Numbered from the stretch's first letter, positions 1-41,731 are shown. The stretch is 41,731 bases of DNA from Verrucomicrobiales bacterium (GCA_046075565.1 JBJTQJ010000059.1:1-41731); one strand, 5' to 3'. Program-made: numbers and translations. The notes: generated by a model from the letters alone, not told the origin.

Positions 1-60
1 TGGAGGGCATCCGATGTCCCATTGGACGACGACCGCATCCTGGTCCTCGAATACTCCTGA
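1..60 (+). CDS. 3' end of a gene entering the window, possibly a PP2C/SpoIIE-type phosphatase C-terminus
   Basis: Frame 1 reads WRASDVPLDDDRILVLEYS-stop (TGA 58-60). DD followed by a hydrophobic strand resembles the last PP2C/SpoIIE motif. Only 19 residues are visible. Confidence 0.3.
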   Translation, partial: WRASDVPLDDDRILVLEYS

Positions 61-107
61 TTCCTCCCGGCGCGCTCAAAAAAAATCAACCGCTGCCCAA
101 AAAATTC

Positions 108-135
108 TTGGCAAAGCGGTCTGAAAAGCTATGCT
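108..135 (+). promoter_or_regulatory. Putative sigma70 promoter with no obvious gene downstream
   Basis: TTGGCA (108-113), 16-nt spacer, TATGCT (130-135), preceded by A-tracts at 78-85 and 99-104. Confidence 0.35.
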
Positions 136-206
136 CTGACGGTAGGTGAAACGCCATGAAATTCCCCGATTAGGTGGAAATCCGTCATCAGGACGGACCT
201 CCACTA

Positions 207-233
207 TTTCAGTTTTCAGCTTTTCAGTTTTTC
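207..233. repeat. Short degenerate tandem repeat (TTTCAG x3)
   Basis: tttcagttttcagcttttcagtttttc, period 7-8 nt. Confidence 0.55.
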
Positions 234-252
234 CAGAACCCCCTTTCCCCCT

Positions 253-331
253 CAACCCCCTTTTCCCCGACCACCGGTCCGCCCCAAACGCTGTTGCAAT
301 AGCTGCCCGCCAAAAGCAAATTCCTGGCAGC
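253..331 (+). repeat. 79-bp direct repeat, copy 1
   Basis: Aligns without gaps to 9616-9694 with 4 mismatches (270, 288, 301, 326). Confidence 0.95.
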
Positions 332-569
332 CGCATTTATCCATTGCATTGGCAAACGTCGTGTGCAAAATGGGCAATGAACATCTTTGGTGTCACAACC
401 ACAACACCGCCCCAACGACGTATAATCGCTTCACAATTTTACCTCCCGTTGCACATCAACGCCTGAAACCGGCACTAAAATCACTAATCGGTCCGTCACC
501 CTCTTCATTCCTTTCCGCCAGCTTGCTTAGCGCATATTTGAAAACCACCAACACTTCCCCATAACAGCC

Positions 570-1193
570 ATGCAATCATCCCTTGTAAAAGCCACTGCCG
601 CTTCCCTATCCGTTTTGCTATTTTCCGGCTGCGCTGGAACCGCCGATGGTCGTCTGGCCCAAGGTCAAGGAACTGCCATCGGCGCCCTTCTCGGAGCCGG
701 TCTGGGTTATGCCATTGGCGGCGAGGAAGGTGCGGTTTTGGGAGCCGGCCTCGGAGGCGCGGCCGGGTTCGCTTATGGGACCCAAATCGCCCAGAAAAAG
801 GCGAAATACGCCAACACCGAACAATTCATGCAGGCCCAGATTGCCGAGGCCCGCAACCACAACCAAGCCATTGTTTCTTACAACCGCTCGCTCGAGCGAC
901 GCGTCGCCGCGCTGGAAAGCCGGGCCAAAGCCGCCAAAGCGAGCGGCAACAAGGCTGCCATCAGCTCGGTCCGCACCGAAGCCGCCCAACTGCAAAAGGA
1001 AGCCAATGGCAAGCAAAGCTCCTTTGGCAAACAAACCGGATTCTATGAAGCCGTCGCAAGTGACCCTGAAGCCAGCAGAACCAGCCAAGCCCAGTCGCTA
1101 GAGAGTCTGGCAAGCCAGATGCGCTCCAACGAGAAGAACATCGCCACATCGACCCGCCGTCTGGCCCAACTCGACAAACAACTTGCCCTCTGA
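570..1193 (+). CDS. Glycine-zipper lipoprotein with long coiled coil
   Basis: Lipobox LLFSGC, GxxxG repeats (GTAIGALLGAGLG...GAVLGAGLGGAAG), then an Ala/Gln/Lys-rich helical region. Confidence 0.8.
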   Translation: MQSSLVKATAASLSVLLFSGCAGTADGRLAQGQGTAIGALLGAGLGYAIGGEEGAVLGAGLGGAAGFAYGTQIAQKKAKYANTEQFMQAQIAEARNHNQAIVSYNRSLERRVAALESRAKAAKASGNKAAISSVRTEAAQLQKEANGKQSSFGKQTGFYEAVASDPEASRTSQAQSLESLASQMRSNEKNIATSTRRLAQLDKQLAL

Positions 1194-1200
1194 CACCCAC

Positions 1201-1425
1201 ATGAAAACAAGGCGCATCATCCCCGCAATGCTTTGTCTGGCCACCGCCAGCATCAGCCTTACATCCTGCGCCACGAACGGCGATCCCACCACCGGCGGGA
1301 TTTTCTGGAGCGAGTCCGCCAACCAGCAAAGGCTCAATAACATGCAGCAGGAGCTGGATTCCGTGAAGGCCGAAAACGCGCGGCAGATGAAGAAACAACG
1401 GTCTTTGGAAAACCAGCTTCCGTGA
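1201..1425 (+). CDS. Small lipoprotein (74 aa) with short coiled coil
   Basis: ATG at 1201, 7 nt after the upstream stop. Lipobox SLTSC, then GDPTTGGIFWSE and a helical tail. Stop overlaps the next start (GTGA). Confidence 0.75.
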   Translation: MKTRRIIPAMLCLATASISLTSCATNGDPTTGGIFWSESANQQRLNNMQQELDSVKAENARQMKKQRSLENQLP

Positions 1426-2750
1426 TGACCGGATGGCGTGAGCCCATGATCTACCCGCTTGAACAAAGCGGGTTCTCTCGCGTCAGGCGAAGCCTCCCAG
1501 GCCGGAGGAGCTTCCTCCGTATGGGAGCTGCCTATCTTGGGGCCGTGGGTTCCGCTTGGTTGGGTTCCGCCAGCTTCGGCACGGCACAGGATGCATCCCC
1601 TCCCGCGCCGGCCGACGATTGGAAACCGCTTCTCCAGCAAAGCTTCACCCTGCTGGAGGAGCACTGCCTTTACGAGATTCAGGCCGCCACCGTCCTGCGG
1701 AAAATGCTCGCTCTCATGCGGGCCAAGTTACCGCCCGACGATGCCAAGGCCTTGGCCGAGGCGGAGCGCAACACCATCGAGGAAGGTCTGTTGGGCATTT
1801 TTGATCAGACCATCAAACTGGCCGCGACCAAGGCGCCCCGGGGCCCCGTCACATCCCTCGTCATCATGCAGTCGGTCCTCCAGCAGTATGCCCGCTCACT
1901 GGATCGTTACAGTGACTACACACCGCCTGAAGACTTCGCAATGCTGCAATCCCTCGAAGCCGAACGCTATCTCGGTCTGGGATTCAACCTGGTGGAAGGC
2001 GAAGATGGTTTGTTCCGGTGTTTCCCATTCCCCGCCGAAGCCGCCGAGTTGGCCGGCCTGCTTCCCGGAGACCAACTTCTTGCCATTGATGGCAAAGCCA
2101 CCACCGGGATGTCCCGCTACCGTATCGCCGCCGCCGCCCGTGGCCAGGAAGGCACCATTGCCCGACTCGAAGTGCTGCGCGCGAACCAACGCCCCCGCGT
2201 GGTGGAGATCAAACGCACCGTGATTTCCACTTCGCCCATCCAGACAAGCGAAGGCGACGGGGGCATGACCATCCGCATCATCCGCTTCAACGAACAGACG
2301 ACCCGCGACCTCGGGGCCATCTTGCTCCAGTTGCCTGCCGGCAGCAATCTGGTCATCGATATGCAAGCTTGCCCGGGTGGCGAGTTGGAAGCCACCATCG
2401 CCTGCGCCTCCATGTTTGTGAGCCAGGGAGAAGAAGTCTGCCGCACCGTGACCCGGCTGAAAGAAGAGGTCCACCTTTCCAAAAACCCGTCCCCCTTCCG
2501 GGCGGGCAGCCTGGTGATCAAGCAAAACGAGGGCACGGCCAGCGCGGGCGAAATGTTCATCGCCGCCCTGACCGCCGATGCCGCCACCCGGGCGGTTTCC
2601 CGCGGACCCGTCACCTACGGCAAAGGGATGACCCAAACCGAATTCGGACTCAAGGCCGGAGGTGCCCTGAAGATCACCGACTCCCGTTTGTTAGGTCCCG
2701 GAGGCCGCTCCTGGGAACGCGAGGGACTCCAACCCACCGAACCCACCTGA
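1422..2750 (+). CDS. S41 family (CtpA/Prc-like) tail-specific protease with PDZ domain, Tat-exported
   Basis: Tat motif GRRSFLR; LDRYSDY; GLGF; PDZ-like AELAGLLPGDQLLAIDG; IDMQACPGG; catalytic GTASAGE and TYGKG. Exact start uncertain. Confidence 0.85.
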   Translation: MMTGWREPMIYPLEQSGFSRVRRSLPGRRSFLRMGAAYLGAVGSAWLGSASFGTAQDASPPAPADDWKPLLQQSFTLLEEHCLYEIQAATVLRKMLALMRAKLPPDDAKALAEAERNTIEEGLLGIFDQTIKLAATKAPRGPVTSLVIMQSVLQQYARSLDRYSDYTPPEDFAMLQSLEAERYLGLGFNLVEGEDGLFRCFPFPAEAAELAGLLPGDQLLAIDGKATTGMSRYRIAAAARGQEGTIARLEVLRANQRPRVVEIKRTVISTSPIQTSEGDGGMTIRIIRFNEQTTRDLGAILLQLPAGSNLVIDMQACPGGELEATIACASMFVSQGEEVCRTVTRLKEEVHLSKNPSPFRAGSLVIKQNEGTASAGEMFIAALTADAATRAVSRGPVTYGKGMTQTEFGLKAGGALKITDSRLLGPGGRSWEREGLQPTEPT

Positions 2751-2756
2751 ACGGCC

Positions 2757-5081
2757 TTGGATCCCGCCCCCCTCACCTACGGAGAATACGAAGTTTGCCA
2801 ACGTCTGGACGGCACTCCCATGGTGCTTGGCCAGGGCTCGTCCAGCATCACTTACAAGGCGGTTCCGCGTGGAACGGGTTTTGGAAGCAGCGCGGAAGGA
2901 CCCTCCGCCGTCAAGGTTTTCAAACCCGGGCGCGTTGCATCCGAGAGCAAGAGAAGCCAGTTCTTCCGGGAGGTGAGCGTGCTCGGTAGAATCCAGCACC
3001 CGAACGTGGTGGCCTATCTGAAACAGGGCGAGGAGAAGGGTGAAATCTATTATGTGATAGAATTCTGTGGTGGCGGCTCCCTCGAGGACTTCTGCCTGAA
3101 GACCGGCGGCCTCACGCCCGCTCAACTGTCCAGAGTGGCCACCCAGACACTCGATGCTCTGGCCGCCGTTCATGCCTCCGGCCATGTCCACGGCGAAATC
3201 ACTCCGTCAAAGCTCCTCCTCCACCAGGATTCCGGTGGCACCGATCTCACGGTCAAGCTTGCCGGCTTCGGTTCGGTCCGGCAAATCGACGGCACCCCGG
3301 ATGCCGGAGCCCCCCACACGGAAGGATCCTTGAAGGGCGAGTCATTCCTGGGAAGCCCGCTTTTTGCCAGTCCCGAGCAATTCATGGGACACCGGCTCGG
3401 CCACGGCAGCGACCTCTACTCCCTGGGCATCACCCTCTGGTTTCTGGCCCTCGGTTACAGTCCCTTCCAGGGTGTGGTTGGCGCGGTCAAATCGTGGCAC
3501 CTTTCCGCGTCTCCCCACGTCATCGCTCTGCCGGACAGTTTCCCCGCCGGATTCAGCGACATCTTGGCCTGGATGGTGGCCAAGAACCCGGCCGATCGTC
3601 CACCGGATCTGATGACGGTGAAGAATAATTTCACCGCCCTCCTGAACGAATCGCCCGCCAGTCGACCAGTGGCCGCATCCGAAGCTTCTCCCCCATCCGC
3701 CAATTTCTCGACCGCGAAAATCGAGAAAATAGCGAGAACATCTACCAGTTTTACCGGATTGCCACCCCCGCCGCAGTCGCGCACCCATGCTTCAATCACT
3801 TCTGAGCCTGCCCACAGCAGCCAAGCCACCGAAACGCGTCGGACAGCGGCCGCATCGGCACCCTCCGCCACATCCGCCAATTTACCGACCCAGAACGTCG
3901 AAAAAATCACTGGAACCGCCACTGGTGTCGCAAGGTTGTCGCCCTCGTCCCCGCCGTCGCGCACTACTGTTGGCCGCGATATCACGACCGGCGTGGTGGC
4001 CAGGGGCAAACCCCGGCTCGCGATCGCCATCGGTATCGTGCTGGTCACCGCCTTGGGCGGAGGAGCTTATCTGGCCTGGCAAAAATGGGGAAAAGCCAAG
4101 CCCCCCCAACAGCTCGCCAAAGGCAAAACGAACCCGCCGCAACAGTCTTCGGCCTCCGCAGCACGGACGAACACTTCAACCACACCAACCACCACCGCCG
4201 CGACCAATGCCGCGACGACTGGCACAACGCCACCTGCACCGCCGCCCACCATTCCGGTGCCGGCATCCTACGAACTACCGGAAGGCACTTCCCCGAAACA
4301 GCCGACCATCAAGGTCAATGGCAGAATCACCCGCACTTCCCCGTTCGGCAAGGGTTTCTCCATCGCCCTCGACGGGGCCACGGGATTCCCGGTCGAAATC
4401 GAGTTCTCCGCGCCCGGCCATGAGTCCCGCACTATCACCCTCAATGGCGGCGACAAACCGGCCTTCAACGAAATGGTCAAACTCAAGCGCACCGAAGGCA
4501 AAGTCATCCTTTCCTCACCACCCGAAGGCACCGACTTCACCATTGCCAATTTCAAATTTCTCCGGCCCCTCGAATCCGAACGGGATCATGTCCCGATTAT
4601 ATCCATCAGCCTGGATAAAGCCTTGGCGACCGGCTCGAATCAATCCCAATTCGTCATTCCCACCGGAGTCTATAAAGTTGTCTTGCGCAGCGATCACCCC
4701 GAACGCATCACGCCGAGGACATTCAACGAGTCGATTGAAGTCACCGCGAACAGCGAGACCCGTGCGATTTTCCCGCCCTCGGTCAGTGGAAAGTGGATCT
4801 TGAGGTCCTCGGAGGGAGCCTCACTGGAAATCAGGATCGACAAAGGACTCGGCGGAGGCAGCTTGGACACCCCCGAGGGAAGATCCGTGGCCACCATTTC
4901 CGCCATCCGCGTGCCGAATGACGAGTCGGTTGTTATCTCCCTCGATGCCCCCGATGGTGAGCGCGAACTCAGCCTCAAACTCCCCGGCGGGAAATTCACC
5001 GGTGCCACTTATACCATGAATCCTGCTCTCGCCCCTCTCCCGGCCGAAGGCGAAGCGATGAAACCCTGGTTCAAACCTTAA
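2757..5081 (+). CDS. Membrane-anchored Hanks-type Ser/Thr kinase-like protein, predicted pseudokinase
   Basis: AVK, HPNVV, YYVIEFC, GSPLFASPEQ and SDLYSLG are present, but HRD reads HGE and DFG reads GFG. Followed by a Ser/Thr/Pro linker, a TM helix (LAIAIGIVLVTALGGGAYLAW) and a beta-rich extracytoplasmic region. TTG start. Confidence 0.85.
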   Translation: MDPAPLTYGEYEVCQRLDGTPMVLGQGSSSITYKAVPRGTGFGSSAEGPSAVKVFKPGRVASESKRSQFFREVSVLGRIQHPNVVAYLKQGEEKGEIYYVIEFCGGGSLEDFCLKTGGLTPAQLSRVATQTLDALAAVHASGHVHGEITPSKLLLHQDSGGTDLTVKLAGFGSVRQIDGTPDAGAPHTEGSLKGESFLGSPLFASPEQFMGHRLGHGSDLYSLGITLWFLALGYSPFQGVVGAVKSWHLSASPHVIALPDSFPAGFSDILAWMVAKNPADRPPDLMTVKNNFTALLNESPASRPVAASEASPPSANFSTAKIEKIARTSTSFTGLPPPPQSRTHASITSEPAHSSQATETRRTAAASAPSATSANLPTQNVEKITGTATGVARLSPSSPPSRTTVGRDITTGVVARGKPRLAIAIGIVLVTALGGGAYLAWQKWGKAKPPQQLAKGKTNPPQQSSASAARTNTSTTPTTTAATNAATTGTTPPAPPPTIPVPASYELPEGTSPKQPTIKVNGRITRTSPFGKGFSIALDGATGFPVEIEFSAPGHESRTITLNGGDKPAFNEMVKLKRTEGKVILSSPPEGTDFTIANFKFLRPLESERDHVPIISISLDKALATGSNQSQFVIPTGVYKVVLRSDHPERITPRTFNESIEVTANSETRAIFPPSVSGKWILRSSEGASLEIRIDKGLGGGSLDTPEGRSVATISAIRVPNDESVVISLDAPDGERELSLKLPGGKFTGATYTMNPALAPLPAEGEAMKPWFKP

Positions 5082-5187
5082 AGTGCCAGAAGCGCAAGGT
5101 TTTCCCGGATAAAGCTGATCTGCTCCCGCTGAGTTTCGGATACCACATGAAACAACCACTCCGAAAATATCCAATCCATAGCTGTCT

Positions 5188-5772
5188 CTAGTCGCTGTCA
5201 TTGTGGGATGCTTGCGCCAAAAGACGCACAAGCTCGCATATATATCTGGCCTGCTCTTCATCTACAGCGATACCTTCGATTAATGATGGCTTAAATTTGA
5301 ATTCTGTGGGCTCACCACCGTCGTCGCATATCCTAATCGAAAGAGAGCGATTAAAATAATAGTAGACAGTGGCTAGACCAAAAAAGCCTAAAAGAATACT
5401 GACTTCAGGCACACCAAAGTCCAACTCCCCGCGAATCTTAAACGAAGCAAACAAAGTAAATATATACGCATTCAATAAACCGATTGCAGCGGGCAACAAA
5501 GGCTTGTAGTAGGCACAAGTGATGGATGAAACTTTGGCAAGGGGTACGAATTTTGAAATTCTTCCGGAAAGAGATGCAAAGTTTACCTCAATTCTATCTG
5601 CAGAAACTAGAAATGAACAGGTCGGATCAATTTTCAAGAAGTTCATGAGCCAGTCAATCGCACCTGCCTCACGTGCACGTATCACCACCAAGTTTCCGTC
5701 AGAATCCACGGGGCGGTTATTTGCCTTCCACTCTTTAACGACCAGACGTTTTGTTCGGTTTGCAAGTGCCAT
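5188..5772 (-). CDS. Hypothetical membrane protein (two TM helices)
   Basis: 194-aa ATG ORF in a lower-GC block; two hydrophobic segments flanked by beta-rich regions. Confidence 0.7.
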   Translation of the reverse strand: MALANRTKRLVVKEWKANNRPVDSDGNLVVIRAREAGAIDWLMNFLKIDPTCSFLVSADRIEVNFASLSGRISKFVPLAKVSSITCAYYKPLLPAAIGLLNAYIFTLFASFKIRGELDFGVPEVSILLGFFGLATVYYYFNRSLSIRICDDGGEPTEFKFKPSLIEGIAVDEEQARYICELVRLLAQASHNDSD

Positions 5773-5860
5773 AGAATTGTGATTTTAGAATTTTGTGGCA
5801 GTCTCAAGAAGAAATCTTCGGATCCCCCTATCTATCCAAAGCATCAAAACCTTAGGAAAT

Positions 5861-6247
5861 CTAGCCGGGCGGCCCCACATTTCCAGACATTTCTTTCGCT
5901 TTTTCTAACGCATTCTGCTTCTCAAATTTGATCGCCTCCCTGGCTTTTTTTGAGAACTTTGATGCGACCATTACTGCGACCGTTGCAGTGATAAAAAGTA
6001 GAGTCCCAATCAAAATGAGCACCCATTTGGTTATCGCTACAACGGTTTTGCTGGGCCCCTCTCCCATAGCTTCACCGCCAGGAGGTGGAGGCAGTCCGTT
6101 CGGGATGAGGTTCGAAACATTTTTGGGCAATCGATCCCGGAATTTCTCAGCTACAATTACTCCGCTTTTGCGACTGGAATCTACAAGAGTTGCGGGCAAT
6201 TTAGAAGTATCCGCATTGCCGGAGGATGACTGATCGTTATGGTGCAC
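5861..6247 (-). CDS. Hypothetical single-TM protein
   Basis: 128-aa ORF with GTG start 2 nt after the Sel1 gene stop; Pro-rich linker, one TM, basic tail. Confidence 0.55.
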   Translation of the reverse strand: MHHNDQSSSGNADTSKLPATLVDSSRKSGVIVAEKFRDRLPKNVSNLIPNGLPPPPGGEAMGEGPSKTVVAITKWVLILIGTLLFITATVAVMVASKFSKKAREAIKFEKQNALEKAKEMSGNVGPPG

Positions 6248-6249
6248 GG

Positions 6250-8682
6250 TTAATCAAATTTTGATTTTCTCGCGTCGGCGTTTGGTATGGCTTTTATCAC
6301 CATGTGATCAGCGGGCACAATCTTGCAGAATGCAGCACCCTCCTCATCTGTTAAGATAGGATCGGTGTAATATGTCAACTCATATCCCAATGGGCTCCTA
6401 TGCTGGAACACCTGTTGAGCGCCAATGTCACAAACATTCCCAAACAGACTGGCTTTAAGGCTCAGAACCTGAACGTTCAGCCCCGGGATGTCATATGCTT
6501 TTACAAAAGTTTGAAGGAATTCTTCCCTCGGTGAATCTTTCGTGCCAAAAAGTTTATCCCGAACAGGCAGGGATATCTCAAACGCGTAAACTTTACCGCT
6601 TGCATCAATGAGTGCGAATGGCGTGTCTCCCGCCGTGCGTTGTATGGTGTATTCGTTGCCATTGTTGAAAGTGTAGAATGGTCCTTGGGGTTCTACATTT
6701 GGATTAATCCCTACCATAGCCAGAGCAAAAGCTGCCGCCTGATCCTTGTTTGATGGTGCTGGCAAATCACGTGGAGTGGTAGAAACTTGTTGAAGTCCCA
6801 TGTAATGATTCAGAAGCCCTTGAGCATCCGATGCGGGCATGCCAAGGTAAAAGCCCTTAAAAACAAGGGTTTTCTCCTTGAAAGCATCTCCTTTAGTTTT
6901 TATTACGTTCACGTCGAAAGCCAACATACTCCCTGCTACGACGTCACCAGCGGATTTGCTCGACCGATTCACAGTGTCGGCATCGTCCCTTGGTGCCCCG
7001 CTTCCGTTCCCGTGCATAGTGCCCAAATAAGCCAGAGCATCTGCATCGCCTTGGTCGGCGGCTTTTCGAACCAATTTCACAGCCTCGGCATCATCTTTTG
7101 CCACACCTCTCCCGGTCGCGTACATTAGGCCCAAATTGAGCTGAGCAACAGCATTACCTTGGTCGGCGGCTTTCCGAAACCACTTCACTGCTTCGCCATC
7201 ATCTTTTTGAACCCCGCTGCCATTCGCGTACATAACGCCCAAATCTGATTGAGCGAAAGCATTACCTTGGTCGGCGGCTTTTCGAAACCACTTCACGGCC
7301 TCCGCATCGTCCTTTGGAACCCCGCTGCCAGTCGCGTACATTTGGCCCAAATTGACCTGAGCCTCGCTATCGCCTTGGTCGGCGGCTTTTCGAAACCACT
7401 TCACGGCCTCCGCATCGTCCTTTGGAACTCCACTGCCAGTCGCGTACATTTTGCCCAGACATGCCTGAGCTGCCGCGTTACCCTGGTCTGCAGCTTTCCG
7501 ATACCACTTAGATGCCTCGGCATCGTCTTTTGGGATCCCTATACCTTCCTCGTTCATGAGCCCCAAACCCAACTGAGCGGCAATATTTCCCTGGTCGGCT
7601 GCTTTCCGAAACCATTTAAAGGCCTCGGCCGGATCTTTTTGGACCCCTCTGCCAGTTTGGTAATGAAAGCCCAAATTCGACTGCGCCGCAGCAACACCCT
7701 GATCCGCGGCTTTCTGATACCACTTTACAGCTTCGGCATCGTCTTTTGGGACCCCTCTTCCAGTCGCGTAAGAAATGCCTAAGTTGACCTGAGCCTCGGC
7801 ATTACCTTGGTCGGCGGCTTTCTGAAACCACCTCACCGCTTCGGCATCGTCTTTTGCTACCCCTCTCCCTGTCGCGTAAGAAACCCCCAAATTTACCTGA
7901 GCCTTGGCGTAACCTTGGTCGGCGGCGTTCAGATTCCACTTAAAGGCCTCGGCATCGTCTTTCGGAACCCAGCTTCCGTTCCCGTGCATAGTGCCCAAAT
8001 ATGCCTGAGCATCCGCATCGCCTTTTTCAGCGGCTTTCCGATACCACTTCACTGCCTCGGCATCGTCTTTTGCGACCCCTCTGCCAGTCGCGTGCATTAG
8101 GCCAAGATTCACCTGAGCAACAGCAAGACCTTGGTCGGCGGCTTTCAGATACCACTTCACCGCCTCGGTGTCGTCTTTTGCCACCCCTATGCCATTCGCG
8201 TACATGAATCCCAACTTCGACTGCGCAACTGGCTCACCTTGGTCGGCGGCTTTCCGATACCATTTCACCGCCTCGGCATCGTCTTTTGCAACCCCTCTGC
8301 CTACCTCGTACATTTGGCCCAAATTTCCCTGAGCAACAGCAAGACCTTTCTCCGCCGCTTTCCGATACCACTTCACTGCCTCGGCATCGTCTTTTCCAAC
8401 CCCTCTGCCGTTTGCGTACATGAGGCCCAAATTCGATTGGGCTTTTGAATTACCCTTGTCGGCGGCTTTTTGTAGCCATTTCACCGCCTCGGCATCATCC
8501 ACCGGCACGCCACTACCAGTCAAGTAGATTTTGCCCAGATTAGCCTGAGCGTCGGCATCACCTTGGATAGCGGCAGCTTTTATATCATTAAGATTTGCCT
8601 GCTGGGCAAACGTGACCTGGAAACAGCAGATTCCAGCCATTGAGACTGCAATCGCTTTTCGGAATTTAGGGGAAGCATTCAT
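6250..8682 (-). CDS. Secreted Sel1-repeat protein with a non-repeat C-terminal domain
   Basis: Signal peptide; 14 full plus 1 degenerate 36-aa repeats (AQxxLGxxYxxGxGVxKDDAEAVKWxxKAADQG); ~230-aa unique C-terminus. Confidence 0.93.
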   Translation of the reverse strand: MNASPKFRKAIAVSMAGICCFQVTFAQQANLNDIKAAAIQGDADAQANLGKIYLTGSGVPVDDAEAVKWLQKAADKGNSKAQSNLGLMYANGRGVGKDDAEAVKWYRKAAEKGLAVAQGNLGQMYEVGRGVAKDDAEAVKWYRKAADQGEPVAQSKLGFMYANGIGVAKDDTEAVKWYLKAADQGLAVAQVNLGLMHATGRGVAKDDAEAVKWYRKAAEKGDADAQAYLGTMHGNGSWVPKDDAEAFKWNLNAADQGYAKAQVNLGVSYATGRGVAKDDAEAVRWFQKAADQGNAEAQVNLGISYATGRGVPKDDAEAVKWYQKAADQGVAAAQSNLGFHYQTGRGVQKDPAEAFKWFRKAADQGNIAAQLGLGLMNEEGIGIPKDDAEASKWYRKAADQGNAAAQACLGKMYATGSGVPKDDAEAVKWFRKAADQGDSEAQVNLGQMYATGSGVPKDDAEAVKWFRKAADQGNAFAQSDLGVMYANGSGVQKDDGEAVKWFRKAADQGNAVAQLNLGLMYATGRGVAKDDAEAVKLVRKAADQGDADALAYLGTMHGNGSGAPRDDADTVNRSSKSAGDVVAGSMLAFDVNVIKTKGDAFKEKTLVFKGFYLGMPASDAQGLLNHYMGLQQVSTTPRDLPAPSNKDQAAAFALAMVGINPNVEPQGPFYTFNNGNEYTIQRTAGDTPFALIDASGKVYAFEISLPVRDKLFGTKDSPREEFLQTFVKAYDIPGLNVQVLSLKASLFGNVCDIGAQQVFQHRSPLGYELTYYTDPILTDEEGAAFCKIVPADHMVIKAIPNADARKSKFD
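6940..8559 (-). repeat. Intragenic 108-bp tandem repeat array (15 Sel1 units)
   Basis: Motifs such as ccttggtcggcggcttt and ggcatcgtcttt recur every 108 nt, in frame. Confidence 0.92.
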
Positions 8683-9025
8683 GGAACATTGCTTTGTTTG
8701 AAATGCTCACAGGTGGACACTTCCCTGTCAATGGGAGATTTGTAGAAAGCTCTTGATAAAAAGATCCGCCTAAAGACATCTACTGATATTGACTGCTATC
8801 GGAACGAACATTGCCACATTTACGCGACCAAGGCTCAAGATACGCTCTCTGAATCTGTGGCTTATAAAAGCGACCAATTTCATAGGCTTCGGCTTTCATG
8901 TGCGGTATGGCGACACGTAAATCTGCTACTTGAAGCCATGGGGTCGTCGCACCCCCAATTCTCGCGCTTTTCCGACCCCGCCCATCCGCTGCTTCAGGAA
9001 CCTCCCTCCAGGCTCCAATTACCCC

Positions 9026-9214
9026 TCACCTCCGCCTGAGCTTCTTCACCATCGCGATGGCTGAAAGGATGCCCACGGCCAGACCGACGAGCAACGAGCC
9101 GACACGCAGGTGCCATTCCACCTGTTCCTGCAAGGATGTGATGACACCCAGGACCGGCGAGGCGATGCCGACGATGGCTTTCATTATGTAGTCGATGTCG
9201 AAGGGTGTGCGCAT
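9026..9214 (-). CDS. Small two-TM protein, holin-like
   Basis: 62 aa, two hydrophobic segments separated by QEQVEW, basic tail KKLRRR. Confidence 0.55.
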   Translation of the reverse strand: MRTPFDIDYIMKAIVGIASPVLGVITSLQEQVEWHLRVGSLLVGLAVGILSAIAMVKKLRRR

Positions 9215-9229
9215 GGGGCATGGTTCCTG

Positions 9230-9615
9230 TCAATCCTGGGCGGCACCGGCCTCGGTCCGCAGATACTTTTCCGCCCAGGCCGTGTAGCGTTTGGTCAGTT
9301 CGTTGTAGCTGGCGGCGTCCCCTCTGGCCTTGGCGGCGTCGATGTCCTTGAGGAGTTGGTTCATGTATTGACCGGGCGGCTTATTCCAGAGGAACAAGCG
9401 ACTGATCGTAAAGAGGTCGGGCGCGGAAGCAGTGCCCAAAGCGGCGATGATTGGCGGCTTGATCGCGTTGGCCAGCACCACCGAATCCCCCGGCTCTTTC
9501 GGGGCGGCAATTTCCGGGGGTCTGGTGGCTTCCGCGAGTTGAGCAGGATCTCCGGACACCGGCACATCCGCGATGACTGGCCGTGGTGCCGAATTCGCCA
9601 TCTGAACTGGGTCAC
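9230..9615 (-). pseudogene. Hypothetical protein, probably 5'-truncated at the 79-bp repeat (or intact from ATG 9601)
   Basis: High-GC3 frame starting with a Pro/Ala-rich linker directly at the repeat edge; the ORF extension to 9772 just reads through the repeat. Confidence 0.45.
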
Positions 9616-9694
9616 CAACCCCCTTTTCCCCGCCCACCGGTCCGCCCCAAGCGCTGTTGCAATGGCTGCCCGCCAAAAGCAAATTCCTAGCAGC
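9616..9694 (+). repeat. 79-bp direct repeat, copy 2
   Basis: 75/79 identical to 253-331; offset 9363 nt. Confidence 0.95.
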
Positions 9695-9844
9695 AACCTC
9701 GCCTGCTACGAATGTCTGGAGGGCAACTTGGATGAAGCCAAGCGCCTCATCGCAGACCACCTCATCATCCATCCGGATTTAAAGGAACGAGCCTTCGCTG
9801 AGCCAGACTTCACAGCCATCCGAGATTTTATCGAAGCTCTTTAG
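9695..9844 (+). pseudogene. C-terminal remnant of a TPR protein (TPR end-of-group-like)
   Basis: NLACYECLEGNLDEAKRLIA...AFAEPDFTAIRDFIEAL-stop matches the YNLAC...D.DF terminal TPR pattern. It has no start of its own and begins right after the repeat. Confidence 0.7.
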
Positions 9845-9859
9845 AACTGATCAAAGCCC

Positions 9860-10516
9860 ATGCCTACCCAGTCCCGCACCGTCCGAGTTTTTTTAAGTTC
9901 CACCTTCCGGGATTTTGCCGAGGAGCGGGATTTGCTGGTGAGAAAGATTTTCCCGGAACTTCGTCGCAGATGCCGTGAGCGCCAGGTCGAGTTGGTGGAT
10001 GTCGATTTGCGTTGGGGCATCACCGAGGAGGAGGCTCAGCAGGGAAAGGTGCTGCCAATCTGCCTTGCTGAAATTGACCGCTCGCGGCCCTTTTTCATGG
10101 GCTTTATCGGCGACCGCTATGGCTGGGTGCCGGAGAAGAACCAATACGACCTCTCCCTGCTGCTGGAGCAGCCCTGGCTCGAGGCACACCGCGGCGACAA
10201 GAGCGTCACCGAGCTGGAGATCCTCCACGGCGTCCTCGACAATCCCGCGATGGAGAAGCGCGCCTTCTTCTACTTCCGCGATCCGGCCTGGTCCGAGGCG
10301 CAGGGTGGTGCCTACCTGTGCGAGGGAACGGACGAGAGGGCGAAGCTCGAAGAGCTCAAGGACCGCATCCGCCGGAGCGGCTTCCCCGTCGTCGAAAACT
10401 ACGCCAGCCCCGAAGAACTCGCCGAGCGGGTCCGGGAGGATCTCTGGCAGCTCATCGACGAGGCCTATCCGGAGAGCGAGGTGCCCGATGCCCTTTCAGG
10501 GAACTCATGTTCGTAA
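9860..10516 (+). pseudogene. DUF4062-domain protein, probably the 3'-truncated N-terminus of a DUF4062-NTPase-TPR protein
   Basis: RVFLSSTFRDF..ER, VDLRWG, CLAEIDR, GDRYG, SVTELEI. Coding style collapses after ...EVPDAL (~10495) and no P-loop follows. Confidence 0.75.
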
Positions 10517-10989
10517 AATGTGAAGCTGGTGTTCATTACATAGGCGGATCGGCCCGGCACCCTGAACGCGAAGCGTGGGTGCGACCGATTCCAGCATGAC
10601 TCCAACCGGCTATGCCGACCGGAGCCCTTTGGCGTTTGGCCGGAAACCGACCCTCAGACGAAGAAAAAATCATCCGTCTCAGACCTGCGCATTACGCGCT
10701 TTTGTTTCGAAAATCGGGCGTTACCCGAAGTGGTGCTTCAGAATGGGGAATTCTGGTATGAGTTGTAACCTCGGAGTTTCACCGAACAGACGCCACGAAA
10801 TCATTGTTCCGCAGCCAATCCACTGGCATGGCACCAGTGGAGCTTTTCGTGGGCCGTAGGCCCTATGTGTAAATCACCGGATGGCGAATTCACACATCAG
10901 TATGCACCCGGACAATTCAGAGGCAAGCACCTTCTAGGCAATTTCAACAGGCGGGACTCTCCGGTTATGCGTACGCCTCGCACAATCTG

Positions 10990-11052
10990 GTAACGGTTTA
11001 GTAACGGTTTTTGATGCCTATTCGTGCATTTCCATGCCTTTCGGTGCCTTTT
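10990..11052. repeat. Helically phased short direct repeats, att-arm / recombination-factor-site-like
   Basis: GTAACGGTTT at 10990 and 11001; RTGCMTWT at 11014, 11024, 11034 and 11044; about 60-125 nt beyond the tRNA-Ser 3' end. Confidence 0.7.
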
Positions 11053-11113
11053 ACACCGTCGTTTGAAAATGCGCCTTATGACGCTGAAAGCCTTATTTCA
11101 CAAGGAAAAGTAG

Positions 11114-11201
<88 letters not shown>

Positions 11202-11220
11202 TGGTAGGTTGCGGGAAAAA

Positions 11221-11706
11221 TCAGGTGACGGGCTCCAACTCGGGATTGGCGTCCTCGGTTTTGGAGCCGAGGAAGGAGATAATGAGCAGGAGCACGTTGA
11301 CGGTGAGGATGGCGGCCGGACTGAATGGTCCACTGATATCGATGACGTCCTTGAGCCGGGTATCGACACCGGCCGGGATGCCCTGGGGAAGCGGGTTGGT
11401 GCCTTTGGTCACTTCCCACATGAGTTCAGGGAAAATGACAATAAGGAAAGCAAAGGTGGAGGCGAAGAAGGCAAAGGCCCCGATCATCCGCCAGAGGATA
11501 TTCGGGCTGATGGAGCTGCTGCCGCCGGAGACAAGCGCGACGAGTTGGAAGGCGAGCACGGCCCCACCGGCGAGGATGGAAACGGGCACGACTTTTTGCC
11601 ACAAGCCGGGCTCGAGGCTGAGGCCGGAGCACACCATGGTGATGACGACCAGCAGGAGGGCCAGGAGGGCAAGGACGCGGCTGAAGGAAGAGGCGGGGAA
11701 GGTCAT
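11221..11706 (-). CDS. Hypothetical membrane protein (about 4 TM)
   Basis: Start reassigned to MTFPASS (ATG 11706) to avoid overlapping the amidase; four hydrophobic helices. Confidence 0.75.
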   Translation of the reverse strand: MTFPASSFSRVLALLALLLVVITMVCSGLSLEPGLWQKVVPVSILAGGAVLAFQLVALVSGGSSSISPNILWRMIGAFAFFASTFAFLIVIFPELMWEVTKGTNPLPQGIPAGVDTRLKDVIDISGPFSPAAILTVNVLLLIISFLGSKTEDANPELEPVT

Positions 11707-11767
11707 AGGATGAGTCGGGAAATGTGGCGGATTTTCCTGATTCCGCAACCGGCGATTCGGCGCCAGT

Positions 11768-12394
11768 TCATTTCGAATACGCCGCCCGGAGGGCCGTAAC
11801 CGGGAAATTCTTACCCGGGCATTCGCGCGCGGACCGCTCGACTTCGGCGTGCAGGCGCACCGGGTGCGGACCGATTTTGGCGGTGAGGTAGTCGAGCAAT
11901 TCATCAAGGGCTTCCAATTGGGCCCGGCTGGGCTCCTTACGGTTGAATTCCCCGACCAGGGCGATGGCAATGGCATCCGCCTCCTGCCGGGGGTCCTGCA
12001 AGCTCTGGGAGGCGACTCCTTCCCTCCATCGGCGCGTCACGAAAATGTCACCATCCCCGAAGCCCCGGCCGTTTCCGATGACAAAATGGTAGGCCAGCCC
12101 GTCGGCAAGGCCCCGGACGCGGCGGTGGTTGTCCTCCAGCGATGAGGGGCTGGCGTTGGCACTGCCGGTCGAGTGGATGATGGTCAGCACCGGCTTTCCG
12201 CGTTTGCCGAGGCCGGAGTCGACATCGGCGCGGGTTTCGGCACCGAGTTTGACCCAGGCTTGCCGGGGTTCGTTGAAACTGAAGCCTTCGCTGGACGGTT
12301 CGGGCCCAGCCTCCGGTTTCCCGCATCCCGCCAAGATCGTCCCGAAGAGGGCGATGATCGGAAAAAGGAGTTGGCACGATGACGAGACTTGCAT
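11768..12394 (-). CDS. N-acetylmuramoyl-L-alanine amidase (Amidase_2/PGRP-like), lipoprotein
   Basis: Lipobox LAGC; IIHST, LAYHFVIGNG, IAIALVGEFN, LH..V, ECPG. Start reassigned to ATG 12394. Confidence 0.85.
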   Translation of the reverse strand: MQVSSSCQLLFPIIALFGTILAGCGKPEAGPEPSSEGFSFNEPRQAWVKLGAETRADVDSGLGKRGKPVLTIIHSTGSANASPSSLEDNHRRVRGLADGLAYHFVIGNGRGFGDGDIFVTRRWREGVASQSLQDPRQEADAIAIALVGEFNRKEPSRAQLEALDELLDYLTAKIGPHPVRLHAEVERSARECPGKNFPVTALRAAYSK

Positions 12395-12442
12395 TTGATT
12401 CGGAGGACTAAGGCGCGGAACATTGGGTCCCGCAACCAAACC

Positions 12443-13573
12443 ATGGCTCGTATCCTCATTCTCACGGCCGGCTTCGGTGAAGGCCACAACACGGCCGCGC
12501 GATGCACAGGAGAAGCACTGGGTGCGCTGGGGCAGCCGGTGGAGACCAAGGTGATTGACCCCATCGCCCTCGCCTGCCCGAGACTCGCGGGGGTCACGCG
12601 CGAGGCCTACTTGGGGGTCATCAACCATGTTCCCTTAATCTGGAAGGCGGTATACGAATTGGCGGACCGTGCCGGAGATGATCCCTTGGCTGCGCCGGGG
12701 ATGCGCGCGGCCTGCGCACGACTCGCCTCCGAGTTGCGGGAATTCAAACCGAACATCGTGATCACGACCTATCCGGTGTATGTCGGGTTCTGGGCCCATC
12801 TTTTCCCGGTGGGCAGCCCGGCACCGTGCCCGCTGGTGACGGTGGTTACCGATTCGATCACCGTGAACTCGATCTGGACCCGCGGGCGTTCGGACCTCTG
12901 GTGCGTGACGGATGAAGGAACGGCCAGCCGATTGTGCGACCTCGGCATCGATGCCTCGCAAATCCGCGTGACCGGCTTCCCGGTCTCTCCGCGTTTGGCA
13001 GAATTCCAAAGGGAAAAGGCCGCTCCAGCGGCTGATGAGCCCTTCCGTTTGCTTTGGTTTCCCATCGCGTCAAAGCGCCACACCCGCGCATGGCTGAATG
13101 CCCTTGAGAAGTTGCCCAGTTCTCCCGCGTGGACCTGCACGGTCGTGTTGGGCAAACACAAGGACAACCTCCGCCCGATGATCGAAGCGGCCATTTCCTC
13201 GGGAAAGCTTCCACCGGGCACCGGGATTATCGGCTGGACGGATCAAATCCCGCGCCTGCTCAATGAACACCACGCCGTGCTCGGAAAAGCGGGTGGAGCG
13301 ACGGTCCACGAAGCCCGCACGGCCGCACGCCCGATGGGCATCCACTACATGGTGCCCGGCCAGGAAGAAGGCAATGCCATCTTGCTGGAAAACGAAAAAG
13401 GCGGCCGCCTGATCGCCGGGCCGAGCGCCCTCGCCGCGCTTTGGGACGAGTGGACCCGTGATAACTTCGCCGGTTGGAAGGCCGCCCACGCCTCCCTCCT
13501 CGCCTCCGCGCCTCCCGATCCCGCCCATCGATTGGCACGACTTTCGCTCTCTCTGCTCTCCCCTACCCCATGA
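12443..13573 (+). CDS. GT28 MGDG-synthase/UgtP-like diacylglycerol glycosyltransferase
   Basis: ILILTAGFGEGHN, VVTD, TGFPV, GKAGGATVHE, VPGQEEGNA. Confidence 0.88.
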   Translation: MARILILTAGFGEGHNTAARCTGEALGALGQPVETKVIDPIALACPRLAGVTREAYLGVINHVPLIWKAVYELADRAGDDPLAAPGMRAACARLASELREFKPNIVITTYPVYVGFWAHLFPVGSPAPCPLVTVVTDSITVNSIWTRGRSDLWCVTDEGTASRLCDLGIDASQIRVTGFPVSPRLAEFQREKAAPAADEPFRLLWFPIASKRHTRAWLNALEKLPSSPAWTCTVVLGKHKDNLRPMIEAAISSGKLPPGTGIIGWTDQIPRLLNEHHAVLGKAGGATVHEARTAARPMGIHYMVPGQEEGNAILLENEKGGRLIAGPSALAALWDEWTRDNFAGWKAAHASLLASAPPDPAHRLARLSLSLLSPTP

Positions 13574-14169
13574 TCCGCAACTTTCTCTTTGATATTGGCA
13601 ATGTCCTTCTGGCCTTCGATCTGACTCCTGCCGTGGCCCGGTTGAACCATCGGCAAGACCTGACGACAGAACAAGCGACCGCGCATCTGGTTTCCCACCG
13701 CGACCTCATGGAAGCCGGGAAGATACCACCGGAGGTGTTCATCTCGCGCCTCACGCACGATCTGGCTTGGCCGGGAAATCCGGGCGAGGCGGCCGCCATC
13801 TACGCCGACATCTTCACTCCGATTCTTCCGAACTGGGAACTGGCCGACAACCTCTCAAAGCGCGGATTCCGTCTCGTGCTTTTCTCGAACATCAGCCCCA
13901 TCCATTCCGAATTCATCAACACCCGATACGAGGTGTTCTCGCTCTTCCCGGAGGCGATTTTTTCCTACAACACCGGCGACATCAAACCCCGCGACGGGAT
14001 GTATCGCGAGGCCGTGGAAAAACTCGGCATGAAACCGGAAGAAACCTTCTACATCGACGATAATCCCGATAACATTGCCACCGGAAAACGTTTCGGATTT
14101 CACACGCATCTTTACGATGCCGCGCACCATGATTCGCTTATCGGAGCACTCGTCAAAGCCGGAATCTAA
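13570..14169 (+). CDS. HAD-family phosphatase (YihX-like)
   Basis: FLFDIGNVL, LFSN, KP, YIDD..DN; ATGA overlap with the upstream stop. Confidence 0.88.
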   Translation: MIRNFLFDIGNVLLAFDLTPAVARLNHRQDLTTEQATAHLVSHRDLMEAGKIPPEVFISRLTHDLAWPGNPGEAAAIYADIFTPILPNWELADNLSKRGFRLVLFSNISPIHSEFINTRYEVFSLFPEAIFSYNTGDIKPRDGMYREAVEKLGMKPEETFYIDDNPDNIATGKRFGFHTHLYDAAHHDSLIGALVKAGI

Positions 14170-14187
14170 CAACAAAATCTCCAATCC

Positions 14188-15429
14188 ATGCCACTCCAAC
14201 TCATTTCCTTTTTCGGCGTTGTCTTGTTGCTCGCGGCCGCGTATGCGCTCAGCTGGGATCGGAAGAAGATCCGCTGGCGCACCATCGCGACCGCCCTCGC
14301 CTTGCAAACCGGACTTGGTGTCGTGGTATTTTTCACGAGCTGGGGCCAGGCCCGGCTCGGCGATCTGACCAATCTCGTCAACCAGGTGCTCGGCGCGGGA
14401 CAGGCGGGCATCCAATTCCTCTTCGGCGCGCTGGTTTCCGACCAGATGTTCGAGGTCTTTGGCAAACCGGGCTTTATCTTCGCATTGCGGGTGCTGCCGG
14501 TCATCATATTCCTCTCCTCGCTCGTCTCCGTGCTCTACTATATCGGTGTGATGCAGTGGGTGGTGAGATTGATCGGCGGGGCCCTGCGGCGGTTGCTCGG
14601 CACGAGTCCCGCCGAATCACTCAGCGCGGCGGCGAACATCTTTGTCGGCCAGACCGAAGCGCCGCTGGTCATCCTCCCCTACATTGCGGGCATGACCAAA
14701 TCGGAATTATTCGCCGTCATGGTCGGGGGCCTCGCCTCCGTGGCCGGATCGGTGTTGGTTGGTTACGTCGGCTTGGGCGCGGACATGCGGTATCTATTGG
14801 CGGCGTCTTTCATGGCGGCGCCGGGTGGGTTGCTCTTTGCCAAAATGATCCGTCCGGAAGTGGACAAACCGACCGACACCGCGCTCGCTCCCGCGTCTCC
14901 GGAGGATGCTCCCGCCAATGTGCTAGATGCGGCGGCGGGCGGAGCGGGCGACGGCCTGAAACTCGCCCTCAATGTCGGGGCCATGCTGCTGGCCTTCATC
15001 GGACTCATCGCCCTCGCCAACCTCATCTTGTCAGGTATCGGCGGATGGTTCGGTCATCCGGAACTGAGCCTGCAACTCATGCTCGGTTATCTCTTTTCAC
15101 CGCTGGCTCTCGCCCTCGGCATCCCATGGGAAGAATGCCAGCGGGCAGGGAGTTTGATCGGGCAGAAGCTCGTGCTCAACGAATTCGTGGCCTTCGGCCA
15201 GTATTCCACTTGGAAGGAACTCTTCTCGCCCCGCACGCAAGCGATGGTCACGGTCGCGCTCACCGGTTTCGCGAATTTCTCCTCGATCGCCATCCTTCTC
15301 GGCGGACTCGGCGGCATGGCCCCGGAACGAAGGGGCGACATCGCGCGCTTCGGCATCCGGGCCGTGTTCGCCGCCACCCTTTCGAACCTGACCAGCGCCG
15401 CCATCGTCGGGATCTTCTTCGTCGGGTGA
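14188..15429 (+). CDS. nupC: CNT-family (NupC-like) nucleoside transporter
   Basis: [45 protein letters not shown]. Confidence 0.92.
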
Positions 15430-15475
15430 ACCTTGGAATTCGCTTCCGTGAAAAATCGGGATCCTTAACCAAAGG

Positions 15476-15510
15476 AAAAACGGAGGTCGCTTCCGCAACC
15501 TCCGTTTCTT
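15476..15510. terminator. Bidirectional intrinsic terminator between convergent nupC and ssb
   Basis: Stem aaacggaggt (15478-15487) / acctccgttt (15498-15507) with A-rich and T-rich flanks. Confidence 0.8.
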
Positions 15511-15543
15511 GAGTCTGAAAAATTTCCTAATGAACTCCCGGGA

Positions 15544-16017
15544 TCAGAATGGGATATCATCGTCGTCGGGACCGGCATGGCTGGCTGAGCCTGCTTCGGA
15601 CCGGGATGACGGGCGCTCATCGTTATATCCGTCGTCGTGGCGGCGAGATCCTCCTCCACCCCCTCCACCGGAGTCCCCTTCGCCTCGACCGCCGAGAAGC
15701 TGCAGCGCCTCGGCAACGACCTTGAGCTTGCTGCGCTTCTGGCCGGTTGCCTTGTCCTCCCAGCTGTCCATCTGCAGCCTTCCCTCGATGTAAACGGGGC
15801 GGCCCTTGCGGAGATACTGTTGGGCGATTTCGGCGGTCCGGCCCCAAAGGGTGACATCCACGTAGGTGGTGTCTTCCCGTTTCTCGCCGTTTTCGGCGGT
15901 ATAGGCCCGGTTGATGGCGAGGGCAATGTCGCCGACGGCGGTGCCTTTCGGGGTATGACGGACTTCGGGATCGCGGGTGAGATTGCCGATGAGGATGACT
16001 TTGTTGACGTTGGCCAT
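15544..16017 (-). CDS. ssb: Single-stranded DNA-binding protein
   Basis: NKVILIGNLTRDPE, KGRPVYIEGRL, Gly-rich linker, C-terminal DDDDIPF. Confidence 0.97.
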   Translation of the reverse strand: MANVNKVILIGNLTRDPEVRHTPKGTAVGDIALAINRAYTAENGEKREDTTYVDVTLWGRTAEIAQQYLRKGRPVYIEGRLQMDSWEDKATGQKRSKLKVVAEALQLLGGRGEGDSGGGGGGGSRRHDDGYNDERPSSRSEAGSASHAGPDDDDIPF

Positions 16018-16041
16018 AGGTGCGTGATGTGAGTGGTTAGG

Positions 16042-16055
16042 TGTTCACGAGAACA
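16042..16055. promoter_or_regulatory. Putative LexA (SOS) box upstream of ssb
   Basis: TGTTC-ACGA-GAACA, a perfect match to the TGTTC-N4-GAACA motif known for Verrucomicrobia LexA. It sits at the -10 position relative to a minus-strand TTGACA (16070-16075). Confidence 0.75.
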
Positions 16056-16200
16056 GAATCCGTCCAGATTGTCAAGACGGAAGATCGCATTTAGCGAAAT
16101 TTTCCGGTGTTCGTCAACTCCAGAGGTGGGAATTCACCTTATCTGGAGAAAAATTCTCTTCGACCGGATAAGTTGCCCTGGTGGTCTGAGACCGCCAACC

Positions 16201-16767
16201 TCAGGGTTCCCAAACCCTTTTGTTGTCCACCTCGACCACATCATTGGGCAAAAGACGAACTACTTTATCCGCGTCCTTCTCCATATTGTAGGTTTTCTTG
16301 TCTTCGCCCGGACGTAAAAGGAAAACCCGCTTCTTTTGACCGAAGCGGTCGGCACCACCCGCCGCCGTGTAGGCTTGGAAGATGGTCATGTTTTCAACAT
16401 AATCCTGCGGCCCAGGACGCCCGACCTGACCCCCAACGGTGATTCGACGTGCTTGGGGCGGAGCATCCACGATGGCCGTGAAACTGGGATTGGAGTAGAT
16501 CCCGGCGTTCTTGTAGGCGGCAGTCATGTTCTGCGCCAGTTGTCCTTCGGTCAGACCGGCGGCCTGCAAGCCGCCTTGGAGAAAGGGGAGCCCGACAAGC
16601 CGGCCATTGGCATCGACCTTGTAAACCCCATTCAGCATGTTCATGTCTTTCTCGGGCACGCTGCGGACGGTCACTTTGACCGCATCACCGGCACCAATGG
16701 TCGCTACTTGCGCCGAGATAGGGGACAAGGCGGCCAGACAAAGAAGAAGGATGCAAAGAAGGCGCAT
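16201..16767 (-). CDS. Short polysaccharide export protein (OPX/Wza-like; Poly_export plus SLBB)
   Basis: Sec signal without a lipobox; IGAGDAV, YKVDANG...LPFL, AAGLT..QL, ITVGGQVGRPG, AAGG, LLPNDVVEV. Alternative GTG start at 16812. Confidence 0.85.
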   Translation of the reverse strand: MRLLCILLLCLAALSPISAQVATIGAGDAVKVTVRSVPEKDMNMLNGVYKVDANGRLVGLPFLQGGLQAAGLTEGQLAQNMTAAYKNAGIYSNPSFTAIVDAPPQARRITVGGQVGRPGPQDYVENMTIFQAYTAAGGADRFGQKKRVFLLRPGEDKKTYNMEKDADKVVRLLPNDVVEVDNKRVWEP

Positions 16768-16812
16768 GAAAACTCGGAAGTGGGGGTTAGGACTTTGAAA
16801 TTCAGACTTCAC

Positions 16813-19020
16813 TTAGAACACGTCGTCTTTCACCTGCACGTCACCAAGGGACGCCCTGGAGACCGTCACCGGCGCGCTGGTTTGGGCGGCTGCCGCGGGG
16901 GGTTGCTTGCTTTCTCGACCGGTCGGAGCGTAGTAGGTGTAGTAGCTGGTGTAATATTGATACTGGCTGTCGGAACGGATATCCACGTTATTGAGGACAA
17001 CCCCGAGCAGGGTTCCGCCAACATTTTCAACAGCGGACTTCACGCGGAGGAGCATGTTGCGGGGAAGTTTGCGATGCTGCACGACGACGATGGTCAGGTC
17101 CGCCTCGCTGGAGAGAACGGACGCGTCGCTGACCCCGAGAATGGGTGGGGAATCGAGAAGCACGAGATCGAAACGGCTCTTTACATCGGCGATAAGTTCC
17201 GACATCCGGCGGGAGTTCAGAATGCCGGCCGCGTCACTCGGCAGAATTCCCGAGGGCATGAAATAAAGGTTCTCGACGGGCGTTTGCAAAATCACATCCT
17301 CGAGGGCCAAATCGGTCGTGAGGTAATTGGTCAAGCCCACCGAATTGCTGATATCGAAGTGGGTGTGCAAGGTGGGGCGCCGGAGGTCGGCATCAATCAT
17401 CAGGGTGTTGTATCCACCCTGGGCGCAAATGAATGCGAGGTTACACAGGGTGGTGGACTTCCCTTCGCCCGCTCCGCCGGAGACCACGGTGATGGCATTG
17501 GCATCGGCGGACTTGCGGTTGAACTCGATATTCGTGCGCAGGATTCGATACGCTTCGGCATCCGGACTCAGCCCACTCTCCTTGTGCAACATGCCGACAT
17601 CCTTGGGAATGACTGCCAAAACAGGCACACCGAGGAAGCGCTCGACATCTTCAATGGATTTCACGGAAGTATCCATGAACTCGAGTATGAAGGCGAGACC
17701 GACACCAAAGACAAGACCAATAACCGCTCCGAGGATCAGATTCAGCGGCTTGTTGGGGGAGGAAGGAAAAGCCGACGCGTGGGCTTCCTGCCACACGACA
17801 AGCGGCAAACGGGGCATGTTCTGCTCGATCCGTTGCTTCAGGCTTTCAATCTTGAGTTCCTTGAGAATATCCTTCTGGTCGTAGTAGTCCTGCCGGGCCT
17901 GGGCGTAACTGACGAACTTGATGCTCTTCTGCTGGAAGTCGGACTCGCTGGTGGCCGAACTCGAACGGGCGACCTCGAGTTGCTTTTCCGACTGGGCAAG
18001 TTTCGTCCCAAGGGCACCGCGCACATCTTCGACGGCCCGAACAAGAAACTCGCGCACGGTTTTCAGCTGTCCTTGAATGACCAGGCGGTCGGGGTGGTTC
18101 GGACCAATGCCGGAACGGATGGCTTGTTCTTCCGAAAGGAGAAGTTCATTGAATGTCGGCCAGTATCTCTGAATCGTGGTATCTTGGATTCCCAGCATGG
18201 CCGCCCGGCGAATGAGATCGTCGCCTTCCAGATCCTGCAAACCTTTGATCTGGGCGCGGAGGGTTTCGATATCCATGGTCAGCTCATTCATGTAGAGCTT
18301 GTTCTTCATGATGATCTCCGAATCCCCGGTGTTGACCTCATCCGCACGACCGCCTTGGGCACTTCCGAACCGGGAAATGTCGAGCACACCGGATTCCACC
18401 ATGGCTTTGTGCATCTTGATGCGGGCCGTGCGCAGGCGCTCTTCTTGGGCCTGGAGTTGGTTATCGAGCACCCCGAGAGCCTCCGCGTTCTGCTTGTTCA
18501 CCCTGTCTTCACGCACGAGACGGTAGGCATGATAAAGTCCATTGGCGATGTCGGCGGCTCGTTGTTTGTCGGTATCCGTGACAACAATCGAAACCAAGTC
18601 CGTACCGCGAATCGGCTCGGTCCGAATCATTCCCCTAACCCGGGCGACCAGAGAGGGACCATCCAGCATTTTCAATTGCGTGGGGAGGTCGAGGTCCCTT
18701 ACCACTTGTTCGATGACCTTCGCGGAAGTGAGCGCCTCAAACTGGGTCTGGATGAAATTCGGGGATCCTCCAACCGCCGACTCACCGGACGTCATTCCAT
18801 CATCGAGCGGGGTTTTCGTAAGGCCCACATTCTTGACTTCGAGCATGGCTTCCGACTGGAACCTTTCCGGCATGATGTAGGTAATGACAGCCGCCGTGAG
18901 GAAGACGAGCAGAAGGCTGAGCAGGATCACACCGTACCGGTTTCGCAGAACCTGCCAGTAGTCCATTGTCCGCAGGTTACCGGAATCGGTTTTATCAGGG
19001 GTGAAGGGGGGATTGCTCAT
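16813..19020 (-). CDS. wzc: Polysaccharide co-polymerase / BY-kinase (Wzc-like)
   Basis: N-terminal TM, coiled coil, second TM, EAYRILRTN, Walker A GEGKST, IDAD, LLDSPP, Tyr cluster YQYYTSYYTYY. Confidence 0.92.
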   Translation of the reverse strand: MSNPPFTPDKTDSGNLRTMDYWQVLRNRYGVILLSLLLVFLTAAVITYIMPERFQSEAMLEVKNVGLTKTPLDDGMTSGESAVGGSPNFIQTQFEALTSAKVIEQVVRDLDLPTQLKMLDGPSLVARVRGMIRTEPIRGTDLVSIVVTDTDKQRAADIANGLYHAYRLVREDRVNKQNAEALGVLDNQLQAQEERLRTARIKMHKAMVESGVLDISRFGSAQGGRADEVNTGDSEIIMKNKLYMNELTMDIETLRAQIKGLQDLEGDDLIRRAAMLGIQDTTIQRYWPTFNELLLSEEQAIRSGIGPNHPDRLVIQGQLKTVREFLVRAVEDVRGALGTKLAQSEKQLEVARSSSATSESDFQQKSIKFVSYAQARQDYYDQKDILKELKIESLKQRIEQNMPRLPLVVWQEAHASAFPSSPNKPLNLILGAVIGLVFGVGLAFILEFMDTSVKSIEDVERFLGVPVLAVIPKDVGMLHKESGLSPDAEAYRILRTNIEFNRKSADANAITVVSGGAGEGKSTTLCNLAFICAQGGYNTLMIDADLRRPTLHTHFDISNSVGLTNYLTTDLALEDVILQTPVENLYFMPSGILPSDAAGILNSRRMSELIADVKSRFDLVLLDSPPILGVSDASVLSSEADLTIVVVQHRKLPRNMLLRVKSAVENVGGTLLGVVLNNVDIRSDSQYQYYTSYYTYYAPTGRESKQPPAAAAQTSAPVTVSRASLGDVQVKDDVF

Positions 19021-19114
19021 ATGTTCGTAGTGCGCGTCTTGCAGGAGAAACAAAAGCTCCCCTGGATTGGATGTCCAGAGGAGCCTTGGCGTTCAAATTT
19101 TCCGGAAGGTCGGA

Positions 19115-20278
19115 TTAGAACGTGGCATTCAGACCGAGATTGATGCGCTGGCGTTCGTAGCCATCCATCTCCACATCGGAATCCAGATTGGTGTAACTAT
19201 AGCTGAGCCCGAGTCCAATCGCCGGGGTAAGGGCGTAGTTCAGTCCGACGCGGCCTTCGATGAGGTTTTCCTTATTGCCCGGGTCGCCGGAATAATCTGT
19301 GTAGAGGTATAATCCACCTACGAAGCCCGACAATTTCTCGGTTAGTTGGTAGGTCATGTCCAGATTTGTCCGGTAGGTGTAGTTCGATTGGTAAACACCA
19401 ACGCCTGTTCTCTCAAAGCCGACCCGGTTCGCCCAGCGGATCGTTAGTTCATCCGTGAGCACGCGGCTCAGGCCCAATTCGCCGTAAGGTCTGGTTTCCT
19501 CGCCTCTGAGGTCGTTGTCATACATTTCAATACCTGCCATGGCGACCAACATGGTGTTTTCGTCAAACTGATAATCAACCCCACCGGTCACGATGTTGGA
19601 GGTTGAGGAAATTCCGCTATCGTAATCGGTGTAATTGAAGCGATACTCCGCCCGCAATCCCGCTTGTTCGCTAAGAGCGTAGCGAACGAGCTGATTCGCC
19701 CCGTATTCGACACGGTCCTCGGTGTTCGAGATGGTATCTTCGTCGTAGAGGGTCGTTCCAATGGAGAAGCCTGTTGAAGTGCTCAGCCGATCGGTCCAGA
19801 GGTAATTCACCGCCAAAGAATTGAAGCCGAAAATGTATTCATCATTGCGGCGGTTCGTGGAAGCCCCGGTAATGAAGTTCGGGTCGAAGTCATAACCGAT
19901 GTAGAATTTGTCATCAATACTCAGGCGATCCGTGATGGCGTGGGTCAGCGCTCCACCGACCTTGGCGGAATAGAGCAAATTGTCAGCATCCTGCGCTTGG
20001 TCGAAGAAGTAGGTGGCCCCACCGCTCGCGCCGATACTGAAAATCGTGCGCTCGGTCGCATAGCGGTAGTCAAGGTTTAGTTGGCCGCCGGTGTAGAAGG
20101 AATCGACTTCATCAGTGGGGTCGGTGTTGACATTGGTGTCATACCCAGCATTCACTCCTACACCAAGGACCAAGGGTTTGGTCTCCATTTCCTGAATCGT
20201 TGGAAGAATGCCGAGAAGTCCTTGGGCGCTCGCTCCTCCAGTGAGGACAACAAAGGCCATGATGGGAAAAGATTTCAT
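19115..20278 (-). CDS. Outer-membrane beta-barrel protein, polysaccharide-export associated
   Basis: Signal peptide, GYDTNV, amphipathic Tyr-rich strands, C-terminal beta-signal LGLNATF. Confidence 0.85.
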   Translation of the reverse strand: MKSFPIMAFVVLTGGASAQGLLGILPTIQEMETKPLVLGVGVNAGYDTNVNTDPTDEVDSFYTGGQLNLDYRYATERTIFSIGASGGATYFFDQAQDADNLLYSAKVGGALTHAITDRLSIDDKFYIGYDFDPNFITGASTNRRNDEYIFGFNSLAVNYLWTDRLSTSTGFSIGTTLYDEDTISNTEDRVEYGANQLVRYALSEQAGLRAEYRFNYTDYDSGISSTSNIVTGGVDYQFDENTMLVAMAGIEMYDNDLRGEETRPYGELGLSRVLTDELTIRWANRVGFERTGVGVYQSNYTYRTNLDMTYQLTEKLSGFVGGLYLYTDYSGDPGNKENLIEGRVGLNYALTPAIGLGLSYSYTNLDSDVEMDGYERQRINLGLNATF

Positions 20279-20290
20279 GCGTTAATAATT

Positions 20291-20329
20291 ATTATGGAGA
20301 AATGTGAACTACTTGTAAATATTTTCAAG
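20291..20329 (-). promoter_or_regulatory. Putative sigma70 promoter with an overlapping palindromic operator
   Basis: Minus strand TTTACA (20319-20314)-N17-CATAAT (20296-20291); 18-bp near-palindrome cttgtaaatattttcaag at 20312-20329. Confidence 0.55.
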
Positions 20330-20392
20330 AACTTAATCTTTTGAGATTATTGTAAACTTCTGACGATTCCGATGAGTCCAAGGAGTCAAAAC

Positions 20393-21103
20393 TCAACTTG
20401 AGACACGTGGATTGGTAGGCGTGCCACCACCACCGCCGCCGCCACTCGGGGGCTTCGGCTTGGGTTTGAACCGGGGTTTTCTTTGCGGTTCGGTTGTCGG
20501 AGGAGAGTTTTCGACGCCGAAGGTGGGCGAGGTGCTACCACCAGGAATTGCTGCGGTTGTGCGCAGGCCGCTCGCGGGGCCGCTGCCTGAACCCATTTTG
20601 ACCCCTGCAGGGAGGGTGGAAGTGCCGGTTGCAAGCGCCATACCTTGGATGGGTGTAATTCCGTCAAGAATGAAGGCGATTGCCAGAGCAGGGCTCATTT
20701 TCTTGACATCAGGGACGACAACCTTGCCACTTTGTCCATCCTTTCCTCCGAAAACGCGCTGCAGTGCGGCGCGGATTTCCGCAGCGGCACCGGAATTGAC
20801 GGCCACCGCGCATTCGACAATCACCTTATACTGTGAGGGTTCGGCCCGGACGGCGGATTCGACGATCTGCCCGGTAAGTTCGTTCGAGGCATTGGTTGCC
20901 CGAATGGCGGACTTCACCACATCGCAGGCGCAATCGGGAGCCTCCTTGATTTTGGCGGCGACCACGGCAAGAACCGTGGATTTGTCTGCCTTCACGGAGG
21001 TTTCGACCGCTGCGGCTACCGAAGCGCAATCCGGGGCTGCGATGAGGGAGCTGGACGCCATGAGGGCGGCCCCGAGGAGGTTGGTGGTAGTGGGATATTT
21101 CAT
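20393..21103 (-). CDS. Hypothetical secreted protein with helical repeats and a Pro/Gly/Thr-rich tail
   Basis: Start reassigned to MKYPTT (ATG 21103) because the longer ORF overlaps tRNA-Gly; signal peptide; repeated I/V-V-x-x-A-I/V helices with Cys residues. Confidence 0.75.
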   Translation of the reverse strand: MKYPTTTNLLGAALMASSSLIAAPDCASVAAAVETSVKADKSTVLAVVAAKIKEAPDCACDVVKSAIRATNASNELTGQIVESAVRAEPSQYKVIVECAVAVNSGAAAEIRAALQRVFGGKDGQSGKVVVPDVKKMSPALAIAFILDGITPIQGMALATGTSTLPAGVKMGSGSGPASGLRTTAAIPGGSTSPTFGVENSPPTTEPQRKPRFKPKPKPPSGGGGGGGTPTNPRVSS

Positions 21104-21124
21104 TTGTCTGGAGGCGTGATGATT

Positions 21125-21198
21125 TGGAGCGGGCAGAGGGAATCGAACCCTCATGGCCAGCTTGGAAGGCTGGCGCTTTACCACTAAGCTATGCCCGC
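21125..21198 (-). tRNA. tRNA-Gly(TCC)
   Basis: Reverse complement GCGGGCATAGCTTAGTGGTAAAGCG CCAGC CTTCCAA GCTGG...GGTTCGATTCC...GCTCCA; 74 nt. Confidence 0.97.
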
Positions 21199-21372
21199 GA
21201 TAGAGATATTACAACTAATTATTCCGGATCCGCACCAATTACAAGCAATTTTTTCGCCAAAACGGCGATTTCAGAATCGAAAATTCGCGTTTATTGCATT
21301 GGAAAGCGAAATATCTCCTTCCCAAAGGCGGGGTTCCCGCGCTAATGATTGGCATTGTCCTAATTTTCAGCC

Positions 21373-21990
21373 ATGAACCGCTCGCTTCTGCTCCGCTTTA
21401 TTTCCCTTCTGCTGGTCCTCGTCCTCTGCGCGATTGTCTACCAGCACACCGAGACGATGGAGGAAAACAACCGCCTTGTCTGGCGGATTCCCATTTTTGT
21501 TCTGGGAGCCGCAGTGCTTGGCCTGATGCTGGTGGCGTTTTTCCTTCCGGTGATTGGGGACCGCATTGGAGCCTTTTTCTACTCTTCTCCGGAAAAGGTC
21601 GAACCCGATCCGGGCACCAAGGCCCGGGCTTTGGTCGCACAAGGGAATTACGGGGGGGCGATACAGGCCTACCTCGACGTGGCGAAGGCCATGCCGGAGG
21701 ACCGGCTTCCGGTCGTCGAAGCCATGCGCTTGGCCCGGGAAAAGCTCCATGATCCCCGACGCGCCATCTCCATCGTTGAGGATGCAGTGGACGACCGAGC
21801 CTGGCCCGAAGACGACGCCGCTTATTTCCTTTTCCGTCTGGTTGAGATGACCGAGGAGGATCTCCAGGACCGCCAGGCGGCGGCCACGTATCTGCAGCAT
21901 GTTGTCGCCAACTTCCCCGGCACCCGCCACGCCGCGAACGCCAGTCACAAACTCCGCGACTGGGGCATCGAGCCGGTGACCACCGCTTAA
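21373..21990 (+). CDS. Membrane protein with two TM helices and TPR-like helices
   Basis: Two hydrophobic segments, then ARALVAQGNYGGAIQAY and YLQHVVANFPGT TPR-like motifs. Confidence 0.75.
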   Translation: MNRSLLLRFISLLLVLVLCAIVYQHTETMEENNRLVWRIPIFVLGAAVLGLMLVAFFLPVIGDRIGAFFYSSPEKVEPDPGTKARALVAQGNYGGAIQAYLDVAKAMPEDRLPVVEAMRLAREKLHDPRRAISIVEDAVDDRAWPEDDAAYFLFRLVEMTEEDLQDRQAAATYLQHVVANFPGTRHAANASHKLRDWGIEPVTTA

Positions 21991-22010
21991 TCCGTGCCGG
22001 GAAGTCGGAT

Positions 22011-24218
22011 ATGAGGGGCGTCTTGTGGCTCGGGAAGAATCCGCTCTTTCCCCTCGCGATTTCCCTCGCTTCGGGCTTGGCTTTCGGACCGCTGGCTCTC
22101 TGGGCCTGCGTCACATGCTCCGTCCTTTGGTTTTGGAAAAAGAAAACCCTTACCCCGGAGTTGCCGTGGTGGTTTCCCCTGCTCTTGTCCATTGGAGCTT
22201 CCGCTGGCCTGGCCCGGGTCAAAATGACGGAGGGCCGGCAAGAGAACCCCGCCTTTTCGCCCGGACATACTCTGGTATGCGAGGGGCGCGTCGGCGCGGT
22301 CTTCACACCTCCTCAGGAGACGGAACTCCGAGCCTGGTTTGAACTCGAATTGGCCGGAGAACACGCTGGTTCCCGGCTTCGCGTGCGTCTGCCGGAAAAT
22401 CAACTCCCTCCCCTGCCCGGTTCGTTGGTCAGGATCGGCGGCACCTTCCGCCCCGGCGACAAACCCACCAATCCTTGGGAATGGGACGAGGTGGAGCAGT
22501 TGGCCAATCGGGGCATCCCCGGCAATCTCTGGGTTGCCGACGACAAGCCGGTGGAGATTCTATCGCCGCCACCATGGTGGCATCTCATGGCCTGGGGAGA
22601 ACGCGGTCGCCGTGTCATCACCACGGCGTTTATTTCGCTCGTGCCGGAAACGGATCGACGGGCGGTCGTTCTGGGAATCATGCTCGGCGCGCGCGAAGGC
22701 ATGAGCGAAGAGGCCCTGCTTGCCTTCCGCAGAACGGGATCTCTTCATCTTTTCGCGGTGAGCGGCATGCATGTCGGCATGATGGCGGGAATTTTCTGGG
22801 GACTTCTGCTCCCCCTTCCATTGCCCCGGCGGAAACTGGCCTGGTTTCTTTTACCCCTGCTGCTCGGCTACACCGTGCTGACGGGCGCGGAGCCGCCCGC
22901 TGTTCGCGCGCTGGTCATGATCGGCATTCTTGTCTTCGGACTGGTTCTGGACCGCACTCCCCGGATCTTGAATTCGCTCTCGGCGGCTTTCATCGTCATG
23001 CTGCTCCATGAACCGAACCAGCGGCACGATCTCGGATTTCAACTCACCTTCTGTGTGGTGCTGGCCATTGTCCTGATCGGATTGCCGCTGGCGAAAAAGT
23101 TTTCCGCCTTCGGCCAACCGGACCCGTTTCTCCCGGCGGATCTGGTTAGCCCATGGCAACGCCGCCGCTGGGGCTGGGTGCGTTTCGGGACCGCTTCGTT
23201 ATGCTTTGGCATCGCCGCCAATCTCGGATCCCTTCCGCTCTCCATCCATCACTTCAATCTGGCCACGCCGTCGGGTGTTTTTCTCGGCCTCGCTCTGGTC
23301 CCGCTCTCCTGGCTCATCCTGTGTACCGCCACGGGAATTCTCTTCTTCCTTCCGCTCGGCTTGGGTTGGTTCGTCCACTTCTGCGGCTGGATCGCGGGCG
23401 GGCTGGCGGCCGCCTGCCTCGGGTTGTGCGCTTGGGCGGCCTCCCTGCCAGGAGCATGGCATCTACCGAGACACGATCCTCCCACGCCGGTGGAAATGTT
23501 GGTCTTCGATCTCGACCGTGGCGGGGCCTCCGCTTTGATCCGCAACCGGCAAACCGCATGGCTGCTCGACACGGGAAATCCGGGGCACGCCCGCCGGGTC
23601 GTCTGCAATGCCGCACTCCATCTCGGCACCGCGCCCCTCGATCTGGTCGTCCATTCCCACGAGGATGTCCAGCACCGGGGCGGCCAGAAAGAGATCATTC
23701 GTTTGTTAGGAAATCCGATCCAGACATGGACCAAACCCCGCGCCAACGACACGACCGCCGCCGCGTCGATGGAGCTACAGACATTGTTTCCCCCGCCGGG
23801 CTGGGCGGCCGATCGGGCCGACGATCGTTCCGCAATTTTCAAACTTTCGGTCGAGGGATGGACGGTGTTCTGGCTGGGCGACGCGGGTTTCGGTTCGCAG
23901 AAGTGGATGCTGGAACATACAAATCCGGCTGCCTTGCGCTCCGACGTGCTTTGTGTCGGTTGGCACGGCACGGACATCGGGTTGGTCAGGGACTTCGTGG
24001 ACGCCGTCGATCCGAAACTGGTGGTCTGGCATCGCTGGCGCCCGGAAACCCTGAACCCGCCCGGCGAAAACCTCAGGGCTTACCTGCGCGAGCGGGGCAT
24101 CCCTCTTCTCGAGCAGAGGAACACCGGTGCCCTCACCTTCGGCTTCACTGAGGAAACCTTGACCGTCACTCCATTTCTCGCGCCAAACACACCAACCGTG
24201 CTCCACCGGCAACCGTGA
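22011..24218 (+). CDS. comEC: ComEC/Rec2 competence protein
   Basis: NPWEWD, HLFAVSGMHVG, RALVM, GFQLTF, multiple TMs, C-terminal beta-lactamase-like domain (LLDTG, GDAG, TGALTF). Confidence 0.88.
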   Translation: MRGVLWLGKNPLFPLAISLASGLAFGPLALWACVTCSVLWFWKKKTLTPELPWWFPLLLSIGASAGLARVKMTEGRQENPAFSPGHTLVCEGRVGAVFTPPQETELRAWFELELAGEHAGSRLRVRLPENQLPPLPGSLVRIGGTFRPGDKPTNPWEWDEVEQLANRGIPGNLWVADDKPVEILSPPPWWHLMAWGERGRRVITTAFISLVPETDRRAVVLGIMLGAREGMSEEALLAFRRTGSLHLFAVSGMHVGMMAGIFWGLLLPLPLPRRKLAWFLLPLLLGYTVLTGAEPPAVRALVMIGILVFGLVLDRTPRILNSLSAAFIVMLLHEPNQRHDLGFQLTFCVVLAIVLIGLPLAKKFSAFGQPDPFLPADLVSPWQRRRWGWVRFGTASLCFGIAANLGSLPLSIHHFNLATPSGVFLGLALVPLSWLILCTATGILFFLPLGLGWFVHFCGWIAGGLAAACLGLCAWAASLPGAWHLPRHDPPTPVEMLVFDLDRGGASALIRNRQTAWLLDTGNPGHARRVVCNAALHLGTAPLDLVVHSHEDVQHRGGQKEIIRLLGNPIQTWTKPRANDTTAAASMELQTLFPPPGWAADRADDRSAIFKLSVEGWTVFWLGDAGFGSQKWMLEHTNPAALRSDVLCVGWHGTDIGLVRDFVDAVDPKLVVWHRWRPETLNPPGENLRAYLRERGIPLLEQRNTGALTFGFTEETLTVTPFLAPNTPTVLHRQP

Positions 24219-24250
24219 ACGATTGCCGGCGGGCATGATGGCTGGTGAAC

Positions 24251-26032
24251 TTATGCATAGAGGGGACCGTAATTCGAGCAAGCCCTGAAGTCGGCCCCTT
24301 CGCTGTCGGCGGTTCCGTGGGCGGCCCAGGAACTCGGGCGGAAAATCCGCTCCGGAGCCACGTTGTGCATGTAAACGGGGATCCGGAGTTGGGACGCCAG
24401 CGTGATGAGGTCGGCTCCGACATGGCCGTAACACATGACGCAGTGGTTCGCGCCCCAGTTGTTCATCACCTCGTAGGTATCGCGGAATGGCCCGCGGCCA
24501 TTGAGGATCGGGGCAAACCAGCTTGTCGGCCAGGTCGGATTCGTCCGTTGATCCAAGGTATCGTGGACCTTTTTCGGCAGGCTGACGGTGGTTCCTTCCG
24601 CAAGCTGCAAAGCGGGTCCGAGTCCTTTGACCAGATTCAGCCGCGCGATGGTCGCGGGCATTCCGCCCTTCGTCGCGAAACGTGTGCTCCATCCACCCCC
24701 GGGGAAATATTCGGTAATCGATGGATGCCAGGTGGTCGCTTTCAGGCAGGCGGCAATTTCCTCCTCCGCGATCTCCCAGAATGGTTTCATGGCCGGCTTG
24801 CCCTTTACGGATTGGCAACCGGTTCCATCGAGGGCGGCGGGACCGGAATTGATCAAATGGAGGAGCCCCCCCGCAGCCGCGCCGGTCAATTTATGGCCGG
24901 AAACCCGTTTCACGGCATCGGCGCTCCAATAGGTCCGGAGGTCGGCGAAAATCTGCGCCGTGTTCGTTAGCAGATACCCGAATAACATCGTGGTCGCATT
25001 CAGGGCATCGTTCTCCGTCGCGAACTGGAAAGGCGCGCGGCGGCCATTCCAGTCGAACGAGCTGGTCAACACCGCCTCCATGAAATCGCCATTCGGGTAA
25101 TGGTCGGTCCACTGGCGCTGGCCTTGGAATCCACCGGCGATGGCATTATGGCCATGGGCCTCTTCGGCATAACCCATCTCGGCCAGTTTCTGATTCCCCT
25201 GCATGAGGTCGCGGGCAATCATGGCCATTTTGACCGAAACATCCCATTCTTTGTCGAGGGCCGCGCGGGGGCGGGTCGTCGCCGGGCTATTGTAGTCCTT
25301 GCCCTCGCGGCAATTGTTCTTCACCCAGGTCATCGCTTTCTTGAATTCACGCGGGTCGTAAATCCCCCGATCCATCCGGCGGGCGACTTCCGTCATGTCC
25401 ACCGCTTCCACACGCATGCCGAGATAATCCTCGAAAAATTCGGGATTCACCACGGAACCGGCGATGCCCATGGAGGTTCCACCCAAGGAAAGATAACTGC
25501 GCCCGCGCATCAGGGCGACCGACATACCGGCGCGCACGAAACCGAGAATCTTGCCCTCGACGTCAGCCGGGATTTCCCGATTCCCGGCATCCTGCACGTC
25601 GCGTCCGTAAATGCCGAAAGCGGGCAGGCCTTTTTGCGTGTGCCCGGCGAGCACGGCGGCGAGATAAACCGCGCCCGGGCGTTCGGTGCCATTGAACCCC
25701 CAGACCGCCTTGGGAATGAGCGAATCCATGTCCATCGTCTCACTGCCGTAACACCAGCAAGGTGTCACCGTGAGGGAAACACCGACATCCTCGCGCCGGA
25801 ATTTGTCCGCGCAGGCGGCCGCTTCGGCCACTCCCCCGATGCAGGTATCCGAGATCACACACTCAATCTTTTTCCCGTTCGGGTAGCGGAGTTTCTTGGA
25901 AATGAGCTCCGCCACCGATTTGGCCAGGCTCATGGTTTGGTTTTCGAGGGATTCGCGGACACCGCCGAGGCGGCCGTCGACGGTCGGGCGGATCCCGACC
26001 TTGGGCAGGGAACGATCAAACAAGATATTCAT
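24251..26032 (-). CDS. fucI: L-fucose isomerase
   Basis: [63 protein letters not shown]; 593 aa. Confidence 0.97.
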
Positions 26033-26128
26033 GGCAATGGGACAATGGGTCCGCCACGAGGATGGTGGAGGACCCTCCCGAATGCAAGCGGCGAATTCCC
26101 ATCCCTGCCGACGAGCGGCGGCTGGAAT

Positions 26129-26845
26129 TCACCAGGAGGTAACATCGTCACTGCGCGCGAAGGTGGTGCTTCCGTCAAAGAGGCTATCCTTCGCCTGCGC
26201 GCCTTTTTTACCGTCTTCACCGGCGGAGATCATCGCGAAGGGTATCGCTTCGATCTTCGAATCGGTGTATTCGCAAAGACCCCAGGTATGAAGGACTTGA
26301 TCCTGAAAGCCGTTGTTGAAGAAAACCCCCTGCCGGGGCGAATTGATGGCGAAAATAATCTCCCGTCCCCAGGGATCATAGAGCTTTGGTTTGCCCTGGC
26401 TATCGATATAGAGACCGCCTTTGGGCTCACCTTTCCGCTCGAACTCAATGTAGGCCGTGCCACTCGGATTGGCATCCTTGGAACTAGATGAACTTCCGTC
26501 GGTTTCTGTGAACGTGCCATCCGAACCGAGAAGCACGGAGAGGATCCACTCGGTGGAATAAAGTCCGCCGGGATCCCCATAGATGGCATCCCATGTTTTT
26601 TTGGTCGCCGGGGCCGGAGTCTTGCCGTAGTTGTCGGCCATGTAGTTCGTCAATCCCGCTCCGGCGTTTTTCATCAGCGAGGCGCAGGTCAGACGGCGCG
26701 CCCTATTCATGGCCTTGGTGACGCCGGTGAAAATGAGGGTCGCGAGCACCGCGATGATCACGATTACGATCAGAAGTTCGACGAGCGTGTAACCGGGCAA
26801 CGCGCCCGGTTTCCCGGTTGGGCGGAGAGTGAATTTGGATTTCAT
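26129..26845 (-). CDS. Prepilin-type N-terminal cleavage/methylation protein (pseudopilin-like)
   Basis: Basic leader, G|YTLVELLIVIVIIAVLA, GspG-like DPWG and SAGEDG. Confidence 0.88.
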   Translation of the reverse strand: MKSKFTLRPTGKPGALPGYTLVELLIVIVIIAVLATLIFTGVTKAMNRARRLTCASLMKNAGAGLTNYMADNYGKTPAPATKKTWDAIYGDPGGLYSTEWILSVLLGSDGTFTETDGSSSSSKDANPSGTAYIEFERKGEPKGGLYIDSQGKPKLYDPWGREIIFAINSPRQGVFFNNGFQDQVLHTWGLCEYTDSKIEAIPFAMISAGEDGKKGAQAKDSLFDGSTTFARSDDVTSW

Positions 26846-26866
26846 GGGGTGGAATATCGGATGGAA

Positions 26867-29800
26867 TCAGAGCGGGTTCTGGCTCGCCTTGATTCGGTAG
26901 AAGCGTTTGGGGAGGCTGCCAAACGTGGTGTCCGTGAAGGTGGAGACCGCGCCCGTCGCGAGCAGGTTTCCAGTCACCGGACCCCACGAATTCGCCGCCA
27001 GGGTGGTGCTTGCTTCCAAATGATAATACCGACCAGCCACAGATTGGAAGGAAATAACGACTTGGGTCAGAGATTTTGTGATTCCCGTCACCCGGAGGGC
27101 GGATGTGGCGTCGAGGGGATTGGTGCCCGCGATTTGCTCCTGGCTGTTCGACCAACCGTCACCATCTTGATCCGCGGCCGGATTCAGGAGAATCAGCGAT
27201 GTCGTGGCCGAGCCCGGATTCGGGGATCCGGAATCGGAGGAACCGGGGCTGGTCGAGGCCACCCCGGCCGCGCTCCGGGCGGTGACGGTGGCGCGGTAAA
27301 CCCCGCCGAAAACCCCGGTGAAGGAATAGGAATTCGACCCGTTCGTCACCGTGCCGCTGGACACGATGGCATTGGCCGCATCGCGCACGACCACATCGTA
27401 GGAAGTGATATTGTCGTCCGGACCGCCGTTGGGCACCCAGGTGAATGTCCCGGTCGTGCCAAGGGCATAGTATTGGGTATTCGGTGCGGGTGATGGCGGC
27501 GGGGTGACGTCGTAAAGCTTGAGATACTGTGCTTCGAACGGCTTCTGGTTCCAGGCGGGATCGGAGGTGGTTTCGGGTGGGGAGGCCACGGTGTTGGTGG
27601 TCGGCACCCTGTTCAGAGCCACGAAAAAGCCGCTCGATTTGAGTTGGGCTCCGGTATATCCCGCGCCCGGCCATTTCCAGACATCCCGGCGGCCATTCAT
27701 CCCGATCGAAGAATTCAGATACGCCGCGATGTTGCGGGTGTTGTAAGTCCGTCCGTCCTTCAAACCGAGCAAGTTGGCCAGAGTGCCGGGGAGCTTGAAG
27801 TTGTCCGATGGATTCGTGTCCCGGTTGAGATTGGTAAATGCAAGCACGGCATCTTTGAAAGCCGGGGAGGCATTGGCGGTCTCATACTTGGCCACGGCAT
27901 GGATTTGGGAATTGTTGCCATCTCCGTCGAGGAACCAGCGGTTGGACGAGCGAAGAGCGGCGCTGAACTTGCGGGCGTTGGCCATGCCCGAATAGACGGG
28001 GGTCAACTGGTCGTTGCCGAAGTTGGTGTCGTTCCATGCCGGCATCATTGAGTTGTAGCGTTTGAAGTGGGGAATTTGCTTCCCGAAGTTCGTCTCGTAG
28101 TGATTGTAGCCGGAGGTCTTGCTGATGCCAAGTTCCTGGCCGGGGAAGATCATGGGAACGCCATCGACGGTCGAGGCCACCGCGAAGCGAACCACCGCCT
28201 GCCACGGATCATCATAATTCTCCTCGTCGTGGGAAGTGGTATTGGAAAGCACGAGCCCCTGCCCGTAGGCATTCCGCCTATCTTCGTAGATGGTGCGGTA
28301 AGACCATTTGTTGGTCGCGCTCTTCAGAGGGAAGACGATATTCTCGTTCAGGATATCGAAGTGGCGGTTGGAACGGTAAGTCACCGCCCCGCCGTCGAGA
28401 GATTCGCTCATCATGACGAAGTTCCATTTATGGGAGCGGGCGACATTGATCATGTATTCCCAGGCCTGCGGCGGCAAACCTTGGCCGAAGTCGCAGCGGA
28501 GTCCGTCGATGCCACGGGCATCCCAAGCGTAACGCTGGGCGGTGGTGAGCCCGGGTTCGGTGGCGCTGTTACGGTTTTGGCCGGACGGGCGGGTTTTTTC
28601 GAGCCAGTGGGTGGCATAACGCGCGAAGTATTGCCAGACCCGGCGGGTGGTGTTCCTGTTCTGGCCGCCTTGCACGAAATCAGTGGCCGTCCAGTCGGTG
28701 TCGGTCGCGTCAAACCAGTCACCTTCGCTGGTATAACTCGAACGTTCCGGTTCGAAATCACCTTCAACCAGGGAATCGTAACGACCAAAAAAGACATCCT
28801 TCACGTCGTTCCATTTTCCGAAATCGTAGCGGTCCGGCCCGGCTGCAACATTGACTGAATTGGAAGCCCGGTTGGCATAGTTGCCGGATTGGGAGAAGAA
28901 CCTTGCATCACGATTCCGGATCTCATCCGTCGCGTTCCAGCCGGAGCCACTATCAGGCTTGAATAGTTCAACCCCGGCCTCGGCCAATTCGACATCAAAG
29001 GACGTGTGATTGAAAGGCGCGTCCAGCATGATGCCGACGGCCTTGGCATCGGCGGCGACGACGAAATTCTGCCAAGCCGTCATGGCCGCAGCGCGGTTCC
29101 CCGCGTTGACTGTGTCGGCGGGATTCAGCGGATTTCCGGAGAAGTTCTTCGTGAAGATCGGATTCACTTCGAAGAAATTTTTCACCGCGTAGGGGCTGCC
29201 CGGATCATACGGCGCACCGCCATTGCCATAACCATTGACCGGCTCGCGACCGTCATAACCATTGGGGTGGATAGGCTGGAACCAGAGCCAATTCGCGCCG
29301 AGGGCATTGAGATAATCGAGGTCCCACCGATTGCTCCCGTTATGAGGGGCGCCGGAAGCATTATGCATGTCCTCGATGGTGGATCGTTGGGCGAAGGTGT
29401 CTCCACTCGCCTCGATGTTCAGCACGCTGATTTCATACAACACGATGTCGCGGGCATCCTTCGGGGAAACAGTGATGGCGTGATCGCGGCGGTTGGCCGC
29501 GCCATTGGTATACCAGCGCCAGTTCGGGTCCCCCGAGACCTTCCAGCGGGCGGTCAGGCGGTAGGCTCCGGTTTTCTCGGCGGGTAACATCAGCGTGTAG
29601 GAGCCAACCCCGGCGTTGGTCATGGTATAGGTCTTGTAGTAGTGTGCGTCGTCTCCTGCTGCAAGATTATTGCCATCGAGGGAGCTGATCCCATCCGGGT
29701 AGCCGTCGTTGTTGGCGTCGTTGCCAGCGCGATCCCGGCGGTTGAGATTCGTGTAAACTTCCACTTGGGTGACATTCGATTCGCCGGGTTGGAATACGAT

Positions 29801-30796
29801 GTTGAGAGGGATCGATTCGGCGGCGATTTCATCGACGAAAACCTTGGTCGTGGTGTAGTTGGCGCTCAGCCCGTTCACCGTCAGCGTTGGTTGGCCCGTA
29901 GCGCCATTCTGATAGGTGAATGTTGCATTGTTTGTTCCGGCCGAGTGGTCGGCGAATTTTTCTTCATTGGTGGCGCTGTTCCAAAGGCCCATTCGGTAAC
30001 GAACCGTTGCCCCAAGAGGCAGTCCGTTGAGCACACCATTCATTGTTCCTTCCCATACAGCGGCATTACCGTTTCCGCTGTTGTCGTTCTCCGTTGCGGA
30101 AAAAACGAGGGGGACGACCATGGTCGTGCCGCTGGCCACGCCGAGGCTACCGGCAGGTGAAGACCCATCCGTCGTGTAGTAGATGGCCCCGTTGGTGCTC
30201 CAGAGGGAGTTGTTGGCGTTGCCGGGACCGATGTAACCGGATTTCAGGCGGGCCACAATATTGTTGCCCGCGATGGTGCGGTTGTTGGCATGGAAGATCC
30301 AACCCGGACGATTGCGGATGGAAAATGGCGCGGCTTGAGCCGTGGCCTCGGTGATGGTGCGGTTGCTGTTCCCCAAGTCCGAGCCATAGATGTAGGTGGT
30401 GGCCGGACTTGCGCCGGAGAAAGTCACCCGCACGTAATACTCGATCACGTCGGTGGCGTTGATGGCGGTCGTCGGAATGGTGGCTTTCCAATACTGGTTC
30501 GCTCCCACGTTGGCATGGAATCCCAAGTTCACGCTCTGCCACGATCCGGGGGCCCCTCCTCGCGGCGTCGTCCGGTAAACCACCGTGCCTCCATTCTGAT
30601 CGCCATTGGCCCCGCCATTTTTCCAAAATCCCTGGTAAATGATGGTGTCACTGCCTTTCACTTCGTAAAGCGGGACACGCATCTCCGTGGCAATCTGCGA
30701 TTCAAAGGAACCGGGCAAATGCCAAACCTGGGCTTGAGCATGGAGGTGTCCGGCGAGAACCGGAAAAATCAGGAGAAGAAGACTTCGGACTTTCAT
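26867..30796 (-). CDS. Large secreted GH13 alpha-amylase-family enzyme (1309 aa)
   Basis: Signal peptide; LYEISV; conserved regions IMLDAPFNH, DGLRCDF, MSES, TSHDE; FN3-like domain; DQDGDG motif and a terminal domain ending RFYRI. Confidence 0.88.
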   Translation of the reverse strand: MKVRSLLLLIFPVLAGHLHAQAQVWHLPGSFESQIATEMRVPLYEVKGSDTIIYQGFWKNGGANGDQNGGTVVYRTTPRGGAPGSWQSVNLGFHANVGANQYWKATIPTTAINATDVIEYYVRVTFSGASPATTYIYGSDLGNSNRTITEATAQAAPFSIRNRPGWIFHANNRTIAGNNIVARLKSGYIGPGNANNSLWSTNGAIYYTTDGSSPAGSLGVASGTTMVVPLVFSATENDNSGNGNAAVWEGTMNGVLNGLPLGATVRYRMGLWNSATNEEKFADHSAGTNNATFTYQNGATGQPTLTVNGLSANYTTTKVFVDEIAAESIPLNIVFQPGESNVTQVEVYTNLNRRDRAGNDANNDGYPDGISSLDGNNLAAGDDAHYYKTYTMTNAGVGSYTLMLPAEKTGAYRLTARWKVSGDPNWRWYTNGAANRRDHAITVSPKDARDIVLYEISVLNIEASGDTFAQRSTIEDMHNASGAPHNGSNRWDLDYLNALGANWLWFQPIHPNGYDGREPVNGYGNGGAPYDPGSPYAVKNFFEVNPIFTKNFSGNPLNPADTVNAGNRAAAMTAWQNFVVAADAKAVGIMLDAPFNHTSFDVELAEAGVELFKPDSGSGWNATDEIRNRDARFFSQSGNYANRASNSVNVAAGPDRYDFGKWNDVKDVFFGRYDSLVEGDFEPERSSYTSEGDWFDATDTDWTATDFVQGGQNRNTTRRVWQYFARYATHWLEKTRPSGQNRNSATEPGLTTAQRYAWDARGIDGLRCDFGQGLPPQAWEYMINVARSHKWNFVMMSESLDGGAVTYRSNRHFDILNENIVFPLKSATNKWSYRTIYEDRRNAYGQGLVLSNTTSHDEENYDDPWQAVVRFAVASTVDGVPMIFPGQELGISKTSGYNHYETNFGKQIPHFKRYNSMMPAWNDTNFGNDQLTPVYSGMANARKFSAALRSSNRWFLDGDGNNSQIHAVAKYETANASPAFKDAVLAFTNLNRDTNPSDNFKLPGTLANLLGLKDGRTYNTRNIAAYLNSSIGMNGRRDVWKWPGAGYTGAQLKSSGFFVALNRVPTTNTVASPPETTSDPAWNQKPFEAQYLKLYDVTPPPSPAPNTQYYALGTTGTFTWVPNGGPDDNITSYDVVVRDAANAIVSSGTVTNGSNSYSFTGVFGGVYRATVTARSAAGVASTSPGSSDSGSPNPGSATTSLILLNPAADQDGDGWSNSQEQIAGTNPLDATSALRVTGITKSLTQVVISFQSVAGRYYHLEASTTLAANSWGPVTGNLLATGAVSTFTDTTFGSLPKRFYRIKASQNPL

Positions 30797-30830
30797 CGGG
30801 CGAATGGGCGGGGAGGAAAAGGAGAAGGTG

Positions 30831-33800
30831 TCAGGGCAAACTGAATTCCAGGCGGTAGAAGCGCCGGGGCACGGTTTGCGGATCGGGTTCCGTGCTCCAG
30901 CCGTTGTCGATCCAGGTATTCACCGGATTCGCGGGTTGTCCGGTGGTATTCATGGAGCCATCCCACCGAGACCAGTTTTGGAGATTGTCGGAGTAGCCGA
31001 TGGTGTAGCGGCGGTTCGGAATGGAGGGGAATTGCAAACGCCATTCACCCGGCCAACCGGGGTTGGGAGAAATGGTCATGCGGGGATAACGCCAGGCATC
31101 CTGTTCGAGCGGGTTCATTTCGGCGAGGAACTCGTCCAGATTGCCGTGCCCATCGCCGTCGTCATCCCCCTTCGGACCATGCCGCCCGGTGCCATTGGTG
31201 GGATCAAAGCCATACTTCCGCTCCCAGAAGTCCGGCAAGCCATCGCCATCGCTGTCGGAGGATTCATCCAACTTCATGCGCACTTTCTCCGTGTCGCTCA
31301 GCGTCAGCGATCCGCGCTGATGCACGACACGCACGAAGTGCAGGAAGTCGGGGTTTCCGTTGTAGAGATTCGGGAAGGTGTAGGCGACGGAATGCTCCGT
31401 TCCGTTCACATCGCGATTCAACACGTAGCTGGTGCGCGGCTGCAGGACGGGGTTGTCGGGTTGCCCACTAATCGTGCTGCTGATGAAGATGGAGAACTCG
31501 TTCAGGAAGTCGTTGTCGCTCATGCCAAGGGGAATGAGTTCCTTCTTGAAGTAAACCCGCATCACGTAATTCTTGTCCACGATCTCACCGGTGGTGGTGG
31601 GGATGCCGATGTTGAAGTTAATCGAGCTTCCGGTGTTCACGGCTCGTGTGATCGTGGTGAACCATCCGTCGATGTCGCTGAGAGCGTTGTTTCCGGAGGA
31701 GGATGCCTCTTTAAAGCGGACCACGATATTGGCGGTGCCGGCGTTGGGAATGTTCTCGTAGTCGAATCGCCATTCCTTGGCCATTCCCGTCGTGCCGAGA
31801 TTGGTGGGGGTGCTTGCCAGGGTCGCGTCTTTCCAGTTGTAGAGACCGTTGCCCTTAGCAGGGTCGTCGTTGCCGGGATCGAGATCGTCGATGTAGAACT
31901 GCACCTGCGTCACCGAGGCATCGCTGAGGGCGACACACCCGTAAGTCGAACCTCCAAGGGTATCATTCTGGTTCGGATACCGCACGAGGCCGGATGGTTT
32001 CTCGGTGTCGTAGTAGAAGACCTGCGTCTGGGTGCGGAAAATCGAAGCTCCATCGGTGCGATTGACGAAGGCCCGGGTGTTCAGCACGTGGTATCCTTCC
32101 TCAAGACCGGTCGCCATCTTCCCGTAATCGTTGTGCACGTGATAACCCACGGTCTCCGCGTTGAAGTTGGCGACTTCAAATATGGTTTCGGCGCGTTCCG
32201 CGAATTTGGTGTCGTTCTCGCTGAACGGGAACCGGGGCGGCAAGGTCCCAGGGCCGACGGCGCCGATCTTGTATCGCAACACGGTGCCGGATGGCATGGC
32301 CGGGAGCGTGGCTTTATACCAATCCGGCGTCCCACCGCCATCTGCAGCTCCATTGTAAACATAACCCGCTTGCACCACCTGCGTCGTGCCTTTCCCAATC
32401 CCGTCATGACCCTCCGGATAGTTCGTGCCATTTGTGGTGTAATAAACCCAGATTCGATCCGCCTGAAAACTGTATCCAACACGCACCCAGAGATCAATTG
32501 ACTGCCCGGCCGCGGACTGCGGCGCGGGATTCATCTGGAGTTGGGCGGAGCCTTCGCGCGCGGTGGCAGGCGCGTGTTCGACCCATGGAGTGATTCCAGT
32601 GCCTGTCGCGTCCTGACCAGTGGCGTTGTTAATGGCGAATCCTGCCGTGCCGATCACCGCCTGATAGGTCTCCGCTCCCAAGGAACCAATGACGTTGCGC
32701 CTCGGTTCCGGAGAAGCACCCGGTAGCGGCGTGGGCGGCGGCTGGGCTGCGAATTTTTCCGTCTTCCGGCGGACGAATCGCATCTGTTCATACCCCAGAT
32801 AGGTATCGGTCGAGGCCTGCAGCACGGTGTCAGTGGTGCTGGCCGCATCCAATTGATCCGAGTTGAGTCCCGGCGCGAAATCGCGTTTGGCTCCCGTGGT
32901 GGGTCCCAGACCCATCTGGGAATTCAAATCCACACCGCCATTGAGCCGCATGAGAATGTTGCCAGCCGTACCGTCGGCCCGCGCGACAAAACGCAGGTTC
33001 GTGCCGTCGGTCACGCGCGGGATTTTCACCCGGTAAGCGCGGTTGGCCGTGTCACCGGCGGGCACGCCGTAGGGATTGTATCCCGCATCCCCATCGCGAC
33101 CATCCACCCGCCAGTCATCCATCATGGCGACAGGTTGGCCATTCTGCTCGATGGTGATGGGCGCGACCTGCTGTTGATGGCGCGCGGCTTGCCAAACCAC
33201 GGGTAGGTTCGGGGTGTGCCAGCCGAAGGCGAACCACCCGCCGGGAGGCGCCAGGGGAGGATTCGAACCGTTGGGCGAATTCACGATCTGCGTGCTGTTG
33301 TTCACATACACCGGAAAGCGTCCACCGTGGGACGAGTAATTCCAAAGGGTGGCTCCGACGGGGAACCCGGTCGGGAAAAGGCGGCCTTGGCCGTGAGCCT
33401 GGTAAGCGCGGGCCATCATGAAAACCATGACGCTTCCATTCCACGCGGTGTTTTTCCGCTTCTCGCGGTTGTCCACACGCTCGTAGGCCGTGTAGTTCTG
33501 ATCGCTGTATCGGGCAATCTGAGTCCCGCGGGCGAAATCGCGATGAACCGCCACCGCCGAGATCACACTGTTGTCGCCGAACTGGCCGAGGAAATTGACG
33601 CCCGAGGGTTTGGGAAACCAGTCCGGCGCGCCAGCCTGATTGTATCCATCGGTGTAGATAATCGGATGACCTTCACGGGTTAGGATGTAGGCATGGGCCA
33701 GCGGACGATCCCCGCTCCAGAGGTAGTTGTTATCATGGCTCATCACATAATTCATGCCCGTTCCCGGATTTCCCCACGCGCCGTGATTGACCTGATCGTA

Positions 33801-35096
33801 ACCCGCCAAGCTGTTGCCCATCCCGTTTTTCACGGTGTTGAGCAGGTTGTCATTGGCGATGCGCATCCCGGCATCGAGATAACCGCCTTCTCCCGGTGGC
33901 GATCCGAGATGTTCGCCGTAAAGGAAAGCATCGTCCCGGGCGATACCGGTGTTGAAATTGCTGTCGCGGTGATTGTTCCAGTCCGAGAAACCACGGGTGA
34001 TGTTGAATTGCTCTTGGATTTGTCCGTTGTATCCCCAGTTCACGTAGTCCTTGTCCGAGCCGGTTTGTTTTCCGAAAAAACCAGAAGGAACATGCTTCAC
34101 GGCATCGAGGCGGAATCCATCCGGGCTGGCCTGATCGATGAACCAGCGCACCGACCGGTAGAGCATGGCGTTCACATCCTCGGCGACGATGTTGCCCATG
34201 TTGTATTTGCCATCACCAAATCCCCACTGGGTCGTTTGACGCCACGACACAGTCGGGTCCACTCCCGTGTCGGTGAAGGGCTCGGAGGTTTCGCCCGAGT
34301 CGTGCTGGCCGTTGCTGTTGGCGTCGTTCCAATCGAACTTGCCATTGTTTGCTCCTGTGTTGCCGGGAGCGTAGCCAACATCCTGAAACGGCTCCTTGTT
34401 GGCGAAGGGATGCACGGGTTCGTTCGCTTGGTTGGTCCCGACCACCAGATCGGTGTCGAGATACCATTGGTGCTGGCCGGGGTGGCGGATCCCGGACCAC
34501 TTGGGATAGGTGTAGGCCTCGGCCGTGCCATTGGGATTGAAGCTGATATTCTGGGGATGTTCGTTGGCGATGTCCCAGGCGAAGGGATTGCGGTTGAGCA
34601 CCTGCCATTCATCCTGCCAGTTCGGCCAATCAGCCGGCTTGCGCCAGGTGCCGTTTCCCTCGCGCACGATGTGAAAATCTTCCGGCACGAACCCGGGGAT
34701 GCCGGGAAAAAAGTTTCCCGGGTTGGTGTTCTTGTCGAGGGGTCCGGCATTGTGGGCCATCACGTTGTCAAAATAGACCCGGAAACCAAACCGATGGGCC
34801 GTGCGCATCATGCTGAACAGGTCGGCTTTGGTGCCATATTTCGTCCGGATCGTCCCACTGCCGTCCCGGTCCCCGAGGTCAAAGCGATCAAAAGTATCGA
34901 ATCCCACCGAATAGGTGCCCGCTCCCCCCTTGAATGGCGGCGGCAACCAGAGGGCATCATACCCGCGTTCCGCCAACTCCGGAATACGGCGCTCTATTTC
35001 GTTCCAAGTCGTGCCAAAATACTGCAAGACAACCTCCGCGGACGCGGGACGAGCGGAGGCAACCAGGGCCAGGAGGACCAGGATTCGGAGTTTCAT
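30831..35096 (-). CDS. Large secreted GH13 alpha-amylase-family enzyme (1421 aa)
   Basis: Signal peptide; VVLQYF, LWLPPP, TKYGT; conserved regions VYFDNVMAH, DGFRLDAVKH, YGEH, MSHDN; DSDGDGLPD motif and a terminal domain ending RFYRL. Confidence 0.9.
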   Translation of the reverse strand: MKLRILVLLALVASARPASAEVVLQYFGTTWNEIERRIPELAERGYDALWLPPPFKGGAGTYSVGFDTFDRFDLGDRDGSGTIRTKYGTKADLFSMMRTAHRFGFRVYFDNVMAHNAGPLDKNTNPGNFFPGIPGFVPEDFHIVREGNGTWRKPADWPNWQDEWQVLNRNPFAWDIANEHPQNISFNPNGTAEAYTYPKWSGIRHPGQHQWYLDTDLVVGTNQANEPVHPFANKEPFQDVGYAPGNTGANNGKFDWNDANSNGQHDSGETSEPFTDTGVDPTVSWRQTTQWGFGDGKYNMGNIVAEDVNAMLYRSVRWFIDQASPDGFRLDAVKHVPSGFFGKQTGSDKDYVNWGYNGQIQEQFNITRGFSDWNNHRDSNFNTGIARDDAFLYGEHLGSPPGEGGYLDAGMRIANDNLLNTVKNGMGNSLAGYDQVNHGAWGNPGTGMNYVMSHDNNYLWSGDRPLAHAYILTREGHPIIYTDGYNQAGAPDWFPKPSGVNFLGQFGDNSVISAVAVHRDFARGTQIARYSDQNYTAYERVDNREKRKNTAWNGSVMVFMMARAYQAHGQGRLFPTGFPVGATLWNYSSHGGRFPVYVNNSTQIVNSPNGSNPPLAPPGGWFAFGWHTPNLPVVWQAARHQQQVAPITIEQNGQPVAMMDDWRVDGRDGDAGYNPYGVPAGDTANRAYRVKIPRVTDGTNLRFVARADGTAGNILMRLNGGVDLNSQMGLGPTTGAKRDFAPGLNSDQLDAASTTDTVLQASTDTYLGYEQMRFVRRKTEKFAAQPPPTPLPGASPEPRRNVIGSLGAETYQAVIGTAGFAINNATGQDATGTGITPWVEHAPATAREGSAQLQMNPAPQSAAGQSIDLWVRVGYSFQADRIWVYYTTNGTNYPEGHDGIGKGTTQVVQAGYVYNGAADGGGTPDWYKATLPAMPSGTVLRYKIGAVGPGTLPPRFPFSENDTKFAERAETIFEVANFNAETVGYHVHNDYGKMATGLEEGYHVLNTRAFVNRTDGASIFRTQTQVFYYDTEKPSGLVRYPNQNDTLGGSTYGCVALSDASVTQVQFYIDDLDPGNDDPAKGNGLYNWKDATLASTPTNLGTTGMAKEWRFDYENIPNAGTANIVVRFKEASSSGNNALSDIDGWFTTITRAVNTGSSINFNIGIPTTTGEIVDKNYVMRVYFKKELIPLGMSDNDFLNEFSIFISSTISGQPDNPVLQPRTSYVLNRDVNGTEHSVAYTFPNLYNGNPDFLHFVRVVHQRGSLTLSDTEKVRMKLDESSDSDGDGLPDFWERKYGFDPTNGTGRHGPKGDDDGDGHGNLDEFLAEMNPLEQDAWRYPRMTISPNPGWPGEWRLQFPSIPNRRYTIGYSDNLQNWSRWDGSMNTTGQPANPVNTWIDNGWSTEPDPQTVPRRFYRLEFSLP

Positions 35097-35358
35097 GAAA
35101 ATGGGGAAATGATTGGCGGGCGGACGGGTTGCCGCCCTCCTTATTCATCAAATGTCATGCCGGTCTCACGGGTTTACCCTCCGGAAAGGATTTCGGACTT
35201 TCGGCCTCTGAAAAGTGTGTATTTACAAAATATTACGCCGTGACCGCTGCCGACGAGCGGAATTTTCCCGGATTTTGAGGCCCCCTGCGGTTCCCCTTGC
35301 CGGGTTCACCCGGCAAATCGCTGCCCAAAAGAACGTTGGGAAAGGCTCCGGCTTCCCA

Positions 35359-36813
35359 TCAAGGCTTTTGAATCAGCTCCGGATAATGGCGTCCTATCAA
35401 TTCCCGCTCTTTCTTATCAAGGGTGGAAATGGGCACCGGTTGATCTTCCGGGCGAACCCCCTTCTGGTTGATGCGGTTCTTCAGGCTCCAGTTCCGCGAG
35501 TGTTCGCCGGACTCGGGATCCGCAGGCTCCTTGGCCGGAAGATCGTAGCGGGTGAAATCGATGATCATTTCCGGCCCGTTTTCCTTCCAATTCCGGAGCA
35601 AGGCGAGGCGGAAATCCTTGTTCATGAACCAGCGGATCTCCTTGTCCGCCTCCGAAGCACGAATGCCTGCGCCGCGATAGACAAACTGGTAATTGATTTC
35701 ATCGTTACTTTTGAAGTGAGCACGCCACAATTCGCCGAATTCGCCCTGGGTGATGAGTTTCGCTTCCGGCCAGCGTTCGCGGATACCATTGAGCCAGAGA
35801 TGCAATCCTTCCATTCCGTTGCGACCACCGTATCCATAAATCTTCCGCGACTCGACGAGGCTCATTTCCCACCCGCAGGTAACCCACGCGAAGCCGTTGC
35901 GCTTGAAGCCGTCGTCAAAATGACCGGCCGTGGTGGCCATCATGGCTTGGAGTCCGCGTTCGGTGCCCATGTCGAGCAGGGTCTCGATGGGGCCCACTCC
36001 CTGACGGCTGCGCCAGCGTTCACCATTCTCGGTGCGAGCACCGGGAATCCTCGCGCAGAGGAAGTCCACCGTCCATCCATCGAGATTCACGACATCGATG
36101 AAGTCATCCTTTCCCCGGGCCGGTTTGCAGAAATGTTCGCGCGAAGGGTAGTAGGGATAACAGATCGAACCCTCGCCGTCGCCATTGTCCACCGCATACT
36201 GACTCCAGATGTTTCCCTGGCAGACATGGATGCCTTCTTTCTCCGCGAGGTAACGGAGATTGTCGGCCGAGAGGAATCCGGCCAGCACGCTTTTGGGCCG
36301 GTAGCCATCGCCGACCATTTCCGAAACCTTTTTTAATCCGTCGTGCAGATCGCGGTTCACCTGCTCGCGAGTGTTATACATGTTCGAGAAGTAGGCCCCG
36401 GGAATAAAGGTGACCTCGTCACCGAATTTTTTCTGATACGAGGCAATCAAGGTGCGCAGTTCGCGGTAGGCTTCACGTTCGTCATGCAGGGCCAGCCAGC
36501 TCATGGCCCAGGTGATCCGCCCTCCCGGCCAGGCCTTCTCGATGGCTTCCCGGAAAGTCCTCGCCTCAGCGGGTGTGTGCACGCTTGATTCGTCCGCCCC
36601 GTGGGCCGTATCGCGGGTGACTTCGATCTGGTGCACCCGGACCACGGTGTTGAGCGTGAGGAACCGGTTGCCCATGAGGGTCAGCCCTTCGACCGGCGGA
36701 CGTTCCGGAGCAGCCTGCGCCGGCGCCTCGGAAACGAAGGCGGCGAGACACAGTCCCATCAGCACCGTGTGGAAGCGGGCGACTTTGGGCTTGGAGAAGA
36801 GTGGGATGAACAT
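35359..36813 (-). CDS. DUF3863-like secreted protein (possible glycoside hydrolase/deacetylase fold)
   Basis: Signal peptide; NRFLTLNTVVRV, GNIWSQYAVDNGDG, DGWTVDF, NWSL.NRINQK recalled as Bacteroidota-type DUF3863. Start uncertain. Confidence 0.7.
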   Translation of the reverse strand: MFIPLFSKPKVARFHTVLMGLCLAAFVSEAPAQAAPERPPVEGLTLMGNRFLTLNTVVRVHQIEVTRDTAHGADESSVHTPAEARTFREAIEKAWPGGRITWAMSWLALHDEREAYRELRTLIASYQKKFGDEVTFIPGAYFSNMYNTREQVNRDLHDGLKKVSEMVGDGYRPKSVLAGFLSADNLRYLAEKEGIHVCQGNIWSQYAVDNGDGEGSICYPYYPSREHFCKPARGKDDFIDVVNLDGWTVDFLCARIPGARTENGERWRSRQGVGPIETLLDMGTERGLQAMMATTAGHFDDGFKRNGFAWVTCGWEMSLVESRKIYGYGGRNGMEGLHLWLNGIRERWPEAKLITQGEFGELWRAHFKSNDEINYQFVYRGAGIRASEADKEIRWFMNKDFRLALLRNWKENGPEMIIDFTRYDLPAKEPADPESGEHSRNWSLKNRINQKGVRPEDQPVPISTLDKKERELIGRHYPELIQKP

Positions 36814-36837
36814 TGGGAGAATATTGGAAGGAAAACG

Positions 36838-37031
36838 AAAACCACGGATGGGCACGGATTGTCTAAGGCGTTTGCAGCATGAACCTGGAAACCACGAACG
36901 AACACGAATTTACACGAATAAAAATCAAAAATCAGAGGTTTATGCAGAGGGCCTCGCCCATCCGCGGATTGATATGGGTTTTGTCATAACTCTTTGAAAA
37001 TTCGTGCCCATTAGTGTCAATTCGTGGTTTC
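36838..37031. repeat. Intergenic element with inverted arms built from 10-bp periodic CACGAA-like units
   Basis: 36888-36919 matches the reverse complement of 37000-37031 at 25/32; a partial extra arm lies at 36838-36859. Confidence 0.8.
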
Positions 37032-37081
37032 ATTTTCCTGTTTCGGATGAACGGTCTTCCCAATACGCGAGGAGCCCCGCT

Positions 37082-38056
37082 TCACGACGGTTGCAAGGGG
37101 CTTGCCGGAACGAATACCAATCCGGAGAGCAGTTCGTCGAACCCAAGCCCCGTGCCCGCGGGCACGGTCAACCGGCATCCGACGGGGGCCAAACGCTCCG
37201 CGAACGCATCCGGTTCGAACAAGAGGGTGGTGGCCAGACCGGCCGGGCCGCGCAAGCAGCCTTCGGCGGAAAATCTCGCCGCCCAATACGCCGCCCAGGC
37301 CACTCCCAACGGATGGTCCATATTGCTGGTGACGATGAGTTTCCGTCCGTCCCTGCGGGCCAGCTCGAGCATCCTTTCCGCATCGTCCCGTGCGGGTTTA
37401 CAGACCAGTACAAACCCTTCCGCTCCGGGAGCATCAACCCGCCGATCCACGGCCAGGCGCAAGCCGGTGGCTTCTTCCAAATCCCCCCAATCGCAGGGCG
37501 AAAACGGACACGGATCCTCAACCACATCCGTTTGTCTCTTCACCTGGGATCCGAGCGCCTTTGCCCACTGGAAAAAATCATCGGCGGAGATGGACTCGTT
37601 GAAATCGAAACGCCAGACGAGATCCGGGCAGGCTTCGGCTGCCGCATGGATGTCTGGTAGACGTTCGCGCCAATCCGGCCCGAGTTTCACTTTCAGAGTA
37701 GTGAACCCTCGATCGCGCCAGTTCGCAGCCGATTCGGGTGTCACCACTTCTGTTAGTGTAGCGTGGCTTTCCGGGATGACCAGTCCGTCGAACAACGAAC
37801 GTCCTTCTCGCCGGGCCTGCCCGTCAACGGCGGCGGCGGCGAGCGCATTCGCGAGCAGGGGCGTGAGATTGCCTTGCTGGAACTTCTCCAGGTGCCGGGC
37901 GATGGGCTCGTCGCCGAGACTCTCCCACGGTTGGAAACAGGCGTATCCCCCCTCCGCGCGCAGAAGCAGACCGTTCACACCCGACGAGCGATGACGGGCA
38001 TTCAAGGCCGCACGTGCGGTCAGCGTGTAACGATGGATGGCAATATCCGTTTTCAC
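37082..38056 (-). CDS. menC: o-succinylbenzoate synthase (enolase superfamily)
   Basis: TLKVKLG, RFDFNE, VEDP, AVD, CKP; GTG start overlapping the menA stop (GTGA). Confidence 0.8.
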   Translation of the reverse strand: MKTDIAIHRYTLTARAALNARHRSSGVNGLLLRAEGGYACFQPWESLGDEPIARHLEKFQQGNLTPLLANALAAAAVDGQARREGRSLFDGLVIPESHATLTEVVTPESAANWRDRGFTTLKVKLGPDWRERLPDIHAAAEACPDLVWRFDFNESISADDFFQWAKALGSQVKRQTDVVEDPCPFSPCDWGDLEEATGLRLAVDRRVDAPGAEGFVLVCKPARDDAERMLELARRDGRKLIVTSNMDHPLGVAWAAYWAARFSAEGCLRGPAGLATTLLFEPDAFAERLAPVGCRLTVPAGTGLGFDELLSGLVFVPASPLQPS

Positions 38057-38925
38057 AGGAAAGCTCCGAGATGGAATCCAATGGCGAAAAGAACAAGTGT
38101 CGCGCCGGCTTTGGCCAGCAACAGATTGTGACCTGGACCCGGTTCGTCGCGCGACACCCGCCGGGTGACCCCGGCGGCGAGGGGCAAGGCGAGCAGCGGA
38201 CCGAGCGCGAGTCCAGAATGACCGAGCGGCCACCAGAGCAAGCCGAGGACGAACGGCAGGAGCAGGAGAATAGTCGTTTCCTTTTTCGCCCATAGAACAC
38301 CGAATCGTACCGCCAGCGTGCGTTTGCCGGTGGTCGCATCCTCGGCGGCGTCGCGCAGATTGTTGATGGCGATCAAAGCCGTTGATAAGGCCCCGACCTG
38401 CGTTCCTAACAGAATGGCATGCGGCATCCATTTTCCGGTCTGCACGAAGACCGAGCCGAGCACGGCAATCCACCCGAAGAAAAGCATGACAAAGCCCTCG
38501 CCGAGCCCGCGGTAGGCGAGCGGGAAGGGTCCGCCGGTGTAACCGAAACTGAAATACAAGGACGGCAGGCCGATGGCAAGGATGGGCCAACCTCGCGCGG
38601 CGATCAGCGGCCATGCCAAAGCAGCCGCCACGAGCAAAGCCAGCACTCCCATGCCCATGACGAGCGCGGGCGACAGCAATCCCGAGGCGGTCACCCGTTG
38701 CGGACCGATACGCGCGGCCGTGTCCGCGCCCTTGCGCGCATCGATGGCATCGTTGAAGAAGTTCGAAGCAATCTGGATGGCCATGGCACTGCCCAGGGTG
38801 CAAATCGCCAGCCATGGCGACCATACGCCCGTGGACTTCCACGCCAGCACACACCCCAGCCACACCGGCACGATGGCGGCCGGCAAGGTCTTGGGTCGGG
38901 TCGCCATGAAGATGGCAAGGTGCAT
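38053..38925 (-). CDS. menA: 1,4-dihydroxy-2-naphthoate prenyltransferase
   Basis: RPKTL, NFFNDAIDARKGAD, YTGGPFPLAYRGLGE, NNLRD...D...GKRTLAVR. Confidence 0.95.
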   Translation of the reverse strand: MHLAIFMATRPKTLPAAIVPVWLGCVLAWKSTGVWSPWLAICTLGSAMAIQIASNFFNDAIDARKGADTAARIGPQRVTASGLLSPALVMGMGVLALLVAAALAWPLIAARGWPILAIGLPSLYFSFGYTGGPFPLAYRGLGEGFVMLFFGWIAVLGSVFVQTGKWMPHAILLGTQVGALSTALIAINNLRDAAEDATTGKRTLAVRFGVLWAKKETTILLLLPFVLGLLWWPLGHSGLALGPLLALPLAAGVTRRVSRDEPGPGHNLLLAKAGATLVLFAIGFHLGAFL

Positions 38926-39049
38926 TGCTCCACTTTACGCGGCCAAGGGCACCTGCCCACTTGAAAGTCAGGGCAGAAGGAAAACCGAGAAACACCGGCT
39001 TGCCGGCCGGGTAATCCGAGTGGGTTTTCCATCAAGGAAGAGCGGACTA

Positions 39050-39170
39050 GCGCGGAAACTCAAGGCCGCCCGTCTTCGGGAGCAACACCCGGATTGGTCG
39101 GAAAATCAAATCGAGGAAAAGGAAATAGAGATTTTTCTCCATGCCGTCACCTGAACCATTTCTGACCAAT
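39050..39170 (+). pseudogene. Remnant of a small two-gene module, possibly antitoxin tail plus nucleotidyltransferase start
   Basis: ARKLKAARLREQHPDWSENQIEE...EIFLHAVT-stop has no start of its own and overlaps ATG 39141 (MPSPEPFL), which runs into the convergent gene. Confidence 0.4.
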
Positions 39171-40314
39171 TCAAATACTCGATTCACTTGAAATCGCCTT
39201 CATTTCCACATACGGCCGGAATTCCGGCCAGAGGTCGAGGAAGTTGGTCCCGCGTTTGGCATCCAGATCGCCAAGATAGGTGAGGAAGGTCTGGAATTCC
39301 GATTCGTCACGTGGTTGCAGCATGGCTTTTTCCAAACCCTCGAAAATCCGGTGGTGGCGTGATGCTCGCAGGCGGCGGAGATACTCCTCTTTGAGCGCGT
39401 CGGGCCGATGCCGGGCCTGAAGGAACGTCGGTTTGTTGATCACGCAGGGCATGAATCCGGTGCCAAGGCCTTTTTTCTCGAAGAAGTCGGCGATCTCGCT
39501 CACGTCACCGGCATTCAGCATGCCCGAGGCGCTGTTCACCGCCACCTCGATGTTGGGCAAACCGCGCGCCAGCTCCACGTTTTCCATTATCTTGTCAAAA
39601 TGCGATCCATGGCGGATGTAGTCATTTTTCGGGCCCAGGTTGTCGATCGAACCATAGATGGTCACCCGGCGGAAATGCTGGAGGAAATCATTCACATGGC
39701 GGCTGCCGAGGTGGAAGGCGGTGAGGTTGGAATCTTTTCAGGGTATCATCGACGAACTTGTCGTAGGCCGCGTCATCTTTGAAGAACCCGAAGCGGTCGG
39801 TGACGGCGAGGCGTTTCAGCCAATAGCCATCGCGGATGCCCGCCAGTTCTTCCGTTCGCGACGAGGAATTGACAGGCGGGCACATATAGCAACGGAGATT
39901 GCAGTGGTTGTCGAAGATCCGGAGCTTCAATTCGAGGCAACGTTCCTTGGCCGGCAGTCGACCAGTCCATCCGCGCGCCACGCGGACAGCAGTGCGTAAT
40001 GTCGGATTGCCCTGGGGGCGTTCCAGGGTCAGCAGTTTCCGGATCCCCTGGATCCGCGTGGAAATCATCCCGGCCTTTTCCATGCGGATGCATTTACCGC
40101 AGTATTGGAAAACCAAATCCGGCTTGCCGCCGAGCATCTCTTTGCGAATCTTCCGCATCAAGGGGTGATTCAAGTGTTCGGCCGGAGTGGTGTCGGAAAC
40201 CGTGTGGGGAAACGGCTGGGCCCGGCAACAAAGCCGCCACCGCCCGGCATTGTCATTGTAGAGGTGATTGAAGGGCACCGGGCAGAAGAAATCACCAGGC
40301 GCGGGATGGAACAA
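39171..40314 (-). pseudogene. Twitch-domain radical SAM protein split by an internal deletion and frameshift
   Basis: 5' part has CPVPF, CC, CGKC and CNLRCYMC; 3' part has SNLT, GSID, YIR. The frame changes at ~39735 and the GGEP segment is absent. Confidence 0.8.
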
Positions 40315-40507
40315 CGCAGAGTCATATTAACAACAGATTGATGAATCCCCAAAGAGAAAAATGCACGGGCGAGCCTTTTGACTCGAAAGTTTTGACACCC
40401 TGGAGGCAGGGTTCACACTGGATTTCGTCGCTCGCGATCAGGCCGTAAAGCCTCTCCGGCTTGCTCGGTTCTTCGACGCGGGCTATCAATTCGCCTGTCC
40501 CTCACCC

Positions 40508-40531
40508 GCACGACAGGATTGTCCTGCCTAC
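40508..40531 (-). repeat. Single REP-like palindrome
   Basis: Minus strand GTAG-GCAGGACA-ATCC-TGTCGTGC (7/8 stem); only one copy noticed. Confidence 0.3.
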
Positions 40532-40572
40532 GCATCCTTGGCCTCTAGCGATCCATGCCGATGGCGCACCAC

Positions 40573-40605
40573 AAAAAAACCCGCCGATCACGATGGATCG
40601 GCGGG
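40573..40605 (-). terminator. Intrinsic terminator of gap
   Basis: 10-bp stem cccgccgatc / gatcggcggg, 6-nt loop, 7 T on the minus strand. Confidence 0.88.
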
Positions 40606-40634
40606 CGTGGTAAAGCGGAAATCCGCGAGGGGAA

Positions 40635-41729
<1,095 letters not shown>

Positions 41730-41731
41730 CT

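Follow-up and report, generated by a model that had tools for sequence, protein, structure and literature searches.

A 79-bp non-coding repeat found twice in the window (the whole 41,731-nt stretch of DNA analyzed) belongs to a dispersed, C-rich family. We lean towards interpreting this family as mobile or recombining promoter-leader/terminal modules, restricted in our sampling to a single order of Verrucomicrobia, a little-studied phylum. The family has fixed ends and genome-specific subfamilies, is linked to a conserved promoter block, forms co-oriented arrays and adjoins gene breakpoints. Its DNA would propagate by copy-and-paste or recombination, and the copies may serve as portable homology where gene blocks are added, lost or joined. 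Local arrays would grow in a single orientation downstream of a head copy with a promoter, and any gene that is hit would remain cut exactly at a module end. In the window, copy 1 (253-331, + strand) belongs to a full unit heading lipoprotein, S41 and kinase genes, and copy 2 (9616-9694, + strand) is a solo module.

The two window copies are direct, 75/79 identical without gaps and 9363 bp apart. As the initial annotation had described, their flanks are unrelated: BLASTN of the regions 1-700 and 9401-10000 showed no similarity apart from the 79-mer, for which a chance match is ruled out (E 7e-30 against the whole genome). The annotation implied that these are the only two copies, whereas the genome has 16 matches by BLAST and 13 by nhmmer at E <= 1.3e-10 on 8 contigs, plus weaker ones. 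All 13 strong copies have identical first and last bases with differing flanks, so the family, with at least 13 copies and constant ends, is neither a two-copy repeat nor a ragged one. Ten copies are mutually 93-97% alike, and 7 copies carry a 28-nt insert at a single internal position; 7 of the 8 genome matches to this insert lie inside family copies. There are two main forms, namely the 3' end of a ~240-bp unit and a solo module of 79-108 bp, the latter typically in an intergenic gap that precedes or follows a gene.

With this many copies, and with a window pair that are not mutual closest relatives, the repeat is not the private bracket of a 9.3-kb element that had been proposed. Copy 2 is 97% identical to a copy on another contig (C69:49) and 96% to a second one (C100:143), but only 95% to copy 1, and copy 1, unlike copy 2, forms part of a larger conserved unit. 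We therefore consider it highly improbable that the window copies are att-like or element ends of one unit excising as a 9363-bp circle, even though direct copies can recombine in principle and the interval between them is accessory DNA of mixed GC beside a tRNA-Ser(TGA) gene (11114-11201, - strand), the 3' end of which points towards the accessory block. Elsewhere in the window, no direct repeat of 13 nt or more derived from this tRNA was found. Neither a deletion nor a circle joint (331->9695 or 9694->253) was found in the contigs of four metagenome runs, in which rare forms are invisible. The only joints seen were 131->207, which is the variant of another copy, and 7264->7373, which corresponds to one 108-bp Sel1 unit.

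Copy 1 is the 3' module of the conserved ~240-bp unit. The end of an ORF-like stretch (1-60, + strand) opens the region common to other full units, including one on C73 and one on C69 (C69:1662-1323) that is 79% identical over 343 nt and is followed by different genes. The conserved promoter block (88-135, + strand) consists of an A-tract, a -35 element TTGGCA (108-113), a 16-nt spacer and a -10 element TATGCT (130-135), and this site at 108-135 is the only sigma70-like one called by the promoter scan in 1-700. Its distance upstream of the module is 148 nt at window copy 1 and 148-160 nt across 11 copies in 8 genomes, with one further copy, in G106, at 123 nt; the most conserved columns of the block are the -35 and TAnnnT positions. 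The consensus match and the conservation of the -35 and -10 positions suggest that the full unit has promoter activity. The initial annotation had placed a promoter-like sequence, TTGCAA-17-CAAATT, inside the repeat together with a GCTGC(C)/(G)GCAGC inverted pair. Both motifs are present, but the scan does not call TTGCAA-17-CAAATT, and the conserved promoter lies outside the 79-mer.

The promoter block is followed by a leader (136-236, + strand) and by a C-rich 16-nt extension (237-252, + strand), which is present ahead of the element in promoter-bearing copies only; copy 2 lacks both the promoter block and the extension. The leader holds a hairpin (173-204) and then T-rich heptad repeats (205-236), and could be terminator- or attenuator-like. 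The RNA fold of the hairpin has a z of -1.86, and a related hairpin with a U-run occurs in several other full units (z -4.05 to +0.78). When checked by hand, the register of the hairpin is not kept across the rows of the alignment (A3), and RNAalifold on the 276-column full-unit alignment gave only 8 implausible long-range pairs. A coding or leader-peptide reading of the unit was rejected, since copies differ by 1-nt indels, copy 1 meets a stop after 5 codons and the reading frame is not maintained through the 79-mer.

The unit is found ahead of unrelated genes. Positions 123-332 of the window contig (C59) are 96.7% identical to C100:13-222 over 210 nt, with unrelated genes downstream. This resembles putative mobile promoters (PMPs), which are highly similar non-coding regions upstream of unrelated genes within a genome and recur in different families (Matus-Garcia, Nijveen and van Passel 2012; commentary in PMC3575422). 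PMPs are defined operationally by 80% identity over a 50-nt stretch within -150 to -50; like the present family, they lack an Rfam match, and how they move is unknown (PMC3575422). Within one genome, we found at least 80% identity over at least 50 nt upstream of unrelated genes. Unlike PMPs, the present family also includes solo promoter-less modules, fixed ends, co-oriented arrays and breakpoints at its ends. It provides a concrete example of promoter reuse with ends defined at base level, where a conserved promoter-leader unit precedes unrelated genes, often for secreted proteins, in several families.

The genes downstream of copy 1 are co-oriented with it (570-5081, + strand) and encode a Gly-zipper lipoprotein (570-1193), a small ORF (1183-1425), an S41 peptidase-PDZ protein (1422-2750) and a kinase-fold protein (2757-5081); the S41 gene was not found in 3 same-family genomes. 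On the opposite strand follows a low-GC block (5188-8682) with two ORFs without Pfam match (5188-5772 and 5861-6247) and a gene for an 810-aa Sel1-repeat protein (6250-8682), then a small membrane ORF (9026-9214) and a gene for 123 aa (9233-9601), the start of which is 14 nt from copy 2. The latter two have a paralogous pair on C108. It had been suggested that the 123-aa gene, which reads away from copy 2, lacks its N-terminus. However, it has its own ATG, and all 123 residues align to the C108 paralogue (70.7%).

The other side of copy 2 is a sharp breakpoint, as the initial annotation had claimed. Here, copy 2 is fused to the C-terminal 49 codons and stop of a DUF4062-NACHT-TPR (STAND) gene (9695-9844, + strand), of which the first ~1000 codons are missing. 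The tail at 9695-9841 corresponds to residues 1001-1048 of a 1064-aa DUF4062-NACHT-TPR homologue with 73% identity, and where the homologue reads YNLACYE the window reads SNLACYE, which places the join directly after the S, at 9694/9695. A second DUF4062-NACHT-TPR-type gene (9860-10516, + strand) is represented by its N-terminal 213 residues; its homology stops near 10498, and there is no repeat copy there. Two further breakpoints coincide with module ends, one where the head of a PSCyt1 gene is cut at the module boundary C94:8654, and one where a UPF0176 head stops at G041 L066:1574, the module ending at 1573-1574. Among 13 ORF fragments abutting copy ends, Pfam matches were informative on truncation for 2. 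The expectation that the flanks are truncated genes is thus borne out at three breakpoints, but not for the left-hand gene 9601<-9233, which is not shown to be truncated. The gene fragments beside the copies would accordingly be true rearrangement scars and not annotation noise. Of the broader proposal of a recombination site, element end or portable promoter, the module with sharp ends, the three breakpoints and a conserved putative promoter stand, and the private bracket does not.

A breakpoint next to a multi-copy repeat could also be an assembly artefact, with a contig that is chimeric across copy 2 and left and right flanks that are not neighbours in the cell. This would fit the location of 9 of the 13 copies within 1.5 kb of a contig end, and the fact that none of the metagenome contigs listed bridges 9616-9694. 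On the other hand, a 79-bp repeat is shorter than the usual read length, and the contig piece 9665-9940 has a depth of 15.5, compared to 14-15 on the left side. We consider a chimera distinctly unlikely, and even if the contig were mis-joined, the tail must adjoin a copy, so the breakpoint at 9694/9695 stands. In a source-like metagenome run, the depth rises from about 14-15 to 90-102 (about 6-fold) over two repeat-bearing bins, and other metagenome contigs diverge exactly at 9616 (2 contigs) and 9694 (7 contigs). The family accounts for the poor assembly of the genome at copy sites.

The distribution of the family within the order is patchy, covering 26 of 151 genomes and 5 of 8 families. Most positive genomes hold 1-7 copies, and two have 20 and 28 matches; some relatives with about 28 copies are cultured. 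It was not found in the other 125 genomes, among them one complete same-family genome, nor outside the order in the phylum sample, and a comparison with plasmids and phages gave no family match. Copies from the same genome are nearly identical, whereas those from different genomes diverge (between-genome mean 72%). The family has genome-specific subfamilies, but certain variants reach up to 98.7% identity across genomes from different families. This strong cross-family conservation of some variants could reflect selection on function instead of transfer.

Base composition might also indicate a function. Over 44 near-full copies, the mean content is 41.5% C and 17.6% G, compared to 29.8/29.7% in the genome; this C-rich, G-poor bias is found in all 44 and is matched by just 0.37% of random genomic 79-mers. 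The fold of the 79-mer is not significant (z -0.3 to -0.7), its only pairing is an internal 5-6-bp stem, and RNAalifold on the 79-mer found no consensus structure. Rho-dependent terminators contain rut sites of about 80 nt which are C-rich, G-poor and unstructured, and often lie just past a stop codon. The 79-mer has the same make-up, and several solo copies begin 2-16 nt past a stop codon, which is compatible with a terminator-like (Rho-loading) role. To our knowledge, however, the sequence of rut sites is not conserved and they have no sharp ends, whereas the family has a conserved sequence and sharp ends.

These traits could also be explained by a selected, non-mobile cis-regulatory RNA or DNA signal, either a Rho-loading (rut-type) element that acts as attenuator in leaders and as terminator past genes, or the operator of one regulon. 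The fixed distance to the promoter and the block conservation in five families agree with such a signal. Still, we find this explanation unlikely, as the 93-97% identity extends over all 79 nt between unrelated loci of one genome, and neither a common 28-nt insert nor genome-specific subfamilies are expected for independently selected sites. The absence from most sampled genomes of the order and the truncated genes next to copies also argue against it. Furthermore, about one third of the copies have opposite-strand neighbours, and some lie between two antisense genes. For solo copies, the upstream neighbours are 26 co-oriented and 13 antisense and the downstream neighbours 24 and 12, based on crude gene calls. 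The bias in orientation is thus no more than 2:1, which lends no support to a uniform promoter or terminator function, within the favored interpretation too.

The copies are oriented much more strictly relative to each other. All 23 consecutive same-contig pairs within 10 kb, from 7 genomes, are on the same strand, including co-oriented arrays that are antisense to local genes. The copies are also clustered, with 5 same-contig pairs within 10 kb among the 13 copies, compared to 0.34 expected (P 5e-5). In 8 of the 10 clusters with a promoter hit, the promoter is directly ahead of the 5'-most copy, and it is never attached to the last copy; since loci were taken with limited flanks, this leading position can be biased. 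Copies frequently mark both ends of gene blocks, and in several places they enclose a single gene (a 300-aa gene on C69, a PEP-CTERM gene on C65 and a 980-aa gene in G002). The cargo between copies spans 1 to 9.3 kb and includes genes on either strand. Strict head-to-tail arrays in which the promoter copy usually comes first are unlike REP elements, MITEs and simple regulatory sites.

This arrangement resembles an integron array, where a promoter-bearing head is followed by gene blocks that each end in a co-oriented repeat, and where repeats from one genome are nearly the same but diverge from those of other genomes. The family might thus form a cassette platform, in which the head copy corresponds to integron Pc/attI and the solo copies are sites left by inserted blocks, added beside the head copy by a site-specific recombinase or by RecA acting on excised circles. 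Co-orientation, the promoter on the first copy and the bracketed single genes would all be accounted for, and on C69 a tRNA-Ser and a tyrosine integrase are located 0.8 kb upstream of a head copy. Integron attC sites are imperfect palindromes that fold into a bulged hairpin, whereas the 79-mer is non-palindromic and unfolded. In addition, no integrase was found among the 33 window ORFs scanned, no IntI is found nearby, and a block may comprise several genes, lying on both strands. The contigs revealed neither a circle joint nor an empty-site joint, and no cargo block between copies has a duplicate elsewhere in the genome. A platform of this kind is therefore a doubtful explanation. A related and equally speculative possibility is an integron-like but structurally unrelated gene-accretion system in one Verrucomicrobia order, in which the site doubles as a Rho-type transcription stop between blocks. 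The promoter-leader head would end in a 79-bp non-palindromic C-rich site, behind which blocks would be added successively, each leaving a co-oriented site copy, with an unknown recombinase or RecA on excised circles as the driver. If the head-to-tail order and the leading promoter copy both reflect block addition, accessory gene arrays would be assembled here by a new route.

We return to mobile or recombining modules as the favored interpretation. Mobility is putative, as no insertion polymorphism of filled versus empty sites was found. Side-by-side comparison of flanks, for 14 copies from this genome and 15 from others, revealed no target-site duplications, and some copies have a tandem repeat of their last 4-8 bases only. 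No autonomous element bounded by family ends was present among the nhmmer matches, and synteny via the URO-D-like gene beside the C122 copy gave no match in 3 same-family genomes. As the initial annotation stated, the repeat has no terminal inverted repeats, its ends CAACCCCC... and ...CCTAGCAGC not being complementary, and is not tRNA-derived, as neither copy has a tRNA or Rfam match (the four Rfam 15 matches with E <= 1 within 1-12000 all lie outside 1-331 and 9616-9694). No transposase or recombinase was detected among the 33 window ORFs scanned for domains, which also agrees with the earlier description.

Within the genome and the order, no transposase or recombinase co-occurs convincingly with the family. 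An ORF on C65 and a G031 transposase (L020) raised the possibility of an IS110 element, but PF01548 was not found in the genome, and a retro-element was rejected as RVT_1 was not found. The search for IS91-type (Y2) enzymes had a control that gave no signal. PF00589 has 4 hits in the genome, one of them near the copies on C69, and IS200-like Y1 genes have 11 hits. RAYT as the mobiliser was rejected because co-occurrence is weak: a Y1-like gene is present in 20 of the 26 genomes with the repeat and in 64 of the 125 without it. No Y1 gene is flanked by family copies, and paralogous Y1-like genes share only the gene and about 50 nt.

REP, BIME and REPIN elements, which are mobilised by RAYT (PMC3733652; see also PMC3116915 and PMC3337134), are similar to the family in being short intergenic repeats that number in the tens, tend to cluster and are frequently located past genes. 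The Y1 genes in the genome add to this likeness, as does the 28-nt insert of the long form, which has two small hairpins (z -2.1), one of them adjoining GTAG on the minus strand. In the cited section, REP and REPIN are defined by a 20-40-bp palindromic stem-loop tagged by GTAG or CGTC (PMC3733652). The 79-mer is non-palindromic with no consensus fold, and instead of inverted dimers and a RAYT flanked by repeats, the clusters are head-to-tail, with 23/23 direct. MITEs, such as Correia and ERIC, can carry outward promoters (PMC3575422) and are likewise small, non-coding, multi-copy and promoter-associated, but the family has no terminal inverted repeats, target-site duplication or related autonomous IS with the same ends.

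The host is a freshwater bacterium. A weak module-A-like match (79%) at 35316-35344 of the window adjoins a hairpin. No consistent strand bias relative to replication emerged, as the GC skew in element orientation is negative on 6 of 8 contigs and positive on 2.

The 79-bp element lying twice in the window, at 253-331 (copy 1) and 9616-9694 (copy 2) on the + strand, is a discrete module that falls into subfamilies and has a conserved head form with promoter and leader; its arrays are strictly co-oriented, and three gene truncations coincide with element ends. As the initial annotation described, the two copies are 75/79 identical, ungapped, direct and spaced 9363 bp apart, and regions 1-700 and 9401-10000 have only these 79 bases in common (BLASTN, whole genome). 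The pair is not the whole family, since the 79-mer gives 16 BLAST matches in its own genome (G000; 129 contigs, 3.9 Mb, with the window as contig C59). A profile from ten copies yields 13 matches there at E <= 1.3e-10 on 8 contigs, plus weaker ones. Flank-inclusive alignment shows constant boundaries, with a common CAAC start, a common ...CCTAGCAGC end and unrelated flanks. The module comes in a short form of 79 nt and a long form of 108 nt, the latter carrying a 28-nt insert that always sits at a single site; of eight genome matches to this insert, seven fall within family copies. Copy 2 resembles copies on C69 (97%) and C100 (96%) more than it does copy 1 (95%).

The repeat leaves a clear trace in assembly. 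In a metagenome run containing 92% of the window's sampled words, depth reached 102 and 90 in the two repeat-bearing bins vs 14-15 alongside, and other contigs depart exactly at 9616 (two) and 9694 (seven). A contig end lies within 1.5 kb of 9 of the 13 strong copies, while such zones make up only 9.7% of the genome. The assembly is broken by the repeat family or by something travelling with it.

Aligned copies lack inverted termini, as had been noted, and their flanks show no target duplication. Neither copy is matched by ARAGORN or Rfam, in agreement with the view that the element is not tRNA-derived; the only tRNAs called by ARAGORN are tRNA-Ser (11114-11201) and tRNA-Gly (21125-21198). The GCTGC(C)/(G)GCAGC inverted pair is present as a 5-6-bp stem, but no significant DNA fold (z -0.3 to -0.7) or consensus structure was found; only the long form reaches z -2.1, via two small hairpins in the insert. 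A small stem can often be drawn round a conserved TTTCA; its register varies between subfamilies, and it was not counted as covariation. The + strand is C-rich and G-poor in 44/44 copies (mean C 41.5%, G 17.6%; genome 29.8/29.7%), and just 0.37% of 79-mers drawn at random from the genome are equally skewed.

Copy 2 is a solo form, i.e., an element without promoter block, and copy 1 lies within a larger conserved unit of about 240 bp. Window 1-331 matches C100 (96.7% over 210 nt) and C69 (79% over 343 nt), and also C73 and C78. The TTGCAA-17-CAAATT sequence (295-323) proposed as promoter-like exists, but the promoter scan makes no call there; its sole sigma70-like site in 1-700 is TTGGCA-16-TATGCT at 108-135, inside the shared part. 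This promoter block precedes the element by 148-160 nt in 11 copies from 8 genomes (C59, C69 and C73 in G000, three in G031, and one each in G002, G003, G064, G093 and G129), and by 123 nt in G106. All 12 except G129 and G106 were flagged for a 16-nt C-rich extension before CAAC, and the -35 hexamer and -10 TAnnnT are among the best-kept of the first 60 columns when the 12 sequences are aligned. A hairpin and then a U-run follow the promoter in several units (in the window 173-204, then T-rich heptads), although the folds score unevenly, from z -4.05 to +0.78, and no common register emerged for the leader hairpins. Three units place the initiation codon of a signal-peptide protein 3-11 nt past the element. 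A promoter match within 300 nt upstream was found for 17/60 copies, the other 43 being solo or partial at loci with limited flanks. Two G031 loci (L080:5275-5370 and L085:1902-1992) hold a third form that lacks both the leader and the 5' half of the element, the promoter block being fused about 28 nt ahead of position 27-29 of the element.

The copies are clustered and share one direction. Among the 13 copies in G000, five same-contig pairs lie within 10 kb (expected 0.34, P 5e-5). Across seven genomes, the two members of each pair of successive copies no more than 10 kb apart on a contig share a strand in 23 of 23 pairs (G000 6, G031 10, G003 3, and G002, G061, G089 and G143 one each). The promoter stands directly before the 5'-most copy in 8/10 promoter-holding clusters, a count that limited flanks could bias; of the other two clusters, one has it 1.45 kb ahead of the first copy and one ahead of the second copy. 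Such head-first, all-direct arrays would suit a dedicated cassette-accretion system, which we nevertheless consider improbable. Copies enclose single genes: a 300-aa one on C69, one for a PEP-CTERM protein on C65 and a 980-aa one in G002. Genes beside copies are both core (uvrA, nuoD, ileS) and accessory. One head unit on C69, the left part of which matches window 1-60, has a tRNA-Ser and a tyrosine integrase 0.8 kb upstream (C69:2198-3832 and 3638-3728). The integrase, a partial match to Phage_integrase, stands directly behind this second tRNA-Ser-like gene, and small ORFs in common with C108 come next, before the head unit.

A Rho-type stop signal, purely cis-regulatory and non-mobile, would fit the C-rich, unstructured make-up of the element. 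By crude gene calls, the upstream neighbours of solo copies are co-oriented in 26 cases, opposed in 13 and absent in 4, with 24, 12 and 7 for downstream neighbours, and some arrays are antisense to both neighbouring genes. These mixed orientations leave a uniform promoter or terminator role unsupported, and we regard the stop-signal explanation as unlikely.

Flanking genes are truncated at three element ends. Comparison of YNLACYE in the homologue with S|NLACYE in the window places the first break at 9694/9695, where a TPR-tail join had been put before. The 49-residue tail (9695-9841) matches 50 longer TPR proteins at 57-82% identity, over the whole query in 41 and over 94-98% in the rest. Its alignment with P0014, a 1064-aa DUF4062-NACHT-TPR (STAND) homologue, covers residues 1001-1048 of the latter. 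The next gene (9860-10516; aligned 9860-10513) corresponds to P0014 residues 1-213 at 70% identity, and these are the only two pieces of this type in the genome. One STAND gene's tail thus abuts copy 2, and a second one's head is cut near 10498, after residue 213, where no repeat copy was found. About 600 nt of non-coding DNA separate this second break from tRNA-Ser. On C94, the head of a PSCyt1 gene (domain residues 40-99) runs into a copy's 5' end at 8654, and its paralogues align only to about residue 121. In G041, from another genus, homology of an opposite-strand N-terminal UPF0176 fragment continues up to position L066:1574, with the element end at 1573-1574; 10 of 13 other matches in that genus lie within open frames of 590-684 aa. 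The left-hand gene in the window (9601<-9233), also thought to lack its N-terminus, has its own ATG, and all 123 residues align to a paralogue on C108.

The 9.3 kb bounded by copy 1 and copy 2 are accessory and mosaic. A block of 0.57-0.64 GC encodes a Gly-zipper lipoprotein, an S41-PDZ peptidase and a kinase-fold protein, and a block of 0.44-0.55 GC holds two ORFs of unknown function and the gene for an 810-aa Sel1 protein. Next come two small genes, which have paralogues paired likewise on C108. GC is 0.44-0.49 at 5001-7000 and 8501-9000 (genome 0.596), and ORFs 5188-5772 and 5861-6247 have low codon-usage scores and no Pfam match. The kinase-fold protein (2757-5081; Pkinase E 6e-33) reads HGE and GFG, which we take to occupy the HRD and DFG positions of kinases, fitting the earlier label of pseudokinase. 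Within the Sel1 gene, at 6913-8616, are 14 units of 108 bp in tandem, 65-81% alike; a single unit is precisely missing from one metagenome contig (joint 7264->7373), so the number of units varies in the population. At 9049-9425, a second, heavily substituted contig population at depth 24 stems from the C108 paralogue (89% over 483 nt) or else from a second strain. A search of the three same-family genomes did not find the S41 gene, and the cargo blocks have no duplicate elsewhere in G000. No joint between the window copies was seen in four metagenome runs, whose contigs cannot reveal rare forms, and no empty site was found. Of the versions considered, the proposed excision of a 9363-bp unit has the least support and is very improbable.

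None of the 33 window ORFs scanned has a transposase or recombinase domain, as first reported, and the suggested co-occurring recombinase did not emerge, as no enzyme tracks the family: a Y1-like gene occurs in 20/26 repeat-positive vs 64/125 repeat-negative genomes of the order. This multi-copy gene of about 384 aa, with an IS200-like (Y1_Tnp) N-terminus, is found on C39, C50, C113, C6 and C99, also C25 and C108, with copies 82-86% identical at the protein level; 84/151 genomes of the order have homologues, often numerous in one genome. Searches for IS110 and RT families as mobilisers found neither. On balance, we slightly favor a putative propagating family of promoter-leader/terminal modules, with copies also supplying portable homology through which blocks could be deleted or added. 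The family may be read as a variant of putative mobile promoters (Nijveen et al., PMC3575422). Truncated genes would arise when a copy inserts into a gene and then recombines with another direct copy. A ComEC-type competence protein (Competence + DUF4131) is encoded at 22011-24218, and would be relevant if block exchange uses incoming DNA.

A sequence-only model (R1) detects the family in 26/151 genomes of the order: 2/3 in family f1, 3/36 in f2, 4/36 in f4, 15/36 in f5 and 1/36 in f6, and in none of three families with one genome each. Most positive genomes have 1-7 matches, G000 20 and G031 28. In a phylum sample of 151 genomes only G000 and G031 match, with none outside the order; plasmid and phage collections gave no matches, and a literature search did not find such a repeat described for this bacterial group. 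Mean identity among 44 near-full copies is 0.82 within G000, 0.83 within G031 and 0.72 between genomes, and certain variants reach 98.7% across genomes of different families. In the 3' flanks, the element's last 4-20 bases are often tandemly repeated just outside, as CAGC CAGC, CAGT CAGT CAGT or a 20-nt tail present about 2.5 times (e.g., G000 C94:1213 and C3:963; G031 L023/L027; G129 L060), which may reflect slippage or a trace of copy-making.
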